Source: the human T2T-CHM13v2.0 reference genome, Homo sapiens
Assembly: GCF_009914755.1 (NCBI RefSeq)
Contig: NC_060925.1
Direction: 5' to 3' (one strand)
Length of the DNA stretch: 64,000 nt
Below the pieces are notes generated by a model that saw nothing but the letters and a program-made list of their open reading frames with translations, ran no database searches and was not told the origin of the DNA. Made by a program: the position numbers and the translations under genes. This document shows positions 1-64,000 of the stretch, piece after piece (positions within the stretch are counted from its first letter, which is position 1; every line of letters starts with the position of its first letter).

Positions 1-40
1 GCGACAGAGTGAGACTCCGTCTCAAAAAAAAAAAAAAAAA
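1..40 (+). mobile_element. Alu 3' end and poly(A), truncated by window edge
   Basis: GCGACAGAGTGAGACTCCGTCTC followed by an A tract. Confidence 0.95.
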
Positions 41-352
41 GTTGCAGAATCTAATACAGAAATTCAACACAGAAAACAGATAAAGCAGAGATGCTCCGGT
101 TGAAGTGTGTTTGGCAGAGGGGCAGGAGCTCAGCCTAGTGTCCTCCCACACCGTGGTTGGCCCTTGAAACTCATTCAAGGAACCCTAGGGTTCTATGGCA
201 CCCAGTTAAAAAAATTCTGCAGATTCTCAACATCTGCATTTGGGGAAGAACGTTTGGAAGTTTGGACTCTAGTCTTTTTGAAAACAACCAGAATTTTGGG
301 ATTCTGCTTTGTTGCCTCTCCTTCCCCGTGAGCATTTGCTAAGAAAGGACAG

Positions 353-667
353 GGCCAGGTGCGGTGGCTCATGCCTGTAATCCAGCACTTTGGGAGGCCG
401 AGGTGGGCAGATCTCCTGAGGTCAGGAGTTAGAGACTAGCCTGGTCAGCATGATGAAACTCTGTTTCTACTAAAAAAAAATACAAAAAATTTAGCTGGGG
501 TGGTGGTGCATACCTGTAGTACCAGCTGCTTGGGAAGCTGAGGCAAGGATAATTGCTCAAACCCAGGAGGCAGAGGTTGCAGTGAGCCAAGATCGCACCA
601 CTGTACTCCAGTCTGGGTGACAGAGCAGGACTCTATCTCAAAAAAAAAAAAAAAAAAAGAAAAAAAA
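353..667 (+). mobile_element. Full-length Alu (AluS-like)
   Basis: GGCCAGGTGCGGTGGCTCA start, A-rich linker, poly(A); flanked by AAGAAAGGA TSD. Confidence 0.95.
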
Positions 668-939
668 GAAAGGATGGGGAAGCTGCCGTTCAGTTTCAGA
701 AGAAAGGGTCAAGAAGAGACAAAGCGTCTGAGTGGGATGGGATGGAATCTTCTTCTGGGACCTGACTTCTCTCTAGCTGGGTAGGGTCAACATTTCCTCT
801 CGGTGAGCAGTAGGAGCCAGTCTGTGAGGGACTGCCTCCCCTCCTCTGGATCCTGGAAGGGGAAAGGACTCCTGGGTTCTCAGTCCTGTGCTGTTGGGGG
901 CAGCTGTATGTCTGCTGGCAAGGCAATTCACTGGTCTAA

Positions 940-1070
940 GCTAAGCCTGTTCACCTCTGAAACAGGCACGACGACATGACCTGGGTTGTTGTATGATTCA
1001 GTGAGCGAAAGGGCATACAGGTGACTGACCAAGTTCCTGGTTCATAAGAAGTGCTCTATAATTGTTAGTC
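940..1070 (+). mobile_element. MIR fragment
   Basis: GGGTTGTTGTATGATTCAGTGAG ... AAGTGCTCTATAATTGTTAG resembles the MIR core and 3' end. Confidence 0.6.
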
Positions 1071-1322
1071 CTTAACTTCACGTGTTCATTTTTTATTCAA
1101 CAGATGTTGATTTGAAGCCCTGGGCCCTGGGCTGGTTGCTAAGGCTACGGAGCTGGCTGGAATGATTGCTGGTTGGAAGAGGTGGGGCTGCACAGGGTTC
1201 CTGGCCCTTGCTGCTCGTACCTGTGCTAATGCCCTCCCTCCTTTGTCCTCAGCCCCTTCTTACCAGAGCAAAAAGGGATTACGGAGTCCATTGGTTTTTC
1301 AAGTCTTTTTTTTTTTTTTTTA

Positions 1323-1820
<498 letters not shown>

Positions 1821-2681
1821 TCACAGAGCTTATGTGAAATTCTGATACATGAGGAGGATCTAAACAGGCCTCAAAAAAGAAACTGGGGCTCCAGCTTTCC
1901 CTTTAACCCCTCCCTGCCACATAGTCCTAGCACGTAGTTTAAGCACTGTGGATGCAGGTCAACTTTCTCATCTGCTGAAAGAGGGAAGTGAGGAGCCTTG
2001 GTCAAGGTCATTCATTTAACCCAGTGGCAGAGCTGGCACCTAAGCCCAGGGCTCTGGACTCCCGGCTCAGGGCCACATCCTTGGCTGCATCAGGGGACAT
2101 GGAGCATCATTTTGGCTATGTGAGATGATCTCCTTGGCCCCTTTTAGTGAGATCACTTCTGAGCGCTCTTCTGTAGTGGGGCTGGGCTGGGCTGGGCTGA
2201 TCTGGGCTGATCTGGACTAGGCTGTCCTGTAAGGGAGGCTGAATAGAACCCTCCTTGAGGGGAGAAATGGCTCACTTCTTGGACTCCCAGGCAGCCCCTC
2301 GTTCAGACTTCTTTTCTTTTCTCTTTGAACTTCCCCAAGTTACAAACCACACAATTAAGGGCTCTCTAGTAAGCCATCCATCTTGTCCCATAAAGAGAGA
2401 GCTGCAAGCCTCCCGCCGGCTTCCTCCTCCTCTGGGAGGGGATCAATACCTTATCTCAGTCGGGCCTGTGTAGAGAGGAAGGAGGGAAATGAAAGCACTT
2501 AATTAAGGCGCAGAGGAGCGGAAAGGGAACACTGCGTCCTCCCTGCTCCCATATCTCCCCTCTGAAGGCAGCGGGCAGCTGCAGAGTCCATGAGACTTAA
2601 GTCTCGTCTGCTCAGGCTGCAGCCCCCGCTGCAGGAGGCCGAGGAAGAGGTGTTGAAGTTAAGAACTACAGGGGGCCCTAA

Positions 2682-3080
<399 letters not shown>

Positions 3081-4444
3081 TGAGGAGGGGTAGTAAGCAG
3101 CAAGCATCCTGCCTGAAAGTGCCCTCCGGGGCCTAAATTTCCTCCACGAGAGTGTATTCTGTCAGCTAAGGAAAGCTTTCTTGGCTTTATGTGCCTTGAT
3201 GACTATAAATGCTTACAGGAGGGAGATCCTCTTCTGTGCTGCAGAGAGAAAGCAGCTCGGTTCAGGGTCCACATTTCCCTTCCTGTTAGGCCCTGGGAAG
3301 TACTTAAAAACAGCCCTCCGTGCACTGGGAAGGTGAGTGCCCACATGGAAAAGCATCATGCACTTGAAAGACCTATTGCCAGAATTTTCTGGGCTGTTCA
3401 AAAGTCCCTCTGCCACCCGAGGTTCTTCCTTGCTATCCTGTGTGACTCTCTCCTCTGGGAACCTGGCTGTTGACACTCGGGCATCTCTTGCCTCCTTGGC
3501 TCCTGGTGCCTTCTGTCCTGACTGATGCCAGACTGTCAGCCTTCACAAGCCCTGTGGCTGCCTGGCCTAGATGTGATCCTTGCCTCTGGCTTTTCCAAAG
3601 GTGACTCTCATCACACCTCTAGCCTTTCACATCCAGCTCCAGGACAGTGGGTGGCACCTTCTTGGCCCCGTGACCCAGACAGTCCTGCCCCCAGGGGGAG
3701 TACTGATGGGGTGAGAGTCATTTCCAGAGGATCCGGAGCTTGGGTGGAGGGTCCCCAGCCAAGCAGTCCTGTTCTGCCCTTCCCTGGGAGGCCTGAGGTC
3801 CACCTGTAGCCACCACCCCTCCCTGCCTACTCCAGGGATTCAGTGGTGGAGAACTGAGGGTGTTTGAGCCACAGCTGGGGGAAAGTTGACTGTTCCCACA
3901 GGGTGGGCCCTGTTTCCTCATCACCCATGAGGGCCAGGCTTAGTGGATCTACTCAATGGGACCAAAGGGGATGTTCCCAAGGGGAGAGTCCTCAGTGTCG
4001 GTGCGCCCCTGAGAGCAAAGGTTTTTGAGATAATTTATTAATTTGATTTTTTTTTTGAGGCAGTAAAAGGGGGAATGGAAAACTGATCCCATCCCAGGGG
4101 ACGAGCCCTGTCAAGTTTTAAAATTAACGTGAGTGTGGTGTGTAGAATTGTTGTCCGCTGCTGGTCACCCACAGGTGTAACTACAGTGTAGCTCTGACCT
4201 TGACCTCTTATTCCTCCTCACCAGGGTATGGGCTGAGCCTTAGTCAGAGGTCTCAAGGCTGGTTTCCTTCCCAGTGCCCATCTCAGCCTCCCCTCCACTT
4301 GTCTCTTGGGGTGTGGGTTTCTCTCTTACATTGTTCACTCCTGCGTCCCATCTGATGTGACCAGGCTGCTTCCTGCTAAACTCATCAGGGGCCTTGCTGT
4401 CCGTCTGCCTGTTCTTGTTCTGGGTATAATCTTGTATGGGCATC

Positions 4445-5148
4445 TCCCATGTCCACCTTTCACTCCAGCCATTGCTACCACCACCAACTTCAAGCTATTG
4501 TACTTAACAGCACCTGGGGCAGCTATACCACACTTCTCTCACTTCCTGCCCCAGGGCTTCCCTGTGCAGAGTTTAAGATTCCTGTAGGGACACACTCAGC
4601 ACCCACGTATATACAAACCTGGGCGTGGGAGTCGGTGAGCCAGCTCATACCAGTTTGCAAGAGCTGATTGTTAGATATTCAGAACATTTACTAGACAGGT
4701 GCTAAACCAGCGACAGCTTGAAATGAACTATGGTGGGAGTATTTACACCCATGGCAATTGGCAAATAATACAAATCAGTCTCCCCTTCACCCCAAGAGCC
4801 GATTTACCAGCACACTACTGGACGGCATGACCACTCATCCTCTGGGGCCACCCTTCACCAATGGGTAGTGGATAAATACTCTCCCCTTTCATTCTTCAGA
4901 TGGATAATTCTGAGGTGTGTTCTACACAGCACAGAAGGGTCTCAGAAGGCCCCCGCAAAATTGAGCTCCAGTTTCCCACAGCAATGGCTGGTCAGATAGT
5001 GACCTTTGTCTTGAATTTTCGTATTTCTCTGTTTTATTCTCTTCAGCCTCCCACTCCTGTTTCCTGGCATACTTTCCAAAATAAATGAATGGGATGCAAA
5101 CCTTTGTTTCAGACTTTAGTTTTGTGGGTAGGGGCACAAGCTAAGACT
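4445..5148 (+). mobile_element. Old ERVL LTR (LTR16-like) interrupted by MER63
   Basis: TTCCTGCCCCAGGGC, CTCCAGTTTCCCACAG, AATAAA and terminal AAGCTAAGAC resemble the LTR16 family; 5' boundary uncertain. Confidence 0.55.
4637..4820 (+). mobile_element. MER63A-like hAT MITE
   Basis: GAGCCAGCTCATACCAG..GAGCTGATTGTTA, ATGGTGGGAGTATTTACACC, terminal ATTTACCAGCACACTACTG. Confidence 0.8.
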
Positions 5149-6748
5149 ATTTCTTTAAGTACAGACTATATTTGCCTACCTGATGTGCCATCTCTCTGCT
5201 TTTATTCCCTTGGTTTTTATTTCTGTATCTAGCTGTGATTGTACAGAGTCCTCCCAAAGCAATGACTCCTGCATTGCCTTGGAACACCTTCTGTAGAAGT
5301 GGAAAGGATTTTAAAATATTCTGTCAATTTAGGCAGCAAAAAGAACATCTTCTGGCTGGGGTACTCTCTGCAAGTCTCTTGCCTGTTATTCTAGCAACTT
5401 TCCTCTATGATTGATTTCAGTTTCCATTTGCAAGTATAACCACTACCTGTGTCTTCTCCTTGTGATCGATTTTCTCTATAGTATTCCCCCATCACAGCTA
5501 CCCAGGAACCTTAAAGCTGAAGGTACCATCTTAAGTAATTTGGCCAGCCTTCCCCTAAACAGATTTTACATGTCATCATCTTGTTTCCAGTTTCTAACCC
5601 AAATCATTGGTCCTGATTGACCTCAAACTGATATGTTGCTGATTGTTGAATGTTCTGACCTGTGACTCAGTTTCTCATTGTTAGCAGAATTCCATGGGTT
5701 GCACTTAATGGAGCAGATTGGGTGAAGGTTGGAGAGCTTTCTAATGAACTGGGTCATGAACAGTAGCTGTGGTGGTCCTTGTGCTTTTCTCCTTGAGATG
5801 GTCATGCCCCATGAAAATTAGATTGGGCCAGAGTGGAAGGGGGCTGGGTATTCTTCCCCTACTTGTCCCTCTACTAGGGCCAGGTCCATTTGACCCACAC
5901 AGTTCCATGAGTTATCTGCCCCATGTCATCAGTCCTTGATGGGGGATGGAAGGAAGGATGAATAAAGAAGAGGTCATGGTCACCAAGACCCGGAGGGAAG
6001 ACACAGGGAGGAGAGAGAAATGGTTATGGTCGGTAGAACAACCTTCCATCCAGGAGCAGGCTGACTGAGAAGATCCCACTGGGCCATCCAGGGGATTGGT
6101 ACCGTCAGGAACCTCCCAGATGCTCCACATCAGGTGCTCCTAGGAGTTCTCTCAATTCTGTCTTATGCCTCAGATGTGGCCTTGAGTTTGTACATCTTTC
6201 ATATTCCATCTGCTGAACTAAGGAGAGGATGGCAATGTATGGAGCTAGCCTCTCTTCTCTCCCTCTCAGGAACCTTCAGCCCATGGAAACTGGCAAATTT
6301 GCAGACTGGTACATTTTTTAAGAACCTGCTGGGAGACCCTAACAGGAGAAGCAGAGACCAATGTTCTGAGACTAGTGTTTGTGGCTTCTCTTCGTAAAGA
6401 GAAGGCAGGCTATTCTCTACCTCCTGATTCCCTGACTTTTGAGTCCCTAGAACTCAGGCCATATGACAGAGACCAGTTGGGTGCTCCAAATACCCACATG
6501 CTACTGCTTATTCTCAGCCTTCCTTGCAGTTAGGTTGGGGCCATGTGACTGGTTCTAGCTGATGAGATGAGTGCAGAACTGATGTAAGTTTCCTCCAGGA
6601 TGGCTTTTGAAAACATCTCATGAAAGTATCCAGTCCTCTTTTCCCTTTCTGTGGCAAAAATGAAGGCCACACCTTGAGGATGGCAGTGCTACATGACAGA
6701 GAAGCTTGGATCCCTGAGTCGCCACTGGAGGAAAGCCACTCGACCCAC

Positions 6749-7331
6749 TGGGTTAGGCAGAATTTTGGCCCCAGTGATCTTTTCTCTTGATTTTATATAA
6801 TATGTTATGTTCCATGGCAAAGAGGACTTTGCATGTGTAATCAAGATTATTAATCAGATGACTTTAGACAGGGAGATTATCCTAGATTATCTGGGTAACC
6901 TCAGTGTAATCAGATGAGTCCTTAAAAGAGGAAGAGGGAGGCCCAAGAGGAAGTCAGAGAGATTTGAAGTGTGAGAAGGATATGACACCCCATTGCTGAA
7001 TTTGGAGATGGAAGAGGCCATGAACCAAGTAATATAGACAGCCTCTAGAAGCTGAACCTGACTCCTAAGTGACAACCAGCAAGGAAATGGGGGCTTTAAC
7101 CCTATAATCTGCCAACAACCTGAATGAGCTTGAAACTGACTTCCCAGAAACTTCTGATACAAGCCCTGTTGGCTGACACCTTGATTTTGGCCTTGTGATA
7201 CTCTTAAGTAGAGGAACCAGTCAAACCCCAGCCTGGACTTTTCACCTATTATGAGATAATACATGAATATTGTTTTAAAAGCCACTAATTTTTGTGGTAA
7301 TTTGTTATGGCAGAAAGAGAATACTAATACA
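6749..7331 (+). mobile_element. MLT1D-like MaLR solo LTR with perfect 5-bp TSD
   Basis: TG...CA termini, GGGAGATTATCC, GGTAATTTGTTATGGCAG..CTAATACA; CCCAC at 6744-6748 and 7332-7336. Confidence 0.88.
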
Positions 7332-7369
7332 CCCACCTAGGACTTTGTGTGCATAAGAAAAAATCTTTT

Positions 7370-7665
7370 GGCTGGGCATGGTGGCTCATACCTGTAATCC
7401 CAGCACTTTAAGAGGCCAAGACAGGAGGATCACCCGAAGCTGGGAGTTTAAGACCAGACTGGTCTCTCTTTAATGAGACCTGGACTCTAAAAAAATTAGC
7501 TGGGTGTGGTGGTGCATGCCTGTAGTCCTAGCTACTATGGAGGTTGAGATAGGAGGATCACTTGAACCCTGGAGTTTGAGTCTGCAGTGAACTATGATCA
7601 TGTCACTGCACTTCAGCCTGGGTGACAGAACAAGACTCTGTCTCTTAAAAAAAAAAGAAAAAAGA
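7370..7665 (+). mobile_element. AluJ-like element
   Basis: GGCTGGGCATGGTGGCTCA start, GGAGGATCACTTGAACCC, A-rich tail. Confidence 0.92.
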
Positions 7666-8329
7666 AGTCTTTTAAGCCAGAGAGATATCATAGCTTGCTT
7701 CTTGAAGTAGCTAATGAAGCTTCCTCTGACTAACACAGGCCCTGTGGCTACCAGGGTGCAGGGACCTCCATCCTGGAGGCAGAATGGATAAGAAACTGGG
7801 TTCTAAGGCATCTGAATGCCTGTTCAGGCCTCCTGGGAGTTTCAACAGAGAAAGTTCTCAATCAGCAGTGAGGCTGAGGTCTCATGAGCCCTGGGGAGCA
7901 GGAATATGGCCCAAGAAGAGAAGTCTAGAGGAGAGAAAGGTGATTGTCCAAGATTAACAGCAAGATATTGGCAGAGCTGGGGCTAGAACCCAGGCCTCCT
8001 GACCCTAAACCTGGGCTGTTTGCTCAGGCTGGGTGTAAATGAGCTTTTGCATGTGCAGGTTTGCTGGCTCCATGAGTGCCTGCCCTGCTGGATTCCTCTT
8101 CTCCAGCTCCTGGCTCTCCAGGGTTAATGCTCCGCTCAGAGGCTGAGAAGTGCAGCCTCTCTACTTTGGTAATTGAAATCAATTTCTCAGCCTTATCTTT
8201 AGGAAACCTATATAGTCTAGACTGCAATCTGAAAGCTTGGGCTCAGGCAACTTTTAAATGAAAACCCCTCTGCGAGGGGGGAGAGGGAGAAAAGAACAAG
8301 TGGCTCACCTTGCTCCGCAATTTCTTGAG

Positions 8330-8710
8330 AAGCAGATGAGTGTGTAAGTGATGTCTCTCTTTTTCTCGGGGTATTTGGCTTTGGAGTATGTGAGAATGTG
8401 TTTAAAGATGTGTGAACTTAGATGTATGTGAGTACGTGAGTGTGTGATGGCGTGAAGTGTGTTGGTGTGCATGTGTGGGGATGGGGGATGCGGAGGTCGA
8501 TTTAGGTGTGTGTATGCATGTGTGTGCGTGTGTGTGCATGCATGACTGGATACAAGTGTGATGGCGATGGCCTTCTTTTTGTTTTTGTTTTTGCCTCTGA
8601 GATTGAGAACATAGGGATGAGGGAGGTGGATGAGAGTGTGTTCATGAGCATAAATGTGTGTGTGCAGGTGCCCAGAGTAAATTCATAGGCTTGTAAATAT
8701 GTGTGAGATC
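8330..8710. repeat. (TG)-rich low-complexity tract
   Basis: Degenerate GTGT/ATGT runs. Confidence 0.6.
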
Positions 8711-9814
8711 AGAGGATTTATGAGTATTTATGTTTCTTATTTCAGAGGGCATTTCCCAATGGGGCCTTACTTCCGAATTCTCCCTGGCAAGGAATAGTCT
8801 CTTTTAATGCCTTGAGTGGCCTTCTGGAGCAGCCTCTTACCCCTTAAGCCTTCATCCTACCCCTCTAGCTTTCCCCTGTGCCCATGGAGGAGAGATCCTG
8901 CATTTGCTTGCCCTGGATAGGTTTCTCCAGAGTCTCCCCAACCACCTCCCTGAAGCCTCCCCTGCCTCCCTCGGGATGGCTTCTCTCAAAGGGTTGATGT
9001 GCCAATGGACACGGAGCCTTCTTTGGTTGATCCACTGGCCCAGCCATCCTCAGCACTCTGCATGGGTCCCTAGGAAGGCTGGAAGCAAGGTTAGGAGGAT
9101 TTTACAGCCTCTCCTTGCAGCCTCTAGGTGAGGCCTCCGAGGTATCAACCCAGTGGGTGGATGCTCCTTTGTCAGAGCTGTGGTTCTAAACACAGAGGCC
9201 CATGCAGGTGAAGGCAGCTCCCCCTGTCCCCACCCCCACCACAGCAAAGGATCCTCCGCCCTCTCCGAAGCCCCATGGATTTCTCATTTGAAGTCAATCA
9301 GCCTTGAAATCCCTCCCAGTGCCTGCAGAGTAATTATGGGGCTGGTAATCAATGCCAGACACTTGGCTGCCCAGGGTGGGAGTGGCATAGGTATGGTTTT
9401 TCCTGGGCTCCAGGAAAAACTGGAAGTGGTAGTGACAGCCGGGATCAGGAGGGCCTGGCCCAGGAATGGATTTGCCCCATTTGGGGTTCCTGCCTCCCAC
9501 TTAGATAGGGGAGATTTTGGGAGGTTGGCATTTAAGCAACTACCTCTCTGAAAGGTGTAAAGGCAGAGGGTGGCTGTGGCATCAGAAAGGATGAGCATTT
9601 TGTTAGCTTGAGGATAAGGAAGAAGCCTGAGGGGTCTGTATGGAAGTGTGGGGGATGCAGGTGAATGCAGCACAGGAGTGGGCAAACTCATCTTGGGTTG
9701 GTGACAAACGAGCGTCAGCCTAGGAAGTATCTGAAATGGGCCCCTCTCACCTTTCTCACTTAGTTCAGGTCCCATTTTAAGATATCCAGACACTAAGTGC
9801 TCTGGTAAGTGACA

Positions 9815-10105
9815 AGGATGGTGGTGGTGCTAGGGGTGGTGAAGGTAGTGATGGATTGAGTGACAGTGGGATGAGGAGGTGAATGGTGGTGTTGGGGATT
9901 ACGCTGCCATCAGAGGTGACTCGAGGAAAAGGTGGTAGTGATGATTATGGGGAGTTACAGGTGATGGTGTTGATGTTTTGGGAGTAGTGAAGGTGATGGG
10001 GATTGTGACTAAAGGGACAGTTTTGTTGGTAGTGATGGTGGCAGTGGCGCGGATGTGAGAGGTGATGTTGGTGGTAGTAACTATAGTGTGATGGTTACCA
10101 CCCAT
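9815..10105. repeat. Degenerate (TGG/TGA)n tract
   Basis: GGTGGTGGTG, GTGATGGTG repeats. Confidence 0.75.
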
Positions 10106-10258
10106 GGGGGATGGGCAAGGCGGAGCCAGTTTGAAGCCTATGAGTTGTCCATGGTGGGAGGAGACATTTTAAGGTACGACTGGCTAAAGCTAGGAAGAGG
10201 GTCACCAGTTCAGCAGTCCAGGGGTGTTGAAGGCCCCTTTGGGGCATGCAAGTCTGTG

Positions 10259-10467
10259 AAGGCAAATCTTGGATCCCAGGGAAACAGCTGAGACAGAATC
10301 AGGATCCCAAGCAGGGAGCTGAGCAGGCAACAGGGAATCCAAGGATCAATTATATAAGAAGGCAAAGCTTGGATCCCTGCTGTTGGTGGGAAACAGCTCA
10401 GATGGAATCAAGATCCCAAGCAGGGAGCTGAGCAGGCAACAGGGATTCCAAGTACCAATTGTAAAAG
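10259..10467. repeat. ~100-bp tandem duplication (2 copies)
   Basis: Units start at 10259 and 10359; identical 34-nt core GATCCCAAGCAGGGAGCTGAGCAGGCAACAGGGA. Confidence 0.9.
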
Positions 10468-10548
10468 AGATTGGAAACCAGACTCCTTCACCATATCCAA
10501 GGGTCAGGGAGATGCTCTGGTTGGGCTTTGGGAATTAGAGAAATACAG

Positions 10549-10569
10549 ATTAGCACCATGGACAGAGAA
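10549..10569 (+). promoter_or_regulatory. Candidate REST/RE1 (NRSE) site
   Basis: ATTAGCACCATGGACAGAGAA vs consensus TTCAGCACCACGGACAGCGCC; both half-site cores with canonical spacing. Confidence 0.5.
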
Positions 10570-10867
10570 CAATGATGATGGATAGGGACCCATCAAACCC
10601 ATGGCTTTATTACAATCTATCTGTGTGGTTTGGCTTAAAGCAGAATGTAGAATGGAGAAATCCCGCCCCGTGGAGACAAACTCAAGGTTCCCCAAAATAA
10701 TAGATAAGTGCGTGGGAGGGTGGGTGTAGGGGGAGGGAGTCTACAGATCCTAACAGCATTGTACCTGGCCTTAAATACACTGGAAAGAAGGGGAGCCTTG
10801 AACCCAGATGGAGAGCCCAAGCAGTAGATGAGAGGACACTCAAAGTGAGATGACTGGGAAAGTAGAA

Positions 10868-11063
10868 CAAGCATTGGCTTGGTAACCAGACAGACCAGGG
10901 TGTGAATACAGATTCTTATTAGCTGTATAATCTTGGGCAAGTTACTTAGCCTGAGATTTTGTTTTCTCCTTTATAGACTGGAAATAATAATACCTATCTT
11001 GAAAGGATGTTGAGAGGATTAAATACGCTGATGTGTGTCAAGGCAAAAAATAGGTGCTCAGTA
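10868..11063 (+). mobile_element. MIR
   Basis: CTTGGGCAAGTTACTTAGCCT, AATAATAATACCTA, GAGGATTAAAT. Confidence 0.85.
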
Positions 11064-11569
11064 GAGGTGGCATCCTCAATTCCTTCAAGGTCACCTTCCT
11101 TCACAAATGTCCTCAAGCCTATCCAGGAGTGGAAAAGTGGATCTGCTGTGAGATCTGGAATGCAGAGAGATAGGCAGGAGCCAAGGGACAGACTCATATT
11201 GTCTCCAGGAAGAGCTGACAAGAAGAGCTCCAAGTCAGCAAAGTTGAGGGGCCCATCCTTGCAGCCATGGTCAAGATGCCAACCTGAGGATGGGGAGGAA
11301 AATGTCCCCTGTTCCTCTGGGGCTTAGCAGCCTCAGCCCTGGTGTTCTGGGCTTTAGCAGCCTTTTGCACTCTTAGGTGTCAAAGTCAGATCAGTGACTG
11401 AGGACCCGGGTGCCTGACTGAGTCTTTCTTGTTCAAAAAGACTCAGAACCTTGTGTCCTGGGGCAGGCTGAGGGTGCTGCATAACCCCTAAATGACAGCA
11501 CCTGCTCCTGCCAAGTAGGTAGCTGTGGGCTTACATCTGGGTTTCCCTTTTGTAGCATTGCCCTGTGAC

Positions 11570-12340
11570 AAAGGGCTCAGGTTGTGAAAGTGACAGGCCA
11601 GGGTTCAAGTCCTAGAGCTGTCTCTTTCTACTTGTTTGACCTTGGGTAATGTCCTTAATGTTGATAAGACTCAGTGTCCTTTCTTGTAAAATGGGGGTGG
11701 TGTTACCAATTCTCAAAGTGGCTATGAGAATTGAGTGTGGCAGACACTCATCCAAGTGGCCGCCATAATCCCTGCCTTTTGGTGTTCATGCCCTCACTGT
11801 AATCCCCACTCTCGAGCATGAGCTGGATCTATGACTTGCTTCTAACCTAGAGAATATGTGAAATGGATAGGCCATCACTTCCGTGATTGTATTTAACATC
11901 ACAAGGCGGTAATGCCATCTTGCCCTGAGACTCTTTCCTTTGTTAGCTTTGACAAAGCAAGTGTCTGTGTTGGGAGGCCCATGTGGCAAAGAGCTGAGGG
12001 CAGCTTCTAGCCACCAGCCAGCAAGAAATCAAAGCCCTCAGTCCTGCAACCTCAGGGAATTGGATTCAACCAACAAATATGTGAGGCTGGGAGTAGATCC
12101 GTCCCCAGTCAGCCTCCAGGTGAGAGCCCAGTCCTGGCTGGCATCTTTACTGCAGCCTTGTGACACTTCTGGTCCACAGACCCCATGAGAGAATAAATGT
12201 GTGTTGTTTTAAGCTGCTGAGTTTGTAGTGATATGGTTACACAGCAATAGATGAATATAGTGAGGAACAGTCTGTAAAGCACTGAGTCCAGTGCTGGCAT
12301 GTGGAGGTGCTCTGTAAGGAGTTGTGTTATTACTGTTGTA
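11570..12340 (+). mobile_element. MIR split by an MLT1 LTR
   Basis: GGGTTCAAGTCC..GACCTTGGG..TGTAAAATGGGG before 11735; TGTAAAGCACT..GTGCTC after 12260. Confidence 0.7.
11736..12259 (+). mobile_element. MLT1E/F-like MaLR LTR
   Basis: TGTGGCAGAC start, GGCCCATGTGGCAAAGAGCTGAGG, AATAAATGTGTGTTGTTTTAAGC; imperfect TSD TTGAG/GTGAG. Confidence 0.85.
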
Positions 12341-12482
12341 TTGTTAGTCTGCTGATTACTTGCCTAATGCTGTGTGGGGCCTGGCTTTGCCCTGCCCCGG
12401 TCCCTAGTGGGGCCAGGTTCCATGGCTCTGACTAGCCCTGCTGGTTCTCATACCCTGGTACAGAAAGAAAGATTCTATGACT

Positions 12483-12485
<3 letters not shown>

Positions 12486-12531
<46 letters not shown>
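12486..12531. repeat. (AC)23 microsatellite
   Basis: Uninterrupted AC repeat. Confidence 0.97.
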
Positions 12532-12533
<2 letters not shown>

Positions 12534-12889
12534 CAGAGCCTTAGGCCTTGGTCTCCCAAGGATTGATATCCCAGCCCAGTCCACATGATTCTGAATTGCA
12601 CCAGCTGGCTGCATGGACCTAGAGATTGCTGGAGTTTTGAAAGCAGCATCGGTGCACTTTGGAGCAACATTCTCCTTAACCATAAATGAGAAAATCACTC
12701 ACTGTATGTCTCTTCTCTTAGAGGAGTCGGAAGGAGGGAGGATGAGTGGTTGAAGATGGGCAAGTACAGGTGGGAATGTGTGTGGGAGAAGGAGTTTCTG
12801 TAGCAACTCGGGTGGCCCAAGGACCCATTACACAGGAGAGGGAGGCAGAGATGGGGCAGGCACAGGGGTTTCTTACCACGAACCAAAGC

Positions 12890-13290
12890 TAAGAGATGCA
12901 GAAGCAGAGAGACCTATAGACAAAGGACAGAGAGAAATGGAGAAACACAGAGACAGAGAAGCAGATGGAAGGAGGGGGAGAGAGGAACAACCAGAAATAG
13001 GTCAGAACAGAGTGACACACACTGTGTATATGCGCGTACAGTGACATGCACAGGAAGACACAGGGACACACGACTGACAGGGGACAAAGACTCACTCAGA
13101 GAGAGAAACTGCAGAGACACAGACGTGGGCACACACTGACATAGAACCCAATTCACACAAGGAAACACAGACATGTGAACCCAGACTCAGAGGCAGCACA
13201 GCGAGAAATGCAACCAGACACACAGAGAGGCACATCCACACAGAGAAACAAACGTGTGTGTGCATGTGTGAAACACATACACACACATCC
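12890..13290. repeat. GA/CA-rich low-complexity tract
   Basis: AGAG/ACAC-rich degenerate repeats. Confidence 0.65.
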
Positions 13291-15132
13291 ACCCACTAGG
13301 GAGTGGAGCATGTGCAGAGACAAGGCCAAGCAGCAGTGCACTATTCCTGGGCACAGGGCTGGCTGAGCTAGGCTGGCCCACCCCAGTAAGTGGCTGCTCT
13401 TTCACATCCCCTCCAGATGGGGCTGCACAGTGGGGGATGGGAGCATTTCTGGGTGATGAATGGGGGCTCAGAGACCTGCTTCTATTCCTGGGCCAGCTGA
13501 CCCACACCCCACTGTGGAAGGTTCCTGGTTCTGTTGGTGGAGGTTTGTTGGGGAGGGGCTCGAAGGAGAGGAGGGTGAGGTGCAGGGTCAGCGTGGGCCT
13601 ATCCATGGCTGCCAGAGGCCGCCCCCACAGTCCTGCTGCTCCTGTGCCCCATGCAAGGGCCAGACATGAATGTTGGTATCCGTCCCCACCCTGCTACATT
13701 CCCTGCATAGACACCAGGAGGCCTTCTCTCAGGCATTGCCTCCTGAGGCTCTTTAGAGGCCACTGTACCCAGAAATGAGGCCCCTGGGTGACCCCAGGAC
13801 AAGCCTCAGTGCCCATGCTTAGCAACAGCACCTTGAGGGGCTGGCGTCAGGCTTAGGGTGACTCTGTAAATCAGAGCATTTTAATGCATAAAATCTGGAA
13901 ACACGAGTCTATGAATTGTAATCGAGCATGACGAAATCTCATCAACAGAAGTAAATATGAAATGCGGGGCGATGGGGAGATGCACAGATGTGGTTTCTGC
14001 ATCCTGACCCCACACCCCAGCTCTGGCTCACAGCTCCACCCACAGATTTATTCTCTGCACACAAGAAATTAGCTCGAAGTATTTCTGTTGGTTCAGCTCA
14101 GCTGCTGCACTCTTCCTGTCTGTCCCTCGAGGAGCTGGAACATTCTCCTGCCCTCCACCTTCAAGGCATGAGCCATCTTAACTTTGTTGTCCATTGAGGC
14201 ATAGACTTTTGGCTGGAAAACAGTCTGGAGAGGCCAATTTCTCTGCAACAACTGCAGACCTGGAGCTAGTAATAGTGGGCATCTGTTTACCATCTGTATC
14301 TGTGCTAAATGTTATTCCTGCCCCACTTTCTTGCAGGCCTTCTCAGAGCCTTTGCTCTGCTAATCTATAATGCAAAATTCCAAGGAGGGCTGAAGCAGGC
14401 AGGGTTTCACAGACTTATTTGGCCATAGGCAACTTTCTAGCCATAGTTCATCTTGGCCTCAGCATCTCCTGGGCTAATATTCCATTTGGATAATGTTGGT
14501 ATGAGGCCTGTAAGCTCATTACCTGATTGCAAGGCCATTTGGGTCCCAAACAGGACCTCAGCCCAACTTGGGGGCAGAGGTGTCTCAGCCTTCGGACCTC
14601 CTTTTGGAGAGAGCAGTGACTTTGTAATCTCATGACAGGTTGGGGCGGGGAGATGCCAGGGAGTGGCTTCTTCTAAAGAGCAGGAGTGAGCTCTGTCCCT
14701 AGTTAGGCTGATCTTGCCTTGGAGTGAGTCATACCAGTGTGTGTGTGTTCATGCGTGTGTACATGCACATATGTGTGTATGTGCACATGTGAGCCATGTA
14801 CAATGATAACTCAGCACCTCTGAGATGCAGACCAGATGCTGCATGTGGCATGTGGTGGAGAGTACAGGACCCCATCTTGGGAAACGCCCATCGGCAGGAG
14901 AGCTGAAATCCTTACATTAAAAAGTCCTTGGTCTGATGGAGTTCTGGACTTCAGGGGCCCCAATCTTTATTTAAGGAACCTGCAATCCCACTGGGAAGAA
15001 AACAGCCCACAGAAAAGCACACTCATGGACATACACACATGCATATATGCACCCCAATATACAACCACATGTACATATAGACCCAGACATACGTGTGTGT
15101 GATATATGTATATATATATATATAAAATACAC

Positions 15133-15684
15133 TGTGGAGTGCAGAATTCTAAGATGGTTCCCAAGAGTCCTACCCCCTTGTGTACATGCCCTGTATAATC
15201 TCCCCTTAAGTGTGGGTGGGACCTGTGAACAGGATGGGATATTACTCTTGTGACTAGGTTATGCTTTATGGCAAAGGTCAAAGAATTTTTCAGATAAAAT
15301 TGAAGTTCCTGATCATTTGACTTTGAATTAATCAAGAGGGACATTCTCCTGGGTGGGCCTGGCCTAATCAGATGAGCTGTTAAAAGAGGCTCTGGAGGTC
15401 AGAGAGAGAGTGTCTTCTGCTGCCCTTGAAAAAGCTGCCATGAGGGCTACAGCTATAAGGAAACATGATCTGCCAACAACCACGTGAGCTTGGAAGAGGA
15501 CCCCAGGCCTCAAATTTGATTGTAATCCTGGCCAACACTTTAACTGTAGCCTGTGAGACCCTAAGCAGAGGACCAGCTAGGCTGTGTCTGGACTCCCAAC
15601 CCACAGAAATTGTAAGATAATAATTGGGTGTAGTTTTCAGCTAAGTCGCGTTGATTTGCTATGCAGCAGTAGAAAACTAATGCG
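15133..15684 (+). mobile_element. MLT1E-like MaLR LTR
   Basis: GCAGAATTCTAAGATGG, GGTGGGCCTGGCCTAATCAG, CTGCCAACAACCACGTGAGCTTGGAAGAGGA, GCAGTAGAAAACTAAT. Confidence 0.85.
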
Positions 15685-15729
15685 CAAGCATTCCATTCGG
15701 TGAAAGTCACAAATATACCCGAAGATATC

Positions 15730-15990
15730 CACATGTACATAGGTGTATATACATGCAGACATTCACATACTTCCATTTACATGTACACCACACTCACTAT
15801 ACTTATATTTACATACATAAATATGTATACAGACATAAGCACATATGCATTCTTAGGTACACACACACACACACACACATATATACACACACGCATCCAT
15901 CCATAAACACAGAGGCATGTAAACAATCTATACATCCACATTTACATGAATATTCAGGCACAGGTATATGCACATATTATACACATAATC
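15730..15990. repeat. (CA/TA)-rich low-complexity tract
   Basis: ACAT/ACAC repeats including a short (CA)n run. Confidence 0.7.
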
Positions 15991-16336
15991 ATAATGAGGA
16001 CAAACATTTATTGAATGCTTTCTATGTGCCAGGCACTTGCCTAAGTTCTTCATATTAACTCACTTAATTGGTAATCCTATAGACGTGCGCATGTGTGATA
16101 TATGCAGCCGACCTGCATAACACCGAACTTCTGCAAAATACTACACCACCATATACTGCAGGGGCACGAAGTGAAGAGCTCTCAGCTGGGTCAGTTTCTC
16201 AGGGAGGTTTCTGGCAGAGTGTTTTTCTTTTTTCCTTCCTTTAGTGCCTGACTGGTGGGTAAGTCCAAGCAACTTCACTCTCCTTCCCTCTGCCAGGAGG
16301 GGCCTGGAAGCCACCCACATGCGGACTGCAGTCTTT

Positions 16337-16350
16337 CCACTAGGTGGTGC
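16337..16350 (+). promoter_or_regulatory. Candidate CTCF core motif
   Basis: CCACTAGGTGGTGC vs CCASYAGRKGGCRS, one mismatch (C>T at the CpG position). Confidence 0.4.
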
Positions 16351-16606
16351 TAGACTAGCATCTGTGGGCTTGATGGGTGGAGTCCTGGCCGGCTCTGGGG
16401 AGCAGAGCTTAACCATGGATGAAGAATAGATACAGGAAAGAAAAAACTTCTGGCCATAACACCCCCATTCCCCATCTGTTCAATATATTCTTGGAGCCCT
16501 AGGACCATTGGTGTCTACCTCAACCAGGAGCCAAGCCTCAGGTGACAGTGCTGACCAGGTGCTGGCTTTGCTTGACACCCTGCTGAGGACATCCAGATTT
16601 TATTAA

Positions 16607-16800
16607 TTTATTTAACAAACCCTTATGCACCATATCGTGTGGCCTAGCCACTGTTCTAAGTTCTTTACAAATATTAATTCATGTAATCCTCGTAACCATC
16701 CTATGACATAGTTACTATTATTATTACCATTTTACAGATGAGAAAACTGAGGCACAGAAAGGTTAGGTAATTTGCCCAAGCTCACACAGCTAATAATTGA
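16607..16800 (-). mobile_element. MIR
   Basis: CCATTTTACAGATGAGAAAACTGAGGCACAGAAAGGTTAGGTAATTTGCCCAAG. Confidence 0.92.
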
Positions 16801-18155
16801 TGAGAGGGAAGGAGACAGGGCAAGGATTCTTCATCCCATTTTAGAGATGGGGAAAGTGTATAGCCCAGTACCAATCCCAGAGAGTCAGTGGAGGAGCCTG
16901 ACCTTGAACTCAGAACTTAAGTTTAGCGCAGGGCATTTCTCCCTGGGCCCTGAATTGTATGGAGATAAAGGCTGAGGCTGCTGTTGAGTTGGGGGTTGTG
17001 ACAGGAGCAGGAGACACCCTCCTCGGCATGCTCCAATGACCCCTAGGATTTGGAGCTCAGGAAGCAACTTCCTGGTCAGTGGGGATCTCTTTGGGTTTTC
17101 ACCTGGATTCTACATAAAGGAATAAAAGGTAGGGCCAGCTCCCAGCTGATGCCCAGCCACGGGTGAGTCTGTAGACTCAGATGCTGGAACGGGCCTTTTA
17201 CAAGATACACAACCCATTCTACACTCAATTGCGTCCTATAAATCAGGTTAACCTTTTCAACGTGGCTCGGAGAAAATTAATTACTCATATCGGAGCACAT
17301 GACCTTTTTCCTGGGCAGGATGAAATGAGCTGCTCTGAAGCACTGGGCTCCTTATTCTCCACACTGCAGCATCCTAGCCTTTAGGTACCCATCCAATGAC
17401 CTACACAATCAACCAAGGATGGCAGTTACCTGTGTACTTCCCAAGGGTGACCATAATGGGCTATTCAATGCTCCTCCCAGGGACTGGGTCCTCCTCATTG
17501 GGGCTGATGATGGGAAAGGAGCACCTCCTTGGTCCTCACAAGCTCTGGCTTCGCTGGGCAGAGGGAGGGAAAAAGGGAAGGGAGAAGCATTTGAAGGGTT
17601 CTTTATTCCCTGGGAGAGTTTTTTTTAGAAACCAAAGAGAACCCCCACTGGGTTTTACATGGTAGGTTTGCCACTCAGGGAAAACCCCTACCTCACCCCA
17701 CACTCTGACAGCATCCAACTAGCTAACCAATATTGACTAATTGGTCCATCCAACCATCCAAGCAACCAACCCATCACCCACCTAACCGACCAGTAGAAAA
17801 CCATGCAGAAAGTCTGTATTAAATTCTTTGTGCAGCCTTGGGAATGTGGGTGAAAAAGAACACAGGTCCTGCCCTCTAGGGGCTTATAGTTCAGTTGGAA
17901 ACAAAAAGTGTAAAGCAGGGAAGAAGATTGTGTAGAATCATTGAATAGGTAAGGGCAGGCTCTGGATTAATCTTGGAACTTGTCTGTTCTTGTAGGGATT
18001 GGGTAGCTTCTGTCTTTTCAGTACCTATAGTTGTCAGCTGCTGGCAACAGAGGGTGGGTTATTCAGTAATGTGTAGTTGTCCCTAACTATTATCTCAGCC
18101 ACTTATGCATGTCCTGGTCCAGGGTTTTGCCTTTCAATTTGGACAGATTTTCTAC

Positions 18156-18346
18156 TTGAATCCTGGCAGTCCTTAGGCAAGTTACCTAACCTTTGATTTT
18201 GTTTTCTTATCAAAAAATGTGTATAACAAAACCTACCCACAGGGCAGCTGTGAGCATTCAGTAAGATAATGCTTGCAGAGTGCTTAGCACAGTGCCTGGT
18301 ACATAGTAAGTGCTCATTAAATATCAGTTATAATAATTATTATTAT
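18156..18346 (+). mobile_element. MIR
   Basis: GGCAAGTTACCTAACCT ... CAGTGCCTGGTACATAGTAAGTGCTCA. Confidence 0.88.
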
Positions 18347-19309
18347 CAGTTGCCAGAATGATTCATGGCAAACCAGTGAACACAGTTCTTAACCCAATGC
18401 TGGCGAAAGCATGTGTTTTAAAGTAAGTGCTCTCAGGGATACATTGAAAGTTTTCTGTCAGTCAGCTTGCTTTTAGGGATTCTGAGGCTGAGAGGTCTTT
18501 GTCTGTCTTGAAGCATGTATGGTGGAGGGGCCTGAACCAATGTGCTTGTGCTCCTAGCTGTAAGCAGGACCCTGAGTCTCTCACCGTTTTGTTTCATCTA
18601 AGGGAAGGACATTCAGTGATCGGACCTCTGAATGCGAGAAGCCTTTCTTCTCATTCTCGCCATGGTCTGGGGCTCTAGATCCCATTAACAGGATCACCTG
18701 CCTGGGAGGGCATGAGTGACTGTTTCAACCCAGTTATCTGTGGTCCCCAATCTGGGAGATTTCTTAGATGGTGATATGCAGGAGGGTGGGGCTGGGGTAG
18801 GTGGAGACGAGGGGCTGAATGAAGCCAGAAGACTCTGTGGACCGCAGTCTTCAATGGGGAAGAGATGCTGTTACGGGCAGGGTATGGGATGGTGGGCGCC
18901 AAATTCTAGGATGGAGGCAGCCAGGTGAGAATGGGGCTGTGGGGGACAGCATCCAAGGCTTCTCTAAGCTGTGGAGGGTACGAGTCTAATGAGGAACTAA
19001 GGGTGCTCTTGGGGATGGGGCTCATAAGGTGCGCTCCCCCAGGTCCCATCCTCAGCCCTGGTGATCCCACGGTTCCTGTAGCTTTGGCATCACTCACCTT
19101 ACGATGACTCTGACACAGACTGACCCACCATCAGCTGCATTCTTGAGTTCCAGGCCTGCACATCTGAGTCCAGCAGGACACCACACCTGGCTGGCTCGGG
19201 GCGCCTCACTCACCAGCCCGATGCTGACCTTTGTCCTTTAGACTCGTTTGTCTGAGAACTGCCAGGCATACCCGAAGGGTGGGTTTCTGTGTGACTCCGC
19301 CTCCACGGC

Positions 19310-19680
19310 CATTCATCACTGATTGGACCAGCTTGGACAACTGACTCAAGTGTGGTCACTCAGATTTCTCTCCCAGTCTTGGAAATGATTGATACTGGTC
19401 AGTCTGGGGTGCTCTTTGAACTGAGGCACTCTAAGCTCAGGAGTGGAGGCAGCCATCTTTGGTTAGACCTGTGCATGTAGAAGCTGAAAGAGAAGGAAGG
19501 GGAGATAGAAAGAAGACAGAGGGAGAAGGTCAGGGCTCCCATCAGTTTTGCAGTCCTTTTGAGGCCGGGTTCTGGTCCTGTCCTGGGGTTTCATAAAACA
19601 CTCCTATATCTGATAACACTCTGCTTTTAAAAAATCCTGTGCGTGTCCTTCAGGTTCTGTTTCTACCCATCCAAAACCCT
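19310..19680 (+). mobile_element. Very old MLT1-type LTR remnant
   Basis: CTGATTGGACCAG, GGCAGCCATCTT, GGTTCTGTTTCTA end; highly diverged. Confidence 0.4.
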
Positions 19681-20369
19681 TTCATGCCGCTGTTAGGAGA
19701 GGCTCCTGCCCTTGCCAGCACTGGGAGGGGAAGGAGGATGAAGGGGCCAGGGACAGAAAGAGACAGTAACGGAGGCCCAATCAAATGTGTGTGACAGGGT
19801 GTTTTACAAGGAGTGTGAGTAGGACAAAGAGATCAATAGTCTGTGGGTCATGTTTGTGTGTGAGACATGGACACACACACTGACAGAGAACTAGTGAGTG
19901 AGAGAGAGACATAAAGTTGATCAATGACACACACCTACGTGCAGAGGGAGAGAGAACAAGGGAAAGGCAAGATACGTGCCCCCAGCAGAGGGAGCAGCGA
20001 GGAGACCCACGGAGGACACCACTGGGGCACGCAGAGAATAAAAGTACGAGGTTTTCCCCATTGCCCACTGGCCCCAGAGGCTGCCCGCCTGCTACCTGTG
20101 GGGATTGAAGTGTCTGTAGATGGCCAGGCTATAGCAGGTGACTCAGACAGACCCTGCGCCTGTGCCTTTCTGCCTCTGTGGCCACAGGGCCCAGCTGGGC
20201 AGAGGTCCACTTCCAGTCTGGGGAATTTTTCTTCTCTCTGGCTGCCTCCTTCCCATCCACCTGGCTGGATGGCCTCAGCTGCATGGAGCTGGAGCAGAAG
20301 AGAAACCTGTGCTCGAGCCCAGACACTGATCTGTCTCTTGCCGTCATCCTGACCCCAGACATCTGCACA

Positions 20370-21390
20370 AATGGACACAATGACATATGCACAGACACAC
20401 TCATGCAGACACAGACACACACCAACATACACACACGGACACACTGATACAGTGACATCTGCACAGGCAAACACACTGGCATATGCACAGACTCACCACA
20501 CAGACACAGGCACACACCAACACACACACCCAGACATACCGATACACACAGTGACATACACACAGGTACACTGACACACACACACAGACACACTGTCATA
20601 CACACAGCCATACATATATGCATCAACACTCAGGCAGACACACTGACATACACACAGACATACATATATGCATCAACACTCAGGCAGACACACTGACATA
20701 CACACAGACACACTCACACAGACACAGATGCACCCTGACACACACACACGGACATACTCATACACACAGTGACATACAGGTACACTGACACACACAGACA
20801 CACTGACATACACACAGCCATACGTACACACACTGACACACACACAGATACACTGACATACACAAGCACTAATGTAGTCATCACACAGACACAGACACAC
20901 AACGACATACACAGACACACACTGACATACAAACAGCTGTGCACACACACATATACACTGACATACACAGCCATGCTCACACATACACACACACAGTGAC
21001 ATATATGGAGCTATACTCACACACACACACATAGACACAGATACACAGGTGCAGACACACGTAGGTACAAAAGCATAGAGACATACATATGCCGACACGC
21101 TCCAATATACACAGCTTTGTAGATTCACACAAATGTATAAGAACACCCACAGAAATGATGATCCAGAAATATACAAACCCAGATACAGAAATGCACAGAC
21201 ACACAAATGCAAGTAACAGATATGCATAGAGAGTCACAGATACCCAGACATTCACAGATGCATGCAGATAGATGTGCAGACCTTCACTGAATGCCAAGGC
21301 AGACATGGGTAGCACAGATACACGAACATAAACACACAGGTGCAGGTGCACCCAGGCACACAAACATGCGCAGACACACAGCTCCATGCA
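20370..21390. repeat. ~1-kb (CA)-rich degenerate tandem tract with an internal 50-bp higher-order repeat
   Basis: ACACAC/ACAGAC/CTGACA units; 20591-20640 and 20641-20690 differ at 2 positions. Confidence 0.9.
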
Positions 21391-21794
21391 GACATGGCCA
21401 TGGGCCCTGGCGTGAGCTGAGCTTGATGGCACAGGGGGTCCTGGTAGAGGGGGTCCTGCTGGTGGGCCCCCAGGTGTTGTTGTCTGGTGATCCTCTCATT
21501 TTACAATTGGGGAAAGAATTATGGGGGAGGAGGGAGGTGACTGGTCTCCAGCATGGTGTGTGGTGAGTGGGCTCCAGGACAGGGAGGGGCCATGGCAAGG
21601 CTCCTGGCAGGTTGGGAGCAGTAGAACCTGAGGAAGCTGGGCTCCTGCTGCAGGCTGTCAATCAAGCCTGGCTGTCACTGGCCTGAGTCTGGCACAGAGA
21701 ATCTGGGCTTGCAGGAGCCTCCTTGGAGCTGTGGCCTTCCCAAACTCCTACCCAGAACCAGGAGTCCTTCGCCTGGTCCTGGTGATGTGGCTGT

Positions 21795-22072
21795 GTTAGT
21801 GTATGTGTGTGCAAGTTTGTGTATCTATGCGTGTGTGTTTGTGGGTCCGTGTGTGTGTATATGTATGTAGGTATGCCCACAGTTGTATAGGTTTACGCAT
21901 GTGAAGGCACATGCACAAACACACATGTTTATATGCATGCAGACACACGTTTATAGGTTTGATGTGTTTGTATATTGCAGGAGCATCTATGTATGCATAG
22001 GTGTGTGCATGTGCATGCCGACATAGATGTGTGTACAAAGTCTGTGTACGTTTATGGGTGTGGATGTGCACA
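21795..22072. repeat. (TG)-rich degenerate tract
   Basis: GTGT/ATGT repeats. Confidence 0.8.
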
Positions 22073-22619
22073 GCATGAGAGGGCTGTATTCTGAGCTGTC
22101 ATCGCTGCCACTGTGCTCTGCATATCTCAGCCTGGGGCAGCTCCAGATGTTGTTCCAACATTCCTCATTTGCTGCAGAAAATCAAACAAACACATGAAAA
22201 ATTAACGCCATTGTTAGCCAGGAATTCTCCTGAGCTGAGGAAGCTGCCTCTAGCCAGCCCAGCTGCAGCAGATGGTGGAGACTCCTGGGCTTACCTTGGG
22301 CCTTGGTGCTGGTGTAGACAGGATCACCAGGAGGCTGGCAGAGGCAGGTTGCTGTGGGTTGGGTCCTGATGTGACTGCAGAAGGCTGTCAGCGCCTCAAA
22401 GGAGGGTCTGTCTTTCCTACCCATCCCCATCCTAAGGGTCTCCTAAGGTGTGGCCCCAGGGCAGGAGGGCAGGGGAAAGCAGGAGGAGATGCACATGCAT
22501 GGGGCACCTAGCATATAGTAGGTGCTCACTAAATGCTGTTGATGACTGAACTTTATGTACACAAGCCGTATACATAAAGTTTAGTGTAGACTTTATGTAT
22601 CCTGAACTTTATGTATACA

Positions 22620-22771
22620 ATGCTCACAACAACAGCATTTGACAGATCAGGAAACTGAGGCTCAGAGAAGTTATTTAGGTTGCCCAAAGCCACACAGCTT
22701 GTGAATGGAGGTACTGGGATTCAAACCCATCTCTAACACCCTCTCAAATCCAGGGTTTTTTCACTATACTG
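22620..22771 (-). mobile_element. MIR
   Basis: ACAGATCAGGAAACTGAGGCTCAGAGA..TTGCCCAAAGCCACACAGCT..GGGATTCAAACCC. Confidence 0.85.
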
Positions 22772-22786
22772 TCAGTGTGATACACA

Positions 22787-23270
22787 TGGTGGTAGATGAA
22801 AGATGGCTGCAAAATTTCCACCACTTTTCCGGTTGAAAGGTGGAGTCTAATTCCCCTCTCCATGAATCTGGGCTGGGCTTAGAGACTCCCAAGGCTAGGC
22901 GATAAGAAGCCTTGTAGCTTCTATTCCATTAGGAAATTGTCTCTCTGAGCCACCATGCAAAAAGTCATCAGACTGTCCTGCTGGAGAGGGCATGCTCAGG
23001 TGTTCTAGTTGAAAGTTCTGGCTGAGTCCAGCTTTCCTCATCTCTGCCAAGGCACTGGAAGTGTGAGTGAAGCCAGCTTGGACCCTCCAGACTATACAAT
23101 TCTCCAGCTGAATATTGCCACTTCTATTGACACTCCGTAGAACACAGGAGAATTTTCCAGCCAAGCCCATCTTGGATCTCCAATCCACAAAACCATGAGC
23201 TGTGATTAAATGATTGATGCTTTAGCCACTTAATTTTGGAGTAGTTACACAGCAACAGACAACTGGAGTA
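22787..23270 (+). mobile_element. MLT1G-like MaLR LTR
   Basis: AAAGATGGCTGCAAA, GGTGGAGTCTAATTCCCCTC, TTTAGCCACT..TTTTGGAGTAGTTACACAGCA. Confidence 0.8.
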
Positions 23271-23917
23271 GACACATACTCACATCAGCACACACACACC
23301 ACAAACACACATGCTCAGATACACACACACCACAAACACATGCTCAGATACACACTCAGAGCAAGAACATCTCTCTCTCTCTCACAGGCACTTGGGTCCC
23401 TGTCTGATTTCAGTTCTTCCAGCACCCCCACCCCCCACATCAGGCTCCTGGGTGTAATTACATCCATGTTTTCTGGGGGTGAGAAGTGCTCACATCCAGA
23501 TAAATGACAGTGGCTCCTCATTATCCATCCAGTTTAATTGTTTGTGGGCTTTTCTGATTTGAATTCTTCCCAAGGAATCAGAATGAGTAATTTTATATGG
23601 AAATGTATAAAAAAACAATAATTACCAGTGGGTGTGGAGTAGTAAACAGTTCTGCTGAGTGGGTCCTATCCATGCTTGGCTATGCCTTTCACGTCCATCC
23701 GCTCCAGCCTCGAACCTACAACCGGGAGCTGGATGAACTGGGCTGCTGGGCAGACAGGCAAGGGAAGGAGCAGAATGTGCTGGAAGGAGGCAGAAGGCTT
23801 CTGAAAGTGTCGCGAAAGAAAACAACCAAACACAAAAAGAGCTGAGAAAGGTTGTTTTAGTCCTCAGGTTCCTAGAAACTACCTCCCAGACATCACCCGA
23901 AACCAGCTGGCCTGGCT

Positions 23918-24360
23918 GTGTGTGTACAAGTGCACGTGGGGATCTAGGAGAGTGAGTGGGTGAGGCGTGCCGTCCTGTATGCGCAGGCTGTGTCTATGGG
24001 TGTGAGACGGTGTGAGTGGCACTGTGTGTTACAGGTGGGGGCACATGTGTACCAGTGTCTACATGTGAGTGTGTGACTATGGCTGTGGGTGCATGACCAC
24101 CCATGTAACAATGCATGACTGTCCTGCGTGGTTCTCTGTGGGTGATTACATATGTTCATGCACATGCATGCCTATGAATGTGAGTGTGTGGGACTGGGGA
24201 GAACCACATGGCTCTATGTGCTGTGTATGGCCAAGTGGTTCCATATGCCTGTGTATGACAGCATGTCTCTTGTGCCTGTGCAAGTGTGTGTGTGTGTGTG
24301 TACGTGTGCCTGCCACCAAAGTGTGTGTGCGTATGTGTGCATGTCACCAGGCCCCTGTGT
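23918..24360. repeat. (TG)-rich degenerate tract
   Basis: GTGT/GCAT repeats. Confidence 0.7.
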
Positions 24361-24483
24361 GGGCCTGATGCTGTGTATTTTGGTGAGAAGCCATACTCCT
24401 GTTAAGGCAGCATGGTGGTGGTGGAATTTACTCATAGTTGGAGGTCATTTCTGATGTCGGGCACTTGGGTGTGCAATAACAGT

Positions 24484-25482
24484 CGTTCAAAACATATTTT
24501 TTTGAGCATTGATGTTGGAGATACAGTGAGGAACAAAACAGGCAAAGAATCTGCATTCCTGGAGCTGGTAGTCATGTGGAAAAGACAGGGAGGAAATAAT
24601 AATTATAAGATAGTCTAATAATTACATTATCATAATTTGATAGTTTCTATGAAGGCAAAGAAGTCAGGGTTGTATGAGACCTTAAGGGTCCTCATTTAGC
24701 TTGTGGGGGGCAAAGGTTAAGAAGGGCTTCTTTGAGGAAGTAACATTTAGGCTGAGGCCTGAAGAATGAATAGGAATTGGCTAGGCAAAGGGGTATAGTA
24801 GATGGGTGTGGGGAGGAAGAGTGTTAAGGAAGAGGCAACAGTATGTGAAAAGACTCTGACGTGTAACAGAGCAAGTTTCTTGGAGAAACTGCAAGAAGGC
24901 CAGGGAGGAGGCTGGAAAAGTGGCAGGCACCAGATCTTTGGGGCCTTCTGGGTCATGACAAAGGCTTGGGACTCCTACAGGCAACAGAAGGCAGGGAGAG
25001 TTCCCATGTGATCATGGCTGCTGTGCTGAGAGCTGGTTGTCAGGCTGCAAATAGTGGAAGCGAAAAAAATCAGAGAGGAGGCCGATGCATTGGTCCAGGC
25101 AAGGGTGGCATTGGCTTTGCCCAGTGGTGGGAAGTAGTGAAGATGGAGAGAAGTAAAGAGAATTCAAGGTCTATTTTGAGGTTAGAATTGACAAGCATTG
25201 GTGGTGGGTGGCACATATGAGGGCAGGAGAGGGAGGTGTCCAGGATGACTGCAGGGTTTTGGTTCTGGATTCTGGCTTGTTGGAAGTGCCAGTGGCTGAG
25301 ATGGTGAAGCAAGAGGAGGAGCACATGCTTAGATGGAGGGAGGAGTGAAAAATTCTAATTTGGGCATGTCGAGTTTGAGATGCATTTGAGACACAGGGGT
25401 AAAAATGTCCAGGAGGCAGTTGTAAACAAAAGTCTGGAGTTAGGAAGGAAGGTTTAAGCTGGAGACAGGGGTTTATGTAGAG
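24484..25482 (-). mobile_element. L2 3' region
   Basis: GAGGAAGTAACATTTAGGCTGAG, CAGGATGACT, TTTGGGCATGTCGAGTTTGAGATGC, GGAGGCAGTTG..GTCTGGAGTT. Confidence 0.85.
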
Positions 25483-25614
25483 TGGAAACCAGAACTGGGA
25501 GGAAAACCAGCTTTGGTGAGTAGATTGGGGACAGAGGGGTGCCTTTCTTTGCTTTGATTGCAACGTCCACTGTTTAGGGACAGTTGGACATGGTCATTAA
25601 GACTCTGAACTCTG

Positions 25615-26155
25615 CTTCTGGGTATATATCTTTTGATTTGAAAGCAGGAACTGGAGTAGATATTTGTATACCCACGTTCATAGTAGCATTATTCGCAACA
25701 GCCAAAAGATAGAAGCAAATGTCCATTAACAGATGAATGGAAAAAACAAAACGTGGTGCTGACATACAAAAAAGTGTTATTTAGCTTCGAAAAGGGAGGA
25801 AATTCTGACACATGTGGTAACATAGATGAACCTTGAGGATATTATGCTGAGTGAAATAAGCCAGACACAAAAGGACAAGTACTGTATGATTCCACTTCAA
25901 TGAAGTGCCTAGAGTAGTCAAATTCATGGAGACAGAAAGTGGAATAGAGGTTACCAGGGGCTGGGGGGAGGGAGGAGTGACGCGCCATTGTTTAGTGAAT
26001 ACGTGAATACGTGTTTCACTTTGGGATGATGGGAAAGTTCTGGAGATAAATGGTAGTGACAGCTGTACAACAGTGTGAATCTATTTAATGCCACTGTATC
26101 AAACACCTAAAATGATACATTTCATGTTATGTATATTTTACCACATTTAAAAAAT
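25615..26155 (+). mobile_element. L1MB-like 3' end inserted into a MIR
   Basis: ATGAACCTTGAGGATATTATGCTGAGTGAAATAAGCCAG..TATATTTTACCACA; imperfect TSD AAGACTCTGAACTCTG / AAGATTCTAGACTCTG. Confidence 0.9.
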
Positions 26156-26365
26156 AAGATTCTAGACTCTGGAGCAACCAGACTACTGTATTTGAATCCC
26201 AGCTGTCTCACAAACAAGCTGTGTGATGTTGGGCAAGTTGCTGGGCCTCTCTCTGATTTGGTTATCTCATCTGTCAAATGGATACCTTAATAGTACCTAT
26301 CTTAAGGGCTGCTGAGGGGATAAAATGAGTTAATATATGTGCAGCGTTAAGAATGTATCACATGC
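26156..26365 (+). mobile_element. MIR (host of the L1MB)
   Basis: GACTCTGGAGC..TTGAATCCCAGC..GGGCAAGTT..AATGAGTTAATATATGT. Confidence 0.85.
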
Positions 26366-26434
26366 TTTGTGAGTTGGCTGTTATCCTTAATAGCAGCAGG
26401 CCAGAACCTGGGGGTGAGCCTCTGTTACTGTAGT

Positions 26435-26548
26435 CTGTAATCCCAGTGCTTTGGGAGGCCAAGGTGGGTGGATCGCTTGAGTCCAGGAGGTTGAGACGAG
26501 CTTGAGCAACACGATAACGTTCTGTCTCTACAAAAAATTAGCTGGCTA
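26435..26548 (+). mobile_element. Alu left monomer (FLAM/AluJ-like), 5'-truncated, no 3' poly(A) tail
   Basis: CTGTAATCCCAGTGCTTTGGGAGGCC..TCTCTACAAAAAATTAGCTGG. Confidence 0.9.
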
Positions 26549-26565
26549 ATAATTAGCTGGCTAGT

Positions 26566-26695
26566 AATACAGTAGTCTGGCGGGCTCCAGAGTCTAGGAG
26601 CTTATTTTTTAATTGTGGTAATATATACATAACATAAAATGTAACATTTTTAAGTGTTTGATAGAGTGGCATTAAATATATTCACATTGTTGTGC
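26566..26695 (-). repeat. Inverted duplicate of 26065-26192 (L1MB end plus MIR start)
   Basis: Reverse complement aligns at ~88% by hand across the L1/MIR junction. Confidence 0.92.
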
Positions 26696-27528
26696 GACTC
26701 CTGGCCCCTGATTCTCTCCTGGCCTTGACTGGGACATGCAGAAGTGTTCAGGTCTCCCTGCATCCCCCAGCCATTTTCTGATCTATTTCCTATAAAGAGC
26801 CACTGCGATCTCCGCTACATGAATCTGACGGTGCCACTCCCAGCTACAGGGATAGAGAGCATGTGCTTTTCATTGCCTAAAGGCCCTGTTTGCTTCCGAC
26901 CTATCCTCTCCAACCATGTTGATCCCCAGTCTGTTCTCTGTCCTTCTCTCCACATGGCCTTTGAAGATGCTGGTTCTGACTTCTTAGAAGGATCCTCCAC
27001 CTCTTACCCAGATCTCTTGATCCCCATCCCCTGAAATCTGCCCTGTCTCTTCTCCATCGGGCCAGGCTCTGGGCTGGACACTGAGGACATGCAGGTGGGT
27101 AAGACATGGGCCTGGATGAGGAGAAAGGACACAATGGCAGTGGATGGAATAAGGAACAGTGGAGCGGAGAACCGTGGGGAGAGAACCGTGGGGGGAGAAC
27201 ATGTCCTATCCCCAACATGACTTCCTTGAAAGAAGTGCTGACTCGGCTAGACTCACATGCTGTGTCCTCCTTACTAGTAGGCAGGGTTCCTGTAAATGGG
27301 AGGCCAGGTGCATGGTACAAACTCTCTCTTCTGGTCCTCATGGTGGGATTAAAAGCTGAGCTGAGCAGTGTCAGCATTATGGGGTGGCTTTGGGGGAACT
27401 TCAGCACCCTCCATCTCCATCAGCATTTCCCCTCTGAAGTGGCATGGAATAAAATTTGAAATCAAAACGTGTGCTTATTATTCAAATGTGCCTTCAGAAT
27501 AAGTCCTCCAGCTGCCTGTTCTGATTGA

Positions 27529-27888
<360 letters not shown>

Positions 27889-28066
27889 AAGCCTCACTTT
27901 CTTTTCAAACAATTCTCCTACAGAGTCTCTGTTGTTTGGGGCTTGGCCACTGTTTTAGTTGTCTATTCTGCATCACAAATGACCCCAAAATTGGTGGCCT
28001 TGAAACAGTAAACTTTTTTTTATCTTACAGTCTTCTGGGGTTCATTAATTTGGGAATGGCTTAGCT

Positions 28067-28565
28067 CAGTGGTCCCCAAACTTTTTGGCACCAGGGACTG
28101 GTTTCGTGGAAGACAATTTTCCCACAGATAGGTCGGGGAGATGGTTTTGGGATGATTCAACTGCATCACATTTATTGTGCACTTTATTTCTGTTATTACA
28201 TTGTAATATATAATGAAATAATTCTACAACTCACCATAATGTATAATCAGTGGGAGCCCTAAGCTTGTTTTCTTGCAACTAGACGGTCCCATCTGGGGGT
28301 GATGGGAGACAGTGACAGATCATCAGGCATTAGATTTTCATAAGGAGTGTGCAGCCTAGATCCTTTGCATGTTCAGTTCACAATACGTTTTGTGTTCCTA
28401 TGAGAATCTAATGCCACTGCTGGTCTCACAGGAGGTGGAGCTCAGGCAGTCATGTGAATGATGGACAGTGGCTGTGAATACAGATGAGGCTTGGCTCACT
28501 TGCCTGCCGCTCACCTCCTGCCGTGTGGCCCAGTTCCTAACAGGCCAGGGGGTTGGGAAGCCCTG
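28067..28565 (+). mobile_element. MER1A hAT-Charlie DNA transposon
   Basis: CAGTGGTCCCCAA..TTTTTGGCACCAGGGAC start, GGTTGGGAAGCCCTG end; perfect 8-bp TSD GCTTAGCT. Confidence 0.92.
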
Positions 28566-28945
28566 GCTTAGCTGGTGTGGCCCTGGGCCCAGGCCTGTCA
28601 TGTGGTTGCAGTCAGGACATCAGCTGGGGCTGGAAGATCTGCTTCCCAGACAGCTCACTCACATGGCTGTGGGCAGGAGGCCACAGTCCTCACTGGCTAT
28701 TGGGAGGAGGCCTTAGTTCCTTGTTACACAAACCTCTTGATACTTAAATGTCCTTATGACATGTCAGTTAACTTCTCCCAGAGCAAGTGATCCAGAAGGA
28801 ATGAGTGAGGAGGAAGCCACAGTGCCTTTTGTGACCTAGTCTCTGAAGTTGCTCACTGCCAATGTCACTTCATTGTATTCATTAGAAGCAAGTCACCAAG
28901 TGCAGCCAACTCTCAAGGGGAAGGAAATCTGGTTCCATCTCTCTA

Positions 28946-29232
28946 TTTTTTTTTTTTTTTTGAGACAAGTTCTTGTTCTGTTACCCAGGCTGGAGTCAGT
29001 GGCCCGATCATGGCTAACTGCAGCCTTGACCTCTTGGGCTCAAGCGATCCTCCCATCTCAGTCTCCGAAGTAGCTGAGACTATAGGTGTGTGCCACCATG
29101 CCCAGGTTTTTCTGTAGAGACAGAGTGTTGCCGTGTTACCCAGGCCGGTCTTGAACTCCTGGGCTCAAGTGATCCACCCACCTCAGCCTCCCAAAGTGCT
29201 GGGATTGCAGGTGTGAGCCACTGTGCCTGGCT
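28946..29232 (-). mobile_element. AluJ-like element
   Basis: GCAGCCTTGACCTCTTGGGCTCAAGCGATCC; imperfect TSD GGTTCCATCTCT/GGCTTCATCTCT. Confidence 0.92.
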
Positions 29233-29259
29233 GGCTTCATCTCTTGAAGGAAGGAATAG

Positions 29260-29573
<314 letters not shown>

Positions 29574-29969
29574 TGGACATTTTAAAAAACCACTACAGCC
29601 ACTAATGTGGTAGGGTTTAGATTTAGGGTTAGGACACTGGACACTGACCCAGCTAAGAATGAGTGGCCATTTTGCTGTTTTTCCTTGGGTGTGTAGTTTG
29701 AGGAAGGGATAATTAACAGAACAAAATGTACGCATTCCTAGGGCCTCCAGTCAAACGCCACCCACTAAATCAAAACTTCATTTAGAATACTAGTGCGAAT
29801 GACTAACTCTGCCTTGGTGAGGGGGAGAGAGAGAAAACCAGGGAGGGCTTTGCGTAGGAAATAACACTGTAACATCGGGTCTTGAAAGAGGAATAGAAGT
29901 TCTTGAGGAAGACAATTCATGAGGCAAGTGGGGCAAAGTAGGAAAATACAAGCTTTGAAGTAAAAAGTG

Positions 29970-30150
29970 ACATAAGTTCAAATTCTGGCTCAGTTACTCG
30001 CTGTGTGAGCTTTTGCAAGTCACTTCCTCTCTTTGGGGCTGTTTCCTTACCTGTAAATTAGAGATTATAAAACCACTGATGCCGCTGGGTTATTGTAAAG
30101 ACTGGCAATTGTGCATATGAGGTGCTTGGCAGGCTGTGGGTATTCAATAC
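29970..30150 (+). mobile_element. MIR
   Basis: GTTCAAATTCTGGCTC..GCAAGTCACTT..GTTTCCTTACCTGTAAA. Confidence 0.8.
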
Positions 30151-31004
30151 ACAGTAAGCCAAAATCCTTGTTTGCAGGCACCCATATTCAGAAGTCTGGC
30201 CCTGAAAAGGTCTGATGTGTGGGGAGCATGGATGGCAATTCTGTAGGCTCAGTCATGTTCACGGAGCTCAAGTTCTTTCCTATCTCCTGCCTCAGCCCAG
30301 CCAAATTCACTGCAGTCATTGACTCGACCAGCCACTAATGATTAACTTACACATGGAGGAACCTGGGTTCCCGCCAGGCTCAGGCTGCAGGCACGGCTGA
30401 GGGAGCAGGTGAGGAGGGGGTGGTTTTCTCTCCCTTGTCTGCTGTCCCCAAGTCAGTTCTATGGGCAACTGACATCCATCTGAGGGAGTCTCAGAACCGC
30501 AGAGATGAGTCTTGTCTGAGTGCCCTCCTGTCAGCCCCATCGCTGCCCTGCTGGCCTGCTCTGCTGGCCCTGGTGACAGCCGCATTCTGCAGGCAGGTGT
30601 TAGGATGGAAGAGATCAATGCCTCACACATGTGGTGGGCAGGGTGGGTCATCGGAGGGCGAGTTAGGTGGTTGGAGGGGAAATTGCCTGGGTTTGCTGGG
30701 CAGGTTCTGTGCTGACTCCGTATCAGCTTCCCTCCCTGGCGTATGTGCGCAACGGTGACTCCACGGCCTGGCTGCAGGTGGTGCGGAGTTGGGCTTTTCC
30801 TCTACAGTTCATCCTGGGTCTTAGAGGGACAAAGTGGGAAGAGCTGGGAGCTGTGTTCCTTGGGCTTCATGCTACTCATGCCACGTTTTTAGGGGATTGG
30901 GGGTGTATTTCATCATTATACTCTGAACCCTCCAGAGAAATTCATTGTACGTGTTGTCTTCCTGTAAGACAAAGCAGGGAGCTCATTGGAAAGGAGAGCT
31001 AGAG

Positions 31005-31135
31005 ACCTTAGTGAAGATCCCAGCTCTCCTTGGGTGATCTTAGGCACATTATTTTACCTCTCTGAGCCTTAGTTTCCTCATCGGTTGAAGGGGGATCCCA
31101 GGCTGCCAGGGCTGTGTAAGTTCAGATGAGCTAAT
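31005..31135 (+). mobile_element. MIR fragment
   Basis: ATCCCAGCTCT..ACCTCTCTGAGCCTTAGTTTCCTCATC. Confidence 0.75.
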
Positions 31136-31373
31136 GGCTGTGGATGAGTTTCAGCTGCTGTGGGGATGGGCCATGAAGGCAAGAGTGGAGGGTCTCTATG
31201 CTCACTGGACTCCTGGAAGGTTCTGAATCCTTTTTGATGGGATGGGCCCTTTCTTATCAAGGGTAGGGTCTACAGAGTCTTTGGTGCCAGCCCCTTGTTC
31301 ACACAAACCCTGTGAACACAAGTCCCAGGTAGGCATGTTTTTAGAAAGAGGCTGCAATTAGAAGCCTTGAAGG

Positions 31374-31534
31374 CAGATGTTCTTAGAGAGTAGGACCTGG
31401 ACCAGCAGCATCCACTGGGAGCTTTTCAGAAATGCAGATTCTCAGGCCCCATCCCAGACCTTGTGAATCAAGCTCAGGCATTGTGGCCAGCCCTCCCCTC
31501 CAGGTGATACTGATGTGAAATGTGAGAACTGCTA
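31374..31534. mobile_element. MER5A-like hAT MITE
   Basis: GACCAGCAGCATC..AGAAATGCAGATTCTCAGGCCCCATCCCAGACC..CCAGGTGATACTGATG..TGAGAAC. Confidence 0.85.
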
Positions 31535-33439
31535 CGCCTTCCACATGGTTCCCCCTCCTTCACAGCTGGGGGCTCCTCCAGGGGAGGGGGCTGCAAGGCC
31601 TGTACTGAATCTCCCTGCTACAGAGAACCCTGGGCATGATGCGGGTCTCTTTCCTCTGACTGACTGAAGACATCCTGAACCTCACCAGTGGGGTTGATGT
31701 CAGGATATTTGCATAGCTCATTAGCTCTACTCTGGGCTTCCTCTTAATTAGTTTTGCAAAAAATCTGCATTTAAAAAACCTAAACTCATCAGAGACGAAA
31801 CACAGGTCCTTGCTAAGTTTGTCTTTGTGCTCGTGTGTGTACGTGTGAGCACATGAGTGTGTGCTGAGGGAGGGTGTGTTGTGGGAGTGCGAGGGGGTGT
31901 GCTTGTGCGTGTGGGTTTCAGCGACTGTGAAGGTGCCTATGTGTGAGTGCCGTGTTGTGTCTGTGCTCACACAGCCTCTTCATCTCCAGGGGTCCCCACA
32001 AGGCCGGTTACTCCTCCCTTTCTCACAAGTCACTATTTCTAATGGAGCCAAATTGCAGGGAAACATCAGGCTTTCAACCTTCCTCTGCCCTGGTGTTTTG
32101 CTTGTCTGGTGCTCATTGCTCAGCACCAGCTTGCCTAGTGTCCCCAGCTCTGGGTCTTGTGGCAAGGACAGTCCTGGTCAGCTGAGGAGCCAGGGAATAG
32201 CAGTGCCCCCACTACTGGGCCATCCTTTGGGTCCAGTCTGAGGATTTGAAGAGCCTGTCAGGTGTTGCCTTATCTGTGTGCCATCACCTCGTGCCTGGAG
32301 CCTCCACCCCTCCTTGTTCCACCTGGGGCCCCTCTGCTCCTCTGATTGGGCTGCAGATCCTCAGGCTGCCACCCCTACCCCCATCCTTACCCCTACCCCC
32401 CCTCTTTGGAGAATCAGCCAGCAACAAGGCCACCTATGGGACTGGGGAGAAGTATAGTTTTGTGGTGAAGGGGTTGGGGGTGTCTAAAGATGCTTAGGCA
32501 TAGAGTCTGGGGGGACTCCCCTATCACCCTGTCCCCACTCCCCTACTGCAGTCTCTGCTGGGAACAACCCTATTTGGAGCCCAGTAAATTTATGGCATAA
32601 TCCCGCATGGAAATGCATGGAAATGCTGCCAATTACCATTAAGCCAAGAGAGGAGGCTGCATCCCCTGGCATGCCCTCCCCAGTTGGCTGTCTGCAGGCT
32701 CCCAGCCTTCCAGAAACCACAGGGACTAAGGAGCTAGCTGGGACGGCCTAGATTGGTGGAGTGGGACCATTTGTATAAAACTCTTTATTCATCTCACCTG
32801 GCCTTGAAGGTTTGCAGCCGGAACGGCGCCTTTGCATTAAACCTGAGCAAACCAGGGAAATGTCATTCTCTGAGTCTCAGCAAAGCCGACAGCTGATGCG
32901 ATTTATCTAGCTGAGATCAGTTCATCAAATTTGGGAAGAGCTGAGCCGCTGGAAAGACGGGGGAAATCTGATACAACTGTGTCTGCTTAAAATGCAAAGG
33001 CTTGTGGAGATTTTGGAACACTGTAAGGAGAGTCTCAGTGAAGCCAGGAGGAACGTTTAGCAGGCACCGAGACGGAGGTTGGGGGAGTGCTGAGGGCGGG
33101 GGAAGTTCCTGCTCTATTGGGGAGGGTGGAGGCTAGGCGGAGGCCGTGTGCACCTGCAATCTCTGCCCTGTGCTGACCCCTGTTGTCCTAGGTCAGATCC
33201 ACTCCAACGAAGAAGGAATGCCACCTATGATGCGAAGATTCAAATTGGCCTCTGGAGCTTTGGGGTGTGGGTGATGTGAAACATGGCCCCATCCTTGAAA
33301 AACTCACAGTCTAATGGGGGAGGCAGACAGAGACATGACAACTTGTAAACATAATGAAGTCTATGTCCAGGGTCCAGGGTTTATAACAGAGACTAAAGGT
33401 GCTGATAAGAGACCAAGGGCAGGAGAAGGTCAGGGTGAT

Positions 33440-33660
33440 GCACTCAGATAGGCCTGGCTCAAAGCCTGGTCTTTCCACCTATGTACCAGCTGTGTGTCCT
33501 TGCATGAGTCACTTAACCTCTCTGAGCTTCACTTTCTCATCTGTGGAATGGGTGTAACAATTCCTGCTTCTTAGGGAGCTGGGAGGGTTGATGAGATACT
33601 GTTATGTAAAATGGTTGGCATCAGGCTTGGTGCACAGCAAGTGCTCAGTAGTGGAGCTAG
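33440..33660 (+). mobile_element. MIR
   Basis: GTCACTTAACCTCTCTGAGC..CTCATCTGT..GCACAGCAAGTGCTCAGTA. Confidence 0.85.
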
Positions 33661-34899
33661 CATCCCACTGCAGGATGTGGGAAGGGCTCTGGGAGGAGGT
33701 GGGGATGCCAGCTAGGCCATGAAGGATGCAAAGGACTTTAGTTTGTGGAGAGGGTGAGGGAATGCTCGTAATTATGAAGAGAGGCATAGGACCTGGCTGG
33801 CTGCTTGTCACTATCCCCACCACAGTCCTGGTAGAGGAAGAGGGAGAGGCTCTGAGGACTGGGGTGATGGGGGTGCCTATCTTAGTAGAGCAGGGCCTCT
33901 CCCCTCCCCATCAGCCCCATAAGCCCCTGGCCCCAGTAAGAGGGTGTTGTGCCCCTCCCCCCGTTAAGCCCTCCCCTCGCTCCATCTTGCTCTCCTCCCC
34001 GCATCTTGCTCCCCTCTCCATGAGGATTTATCAGTCCTCCTGCGATAGGCTTAGCGGGGACCAATTTCCTGCTATCAGTCAGAAGGGGTGGCATTTGTAG
34101 GGCAGCGCCGAGGCCTGGGAGGGGAAGGAGGGACCCACCGTGTTTTTCCTCTGTGCCTGCTTGTTCTGGGCTGCCCTCCATCCTTCAAGTCTGTCTGCTC
34201 TTCTCTCTGGCTGGGGCTCTGCTGCCAGGAGGATGAGGAGAGATGAGGGGACGAGGTGAGGTGGGGCTGGGCTAAATGGAGGGGTTGAGCCGGGGGCAGG
34301 GGTGGCAAGGCAGTGGGGGCCATTGTTCAAAAGGGCACCGACTTTTGTATAAGCAGGTGCTCCTGAAACAGGTCATTAATATTCTGGATTCCTTCAACTC
34401 TGTGGCTCTGTGTCATTCACAGCAGGAACATGGGGGCTCGTGACAGACTCCAGTCCCAATGGGAAACTGATGCAGCAGCTCGGGTCTAGGAACAGGTAAG
34501 CAGAGGCTGTGACTCAGGCCTCCTGGGCTCATGGATTTCAGGGGTCCAGGCTGTGGCAGTCCTCTCTGCCTTAACAAGAACATTATTAATTTAGAGTTCT
34601 GGGTTGGCCTCAGGACTGCAGCTGGCCATTGCCAACAGCCTCCTCCAAGAAGCTTGCCTGGATGCAACCAGGCTACCGAGGCCTCCTTTTGGGCTAGGAG
34701 TGATAACTGGGTCTCAGGGCCTCTGCAAGTCCCTCTCTTCTTAACTAGACATGGAGCTACAATCTATTGAGCATTTATTATGTGTCAGGCCCTGGGCCAG
34801 CACTGGATGTATATTAACTCATTTAATTCTTTATCGACCTGGAAAGACAGACATGATTAAAATTACCTTAACTTTTAGGGTAGGCAGGTAGGTAGGTAA

Positions 34900-35137
34900 C
34901 CACTCAAGGTCTTCTTTCAAATGTCATCTTCTCAGAGACTCCTTCCCCGACTGCCTATTTCTCTATCCCCTATTCCAGTCCACCCCTGGCCTTCCCCATC
35001 TCATCATTTTCTTTTATTTTCTCCTTGTTTATCATCTCCCTCCCCTACTAAAGTGTAAGCTGCATGAAGACAGAGACCTTGTCTGTCCTGTTCCCTTGTG
35101 TGTCTCAAACAACGAATATTTGTTGAATGAATGAATG
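34900..35137 (+). mobile_element. L2 3' end
   Basis: TCAAATGTCATCTTCTCAGAGA..TGTAAGCTGCATGAAGACAG..TATTTGTTGAATGAATGAATG. Confidence 0.85.
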
Positions 35138-35202
35138 CTACGTAGCTAATATGGACAGAGCAAGGATTCCAACTGGGTTGTTCGGTTCAAAAAACACTAC
35201 CT

Positions 35203-35559
<357 letters not shown>

Positions 35560-36255
35560 CTAGACTGGGGTCCCAGTGAATCTGTCTCAGCTCGATGGCA
35601 GCCACGGAATGAACAGTGTTAAATCTGAGATGCTAACATTCCCACCCCAGCCCCTCCTGTGGTCAGTGGATAGAGACAGAGACTAGTTTTGAGTAGCTGG
35701 GGTGGAGGTAGGGGGCTGGGAGAGGAGTGATGACTTTCTTTGCATTCAGCTGGGCTTCTTACCTCATCTGGGCCTGCTCTGGATTTGCTATCTAGACTGA
35801 GCACAGCTGGGGTAGCTGGGGGGCTCTGCACAGCTGGTGCTGCTCCTTGAGCTCAGATGTTTATTAGGATTGGGGGTTGAGGGGAGGGATTCTATTTGAG
35901 AATGACGGGGACGGGGAGAAGGGCTTTCCGGAGATGAGTGGCAGGAGAGATAAGCCTGATGTGTGACTTTCTGATGCTTGGTTGGTTTGAAAATGAGTTC
36001 TGGGCCCAGATATGGGATTGACAGGGGGATCGGAGAGGGCTGTGAGTCAGGAGACCGGGTCCTAGTGCCAGGGGAGGAGGCAGCTGGGCCCTGGGTCACC
36101 TTGGCTGGTCTGCTGGGGAAGGATGGGTTGCCAGGCTGGTGTGTTTTGGAATCAGCCTCGGTGTCTCCAAGTGCCTGGGCTTGCCTTTGCTCCTGTTCTC
36201 AAAAGAAGCCTGAGTGCTTGGAGCTCACAGACCAAGGGCCAGAAATTATACTAGT

Positions 36256-37023
<768 letters not shown>

Positions 37024-39159
37024 ATCATCCTTGTTCCAAATGGTTGCACCTAAGCGTGACTGGCAGTCCCGCAGATCTGTCTCTTGCTTCAGACAACAGT
37101 ATTTTCATGGAGCAGACCCGGGACTCCCCTTCTTCTAGCCTCGATTGCTCCCAATCTCCTCTTCAGTCACAACCTCTGGACCATCTTCTTGGCCACTCTC
37201 TGCTTCCTGGACCAGCCAACATTGTTTCTGTGGTGAGCTCCCAGATTCATTAGAATTATTTCACCCATGTGGAGGCTGCCAGCAACCGCCTGGTCCACCC
37301 ACATCTGCAGGCTTCCCGGACCTACCTCTTTCTGGGCTTTCATTTCAATCTTGATGATGTGGCTTAGAGGGTGTGGGACAATGTCGAGTTGGTGGAGGAG
37401 AAGCCTGAGGGCTCTGAAAACTTGAAAATTTGAAATTTTCTTGGAAACGCAAAACCAGCCCTGTGGTGCCAAACCAGGACACTGGCTGTACCCTCTTCTA
37501 GGACATGCAGAAGCTATCCCATGATGAGAGGGGTGAAACCCTGGACTGCATGGTAGATGTCCTGGCTCTGTAGAAGAACCTGAACCAGGCCCTTTTACAT
37601 CTGTGTTCCCTGGGTTCTGTCCACACAGGCCCCACCTCTCCGACTTCCTGGAGAGCCAATTTCTTATCAAGAAGATGAGCAACCACCTAACCCACCTCTG
37701 CAGGCAAAAGGCTCACCCTCAAGCAGGACAGGGACCTTCTGGAGCCCAGAGGCCTTTCAGGGGCCTCTCTGCACCCCTCTGGTAGCAGGGCTTCTGCCTG
37801 AGCTGCTTCCTCCAGCCATTAGGCAGCTTTTTAGCCATCCTGGAGCCCCTCGTCCAAGGCATGGACCAAATAGAAACAATAAAGCTTTTTACAGCAAGGA
37901 AAAAAAGTGCTCCCGTGGGTATTCCCAAAGTGCTCATCAGTACAGAGATCATGGAAACAGGTGTGTTGCCTGGATTTCCAAAGGCTGCTTTCCTGCCTAT
38001 GCAGGTTGGCCCAACCTCAGGGCAAAGGGAGAGCCTCACTACTAGGGGTTAGGAGACATAGGTGGCAGATCCTCGGCCTTTCCCTTCTGTCTTCTCAAGA
38101 TCAGTTTTCTCATCTATAAAATGGGGGTAATGATAAGTGTGGTGACCACTAGGTGCCTGTATATGCATGACCCCATTTGTCTTCCTTGAAGTCCTGTGAG
38201 ATGGCCTCTCTTCACATCCCTAGCTGATGGGCAGGAAACAGAAGCTCAGAGAGGTGAATTGCCTGGCTCAAGTTCTCACAGTCTGAAAGTGGTAGACTGG
38301 AATTTGAACCCAGGTCTCTCTGTGCCCTACATCCCTTTGCTTTCTCTGCTCATCTTTTTGAGGCATTTGAGACAGAGGGAGGGTTCACTTCTCATTCTTT
38401 TTAATGGCTACCTATATCTCATTGGATGCACACCCCACTATTTAAGCAATCGCCTATGGATGGACATTGAGGTTTTTCTTATTTAAAAAATTCTTTCCGA
38501 TAATGATACTAGGAGTAATTTTGCACACTCACCAATTCACACACGTGCATGCATATCTTTTTGTGTAATTCCTAGAAGTGTAATTGCTATGGCAAAGGGT
38601 ATATTGATAGATGTTACCAAATTGCCTATCTTTCCATAGAGATTGCACAGGCAGCAATGTGAGATGGCAACTTCCTCTCATCTTCACCAACACAGTATGT
38701 TAGTAAGCTTTTTGATCTTTGCCAGTCTGATTGGTAAAAGGTGTATCAGGTGATTTTATTTCACATTTTTCTTAGAGGTGAGGTTGAGCATCTTTTCAAA
38801 TGTTCAAGACCTATCTATTTTCTTTGCTGGGAACTATTTTCATATCTTTGTTCATTTTTTCTACTGTGTTACTGGTCTTTTTCTCAATAGAATTGTAAGA
38901 CGTTTTTACACAAGTGGGAAATGAACCCTTTATCTGTGATAAGCACCAGATATTTCTCTTGGTTTGTTGTCTTTTGACTTTGCTAATGGTGATTTCTGCC
39001 ATGAGGAGATTTTCTATTTTTATATATACACATTTAGCAGCGCTTTTATTTTTTTGGCTTCTGGGTGTCTTGTCAAAGGCCTTCTCACATGAAGATTATT
39101 TTTAAAAACTTCCTCATGGTTTCTTCTAGGCTGCTTATTACTTCATTTAAAAATATTTA

Positions 39160-39495
<336 letters not shown>

Positions 39496-39654
39496 TATAT
39501 TTAAATCCTTGAATTTAAACAAATTCATCTGGCATTTATCTTGGTATAAAGGGTGAGAAATGGACCTAATTTTAATTTTTTTGTCAATGGCTGCCCCGTT
39601 GTCCTAATAACATGATTGAATAGTTCATCTTCTCTTCAATGACCTGCCCCCTCC

Positions 39655-40912
<1,258 letters not shown>

Positions 40913-41167
40913 TTGATCCTTAATGATTTTGAATGCTCACATTTTAAAATTTTTCTGTGCTTTTTGTTTTGTTCCATTGACATATTTGTCTGCTCACAAC
41001 TTACTACCATACTATTCAAATTATTGCAGATCTATAATAAGTTTAAATATCTGATAGGGCTAGTCTCCCCTCTCATTACTTTTCAGAATTTTCCTGGCTA
41101 TTTTTTCATTTTCTTGTTTTTAAATATGAACTTCAAACTTACCTGATTACACATAACATTCTTATTG

Positions 41168-41455
41168 GGGATGAGTGCAGTGGCTCACATCTATAATCCC
41201 AACATTCGTGAGGCTGAGGTGGGAGGATCACTTGAGCCTAGGAGTTCGAGACCAGCGTGGGCAACATAGTGAGATCCCATCTCTACAAAAAAAAATTAGC
41301 CAGGCATAGTGGTGCAAGACTGTGGTCCCAGCTACCCAGGAGGCTGAAGTGGAAGGATTGCTTGAACCCAGAATTTTGAGGCTGAAGTGAGCCATGATCA
41401 TCACTGCACTCCAGCCGGGGTGACAGAGCAAGACCTTGTCTCAAAAAAAAAAAAA
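41168..41455 (+). mobile_element. AluJ-like element
   Basis: GGGAGGATCACTTGAGCCTAGGAG, GAGCCATGATC, poly(A). Confidence 0.93.
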
Positions 41456-42267
41456 TTCCTTTTGGTATTTTTACTGGAAAATGTAAGTGTCATAGAATAA
41501 GAGAATGCTGATACAACTTCATGATGTTGATTAGTCCTATCTAAGAATGCGATATGCCTTTCCATTTACTCAAGTCATCTTTTGGGTTCCTCAGCAGCAT
41601 TTTAGGGTTTTTAAAAAATATTTTGTATACTCCTAGGCATTTTATCTTTCTCATCATCTGTTCTTCCAACATATGCCCCAACTGGTTGCCACTGTAAAAT
41701 ATGAAGGCCATTGATTTTTGCATACTAATTTTATAGCTGGTCACATCATTGAATTATCTTATTTTTGATAATAGTTTTTAGTTGATTCTCTTTGGTGTAC
41801 AAGGTATACAGTCATATCTTCTGCAATCAATAATTTTAATTTCCCTTCTCAATTTTTATATAGTTAAATTATTTTTTCTTACTTTATTGCAGCAGCTGGT
41901 ACCTACAGAACAAAGCAATGTAATAATGAAAATATTGGATGTCCCAGTCTTGTTCCTGACTTTAATGGGAATGCTTTTAGTATTTCCTCATTAGGAGTTA
42001 AGATGGATATATTTTATCATGCTAAGAAGTAGCTGTTCTTATTTCATAAGAGTTTAAAGAAATTAAGAATGATTGCTGATTTATGCAGATAATCTATGCT
42101 TAAATCCTCTAATATGGTAAATTAATAGATTTTCTGACACTAACCTCCTAGCATTTCTTAAACTCCACTTGACAGATATATTATTTTTTTTCTGCGCTGC
42201 CAGATTCTGTATGCTACTGTTTTACTTAGAGTTTTTGCAGTGAAATTTATAAGTGAGATTGTTCTTT

Positions 42268-42298
<31 letters not shown>

Positions 42299-42412
42299 AT
42301 ATGTATGTGTGTGTATGTATGCGTGTGTGTGTGCGTGTTTGTATGTGTGTATATATGTGTATGTGTGTGTATGTGTATGTGTGTGTGCATGTGTGTGTGT
42401 GTGTGCGCGCGC
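42268..42412. repeat. Compound (TG)n/(TATG)n microsatellite ending in (CG)n
   Basis: ~145 nt of near-perfect purine-pyrimidine alternation. Confidence 0.93.
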
Positions 42413-43782
42413 ATTCTTTCAGTTGGGTATTAGTATTAATGTTACACTAGCTTCATAAAAAATCTAGAAACTTTCCTTCTTTTTCTGTGCCCTGTAACAG
42501 TTTAAATAGCACTAGAGAGATCCATCCCTTAAAGATTTGGTTGAATTCCAGGGTGCCGACCTCAACCTGCTGCTGGTACCTGGGAAGTGGGTCTCGATGA
42601 CTCAGATAATTCTGTGACCTGTGCAGTTGGTCCAGCAGGACAGTTTCAGGGTGCTGACCAATTTCAGAGGTGCAGACTCCCAGGTCCTCTCTCCCACCAT
42701 CCTGGATCTCCATGCTGGGCGGGCCTACAAACATTCCAAATGAAAAGGGCACAGTGAAGCTGGGTGGGCAGACACAACCCAGGGCAAATAGGGCTGGATT
42801 TGGAGGAGAGCATTTCCTCGGGCTGGCCTTAGGTGTATGGTAGACTGCTGAGGTTGGGCTGGGCTCTGAGCACCCTTTACCTACCTTCCCTCTCTGGGTA
42901 GTTGGGTCTGCCCAACCCACCATCTACAATGGTAGCCTGCTGTTCTCTCTGTCTTTGGGTCTCCAGGTGGTCATGAGGCCTCTGCCTTTTCACGGTCATT
43001 TTACCATCTGCTGTGGCACTTTGTGACCAGTGACCAGCCACACGTGGGCAGCCTCCAATCATTTCTGTGTCTTGGCCAAGGATGCTTCTTGCCGACACTC
43101 CTAAACAGTACGTTATAAGCTGCAGGTACTTCTCCCCACCTCCTCCCCGCCCTCCCTGCTGCTCCCACCCCTTTAGGCCTGCTGGCACAGTTTAATTTCC
43201 AGCCCTGGTATTTCTTCCTAGCCCGTGACAACCTCAGGTGGAAGCAATTTCACCGTCTTGTAACTCACCAGGTCATTATAATTAGTATCCGGGCACCCAG
43301 GGCGAGGGTGGAAGGAAGGAAAGGAAGAGTTGATCCAGCCAGGCGGAGAGCAGCCTTTGTAGGGCTGGGGGCTGGGCACCACTTTCTCCAGCTCCAGCTT
43401 GTAACTCAGATTTTCTCAGGGCTCTGATTCCACCAGCACCCACCTCCCCTCTGTGTGTGTCGGGTGGGAATGGATGAGGAATCAGGACTCTCTGGCCTGA
43501 ATGAGGGACCCAAGAGCCTACACCTGAGGCTGGGGTGGGATAAGGGGCCCTGAAAGGAGAGGGCACAATACTTCCCACCTCCCCCTGCCCTAAAGGACCC
43601 AGTATTCCACCATGCCACCCCTCCCTGCCTCTGGGTCCTTCAGAACCAAAGCCTACCAGAACTGGTGATGGTGGCAGTGGGGTAGACATGGGTATAGCCC
43701 AAGGCACTGCCAAGAGTCTGTGTGACTCCCAGAGAAGCTCACAGGGTGAGGAAATATGACTTATCAGGCCACAAAATTTCTC

Positions 43783-44400
43783 ATGTTGGTGAGGGTTTTT
43801 TGATTGCAACAGAAATGGACATAAGCAAGAAAGAGGGTTTATGGTCAGGATGTTGGGCTGTTTGTCTCAAAGTTAAGAGGAGATCAACCAGCTTGGGAAG
43901 AGTCAGGACTGAGGTAGCCCCAAGGAACCCAGAAATAGAAAAGGGTGGGTCTTCAGCTTATGCAGCTAGTGGGAATCAGTTCCCATAACACCCAGTCTCT
44001 GCGTTTCCAAGTGAAAAGTTCAAATTCCTCATAGAGACCCATTTATTCATTCAATATTCATTGAACCCTCTGGGGCTGAGGGTCCATTTGACCAACTGCA
44101 GAGGTCACAGAATCAGTAGTGAGAATCAGTTCCCATAACCCTAAGTCTCTGTGTTTTCAAGTGAAAAGTTCCAAATTTCTCATAGAGACCCATTTATTCG
44201 TTCATTTGTTCATTAAATATTCATTGAGCCCCTACTGTGTGGTAGGCAGAATTCTGGGCACTAAGGATACAGCAGTGATCCAAGGAGACAAAAATACTTC
44301 TTTTGCATCCTACGTTGTAGTGGGGGCAGAATCTGATTGGCTCGGTTTGGGTTAGGTGTCCACCTCTAAGCCAGTTGGCTGTGGTCAGGTGGGGTTCATG
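43783..44400 (-). mobile_element. Old MLT1 (K/L-like) remnant with an L2 3' end at ~44190-44325
   Basis: GGGTTTTTTGATTGCAACAGAAA and AATCTGATTGGCTCGGTTTGGGTTAGGTG (MLT1 antisense); TTCATT..ATTGAGCCCCTACTGTG..GGATACAGCAGTGA (L2 antisense). Confidence 0.55.
43967..44231. repeat. ~100-bp direct duplication with a templated 48-nt spacer
   Basis: 43967-44068 vs 44117-44231; spacer matches 45589-45616 (+) and 42609-42632 (-). Confidence 0.92.
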
Positions 44401-45879
44401 ACCTGGGAGTGGATTCCACTACAATGATCAAATAGCTTTTTAAGACACAGATCAGCTCTTGATTGACACTGCAGAAAGCAGGCAGTGGGCTTCTGAGAAA
44501 CAAGGCATGGTTGAGTCCATTCAGTCACCGAGACAGCAAGCATTTGCTCTGGGCAGCCTGGGTGTTCCCCAGGAGCAGCTTGTTCATCCCGTGTACCTCA
44601 GGCTCTCTGGATCCTCCACTTCCAAGCAGGAGGAGTGGGGCTGGGGAAGGTCCTCCCACACCATCAGTTTTCTCCCTGCACCAGACCTGCCTCTCCAGGA
44701 CCTGTGGGAGAGGGTTGGACTTCTCCCCCTTCCGGTGTCCTCTGTACCTGCCCTGACTGGAAGGTTCCACAGACAGGGATCAGGCTTGCTCTTTCTGCTG
44801 TCCGCCACGGCAAGAGCCAGCCCAGGGGCAGTCGTGGTGAGGGTTGTGACGTGTCTGTTCCCCACACTCCATCTCTGACCATCCCATACCCCTAGGGACC
44901 CAATCTGTTTAGTTCACTGGCCCTCCCCTGATTCTGCAGCTCAGAAAGGAGGCTCACAGGTCCTTTGCTCCCCCTTCTCTTCCAAACCCTGGGTTTTCCT
45001 GCCTGAGCCTTGGGAGCCTTGGCTTAGCTGTGCCTGGTTTCAGCAGAAAGTGCCTGGGATGGCTGTGTGGACTCTCCAGGAAATTCCCGAATCAATCACT
45101 GGGGGCTTCCCACTTCAGACCCAGTCTGTAAGGTCCAGGGCCACCAACCCTCCTGGTCTGGAGCCTTGTAAGGGGACCGTTGATAACAATACCATTATTC
45201 TCCTTAGCTGGGGGCAGGCTGAACCCTCACTGAAGCAGGCTTGCCATTAGAACCCTGCAGAAACAAAGTAATAGCCTGCACAGAAAGCCATTTGTAATGT
45301 TGCTATAATTCCCATGATTCATTAAACAGGAATGGAAAATGATAACATTTCCCCTGGAAAAAAACTCCTCCTGGAGTCGCATGCTGGGTTCGCTTGGCTC
45401 AACTATTTTATTGACTAAGCATCTTGTTGTGCTGATGTGAAGAGCACACAGGCCCAGCACCATCTAGTTTTACATTCCCTGAAATGGAAACAGGGGAGGG
45501 GGTCCTGCCAGGGCCTGGAATTGACCTTGGAAATGGAACCTCTACACTGTTTGGGTGGCCATCTGGTATCACCTGCAGGCCTGGACTTTCTGGGGCCGAG
45601 GGTCCATTTGACCAACGCCCCTTCAGCATCCTCTCCTCCAGGAGGGGTGCAGCATGGGAGGGTTGGGTCTGCCTGTGTCAGAGCTCTAAGCTGGCATTGC
45701 TCAGCCCCGTGGGATGCCTGCCTTGGGAAATGCCATGCAGTTTCCCAGCCATCCTACACACGTGACCTGTGATGCCCAACGGCTCCCTCATCTCCTCCTT
45801 TTCCTTTAAATGGTCTCAGACCACCAGGCCCTCCAGAGTCCCCGACAGAGAGGCCTCTGACACCCAGCTTGCTTCTGGC

Positions 45880-46545
45880 TCCTCTTCTCCCTCCGCTACT
45901 GCTGCCCTAGTTGAGGCCTTACCATCTCCTGCCCACCCAGCCATGCCATGCTCTGCTACTCAGCTGCTGTCCCCAGTCTCCCCAGTGAGGCCTCTATACA
46001 GTGGCCAGAGCGATTGTTCTAAAAAGCAAATATGACCATGTTTACCATCTTGCTTAGAAGCTTGGCGGGCTCCCCACTCTCCCATGGGCTCTATCCAGAA
46101 TGCATTGTGTGGCATTCAGGTTTGTTTCCAAATTGGCCTCAGTTGACCTTTCCAGCATTATCTCCAGCCACTTCCCACCCTTGCCCCACCATGCTCTCCA
46201 GGCTTTAGCAAGCCCTCATGGTCACATGGGGCCCCCAGGCCACATCATATGTGTTCGGGCCTTTTCTTTGCTATTCCCTCAGCCTAAAATGCTCTTGCCT
46301 TCCTTCGTTTCTTGGGAAATCCTGGCTTCCTCCTGGAACAAGCTGCTCCTGTAACTTTCCCATCACAGTTAATGGTGCTGCTCCCTTCTGGTTGTTCAGC
46401 TCCAAACCTTGGTGTCATCCCTTTCTCCTTTCTCTCAGCCTCTGGGTCCCTGTGTCTGACCTGTCACCAAATCCTGCTGGCTCTAACTTCTAAAGATAGC
46501 AAGACTGTGACTGTTTCCCAGCACCAACTTCCTGGGGCGTGCCTG
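45880..46545 (+). mobile_element. L2 fragments
   Basis: GCCAGAGCGAT..CTAAAAAGCAAATATGACCATG; AAACCTTGGTGTCATCC..CACCAAATCCTG. Confidence 0.7.
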
Positions 46546-48042
46546 GATTCTTGTGGCCAATACAGAGTACAATGCAGGTACATTGCCGCTGTGGGCACTT
46601 GGAGCTTAATTCTGCTGGACACAATGTAGAACATGTCTTGAAATTGTCCCAATCAAGGGGCGAAGAAACTGGGGTGTTTGTTCACCAGCTCACATCAGTC
46701 ATTGGCCATCACTCACTTTGAGCACTTCCACCCGGCCCTGTGTATGGTTGGAGCATCCACCAGCCAGCTGGTCACTGGGGTTGCAGTGAGCTGGGGGAAC
46801 ATGGACAGGGCCCTGGCCACATCTGCTCTATTGCAGGATAGGTCCCGTCTGCCTCTGGCATTTCTTCTCTGGGCGCTCGTGTCCTGATGCGTGCATCCCC
46901 TGGCCTCTCTGTCACCCCCATCGCATTGGCTCCACTCCCGCAGCTCTTCTCCCCTCTCTCTGGCCTGCTCCCTGCACAACCCAGTGTTGCCGTCCCTGAT
47001 CTCTCCCATCCAGCTCCCCAGCAAGTTTTCCAGCTCCTGTCTCTGCTTGCTCCAGGCCATCTCTTTCCCCTCATGCTGCCAGCACAGGCTTTCAAAACTC
47101 CCCTGTTGCAGCACTTCTCATGCTGCACAAGTGCTGTCAGGTTGACGCGACCTGCTCACCAGTTGATGTCCTCTGTAGTCTGAGCTCAGGAGGGTGAGAT
47201 CTGAGGATCCTGCCCGAGTCACTTAGTAGGTGCTCAGTAAATGTTGATTGCACTGAACTGGCAATGCAAATTCAATCATGTCTCTCCCCAGCTTAATAGC
47301 CTTCACTGGCTCCCCAGTGTCTCTAGTGGAGAGCCCAAACTCCTCAGTCTGATGTACAAGGTCCAGCATTGCCTGTCCCTGCTGACCTCTCCAGATTCGG
47401 GTTCCAGAATGTTCTCTCCCAGGCCTCCATCTGCCCATGCAGGAGCCTCGTGCATTCCTTCCTTTCCTTGATTCTAACAGGGTAACAGACTCAGGGTCTG
47501 CAGGGGTGAAGCAGGCTGGGTGTATGGCAGCAGGGAGTGGCGGTGACTACAGCGAACTATTGAGAGCTCATGTCCCACCTACCAACATTTATGTTCCAAT
47601 GCTTAGAGAACTTGGTGCCTGTCAACCCAGCCAGGCTCTGCCCATGCAGCCTGTTTGTTGGCAGTACCCTCCTCCTGCCTTCCTCTTGTGAAATCTGGCT
47701 CCCCCTTCAGAGTCCAGTTCCAATATCACCACCTCCATGAAGTCTGCAAGGATTTTCCAGCTGGAAGGACTCTGTCTACTCTGTGCTGTCACAACCTTTG
47801 GAATGTCTAGTAGACTATGTGTGTTCCTTTTTAAAAAATTGAGCACTTATCCTGTATAAAGCCTCATCCAGGGGACTTCTACGTACTTTATCTCATTTAA
47901 TATATGTTTTTCATTTAATATTTTTGTGACTGAGAAATTCAACACATACACAAAAAATACCTAATATGTAAATGTACAATATAACAAGTAATGATAATGA
48001 AACTCTCCATGTAAACACCACCCAGGTCAAGAAATAGAACTT

Positions 48043-48482
<440 letters not shown>

Positions 48483-48493
48483 TCACTCATGAC

Positions 48494-48685
48494 TACAGTG
48501 CCAGATTTAGCAAATAAAAATACAGGATGCTCAGTTTAATGTGAAGTTTAGATACATACTGAATAACTTTTTAGCATAATTATATCCCAAATACTGCATG
48601 GGGCATACTTATCCCAGAAAGTTATTTGTTGTTTATCTGAAATTCCAATTTAACTGAATGTCCTGTGTTTTAACTGTCCACCTTA
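48494..48685. mobile_element. MER53 palindromic MITE
   Basis: GCCAGATTTAGCAAATAAAAATACAGGA..TCCCAAATACTGCATGGGGCATACTTAT..TTTATCTGAAATTC. Confidence 0.9.
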
Positions 48686-48761
48686 TGGCTCACATTGCTT
48701 GGTCTTTCTTGTGTGGTGGTCATTTGAGTCTGTGCCTGTCCTTTCTCTCCTGAGGCTCTTA

Positions 48762-49270
<509 letters not shown>

Positions 49271-49449
49271 AGAGAAAGGAGATGAAAAGCAGTTGAGTCT
49301 CTCCGTCTCTTCCACTTTGACCCCTGTCCTAGCCGTGGCTGTCTGTTCCTGAGACTCAAGCTCACTCTCTGAGGACCAGCTGGGGTGGCGGGATCTGGGG
49401 TTCCTGATCTGAATGTGGCCCTCTACCCCAGGAGCATTGAGGGTCTTAG

Positions 49450-49620
49450 AGGTGAGGAGTATTGTTCCCATTACGTAGATGAGAAAACTGAGGCTCAGCA
49501 GGGTGAAGTGGTTTGCCAGAGCTGGTTTGTTTGTATTTATTTATATTTGAATGGGATTTTCACAGCTCGGTGGAAGTAGGATTTAGTTCCAGGTCTTTCT
49601 GACTCTTGTTCTGTCCAGCT
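49450..49620 (-). mobile_element. MIR
   Basis: AGATGAGAAAACTGAGGCTCAG..GGTGAAGTGGTTTGCC. Confidence 0.75.
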
Positions 49621-51254
49621 CCCTCTCCTGCCCCATGACTGTGGATTCCCAGTCTCCATATCTCTTCCTGGAGAGAGAAATGAGTCTTGGGCTGGTGGTG
49701 CTTGGGATAGGGAAAGTTGGAGGCTGTTCCCACAGACTTCAGTGGGGAGGGTCTAGGGACACTGGGCTGCTCTCAGTCACAGACACTCCTGGGTAGGAAC
49801 TCCAGGGGCCTAACTGCCCCCACCCATGCGCTTCGGGGTAGGCAAGGGGGTGGGCTGGCTAGGGGCTGGCTTCTTTGCTGTTGATGTTTCAGGGCAGACC
49901 CCAGGCTCAGATTGTTGTCATTGCTTCAGTCTTATTTCACCTCATTAACAAAAAAAACCAAGTCATTGATCAGCTTCCACTTACTGTGTAGCTGGGCCAA
50001 TTGCAACCAAGTCATTGCTGTTTGGCTTTGCAGCTCTGCTAGCTCTGCTAGCAGCCTCAGGGCCCTCTGTCTGCTTCCTAGGATATGCTCAGGGCCTTGG
50101 CCATGCACCAGCCCCAGCCCTGGTGTCAATCTCAGTCCCAGTTCCAAAGTCAGCTCAACCCAGTTCCATCCCCAGCCCCAGGCCCAGTCCATCTCTAGCC
50201 TCCAGGGGTCTGATGGCTCCGGGATCTCTGGCCACAGTAGCCCAAGAACCTTGGGCTCACTTTCTCTGGGTTCATCTGAGGACTCACTCTGCCTCCTCAG
50301 TCCCACCACACAGCAGCCAAGTCTGCAAACAGGAGACTGCTGACTGCTGTGTCATCCCTGCAAGGGTCTGTCTGTGCACCCTGAGGCCGCTTCCAGCTAG
50401 CTCTGCCAGGGTGCTTTCAGATTCCCAGCCTTCTCTGCAGGCGGAGGGGCTGGAGCTGGTCCGGGCATCCTCCTGGTGTGAAGGTCACCTCTCATCCGCA
50501 GCAGGCTGCCTTGTGATATTGCCCTGACGACCAGGGCAGCACTGGTGCCTGGGTGGTGTGTGGGTGTGGATGCGAAGACCTGAATGTGTGCACGTCTATG
50601 TCGTGTCTGCATGTGCTTCTGCACCTGCACTGCTCAGCGCACACCTGGGTTCCTATCTACTCCTGAGTCCCAGACATAGGAGGGACACACACAGTCTCTG
50701 GGGAGACTGGAGTGTACCCAGAGAAGAGGTGGGAGGGAGCAGAGAGGGAAGATGCTGGGCACCGTGGAGGGCAGGCTCCATGGTCGCTGAGCTGTACCAG
50801 CTCTGGGTACAGAGGGCAGTTCTCTTTACCCAGCTCAGGGTTGTGGGCGGAGATGAAGTGTGTCCTGGGCTAAGACCACTGTGGCCTCCCATCTTGAGCT
50901 GTTCCCTGGTAACCAGAAGCCGTGAAATGAGGTGTTTCAGTTCCCTGAGCCAGAAATGGGCAAACCACAGGGAGGGTGATTTGCTTTTCAGATACAGCTG
51001 TTCTGGCCACAGGCTATGCACCTGAGCAGCCACTGCTCCCCACCCTATCCAAAATGCTGGCTGGCCTGAGCCAGGGAGGCCTGGGCAGGCTTGGGCACAC
51101 AGCCCCCTGCTCATCCCTAAGCCCTGGGAAAAATGAGGACAGGTACACCATCCCATCCCCCAGCTCCCACAGACCTGAGGACCCTGTGGCCTCCCACGAC
51201 CTGGGCAGCCCCAACCTCAGGGCATCAGCATGTCACTTCTACTCACTCAGACAA

Positions 51255-51560
51255 TGGGTATTTATTAAGCACTTCCTTTGATTTAGGTCTTTTTCTGGGT
51301 GCTGGGGAACATAGCATATAAAAACCCTTGTACTCCTAGAGCCATCATTCTGGGAGGCGGGGGAGATGGACTACAAAAATTAATAAGTGAAATAGAGAAT
51401 ATGTGAGACGTGACAAGTTTCAGGAAGAAAAATGAAGCTGGGATGCAGGGTAGGGAGTGTTAAGTGTTGCAACTTTAATTAGCAAGGCCCAGGGAAGAGA
51501 TGTGAGCCAGGACTCAAAGGAGACACGAGAGGGAGTTGTGCAGGTTCCTAGGGGAGGAGA
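51255..51560 (-). mobile_element. L2 fragment
   Basis: TATTTATTAAGCAC..CTGGGTGCTGGGGAACATAGCA. Confidence 0.65.
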
Positions 51561-52277
51561 GGGCTAGGCGGGTGCTGGCTGATTCCCCTGGCTTGAGGGC
51601 ACATGGTGAGGTGAGACTCCTCTGTTGGGGGTTTAGAGCTGGAGAGTGAGTGATAAAATCAAAGACCGACAGATTCATCATCTCACAACCATGTACTGAG
51701 CGATGTTACCCGCCATGATCTTTTCCAAACATCTCCGCAATGCTGTCTCAAGAATTTCATGATAACCCTGGGAGGTCCGGAGTAGGATTATTCCAATTGA
51801 ATAGAAGAGGGAACTGAGGCTCGAGGAGGTCACATGTCTGTTCAAGGTGACAGACTGAGCCTTGATTGGAATCCAGATGGGTCAGACCCCTAATCCTATG
51901 CTCTTAATACATCATAGTCTCTTGAAAATGAGAATAAAAGAGCTACCATTTCTTACACCTAGCCCCACTTTGGGGAGATTTGAATTTAGTCACCCATGGT
52001 TTCCTCTGGAAGGTAACCCCTAGAGTAGAACTTTCTGGGTGCTTGCTTCTTCCTGAATTTTCCCTTTCTCTCCACATTTAGGGGTTCTTTTTTTCCCATG
52101 GACCATGCACACTTGGGCTGCTTGGAGTCTCTGTGGGTCCACACCAAAGTCTGCCTACCATCTTGCTTCCCCCAAGAAGTCTTTCCTGATTGAGCCTTTG
52201 ATACCTGGTGGCTGCCTGTCTCTCTGCCCAGTCCTGACATCAAATAGCTCCCTGGCCCTATTTTGCTACTTGCCTCC

Positions 52278-52661
52278 TGTAATGGGCTGAACTGTGGCCT
52301 CTTCCCAACCAAATTCACATGTTGAAGTCCTAACTGCAGAATGTGACTGTATTTGGGGATAGGGTCTTCAAAGTGATTATTATGGTAAAATGAGCTCATT
52401 AGGCTGGGCCCTAATCCAGTATGACTGGAGACCCTATAAGAAGGGAAGATTAGAATGCAGACACCTACAAAGGGAAGGCCTTGTAAAGACACAGGGAGAA
52501 GATGGCTCTCTACAAGCCAGGGAGACTGGCCTCAGAAGAAGTCAGCCCTACCCACACCTTGATCTTGGACTTTCATCCTCCGGAACTGTGAGAAAATAAA
52601 TGTCTGTTCTGTTGTTTAAGTCTGTGATACTGTGTTATGGTAGCCCTAGCAAACGAAGACA
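52278..52661 (+). mobile_element. MLT1B-like MaLR LTR
   Basis: TGTAATGGGCTGAA..ATGTTGAAGTCCTAAC..GGGCCCTAATCCA..GAACTGTGAGAAAATAAA..GCCCTAGCAAACGAAGACA. Confidence 0.9.
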
Positions 52662-53487
52662 CTGCCTTCTCCCTTTCTCAAACCCCTGCTCTGGATGGGA
52701 GGGCAATGCCTCCTGGGCTACCTCCCCGATGCTAGGATCACAGCAAACCCCTACCTCTGTGTTATCGGCCCTGGTCCCAGGGAATAGAGGTCAAGGCTTG
52801 CTGACATCCCATCCACCGACAGCCCGTCAAAGTAGCATTCCCCCAGCTGACACTCCAATATGCAGCTCTTCCACCACACTGCCCTTCTGACACACAGGCG
52901 TTCTGCCACCCTGTCATTCTGATGTGCTAGCCATCTGCCTCGCTAACATTTTGCCACAGCAAAATTCCACGGAACTGACATGGAGAAACAGACTTTGGCC
53001 GCAGCTGCATCCTGCCACGCTGCGTCTTGCCCCCTGGATGCTCTTGGGGCTTGAATATACTGACCCCTCCACATGCTGACCTTCCTGTTGGAACGTCAGG
53101 GTTGGTCAACCCTTCAATTTCACTGACTAATGAGCATATTGTTCATCTCTCTTTCTCCGTGTGTCACTAACATGTTCCAGCCGCCTGCCCACCACCCCAT
53201 AATCCGTTCTGCTTGTCCTCACTGTAGCCCTCTGCACAGACCTTGCCCCATCCTGCTCCCATCCCCTCAGGCCATGTCCCCACTCCCTCCCCCTAAGTGC
53301 CCCCATGAGGCCCCAGTACACTAGACAGGCCTCAGGCTGCTCACACCACCTTCTGGGGAAGCGTTCGCCCCCATCGCCTGCTGGGCATGCAGAGGGCCAC
53401 AGGAGCTGCCCCAGCTCACAACCAGCCATAAATGGGCACTTTATGTAAGACAGGCCTTTCCATAGTTTGGTCATGACCCATTGAATT

Positions 53488-54274
53488 GCTTTTAGTCACA
53501 ATGCTTCTGACACCAAATGCGTGGTGTCTTCCAACACCAGTAATTGTTTCTCTGATTCTCTGGGCACCAACTGGGTGTCTAACAATTTAATTCAATTCTG
53601 ACAGTATCTACCAGGAGTTAATGTCAGACCCCACAGGTTAAAGGACTCCTTCCTACAAGACTGCCCCACTTCAGATGCCAGTTGCAAGTTCTGGTCCTCC
53701 TGTACTTCTTACTGACTGGCTATAAATTGGGGGTTCCTTTGACCTCCACCTCAGGTTTGATCCCTTGCCAGCATGGCTCACAGAACTCAGAAAGGCATTT
53801 TACTTATGTTTACCAGCTTATGATAGAGGATACAACTCAGGATACAGCATCCGCGTGGAAAAGATGCATGGGGCAAGGTATGGAGGAAATGAGCGTGGAG
53901 CTTCCATGTCCTCTCCGGTGTGTCACTGTCCTGGCATCTCCCAGCAACCTGGGGTTCTCCAAACCCAGTCATCTAGGGGTTTCTATGGAGGTATAATTAG
54001 GTCGGCATGATTGATTAAATCATGGCAGTTGGTGATTAAACTCCCCTTCCCAGAGTTCGGGGGTGGGGCTGAAATTTCCAACTTTCTAATTATGCCTTGG
54101 TCTTTCTGGGGACCAGCCCCTTTCTGAAGCTAGCTAGGGGTCTCCAGCCACCAGTCATCTAATTAGCATACAAAAGACACTCCTTTCACTCTGGAGATTC
54201 CAAGGCTTTTGGGAGCTGTGTGCCAGGAGCTGTGACAAAGACCCAAGTATTTGTTTTGGTATCAAATCCATCAC
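53488..54274 (-). mobile_element. MER21-like LTR
   Basis: CTTCTGACACCAA, AATTCAATTCTGACA, CAAGACTGCCCCCACTTCAGATGCCA, GGCATGATTGATTAAATCA, TTAGCATACAAAAGACACT. Confidence 0.88.
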
Positions 54275-54419
54275 TTGTGTAATTTCAACAAATCCCCTTT
54301 TCCCTGAAGTAAGGAATGAGTCTGTCTGCAGCCACGGAAAGACCCCCAGCTAGTCTCCTTCTTATACTGACTTTAGTGTCTCTTTTAGCCTTTTCTCGCT
54401 GCCCCATATCTACCCCCTG

Positions 54420-54570
54420 CAACCCTGGAATCCTGGATTTTAAACTCAGCTATCTGTGTATTAGCTGTGTGACCTTGGGCCAGTTCCATTGCCAATCTGA
54501 GTTTCAGTTTCCTCATCTGCAAAACAGAGACAGGAATAGCAGTATCCACCCCACAGGGTTGCTGTGAGAC
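54420..54570 (+). mobile_element. MIR
   Basis: TAGCTGTGTGACCTTGGGC..TCAGTTTCCTCATCTGCAAAA. Confidence 0.85.
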
Positions 54571-55471
54571 CCCAGTAGGCTCAGAAGGATGGAGTCACAT
54601 GGTCCAGGCCACACAGAGAGGGCAAGAGATCTGCAATTCAAACCCATGCCTGTGTGACTGCAGAGTTCATGCCCAATGAACTCTACCTTCACCCTGAGCT
54701 GCTCCATTTTCAAGGTTTGGGGTTCTATAACCCCCCTTTCTGAGCAGAGCTTGTCTCTTACCCTCTCACTTCCTAGAGATGTCTCTTGGGGGCCTACAGT
54801 CATTGAATGTGCCCCCTGCCCCTAATCAGGGTCCATCAGACCAGGTGTTTGTCTCAAGATTGGCCACATCGTTATCTCCCACACCCTAGGACCCCTTGTC
54901 TGTTACCTTTCTGTCCCTGGGCCAACCTGAGGAAGACCTGGAACTGGTGAATGAGTACTGAACTTAGAGTCAGGTTCAGGGATTCAGGGCTGCATGGCCT
55001 TGGGCAGCTTGCCTAATGTTTCCGGGCATTTGTAGGTGTGGCTGATCATGCCTCCCATGCATTAGATGAGATAAGGGGTAGAAGATACTTTACAGACTTC
55101 AAAGTGCATGCAGGGGCTGCTGTGCATCCCACACAGTCACATGCTCCACTTTGAGCTGGGTTAGGGCCTGGACCCCTGAACTGCTCAGGGATCCATCACT
55201 CATCTATGAGGAACTCCTTCTCAGAGGGGAAGTGGTTTCATGTCGCTGGATCAGGGGCTCCCAGGGGATAGGCTATGTCTGAGCTATCCTGTATCCAGCC
55301 TCATTCTGCACAGGGTCTGACATGGGTCAGAGTAGTGTTTGTGGGTTTGAGTTTCAGCTCTGTCACCAACTTTACAACCTTGGACAAATCATATCACCTT
55401 TCTGAACCTCTGTTTTTTTGTTTAAATGTATTCTTAGTTTGTTGTGAAGATCTATCAAGAGAGTGTATGAG

Positions 55472-55700
55472 CATAAGTGGGAGCTAAGCTATGAGGATGC
55501 AAAGTCATAAGAATGATACAATGGACACTGGGGATTCGGGGGAAAGGGTGGGAAGGGGGTGAGCAATACAAGTCTACAAACTGGGTTCAGTGTATACTGC
55601 TTGAAGATGGGTGCGCCAGAATCTCACAAATCACCGCTAAAGAACTTACTCGTGTAACCAAATGCCACCTATTTGCCAAAAACCTATGGAAATAAAAAGA
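55472..55700 (+). mobile_element. 5'-truncated L1PB-like 3' end inserted in a MIR
   Basis: ATAAGTGGGAGCTAAGCTATGAGGATGCAAAG..AAACCTATGGAAATAAAAA; perfect 15-bp TSD AAGAGAGTGTATGAG. Confidence 0.93.
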
Positions 55701-55887
55701 AAGAGAGTGTATGAGGGCCATTTATAAATGCTGACTAGTAAAGCCCCTTGCCCCTGATCTTGCATTTGCCCCCAGGCCCTCTGACCACCTTACTGGCCTC
55801 TGGTCATTAACCACCTTCTCCTCCTTCTCTCTTGGGCTTGGCCCAGCCCCCATGCATGTCCTGGATCCTGCTCCCTCCATCAGTTGA

Positions 55888-56304
<417 letters not shown>

Positions 56305-56359
56305 TAGCTTTCCCTCAGGGTCAAATTTCTAGAAGAAATAGTCTAGAGGTAGTTAATCA

Positions 56360-56590
56360 CATTCTGGCTTAACTTGCAGCTGTGTGTCTTGGGCAAGCTC
56401 CTTCATTTCTCTGTGTCTCAGTTCCCTCATCTGTAAAGTGGGCTTACTATCCTTTACCTTACCAGCATGTTAGGAAGATTAACTAGATCATCCATGCTAA
56501 GCACATAGTGCAGTCTGGTACACGGTAGGGGCTAATTAAATAATTAGAGCTAACTGAATCATTAGTTGCTACTATTATTGTTGTTGTTAT
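56360..56590 (+). mobile_element. MIR
   Basis: CTTGGGCAAG..TCTCTGTGTCTCAGTTCCCTCATCTGTAAAGTGGG. Confidence 0.85.
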
Positions 56591-56671
56591 ATCCTTACCT
56601 TCCATGTTATCCTCAATCAGCTACAGCTTGGCTTTCTCCTGCCACACCCATCACCTGACCAAAAACCCTCT

Positions 56672-56834
56672 CTGGTTGAATCACCAATGACTTTCCAGTG
56701 GCCATTCCCCATCTCCCTTCCCGGGTATCCTCCCAGTTTCTCTGCAATATTTGACACTGGTTTGAATCACCAATGACTTCCCAGTGGCCACTAACTTCCC
56801 AGGCACCCTCCCAGCTTCTCTGAAATATTTGATA
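56672..56834. repeat. ~85-bp tandem duplication (2 copies)
   Basis: TTGAATCACCAATGACTT.CCAGTGGCCA...CCTCCCAG.TTCTCTG.AATATTTGA occurs twice. Confidence 0.9.
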
Positions 56835-57619
56835 TGGTAGGGAATGATCAGGACAAGGTTGAAGACCCACAGAAGTCCTGCGGGGAATGTCAATCTGTGG
56901 CCAGTGGGAAGCTCATGGGCCAGCCTCACACGAATGAAGAAGTTGATACGGGGCTTGGGACATTGTTGGTGCTCAGTGTTTGCTCATGAGTAGATGGGCC
57001 CTCCCAGGAAGAGCTCTGAAAGTCAAGGAACCAGGCTCCCATGAGTGCCAACGTGTTTGGAAGTTGGTTCTGGGTTGAAACTCGGCCATTCAGAAGATGT
57101 TCATAAGGAATTTGGACTGGCACCCCCTCGAGGGCCAGGACCACGTTTCCTTTGATGAGTGCAGAGTAGTATCCACAATTGTCTGTTGAGTATTAACAGA
57201 GGGACAGGGCTGAATGTTCACATGGAACCAGCTCCGGCCCGTCTGTGTAGTTATGAGGAGGAGCAGGGGTTAATGCTCCCATGGAGTGAGCACACAACTC
57301 CGTCTCTGCACTTCCAGGGAGGAATCTTTTTCCTTTTTAGCTCAGGCAGCCCAGCGCCTGCATTGCACAGAGTTGCCTGGTTTGATCTCTTATTTATTAC
57401 AGAGAATATTCTCTGTTATGGTGAGTGTAGCGGGAGGGAGTTCCAGCGGCCTCAGTTTTTCCTGCTGACTTTGCAGCCAGCCTTTTGGGGACCTCTAGCA
57501 CCTCTAGTGGCCACCCTGGTACTGCATTCAGTCTCCCACTCATCAAACGTATTGAGCACCCATCACGTGCCAGATCCCAAGCCAGGTATAGGAGAGGCCA
57601 GAAGAACAAACATGAAAAC

Positions 57620-58116
57620 TGCCAAATAGACTGAATAATGGCCCCCAAAGATATCCATGTTCAAATCCCTGGAACCTGTGAACATTACTCTATATGGTAA
57701 AATGGAATTTGCAGGTGTGATTAAGGATCTTGAGATGGGGAAATCATTCTGTATTATCCACACGGGCCCAGTGGTATCACAAGGCTCCTTAAAAGGCAGA
57801 GGCAGAAGGAGGTTGGGCACAGAAGAGGAGATGATGATGGGAGCAGAGACTGAAGCGATGTCCTTGCTCTGTGAAGATGGAGGGAGAAGCCACAAACCAA
57901 GGAAAACAGGAAGCCACTAGAAGCTGAGACAGGCGAGGAAACAGACTCACCCCTAGAGCCTCCAGAAGGACCCAACTCTGCCAACACCTTGACTTTAGCC
58001 CGGTGAGATTGATTTCAGACTTCTGACCCCCCAGAACTGCAAGAGAATACATTGGTGGTGTTTTAAACCATTAAGTTTGTGGCAACTTGTTACAGTAGCC
58101 ATAGCAAACTAATATA
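57620..58116 (+). mobile_element. MLT1C/D-like MaLR LTR
   Basis: AATAATGGCCCCCAAAGATATCCA, TTAAGGATCTTGAGATGGG, CCCTAGAGCCTCCAGAAGGA, TTGTTACAGTAGCCATAGCAAACTAATA. Confidence 0.9.
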
Positions 58117-58552
58117 ACTGTCTTAAGGTACTCAACAACTAGGGGAGAAAATGGACCTTTGCACAGGGATTGGTGTTGTAATAGGTACAGTGGGAGGGGG
58201 AGGGGCATAACAGAGGATGTGATCCACCCTGCAGGGTTGGGGAGGTGCTGTCAAGGCTTCCCTGAGGAGGAGCTGCTTGCTGAGCTATATTGCAAAGAAT
58301 GTGTAAGGATTCCCCAGATGGGTAGTGGTGGAAAGGGAAGGAGGAGAGGGCTTTAGGAACAAAGAACAGCAGGTGCAAAGGCCAACCTGGAGTGTGGAAT
58401 AACAAGGCATATTTGGGGAGCTGTGGGAAGTTAGGGAGTGGACCGAAGTTCAGAGAAATAAGAGATGAGGCTGGAAAAGTGGCCACGGTAGCTCATGGAG
58501 GGTCTTCAGGTCAGGAAGTTGAGACTTGACCCTGAGGGCAATGGGAGGCTAT

Positions 58553-58976
58553 TGTCGTGAATCACATGAATGGCTCCAATTCTTCAGCCCTTCCTGTACC
58601 CAGGCTGTTGCTAGGTGTCTTTGTACATTCTCCCATCAAGGTGAGATGTATATTTTTCTGCCTTGTGATACTAGTTCAGCATGTGTCTAGCTTTGGACAA
58701 TAGAGTGACGTGGATTGACCAAGTGACAATTCTGAGCCTAGGTCTCAAGGGACCTTGCATGTTTCTGCTGGTTCCAGGAGGGATTGTGCCCCAGTGAAGC
58801 CCAGACTAGAGACAAGCCCCCAGCTCACCTGCAGACCACTAATGACTCCAGTCAAGGTCAACTGATGCAGCTGACCCACAAATGCATGAGCTATTGTATA
58901 AAAACAAATGACAGCTCTTCAAAGCCACTGAGTTTTGGAGTGGTTTGTTATGCAGCAACAGCAGCTGATTGACCCA
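58553..58976 (+). mobile_element. MLT1H-like MaLR LTR
   Basis: TTCTGAGCCTAGGTCTCAAG..CCTTGCATGTTTCTGCT, AAGCCACTGAGTTTTGGAGTGGTTTGTTATGCAGCA. Confidence 0.82.
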
Positions 58977-59916
58977 TCAATGAGGGTTCATAGAAGAGTG
59001 AAGAGTGTGACATGGCCAGATCTGCACTTTAGGAAAACCTCCTTGGCGTTGAGTTGCTGGAGGATGGATTGCAGGAGGTGAGTCTGCAGGCAGAAATCCA
59101 GGTGAGAGGTGGTGAGGGCCTTCCCTAAGGCAGGAGCAGGGGAAGGAGGAGACAGATACGAGCAGTGTTAAGGAGGCAGACCATACAACAAACCTAAATT
59201 ACACATTAGAGTGGTCAAAGGAGGGAGGAGATTTGGAAGATGCCAAGATTTCTGGCATTGGAAATTGCATCAGAATAAGGTACACATGTGGATAAAGTGA
59301 TAAGGTAATGACAAGCTTTTTGTGTTGGTTTCCAGTGCTATTGCCAGGACAAAGTTACAATTACAAGTCTGGGGCTTGAAGACACAGACTAGGGAACCAT
59401 CAGAGAATTAGTGACAGTGAACTAGTGATGAGTTAGTAAAAGTAGATGAAGTGTTTACAATAAGCAGAAAAGAGGGTGAGTTTTGGGTCCTGGGAACCCC
59501 CACCATTTATGGAGCAACTGGAGAAAGAAGAGTCCAGGAAGGTAATAGAGAAACAGTCAGAGAGGAGACAGGAGAACCAGGGAGGAGCTAGATTGCAGAA
59601 ACCCCAGGGAGGAAATGAATGGTCAGCAGGGTTGTGGGCACAGTGCCAGGGAGGATGAAGACCCAGGAGGCTGAGGGGTAAGCCCAGGATGTGGTCATGG
59701 GTCACTTTGCTGAGAGAGGTTTTGGAGGCTGGAGGCTGGCTGGTGGGAGATTGCGAGGGGCAGGGAGTGGAGAGTGACAGTTAAGGAACACCCTGATGTG
59801 AGGGGGGCAGGTGAAGCGTGGGCTTGGGACAGTGCTTTTTCTCATGATGGAGGGACCTGAGCATGGCTTGTTGTCAAGGGTTCTGAGCAAGTGAAAGAAA
59901 TGGTCTGATTTAGAAA

Positions 59917-60228
<312 letters not shown>

Positions 60229-62065
60229 CTGATTTAGATTTTTTAAAAGATCATTCGGGATGTTGTGTGGCTACTATATCCTAGGGTAGTAAGTTGTGGG
60301 AAACAGGGAGACCAGTGAGGAGACTAACTTGACAGTGCAGGAGACAGATGACGGTGGCTCTGACCAGGGTGCTAGTTGTGGAAGTACACAGCCGGAAGAA
60401 GCGGCCAATTTGGGATTTTGTTTTGTTTTGTTTTCTACGTTAGGACCAGAAGAAATTGGCTATGGATTGGATTGTGTGCACATGCATGTGTGTGTGTGTG
60501 CATGTGTGGCATGTGTGTGTGAGTTGTGTGCACACGCATGCACATGCACGATGAGAGGAATGTAGGATGACTTCCAGGTTTTCACCTGAGTAACTGGGAA
60601 GAAAGGCTGAGGGAAGAGCAGAAACAGGTTTTGCTGAGGGGGAAGTTTGTGGACTCATTTTTGTCTTAGAGACTGTGAGTTTAAAATGCTTTAGAAACGC
60701 AAACGTAGATATTAAGGAAGCTGTTGAAAGTGCACATCTGGTGTTCAGAGGAGACGTTTGGGCTGGAGATACAAATTCGGAGTCATCAACGTACTCGAAC
60801 ATTTAAATCTGCATGGCTGGGTGAGAATTTCCTGAGAGAATGGAGTTTCTTTTGCTCAGTGTCATGTTCTCTGCTAGCCTCTAAGTGTTGTGAAAGCAAG
60901 GCCCTTGTCTGCCCCCTCGTGCATGGCTGCTTGCCCGTGCCTAGAACAATGCCTGGCATAGTAACTGCTCCACACATGCTCATTTGAGGAATGAGAGCAA
61001 TGAGTGTCATAGGATGCGGGAAGTTCAAGCTGCTGAGAGATCTGAGTATATCAGCCTGTGAGCGGGAAGCTGCCTTGTTACAACTCAGGAGGGAATGATC
61101 AGGAATCATTTCTGTTTCCCACTTGCCACACCTTTGCTCCTGCCATTTCCTCTGTCTGGAATTCCCTGTGACCCCCTGCATCCCAGACCCACAAGGATAA
61201 ATCCTGCTGACCCTACCCACTGAGTCATTACGAATGCCCTGAGCTCTGCCATCCAAATCCCTCTTACTTGTCTGGTCCACAGGAGTTTGGGAGAATTCTC
61301 CAAACCCCTGGAGTTTCACTAGGTTGGCGGTCACTCGATAGAACAGGAAATGAGGTGGGTCTGGCAGGCCTCCTTCCAAGACTTGCCTTCCCTGTGCACA
61401 CAAACTGACGTCCTAGGCTCTTGCTGGGATGAAGACCAAGTTAGGAAAATGCTCCTTTTCTACGTTTCCCAAAATGAAGACATTTTGCTTGTTTGGAGTT
61501 TTCTTGCCCTCTTCTGTCCTCTAGGATTTCTTGGCTTTCTTATCCTCTCAGACAGGAGTCTTTCTGGGGTTTGGAGATATGTCTTAAGCACCTGCCTGTT
61601 ACATTTCATTCCCCTTGAAGCTTTGGGGGTTCCTGTGGTCTGTGTAGCTCTCTGCTTGGCCAGCGCTCCCCTGCCGTCTGTGCAGACACCCTTTACATCT
61701 GGGCTTACCAGGGAGCTGCTTCCTGAGACCCCTTCAGATCTGCCTGTCCTTCCCTATTGGGACTACTCCAGGTCCTGGTTGACTGTGACATTTCTGTTCA
61801 CCGCTCTGGAGCTGTCTTCCCCTTTGAAGATCCAGACAGGGGCTTGCATCTTTCTATCAGGAAGATTCTTTAAAATCTGCCCTTTTCTAGACGAGGTGCA
61901 TCTGTCAGACTAAGTTCTGCTTTTCTCCTCTCTGGCCCCACAGGGGCCAGCATGGCTAAGTCCCTTTGTTCCACTCACTTTTGTTTCCCCAGGGGTGAGT
62001 TATTGGCCAAAGTCTCTCCAGAAAAACAGTTTTTCTTGTCGATTCTTTAACTGATCTGAGCCTGG

Positions 62066-62490
62066 CTTCTTCATTTCATTGCACAATGGAAATGGTAGCA
62101 CCTGCCTGCTAGGGTTGTTGCCAGGATTAAATGAGATGATATATTTGAATCTTCTTCGCTTCCACATACAATGGAAATGATAACACCTGCTTGCTAGGGT
62201 TGTTGCGGGGATTAAATGAGATGATATATTTGAAACTTCTTCGCTTCCACATACAATGGAAGTGATAGCACCTGCCTGCTAGGGTTGTTGTGAGGATTAA
62301 ATGAGATGATGTATTTGAATCTTCTTTGCTTCCGTATACAATGGAAATGATAGCACCTGCCTGCTAGGGTTGTTGTGAGGATTAAATGAGATGATATATT
62401 TGAATCTTCTTCGCTTCCATATACAGTGGAAATGATAGCACCTGCCTGCTAGAGTTGTTGCAAGGATTAAATGAGATGATATATTTGAAT
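62066..62490. repeat. Minisatellite, 5 x 85 bp, derived from a MIR core
   Basis: ACAATGGAAATGATAGCACCTGCCTGCTAGGGTTGTTG..GGATTAAATGAGATGATATATTTGAA recurs at 62083, 62168, 62253, 62338 and 62423. Confidence 0.97.
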
Positions 62491-62709
62491 GCTCCTAGCA
62501 CCGTTCCTGACCTTGAGCTGGCACTGAATAAAGCCCATCACTCTTCGCCTTCCGCTGCCTCCCTTTGATTCCTGGCATTTCCTTTCCTCTCTTCCTCTTC
62601 CTGTGAGTTATGAAACTGACAGGAGTCAACTACATCTTGCCCAAGCTGCTGGGTGGAGGATGGAGGGTGATGCCCTTCTCTCCCATGGCAGCTCCGGCTG
62701 GCTCTTCTA

Positions 62710-62813
62710 CAGGGGAACCAGCCATCTGGGTTTGCCTAGAACTGAGGGGCTTCCTGAATCATGGGATTTTCCTCAGAAAAGTCCCAGGCAAACCAGGAGG
62801 CATTGTCACCCTA
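62710..62813. mobile_element. MER81-like hAT MITE
   Basis: GGTTTGCCTAGAACTGAGGGG..AAAGTCCCAGGCAAACCAGGA..GTCACCCTA. Confidence 0.8.
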
Positions 62814-63870
62814 CTTACTGGCCCTCTCCCTCATCATTTTAGAGGCCAGGAGCAGGCTCCATGTGTACTATTTCTGACCTCACCTTGCATGGGGCATGTA
62901 GGTGGTGCCTTCCAAATCTGATGGTTCTAGCCTTGGCAAGGGACAGCAGTTCTTGGCTCTGCCAGCAAGCTTAGTGTTCCTATCCTACCCCCTACTCAGT
63001 CAGAGGCCTCCCGTCTTCACTTCTTTGGGAGTGGTTCAGAGCTGCAGGCAAGTGGCTCTGAAACTATCAAAGGCACCGGTGTTGACTCCTTCACACCATT
63101 GGTTACTGACACTCCCAATCATTTTCCAGCAGTCGCTGACACCACGGTGCCATGTGCAAGTCAGTTCCTATGCATAGCCCCAGGAACTCATCTTCAGTCT
63201 GGGTCTGCTGTGATAGAATCAATACTCTTCCAGTGTTCTCCCTGCCAGCTCCTGGCTGGTCCTGGAAAGCAGGTCTCTGAGAGGCAGCTGTCATTTCTGC
63301 TGCACCAGCATGAGGCTGGGCCTCTTGGGCCGGGCATGGGGCTCAGGCTGCTGCCCTGGACCATTCATATCAGGAAGCCAGGCCCCTAGCCCACTGGTCT
63401 GGCCTGTACCTGCTGGTGGTACAGCTCCTGGGGAAAGAGTCTATGTGAACAGGTACCTGGGCTCCCCTGGGCATGAATGACCTGTGGGTTTTGAGTCCTT
63501 TGATGCAGAAAGACTTGGTGTTTATTCCCAAGTCTGCCATATACTCACTGTGCAACCTCAGGGACATTCGCCATCCTCTCTGATCTTGCTCCCTTATTTA
63601 TGAAGTGGTCATACCTTGAAAACAAGACCAAAGGAAGAGCACCCAGCACAGTGCGAATGTGGTGCCAGGCAAGAATCTGGTAAGCGCTGCTCCTTTCTTT
63701 CCCTATTTCCTTTCCTGTGGGACTTTGGTTGTTTGTCTGTTTCTTATCTCACTGGTATTACCATATCTGCCAGCATCAAGTGTAGTTGGGATAATAATAA
63801 GCAAAGACAGTCATAATTTGAGTTTTTTTTCCAAGGCCTGGAACAAGTTAACCCAATTTGACATGGCCTT

Positions 63871-63871
<1 letters not shown>

Positions 63872-63912
<41 letters not shown>

Positions 63913-63950
63913 GTGTATCTATCTATCTATGCATCTATCTATCATCTATC
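63872..63950. repeat. (TATC)10 plus degenerate tetranucleotide STR
   Basis: Perfect TATC x10 (63872-63911) then variant units. Confidence 0.95.
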
Positions 63951-64000
63951 TTAGAGATGAAGTCTTGCCATGCTGCCCAGGCTAGATTTGAACTCCTGGG
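63951..64000 (-). mobile_element. Alu left monomer/FLAM fragment, truncated by window edge
   Basis: TAGAGATGAAGTCTTGCCATGCTGCCCAGGCT..TTGAACTCCTGGG. Confidence 0.85.

What the first reader, a model, noticed from the sequence alone, without database searches (positions are those of the whole stretch)
26065..26695. 130-bp inverted copy of an L1/MIR junction fused to a tailless Alu monomer
Seen: 26566-26695 is the reverse complement of 26065-26192 (~88%; about 13 substitutions and 2 gaps by hand). The copy crosses the L1MB 3' end, its TSD and the host MIR, so it was copied locally and is not an independent L1 insertion. It sits just after an Alu left monomer (26435-26548) that stops at the start of the right arm with no poly(A). 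The junction has a 13-nt tandem AATTAGCTGGCTA (26536, 26551), and the Alu piece is bracketed by TACTGTAGTCTG (26426) and TACAGTAGTCTG (26568). Inference: non-canonical (endonuclease-independent) Alu capture during break repair with fold-back synthesis. If transcribed, the region could form a ~130-bp stem with a ~370-nt loop.
Basis: partly seen in the sequence, partly recalled or inferred. Interest (0 to 1): 0.7.

Follow-up and report, generated by a model that had tools for sequence, protein, structure and literature searches.

The report
Old inverted repair scar beside Alu
A 126-base stretch spanning the end of an old L1 element and its neighbouring repeat was copied backwards 373 bases downstream, next to a worn Alu half; it is a real but ordinary scar of DNA copying or repair in a gene desert.

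Summary
26067-26192 and the reverse complement of 26566-26693 align with 114 matches, 12 mismatches and 2 gaps. In the whole human assembly only this local partner crosses the L1 end into the flank. The 38 other L1 3' ends found stop at or before 26161. So the right arm is a local DNA copy and not a second L1 insertion.

The Alu piece covers 26434-26561, roughly Alu positions 23 to 143, with no right monomer and no A tail.

The proposed mechanism, endonuclease-independent capture of a fresh Alu during fold-back repair, is not supported:
- An 11/12 direct repeat flanks the piece, which breaks the "no target-site duplication" criterion.
- The piece is the most diverged of 22 Alus compared, 23/97 against 12/252 per arm lineage.
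- No donor copy was found.

My best reading (about 0.45) is that an older resident Alu had its 3' half overwritten by a replication or repair template switch of the known "3-2-1-4" type, unusually long at 126 nt. Primate orthologues, which I could not reach, would decide. Interest is low to moderate.

The parts
25598..25614 (+). 5' target-site duplication of the L1, made of host dispersed-repeat (MIR-like) sequence
   Evidence: Read by eye; 14 of 17 positions match 26155-26171.
25615..26154 (+). 5'-truncated L1M-type element of about 540 bp, ending in a short A-run
Evidence: The 38 other genomic L1 3' ends align up to window 26161 or earlier. See also the alignment of 18 of them. The 5' boundary is read by eye.
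26067..26192 (+). Left arm, the original. It holds the last 88 nt of the L1, the 17-nt 3' target-site duplication and 21 nt of MIR-like repeat.
   Evidence: It lies within continuous L1 on its left and continuous dispersed repeat on its right, so it is the template and not the copy.
26157..26357 (+). Ancient dispersed repeat into which the L1 inserted. The name MIR is recalled and not given by any tool.
   Evidence: 39 other genomic places at 70-84% identity cover query positions 3-203 of 26155-26437. 26358-26437 had no repeated match.
26426..26437 (+). Upstream copy of the 12-nt direct repeat TACTGTAGTCTG. Its last 3 bases overlap the start of the Alu homology.
   Evidence: It matches 26568-26579 at 11 of 12 positions.
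26434..26561 (+). Alu left monomer piece, truncated at both ends (about Alu positions 23 to 143), with no right monomer and no A tail
   Evidence: nhmmer with a profile of 21 Alus: E = 2.2e-29 and no other hit in 26201-27200 on either strand. All 6 best genomic matches inspected are dimeric Alus at 80-86% identity. It differs from the majority at 23/97 sites and is the most diverged of 22.
26533..26568 (+). 15-nt tandem repeat of about 2.4 units at the 3' end of the Alu piece. Its last 3 bases (AAT) are also the first 3 bases of the right arm.
   Evidence: the repeat finder D1 and the printed units. The period-15 count of 19 of 21 was made by eye.
26566..26693 (-). Right arm, the inverted copy of 26067-26192
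   Evidence: Its only genomic relative that crosses the L1 end is the left arm.
26568..26579 (+). Downstream copy of the 12-nt direct repeat, lying inside the right arm. It is the reverse complement of 26179-26190.

Best explanation
Two layers.

(a) Near certain. The right arm was made at the DNA level by copying 126-128 nt of the nearby chromosome in reverse complement. It did not arise by retrotransposition.

(b) Most likely. An old J-type Alu already lay downstream of the MIR-like repeat. Later, during replication or break repair, the growing + strand slipped in the Alu's A-rich linker, which made the 15-nt tandem repeat. It then left its template and re-annealed through 2-3 bases (AAT) to the complementary strand 373 nt behind it. 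It copied backwards across the MIR-like repeat, the L1 target-site duplication and the L1 tail, and returned to its template further downstream.

[quoted passage not shown] Whatever lay between points 1 and 4 was overwritten. That would have been the Alu's right monomer, A tail and 3' flank, and it explains a tailless half Alu without any unusual retrotransposition.

The 12-nt repeat upstream of the Alu would be a first, abortive excursion to the same template site (26190 to 26179) in a chained event, which also trimmed the Alu's first ~22 bases.

Shown: the local inverted copy, its limits, the Alu's extent and its high divergence. Inferred: the order of events, the replication or repair setting, and the chained first excursion.
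For: The local copy crosses the L1/flank junction and is unique in the genome. The left arm is embedded in continuous L1 and continuous dispersed repeat, so it is the template.

The right arm has no A-run at the end where a retrocopy with 3' transduction would carry one.

The Alu piece is the most diverged of 14 Alus (21/97, others 5-16) and of 22 Alus (23/97, others 6-20). The arms show 12 differences over 2 x 126 nt, P = 0.0045 to 3e-6.

The piece carries the blocks seen in all 6 of 6 best genomic hits and in 2 of 13 window Alus: GAG(C/T)CC, a G in the position before CAAC, and CTACAAAAAA. From memory I assign these to the old J / free-left-monomer class.

No donor copy was found. The best full-length match is 86% over 104 nt, and shorter matches reach 88% over 78-81 nt. 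For the distinctive 3' part, all 6 of 6 candidates were scored; the 5 other than the query itself reach 83-87% over 45-53 nt, and none reaches the tandem repeat or the junction.

The three event-linked duplicates have similar divergence: arms 12/126, 12-mer 1/12, tandem unit 1/15.

Known precedent:
- Type 3-2-1-4 events create inverted repeats (PMC5453318, passages).
- Human template-switch events reach 97-180 bp in unmasked sequence and 318 bp overall, and they can be chained (preprint 10.1101/2021.11.26.470150, passages).
Against: No ancestral allele was available, so the order of Alu and arm rests only on a short-sequence clock.

- Eight of the Alu's 23 differences sit in one 15-nt cluster. 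Without it, the non-CpG-like contrast (8/82 against 12/252) is only about P = 0.1 by my arithmetic.
- The arms are 30% G+C with at most 1 CpG and may evolve more slowly than an Alu.
- The majority sequences used as a yardstick are themselves built from decayed copies.
- The 11/12 direct repeat is explained more simply as a target-site duplication of an inserted Alu piece than as a second excursion.
- Microhomology at the first switch is only 2-3 nt, and the return point cannot be examined.
- At 126 nt the copied fragment is far above the mean of 11.56 bp reported for such events.
- No trace of the supposed lost right monomer remains, so in-situ residence of a full Alu is unproven.
Confidence: 0.45

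Rival explanations
1. Single complex repair event. A break between about 26425 and about 26696 was filled in one go by iterative template switching. It used an already old Alu sequence from elsewhere (RNA of an embedded old Alu, or DNA by synthesis-dependent strand annealing) together with the local inverted copy. The 12-mer was copied twice from the same MIR-like site.
For: The Alu piece is truncated at both ends, has no A tail and directly abuts non-Alu filler. More than half of reported non-classical Alu insertions carry 2 bp to 2 kb of extra non-Alu sequence, and they are typically 3'-truncated (PMC5402677 passages). Use of an ancient AluJ located elsewhere for strand-annealing repair has been suggested at one L1 locus (PMC1920257 passage). 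The arms, the 12-mer and the tandem unit have similar divergence.
Against: A flanking 11/12 direct repeat breaks the 'no TSD of any length' criterion. A fresh Alu RNA is excluded by the divergence contrast. A DNA donor should survive at about 90% identity, and none was found above 86% at full length. That search scores only the best 40 candidates and skips very common words, so a donor could have been missed.
Confidence: 0.2
2. Two events, arm first. The inverted copy was made first. An Alu or free-left-monomer piece later inserted 12 bp inside the arm's inner end, at the stem-loop junction of the hairpin, through a staggered break. That break was filled in to give the 12-bp target-site duplication. 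The route would be internal priming or fragment capture.
For: A 130-bp insert (26438-26567) bracketed by an 11/12 direct repeat is the plainest signature of insertion into a staggered cut. There is a 3-nt overlap (CTG) between the upstream repeat and the start of the Alu, which from memory I take to be typical of 5'-truncated insertions. Internal priming is described as giving TSD-flanked elements without a poly(A), possibly at staggered breaks (PMC5402677 passages citing a paper I could not read).
Against: It needs the arms to be older than the Alu piece. In fact the arms differ by only 12/126, while the piece differs from its family majority by 23/97, 14 of those not CpG-like. By my arithmetic the arms should then show 17-25 or more differences, giving P about 0.003 to 0.14 depending on corrections. 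The piece ends about 10 nt beyond the A-rich linker and not in it. By eye, the bottom-strand site at the junction is a poor match to the TTTT/A consensus quoted. The insertion would also fall exactly at the arm boundary by coincidence.
Confidence: 0.2
3. The right arm is an independent 5'-truncated L1 retrocopy carrying a 3' transduction of the MIR-like flank, which landed nearby in the opposite orientation.
For: The arm contains the L1 tail, its short A-run and 38 nt of downstream flank in the order a read-through transcript would have.
Against: On the minus strand, the transduced flank is followed by the antisense Alu linker and not by a new poly(A). No target-site duplication brackets the arm: a local alignment of the flanks scores 6, at or below 79% of 300 shuffles. 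An insertion 373 bp from its own source would be an odd coincidence.
Confidence: 0.03
4. Small inversion with duplicated breakpoints, or a chance resemblance between two separate L1 ends.
For: Inverted duplications can flank inversions made by staggered breaks (recalled, not from a call).
Against: The dispersed repeat runs on uninterrupted from the left arm into the spacer, so the spacer is in its original orientation. Chance is excluded because the arms share the flank beyond the L1 end and 7 derived L1 states.
Confidence: 0.02

Closest known systems
Short-range template-switch mutations (four-point model, type '3-2-1-4' / '1-4-3-2'; Loytynoja & Goldman 2017, PMC5453318; Loytynoja 2022 preprint 10.1101/2021.11.26.470150)
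   Same: [quoted passage not shown] The order of switch points fits 3-2-1-4. The product is an inverted repeat or hairpin in one step. Chaining with a forward fragment between two excursions has been reported.
   Different: The copied fragment is 126-128 nt, against a reported mean of 11.56 bp (maxima 97-180 bp unmasked, 318 bp overall). The spacer is 373 nt. The event is old and fixed, so no ancestral allele was available to me. It lies in repeats, which those scans mask.
MMBIR-type templated insertions (Osia et al. 2021, PMC8421209)
   Same: An insertion close to its template and inverted relative to it, with short microhomology at a junction (AAT here). Multi-template germline events are reported.
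   Different: Only one junction can be examined, and its microhomology is 2-3 nt. No reference allele without the insertion exists in my data.
Non-classical (endonuclease-independent) Alu/L1 insertions, NCAI/NCLI (Sen et al. 2007, PMC1920257; summarised in PMC5402677)
   Same: An Alu truncated at both ends with no poly(A), joined to extra non-Alu sequence.
   Different: A flanking 11/12 direct repeat is present, whereas the criterion is none of any length. The Alu is much older than its neighbouring duplicate. A target-site deletion cannot be assessed.
Inverted Alu pairs as hairpin or dsRNA formers
   Same: Arms of about 100 nt or more within 1.5 kb that would pair if transcribed. Four such Alu pairs lie in this window.
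   Different: Here the arms are one local duplicate (91% in the ungapped pieces) and not two independent insertions. No transcript is annotated within about 56 kb (hub table).

Membership tests
Non-classical (endonuclease-independent) Alu insertion | 3' truncation of the element | tested here: met
   Alu homology ends at 26561, about position 143 of the dimer, and no right monomer is found in 26201-27200.
Non-classical (endonuclease-independent) Alu insertion | No poly(A) tail | tested here: met
   The piece is followed by the tandem unit and then directly by the arm, with no A-run.
Non-classical (endonuclease-independent) Alu insertion | No target-site duplication of any length (criterion quoted) | tested here: not met
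   The 12-mers at 26426 and 26568 match at 11/12 and bracket the piece. The background rate is 46 of 446,922 at that spacing.
Non-classical (endonuclease-independent) Alu insertion | Insertion site unlike the L1 endonuclease consensus TTTT/A | tested here: inconclusive
   By eye, the bottom strand at the inferred site shares 2 of the 4 T positions and the A after the nick. The true pre-insertion site is unknown.
Non-classical (endonuclease-independent) Alu insertion | Empty ancestral site, usually with a target deletion | not testable with these tools
   No primate orthologues are held; the genome search says the assembly has no relatives here.
Template-switch mutation, four-point type 3-2-1-4 | A fragment copied in reverse complement from nearby sequence | tested here: met
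   126/128 nt at 90.5% identity, with the template 373 nt upstream. The copy is unique to this locus.
Template-switch mutation, four-point type 3-2-1-4 | Order of switch points along the reference: 3, 2, 1, 4 | tested here: met
   About 26067, 26192, 26565 and 26694, from the alignment limits. Definition from PMC5453318.
Template-switch mutation, four-point type 3-2-1-4 | A related ancestral sequence that lacks the fragment and explains the flanks linearly | not testable with these tools
   No outgroup genome is available.
Template-switch mutation, four-point type 3-2-1-4 | Size within the reported range | tested here: met
   126 nt lies within the reported maxima (97-180 bp unmasked, 318 bp overall) but far above the mean of 11.56 bp.
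Classical target-primed Alu insertion | Intact 3' end with an A-rich tail | tested here: not met
Classical target-primed Alu insertion | Flanking target-site duplication | tested here: met
   11/12 over 12 nt. The same repeat has other possible origins.
Internal-priming Alu insertion | TSD present, poly(A) absent, and 3' end at an internal A-rich priming site | tested here: inconclusive
   The TSD-like repeat is present and there is no tail, but the piece runs about 10 nt past the A-rich linker. The defining paper could not be read; the features are taken from PMC5402677.
L1 3' transduction retrocopy (for the right arm) | A new poly(A) after the transduced flank, and its own TSD | tested here: not met
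   No A-run at the inner end. There is no flank repeat above the shuffle level.

The most novel reading that the evidence does not exclude
The whole 270-bp block (12-mer, Alu piece, tandem unit, inverted arm) is the fossil of one repair event. A polymerase or reverse transcriptase hopped between an Alu-bearing RNA and the local chromosome, visiting the same MIR-like site twice. This would be a natural example linking endonuclease-independent Alu capture with chained inverted template switching.
Probability: 0.15. Interest if true: 0.45.

Novelty: new member of a known kind. Interest (0 to 1): 0.25.

Why it matters
It is a clean example of how a long hairpin-forming inverted repeat can arise in one step from local sequence, and of how a 'tailless half Alu' can be produced by later overwriting and not by unusual retrotransposition. 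It is checkable at a known coordinate. At 126 nt it lies in the upper tail of reported local template switches, which repeat-masked scans tend to discard. It sits in a gene desert with no annotated transcript nearby, so no functional consequence is expected. The case also shows that adjacency of an odd Alu and a rearrangement does not show that they arose together.

Tried and rejected
- Rfam scan of 25400-27400 gave only two sub-threshold matches: snoR28 at 22.5 bits against a gathering score of 45, and Metazoa_SRP at 16.8 against 70, over the Alu piece. There is no known RNA family here.
- Donor in the window for the Alu piece: none. The best matches are 84% over 77 nt and 81% over 104 nt.
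- Donor in the genome: none above 86% at full length.
- Remnant of a right Alu monomer or of the first 22 Alu bases: none by profile search. My by-eye alignment of 26408-26437 to the Alu 5' end (17 of 30) is at chance level after allowing for shifts, so I dropped it.
- A target-site duplication between the Alu's 5' flank and the sequence right of the arm: none. The score was 6, and 79% of 300 shuffles did as well.
- Right flank 26696-27400: single copy, so there is no second copy of the whole structure.
- I wanted to test whether some 'differences' of the piece are ancestral 7SL-like states, which would place it in an older monomer family. The whole-genome search with the 7SL family gave no answer twice, and I left it untested.
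- The paper on internal priming (PMC2784234) is not held.
- An idea that the switch used the GTAGTC shared by the arm start and the Alu right monomer was dropped. The 6 bases to its left match the left arm 6/6 and the Alu copies poorly.

Full report
**1. What is there**

The region 25598-26693 reads, from left to right:
- a 17-nt piece of an ancient dispersed repeat (25598-25614);
- a 5'-truncated L1M-type element of about 540 bp (25615-26154) ending in a short A-run;
- the same 17 nt again (26155-26171, 14 of 17 identical by eye), which is the L1's target-site duplication;
- the rest of the dispersed repeat (to at least 26357);
- about 70 nt with no repeated match;
- a 12-mer, TACTGTAGTCTG (26426);
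- an Alu left-monomer piece (26434-26561);
- a 15-nt tandem repeat of about 2.4 units (26533-26568);
- the inverted copy (26566-26693).

Sequence to the right (26696-27400) is single copy in the assembly. I call the dispersed repeat MIR from memory of its consensus. The tools only show that 39 other genomic places match 26157-26357 at 70-84%. The L1 subfamily was not tested.

**2. The inverted repeat is real, local and unique**

A local alignment gives 26067-26192 against the reverse complement of 26566-26693: 114 matches, 12 mismatches (5 transitions, 7 transversions) and 2 single-base gaps. The Kimura distance is 0.10. The repeat finder finds the same three collinear blocks.

Used as a query against the whole human assembly, 26060-26200 returned 40 places: itself, the local right arm (query 8-133), and 38 other L1 3' ends. 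All 38 stop at query position 102 or earlier, which is window 26161.

In an alignment with 18 of those ends, each has a different flank after the A-rich end, while the two arms share theirs. Over about 85 L1 columns, the two arms share 7 states that differ from the majority. There are 5 left-private columns (3 of them one gap), 4 right-private and 3 unresolved.

So the right arm is a copy of the left arm made after the L1 had inserted and aged. The left arm is the original, because L1 continues to its left and the dispersed repeat continues to its right. Among the 15 inverted pairs of 40 nt or more within 1.5 kb in the window, this is the only one (2 entries) that is neither a pair of opposed Alus (12 entries, four pairs) nor GT/AC-rich (1 entry). 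As RNA the region would form the long stem, with z = -18.6 and 0 of 20 shuffles folding as well.

**3. The Alu piece**

A profile of 21 Alus aligns to 26434-26561 (E = 2.2e-29). That runs from about Alu position 23 to just past the A-rich linker, with a 7-nt insert that is the tandem duplication. Nothing else in 26201-27200 matches on either strand.

The six best genomic matches that I inspected are all full dimeric Alus, at 80-86% identity. They share with the piece the blocks that from memory mark the old J / free-left-monomer class. In the window only 2 of 13 Alus have those blocks.

The piece is the most diverged Alu in both comparisons. It differs at 21/97 sites against 5-16 for 13 window Alus, and at 23/97 against 6-20 for 21 genomic Alus. 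Nine of the 23 differences are at CpG-like sites, and eight fall in one 15-nt stretch.

**4. Relative age**

If the Alu had arrived as a fresh copy when the arm was made, its divergence from its family should equal the per-lineage divergence of the arms, 12/252 or 4.8%. It is 23.7% overall and 14.4% without CpG-like sites. The binomial P is 3e-6 and 0.0045 respectively.

This is the main argument against capture of a fresh Alu with the arm and against Alu insertion after the arm. It is not decisive:
- Without the 15-nt cluster, the non-CpG contrast is about P = 0.1 by my arithmetic.
- The arms are 30% G+C with at most 1 CpG and may evolve more slowly.
- The majority yardsticks are built from decayed copies.

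With a neutral rate of roughly 0.15-0.2% per million years per lineage (recalled, not computed here), the arms would be some 25-35 million years old. That figure is only a rough guide.

**5. The junctions**

The 12-mer at 26426 matches 26568-26579 at 11/12, and the latter is the reverse complement of 26179-26190. The two 12-mers bracket a 130-nt insert (26438-26567).

In this window, 12-mers at a spacing of 127-133 nt match that well in 46 of 446,922 cases. With about 49 admissible placements, that is about 0.005. The repeat is therefore probably meaningful.

The upstream copy overlaps the Alu start by CTG. The tandem repeat overlaps the arm start by AAT, which is a 2-3-nt microhomology at the switch into the arm. 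The outer end of the arm shows no homology beyond 26693-26695, and the return junction cannot be analysed without an ancestral allele.

The three event-linked duplicates have similar divergence: 12/126, 1/12 and 1/15. This is compatible with one event but has little statistical power.

**6. Mechanism**

Retro-origin of the arm is excluded. There is no A-run after the 'transduced' flank and no target-site duplication of its own. What remains is DNA-templated inverted copying.

[quoted passage not shown] Human events of 97-180 bp (318 bp including repeats) and chained events separated by a forward fragment are on record, although the mean is 11.56 bp (preprint 10.1101/2021.11.26.470150, passages). 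Germline inverted templated insertions with microhomology and several templates are also described (PMC8421209, passages).

In such an event the stretch between leaving and returning is lost. That would remove the Alu's right monomer, A tail and 3' flank if the Alu was already there. I rate this 'resident Alu overwritten by a (chained) template switch' at about 0.45.

The rivals are:
- one complex repair event that also patched in old Alu sequence from elsewhere (0.2);
- arm first, then insertion of an Alu piece into a 12-bp staggered break at the stem-loop junction (0.2);
- a retrocopy with transduction (0.03);
- inversion or chance (0.02).

**7.

Non-classical insertions are defined by four things: 3' truncation, no poly(A), no target-site duplication of any length, and a non-consensus cleavage site (PMC1920257, passages; PMC5402677, passages). 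Here the first two are met, the third is not, and the fourth is inconclusive. The empty site cannot be seen.

Such insertions often carry extra non-Alu sequence, so the resemblance is real. Membership is not established, and a fresh Alu is contradicted by the divergence contrast.

**8. Limits**

- No primate orthologues, RepeatMasker library, editing database or population data were available.
- The genome search scores only the best 40 candidates and skips very common words, so 'no donor' is a weak negative.
- The 7SL comparison failed.
- The paper on internal priming could not be read.
- Supplements of the cited papers were not consulted.
- I searched the paper library four times for mechanisms, not for this locus. 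I make no claim about whether this locus is described in print.

**9. Verdict**

The 'local inverted copy' inference is right. The 'endonuclease-independent Alu capture with fold-back' mechanism is not supported as stated.

The feature is an old, probably neutral rearrangement scar of a known kind, unusually long for its class, in a gene desert. Interest 0.25.

Noticed in passing
window 39154-39479 (+) with 40167-40481 (-); also 1487-1735 with 2726-3018, 35203-35463 with 36655-36937, and 40167-40464 with 41163-41455: Four pairs of oppositely oriented Alus lie within 0.7-1.4 kb of each other, with arms up to 188 nt at 85% complementarity. These are ordinary potential dsRNA-forming pairs. They account for 12 of the 15 long inverted repeats in the window.
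   Followed up: partly
window 27167-27194: A 14-nt unit, GAGAACCGTGGGGA, occurs twice in tandem at 93% identity in otherwise single-copy sequence.
   Followed up: no
window 26067-26192 vs 26566-26693: The 12 mismatches between the arms are 5 transitions and 7 transversions, which is fewer transitions than neutral decay usually gives. The numbers are too small to test, but some mismatches could date from error-prone copying and not from age. That would make the event younger than the clock suggests.
   Followed up: no
window 26510-26524: Eight of the Alu piece's 23 differences from the family majority cluster in about 15 nt. This may be a separate complex mutation and not gradual decay.
   Followed up: no
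window 24230-24345 and 14737-14780: GT-rich, microsatellite-like tracts.
   Followed up: no

What the first reader, a model, noticed from the sequence alone, without database searches (positions are those of the whole stretch)
43967..44231. Multi-jump template-switch scar: duplication spacer built from two distant donors on opposite strands
Seen: 43967-44068 is repeated at 44117-44231 (~90% by hand, plus an indel). The 48-nt spacer is a mosaic. 44069-44096 (TCTGGGGCTGAGGGTCCATTTGACCAAC) matches 45589-45616 on the + strand at 27/28. 44090-44113 (GACCAACTGCAGAGGTCACAGAAT) matches the reverse complement of 42609-42632 at 23/24. The two donors overlap in the spacer by exactly GACCAAC (7 nt), and the path re-enters the duplicated unit around a repeated AGAATCAGT. 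Both donors are ~1.5 kb away, one on each side. Knowledge: serial microhomology-mediated jumps are the signature of FoSTeS/MMBIR and of Pol-theta templated insertions. Inference: an old germline repair event with a fully readable polymerase itinerary, which repeat annotation would not show.
Basis: partly seen in the sequence, partly recalled or inferred. Interest (0 to 1): 0.8.

Follow-up and report, generated by a model that had tools for sequence, protein, structure and literature searches.

The report
Old repair scar with copied patches
A 100-base stretch of non-coding human DNA was duplicated long ago and the gap between the two copies was filled with two short pieces copied from about 1.5 kb away on either side, a clear but ordinary example of sloppy DNA break repair.

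Summary
The unit 43967-44068 recurs at 44117-44231, with 93 of 102 aligned bases identical and indels of 1 and 12 nt. The 48-nt filler holds a 28-mer that matches 45589-45616 (+) at 27/28 and a 24-mer that matches the reverse complement of 42609-42632 at 23/24. The two overlap by exactly GACCAAC.

In the 3.1-Gb genome each half has only one other copy, the local donor, and both donors lie in single-copy DNA. Identity in the flanks of the matches is at chance level.

A retrocopy-like paralogue on chromosome 12 has one unit and no filler. It is more diverged from either copy than the copies are from each other, so the duplication plus filler is derived.

Best reading (0.8): one germline break-repair event with several template switches. 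I favour end joining of the polymerase-theta type acting on an over-extended end; MMBIR/FoSTeS is the close rival.

The event is roughly 20-70 Myr old, by a rough clock. Only the 7-nt junction shows clear microhomology, and the re-entry junction can be read in two ways. Orthologues could not be reached.

This is a new member of a known kind and of modest interest. The unusual feature is the distance to the templates, 1.4-1.5 kb.

The parts
43967..44068 (+). Unit copy 1 of the tandem duplication (102 nt). Relative to the chr12 outgroup it carries 2 derived substitutions, a 1-nt deletion and a 12-nt deletion.
44069..44096 (+). Filler patch A, 28 nt: a direct copy of 45589-45616 at 27/28. The one difference is TG in the filler against CG in the donor, a CpG site.
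44090..44096 (+). GACCAAC, the 7-nt microhomology shared by both donors. This is the point where synthesis switched from donor A to donor B.
44090..44113 (+). Filler patch B, 24 nt (17 nt beyond the overlap): an inverted copy of 42609-42632 at 23/24.
44114..44116 (+). CAG, of ambiguous origin. It is either a mini-patch (GAAT|CAGT copied from 43973-43980 of the unit, then re-primed on the T at 43967) or the CAG(C) that precedes copy 1 at 43963-43966 with one C lost.
   Evidence: inference
44117..44231 (+). Unit copy 2 (115 nt). It keeps the 12-nt stretch that chr12 also has, and carries 5 derived substitutions.
45589..45616 (+). Donor A, in single-copy DNA 1476 nt to the right of the filler.
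42609..42632 (-). Donor B, in single-copy DNA 1437 nt to the left of the filler, used in inverted orientation.
43441..44830 (+). Segment with exactly one other copy in the genome, on chr12 (retrocopy-like, 70-80% identical, 133/150 at 44171-44320). It provides the outgroup state: one unit and no filler.
44186..44297 (.). Old dispersed repeat fragment (32 hits elsewhere in the genome at 73-89% identity). It overlaps only the last ~45 nt of the unit, so the unit boundaries are not repeat boundaries. From recall, not from a call, it resembles the 3' end of LINE-2 in antisense.

Best explanation
This is the scar of one germline DNA break-repair event with several template switches.

Ancestral state: pre-unit, one unit, post-unit, as in the chr12 fossil copy.

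Proposed itinerary of a 3' end of the + strand:
1. It was extended through the unit to 44068.
2. It came loose and primed with 0-1 nt of pairing 1.5 kb to the right, where it copied 28 nt in direct orientation (45589-45616).
3. It came loose again. Its last 7 nt, GACCAAC, paired with the + strand 1.4 kb to the left, and it copied 17 more nt in inverted orientation (42625 down to 42609).
4. It was then joined to the start of the unit, either directly or after one more 4-nt abortive round.

The product is unit, 48-nt filler, unit.

Pathway. I favour (about 0.45) end joining of the polymerase-theta type acting on a failed synthesis-dependent strand-annealing intermediate. In that model the over-extension makes the duplication and repeated abortive priming makes the patchwork filler. 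The geometry fits: after 5'-to-3' resection, a left-hand 3' end can copy the right flank only in direct orientation (from the other end's tail) and the left flank only in inverted orientation (by folding back on its own tail). That is what is seen. A replicative MMBIR/FoSTeS route (about 0.35) gives the same product.

Shown: the patches, their unique donors, the 7-nt overlap, and the derived state relative to chr12.
Inferred: that it was one event, the order of steps, the direction of copying at the donors, and the enzyme.

The scar lies in intergenic DNA, and no function is proposed.
For: Patches and uniqueness.
- The patches are real and far beyond chance.
- Genome-wide, each half has only one other copy, the local one.
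- The donor regions 42430-43440 and 44830-46000 have no other genomic copy, apart from a ~100-nt old repeat at 42447-42549 that does not cover donor B.
- Identity in the 40-nt flanks of both matches is at chance level: 13/40, 5/40, 10/40 and 12/40. These are sharp-edged patches, not decayed repeats or conversion tracts.
- The overlap is exactly 7 nt, with mismatches on both sides.

Derived state.
- The chr12 paralogue aligns to 43441-44065 and to 44120-44827 with one and the same stretch (L002 1581-1678) serving both copies. It therefore has one unit and no filler.
- Copy 1 against copy 2 is 93/102 identical. Copy 1 against chr12 is 86/106 and copy 2 against chr12 is 92/119.
- Filler against donors has 2 mismatches in 45 nt. 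That is improbable if the filler were as old as the chr1/chr12 split (P=0.003 at 20% divergence).
- Derived changes lie in both copies (copy 1: 2 substitutions and 2 indels; copy 2: 5 substitutions; 2 ambiguous), as expected for old, independent decay.

One event.
- Unit divergence (9/102) and filler divergence (2/45) are compatible with a single date (Fisher P=0.50).

Precedent, from passages read.
- Tandem duplications of ~100 bp to 10 kb with microhomology and templated insertions at the junction, made by theta-mediated joining of failed SDSA intermediates (PMC8654963, section 12).
- Patchwork insertions from repeated priming (PMC8654963; PMC12426944, section 6).
- Human germline templated insertions built from 3 or more templates in both orientations: 33 of 103 and 26 of 99 events were complex (PMC8421209, section 10).
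Against: - No orthologue was examined. That the donors are ancestral and the filler is the copy rests on parsimony (one event against two) and on one CpG site (CG in the donor, TG in the filler).
- Only one of the three or four junctions has clear microhomology. The first has 0-1 nt.
- The templates lie 1.4-1.5 kb away. The papers read describe templates in the 'immediate vicinity' of the junction or within 100 bp, although the 100 bp is a limit of that detector (PMC7368036; PMC8421209).
- At 28 and 24 nt, the patches are at or above the usual size of under 25 bp for theta insertions (PMC12426944, section 6).
- Unit divergence (8.8%) is nominally twice the filler divergence (4.4%), so a two-step history is not excluded.
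- The chr12 outgroup is a paralogue and shares no sequence with the donor sites.
Confidence: 0.8

Rival explanations
1. The product is the same but the pathway differs: replicative FoSTeS/MMBIR. A nascent strand at a stalled or collapsed fork jumped ahead by 1.5 kb, then back by 3 kb onto the opposite strand, then forward to the unit start, and re-replicated the unit.
For: There are at least three switches in cis, a copy-number gain, one 7-nt microhomology and templates at kb range. Passages in PMC5120786 call iterative template switches a signature of FoSTeS/MMBIR. PMC8421209 ascribes germline insertions with several templates to an MMBIR-like process. A possible further inverted patch 2.2 kb downstream would fit unstable synthesis running rightwards.
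Against: Nothing in the sequence separates this from end joining. The direct patch from 1.5 kb ahead needs single-stranded template in DNA that has not yet been replicated. The segments are very short (24-28 nt), which is more typical of theta-type insertions (PMC12426944, section 6).
Confidence: 0.35
2. Two separate events: an older clean tandem duplication, and a later break exactly at its junction that received the 48-nt patchwork.
For: Unit divergence of 9/102 is nominally higher than filler divergence of 2/45.
Against: The difference is not significant (P=0.50). The second break would have to fall exactly at the junction.
Confidence: 0.07
3. A single contiguous 45-nt donor was copied in one jump. 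A later inversion of about 3 kb (42633-45616), with a 7-nt staggered break inside that donor, split it into the two present 'donors' on opposite strands.
For: GACCAAC at 45610-45616 and its complement at 42626-42632 are placed as the inverted duplications of a staggered-break inversion would be. This is read directly.
Against: An inversion breakpoint would have to hit a given 45-nt target by coincidence. Insertions from several templates are common (PMC8421209; PMC8654963). The chr12 copy lies wholly inside the supposed inversion and cannot test it.
Confidence: 0.04
4. Reverse direction: the filler is the original sequence, and the stretches at 42609 and 45589 are two separate copies of it.
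For: Direction at the donors was not tested with an outgroup.
Against: It needs two insertions from one 45-nt source. The chr12 fossil lacks the filler. The CpG site is intact in donor A and decayed in the filler.
Confidence: 0.03
5. Dispersed repeat family, gene conversion between old repeat copies, or chance.
For: The last ~45 nt of the unit and 44186-44297 do belong to an old dispersed repeat.
Against: The filler halves and both donors have no other genomic copies. Flank identity is at chance level. None of 100 shuffles reached 2 matches.
Confidence: 0.01

Closest known systems
Tandem duplications with templated or patchwork insertions made by polymerase-theta-mediated end joining of failed SDSA intermediates (C. 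elegans helq-1 and brc-1 work: PMC8654963, passages and section 12 read; PMC7368036, passages read; review PMC12426944, passages read)
   Same: A short head-to-tail duplication (the reported range starts at ~100 bp). The junction filler is made of several stretches identical to flanking sequence. Microhomology is used for priming. Direct and inverted templates fit copying from the other end and fold-back copying.
   Different: The templates here are 1.4-1.5 kb from the junction rather than in its immediate vicinity. The patches are 24-28 nt, against the usual size of under 25. This is an ancient fixed event in a primate lineage with a normal genotype as far as is known. Dependence on the enzyme cannot be tested.
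MMBIR/FoSTeS templated insertions, including complex germline MMB-TI events in human genomes (PMC8421209, passages and section 10 part 1 read; PMC5120786, passages read)
   Same: Several templates in forward and reverse orientation within one insertion, microhomology at junctions, and germline origin without any larger rearrangement.
   Different: The published detector looks only for inverted templates within 100 bp, so it would miss this event. Here the insertion sits at the junction of a 100-nt duplication.
Short-range template-switch mutations of the four-point model in human and great-ape genomes (PMC5453318, PMC7954356, 10.1101/2021.11.26.470150: search listing and start of abstracts only)
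   Same: A transient switch of the polymerase to a nearby template produces an inverted copy that ordinary alignment reads as a cluster of changes.
   Different: As I recall it, that model has one excursion to a nearby template and back, giving one inverted patch. Here there is a direct patch, an inverted patch and a duplication, with templates at kb range.

Membership tests
Theta-mediated end-joining scar (templated or patchwork insertion) | The insertion sits at a repair junction (a deletion or a tandem duplication) | tested here: met
   The 48-nt filler lies exactly between the two unit copies, and the chr12 outgroup has one unit and no filler.
Theta-mediated end-joining scar (templated or patchwork insertion) | The inserted stretches are identical to sequence flanking the junction | tested here: inconclusive
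   The matches are 27/28 and 23/24 to unique local templates. They lie 1.4-1.5 kb away, outside the 'immediate vicinity' described in PMC7368036.
Theta-mediated end-joining scar (templated or patchwork insertion) | Priming by minimal base pairing or microhomology at the switches | tested here: met
   7 nt at the A-to-B switch, 0-1 nt at the first junction, and 1-4 nt at re-entry depending on the reading.
Theta-mediated end-joining scar (templated or patchwork insertion) | Dependence on polymerase theta | not testable with these tools
   This is an ancient fixed event.
FoSTeS/MMBIR complex rearrangement | Two or more template switches in cis within one event | tested here: inconclusive
   Three or four switches are readable. 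That they belong to one event is inferred from the shared junction and from compatible divergence (P=0.50).
FoSTeS/MMBIR complex rearrangement | Copy-number gain with microhomology at the breakpoint junctions | tested here: met
   A ~102-nt duplication and a 7-nt microhomology at one junction.
FoSTeS/MMBIR complex rearrangement | Origin in replication or break-induced replication | not testable with these tools
   Sequence alone does not separate this from end joining.
Short-range template-switch mutation (four-point model) | A single excursion to a nearby template that yields one inverted patch (the definition is recalled; only abstracts were seen) | tested here: not met
   There are two patches, one direct and one inverted, plus a duplication, with templates 1.4-1.5 kb away.
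   At up to 3 mismatches the 45-mer is unique and the 28-mer has 2 sites. The 24-mer has 2 sites at up to 2 mismatches, plus 6 scattered sites with exactly 3 mismatches against 1 for the control. The donor regions are single copy.

The most novel reading that the evidence does not exclude
The two filler patches and a third isolated patch are traces of one episode of unstable repair synthesis that ran rightwards over at least 2.3 kb. The third patch is 16 nt, perfect and inverted: 46336-46351 copied from 44570-44585. On its own strand it is followed by a repeat of its first 6 nt, CAGGAG. Each time the polymerase took its template 1.4-1.75 kb away. That distance might record the length of single-stranded DNA at the break, either the resected tails or the trailing new strand. 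Patchworks at kb range like this one would be invisible to current detectors, which look within about 100 bp, and could therefore be an under-counted class of germline mutation.
Probability: 0.12. Interest if true: 0.5.

Novelty: new member of a known kind. Interest (0 to 1): 0.3.

Why it matters
As a single locus it matters little. It lies in a gene-poor stretch, with no gene within 19 kb according to the hub's table, and nothing suggests a function.

Its value is as a clean worked example. An ancient fixed human sequence can still show the order of template switches in a repair event. A retrocopy elsewhere in the same genome can serve as a dated fossil of the state before the event. The templates were 1.4-1.5 kb away on both sides, beyond the search radius of the detector I read about (100 bp, PMC8421209). 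If such events are common, the share of germline insertions attributed to templated repair is underestimated.

Tried and rejected
- Tandem Repeats Finder did not report the duplication. It gave only an 8-nt period at 44196-44214.
- An Rfam scan of 42000-46500 gave four matches, all below their gathering scores: mir-297 twice on the (TG)n tract, a HOXA11-AS piece and a CRISPR repeat model. No RNA family is involved.
- Gene conversion between old repeat copies was rejected, because the flanks of both matches are at chance identity.
- I considered that chr12 once had two units and lost one unit plus the filler by recombination or splicing. GT..AG blocks of 151 nt in register do exist (5 found), and the pattern of shared states along the unit would tolerate a crossover. 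I rejected this on divergence. The copies are closer to each other (93/102) than to chr12 (86/106 and 92/119), and the filler is too like its donors (P=0.003).
- I looked for donor counterparts in the chr12 locus. There are none, because the paralogy ends at about 43441 and 44830.
- No collection held here contains other mammalian genomes, so the orthologue test was not run.
- I did not search the literature or supplements for this particular locus.

Full report
**1. The observation**

- The unit 43967-44068 recurs at 44117-44231. BLAST gives 87% over 101 columns. A MAFFT alignment gives 93 identical of 102 aligned unit columns, with copy 1 lacking 1 nt and 12 nt.
- Between the copies lie 48 nt (44069-44116).
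- 44069-44096 equals 45589-45616 on the same strand at 27/28.
- 44090-44113 equals the reverse complement of 42609-42632 at 23/24.
- The two matches share exactly GACCAAC (44090-44096). The bases on both sides of this heptamer differ between the donors, so the overlap is 7 nt, no more and no less.
- AGAATCAGT stands at 44109-44117 and again at 44122-44130.

**2. Chance and repeats**

- In 100 dinucleotide-preserving shuffles of the window, neither half reached two matches at up to 3 mismatches.
- The whole assembly of 3.1 Gb could be searched.
  - The 45-nt core of the filler is unique at up to 3 mismatches.
  - The 28-mer has two sites, the filler and 45589.
  - The 24-mer has the filler (0 mismatches), 42609 on the minus strand (1 mismatch) and six scattered sites with exactly 3 mismatches, against one for the reversed control pattern. 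By my own estimate about one such 3-mismatch hit is expected by chance. Six is more than that, but none is closer than 3 mismatches.
- The 1-kb regions that hold the donors have no other copy in the genome. The exception is a ~100-nt old repeat at 42447-42549, which does not cover donor B.
- Outside the matched stretches, the 40-nt flanks are identical at 13/40, 5/40, 10/40 and 12/40, which is chance level.
- In 39-49 kb the only matches of at least 20/22 other than Alu pieces and the (TG)n tract are the unit and the two donors.

Conversion between old repeat copies is also unlikely.

**3. An outgroup inside the same genome**

- The sequence around the unit (43441 to about 44830) has exactly one other copy, on chromosome 12. 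It is 70-80% identical, rising to 133/150 at 44171-44320.
- In that copy one and the same stretch (L002 1581-1678) aligns to both unit copies, and the filler is absent.
- The chr12 copy ends in a run of 24 A followed by (TA)n, just where the homology stops. It is flanked by a 172-nt direct repeat (137/172 identical) that abuts its start.
- I read it as a retrocopy with a long target-site duplication. That makes it a fossil of an RNA once made from the + strand of this locus.
- The duplication is younger than that fossil.
  - The two copies are more alike (93/102) than either is to chr12 (86/106 and 92/119).
  - Two mismatches in the 45 filler positions would be improbable at the chr1/chr12 level of divergence (P=0.003 at 20%).
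- This also disposes of the idea that chr12 lost a unit and the filler by recombination or splicing. Blocks in register with GT..AG ends do exist, but the divergence argument stands.

**4. One event, and its age**

- With chr12 as the polariser, copy 1 has 2 derived substitutions and both indels, copy 2 has 5 derived substitutions, and 2 sites are ambiguous. Both copies have decayed, as expected for an old duplication.
- Unit divergence (9/102) and filler divergence (2/45) do not differ significantly (Fisher P=0.50).
- Pooled, 11 differences in 147 sites give K=0.079.
- With a recalled long-term primate rate of 1e-9 per site per year this is about 39 Myr, with a Poisson range of 19-67. With 0.5e-9 it doubles.
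- The one difference in patch A is CG in the donor against TG in the filler. This is the common direction of CpG decay and fits the donor being the source.

**5. Mechanism**

The simplest itinerary for a + strand 3' end is as follows.
1. Synthesis through the unit to 44068.
2. A switch with 0-1 nt of pairing to 45589, copying 28 nt.
3. A switch on GACCAAC to the opposite strand at 42632, copying 17 further nt down to 42609.
4. A return to the start of the unit.

The return junction has two readings.
- GAAT pairs with GAAT of the unit (43973-43976), four more bases (CAGT) are copied, and the end re-primes on the T at 43967.
- Alternatively the duplication starts at CAGC (43963) and one C was lost.

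The geometry is informative. This part is inference from the known polarity of end resection.
- A left-hand 3' tail can copy the right flank only in direct orientation, from the other end's tail.
- It can copy the left flank only in inverted orientation, by folding back on itself.
- A right-hand tail would give the opposite pattern.
- The observed pattern, right donor direct and left donor inverted, fits the left-hand tail.

This matches the published model in which an end that was extended during synthesis-dependent strand annealing fails to anneal and is joined by polymerase theta.
- The model gives tandem duplications of ~100 bp to 10 kb with microhomology and occasional templated insertions (PMC8654963, section 12 read).
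- Repeated abortive priming gives patchwork fillers (PMC8654963, passages; PMC12426944, section 6 passages).

A replicative MMBIR/FoSTeS route gives the same product, and I cannot tell the two apart.
- Passages in PMC5120786 treat iterative switching as its signature.
- PMC8421209 (section 10 part 1 read) reports human germline insertions from three or more templates in both orientations. Such complex events were 33 of 103 and 26 of 99 in two people.

**6. What argues for caution**

- Orthologues were not available.
- Only one junction has convincing microhomology.
- The templates are 1.4-1.5 kb away (1437 and 1476 nt). This is further than the 'immediate vicinity' of PMC7368036 or the 100-bp radius of the detector in PMC8421209.
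- The patches are at the upper end of the usual size (PMC12426944).
- A two-step history is not excluded, nor is a single 45-nt donor later split by a 3-kb inversion with a 7-nt staggered break. Both need a coincidence of position.

**7. Comparison and verdict**

The scar works like the known tandem-duplication-plus-templated-insertion products of error-prone break repair. I file it as a new member of that kind, without assigning the enzyme. It does not fit the single-excursion short-range template-switch model, and it is not a dispersed repeat. Its interest is modest. It is a neat, datable example with unusually distant templates, in DNA with no sign of function.

**8. A loose end**

The only other isolated exact match of 16 nt or more within 5 kb in non-repeat DNA of the whole window lies close by.
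- 46336-46351 is the perfect inverted copy of 44570-44585.
- On its own strand it reads CAGGAG-CAGCTTGTTC-CAGGAG, the form expected of a small templated insertion primed on 6 nt.
- chr12 has a diverged version at the 44570 site, so that site is the older one.
- Whether this patch belongs to the same event is open.

Noticed in passing
L002 (G000:C12:10688010-10691187, minus strand); window 43441-44850: The only other genomic copy of window 43441-~44830 looks like a retrocopy. It ends in A24 followed by (TA)n and is flanked by a 172-nt direct repeat (137/172 identical) that abuts its start. The flanking repeat looks like LINE-1 sequence, from recall only. This implies that the + strand of this unannotated stretch of the window was once transcribed.
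   Followed up: partly
window 44570-44585 and 46336-46351: A perfect 16-nt inverted match 1.75 kb apart. At 46351..46330 on the minus strand the patch is followed by a repeat of its first 6 nt (CAGGAG). It may be a second small inverted templated insertion near the finding, and it is the only other isolated patch of 16 nt or more in non-repeat DNA of the window.
   Followed up: partly
window 44171-44320: This block is 133/150 identical between chr1 and the chr12 copy, against 70-80% in the rest of the 1.4-kb paralogy. It overlaps the old dispersed repeat at 44186-44297. The cause is unknown: constraint, conversion or chance.
   Followed up: no
window 44186-44297: An old dispersed repeat fragment with 32 hits on other parts of the genome at 73-89% identity. 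It is not in the hub's list of masked stretches of 100 nt or more. From recall it resembles the antisense 3' end of LINE-2.
   Followed up: partly
window 42268-42405: An impure (TG)n microsatellite about 200 nt from donor B. It gives two weak mir-297 matches far below the gathering score.
   Followed up: no
window 42447-42549: A short old repeat with copies on chr3 and chr12 (75-79% identity), 60 nt upstream of donor B and not overlapping it.
   Followed up: no
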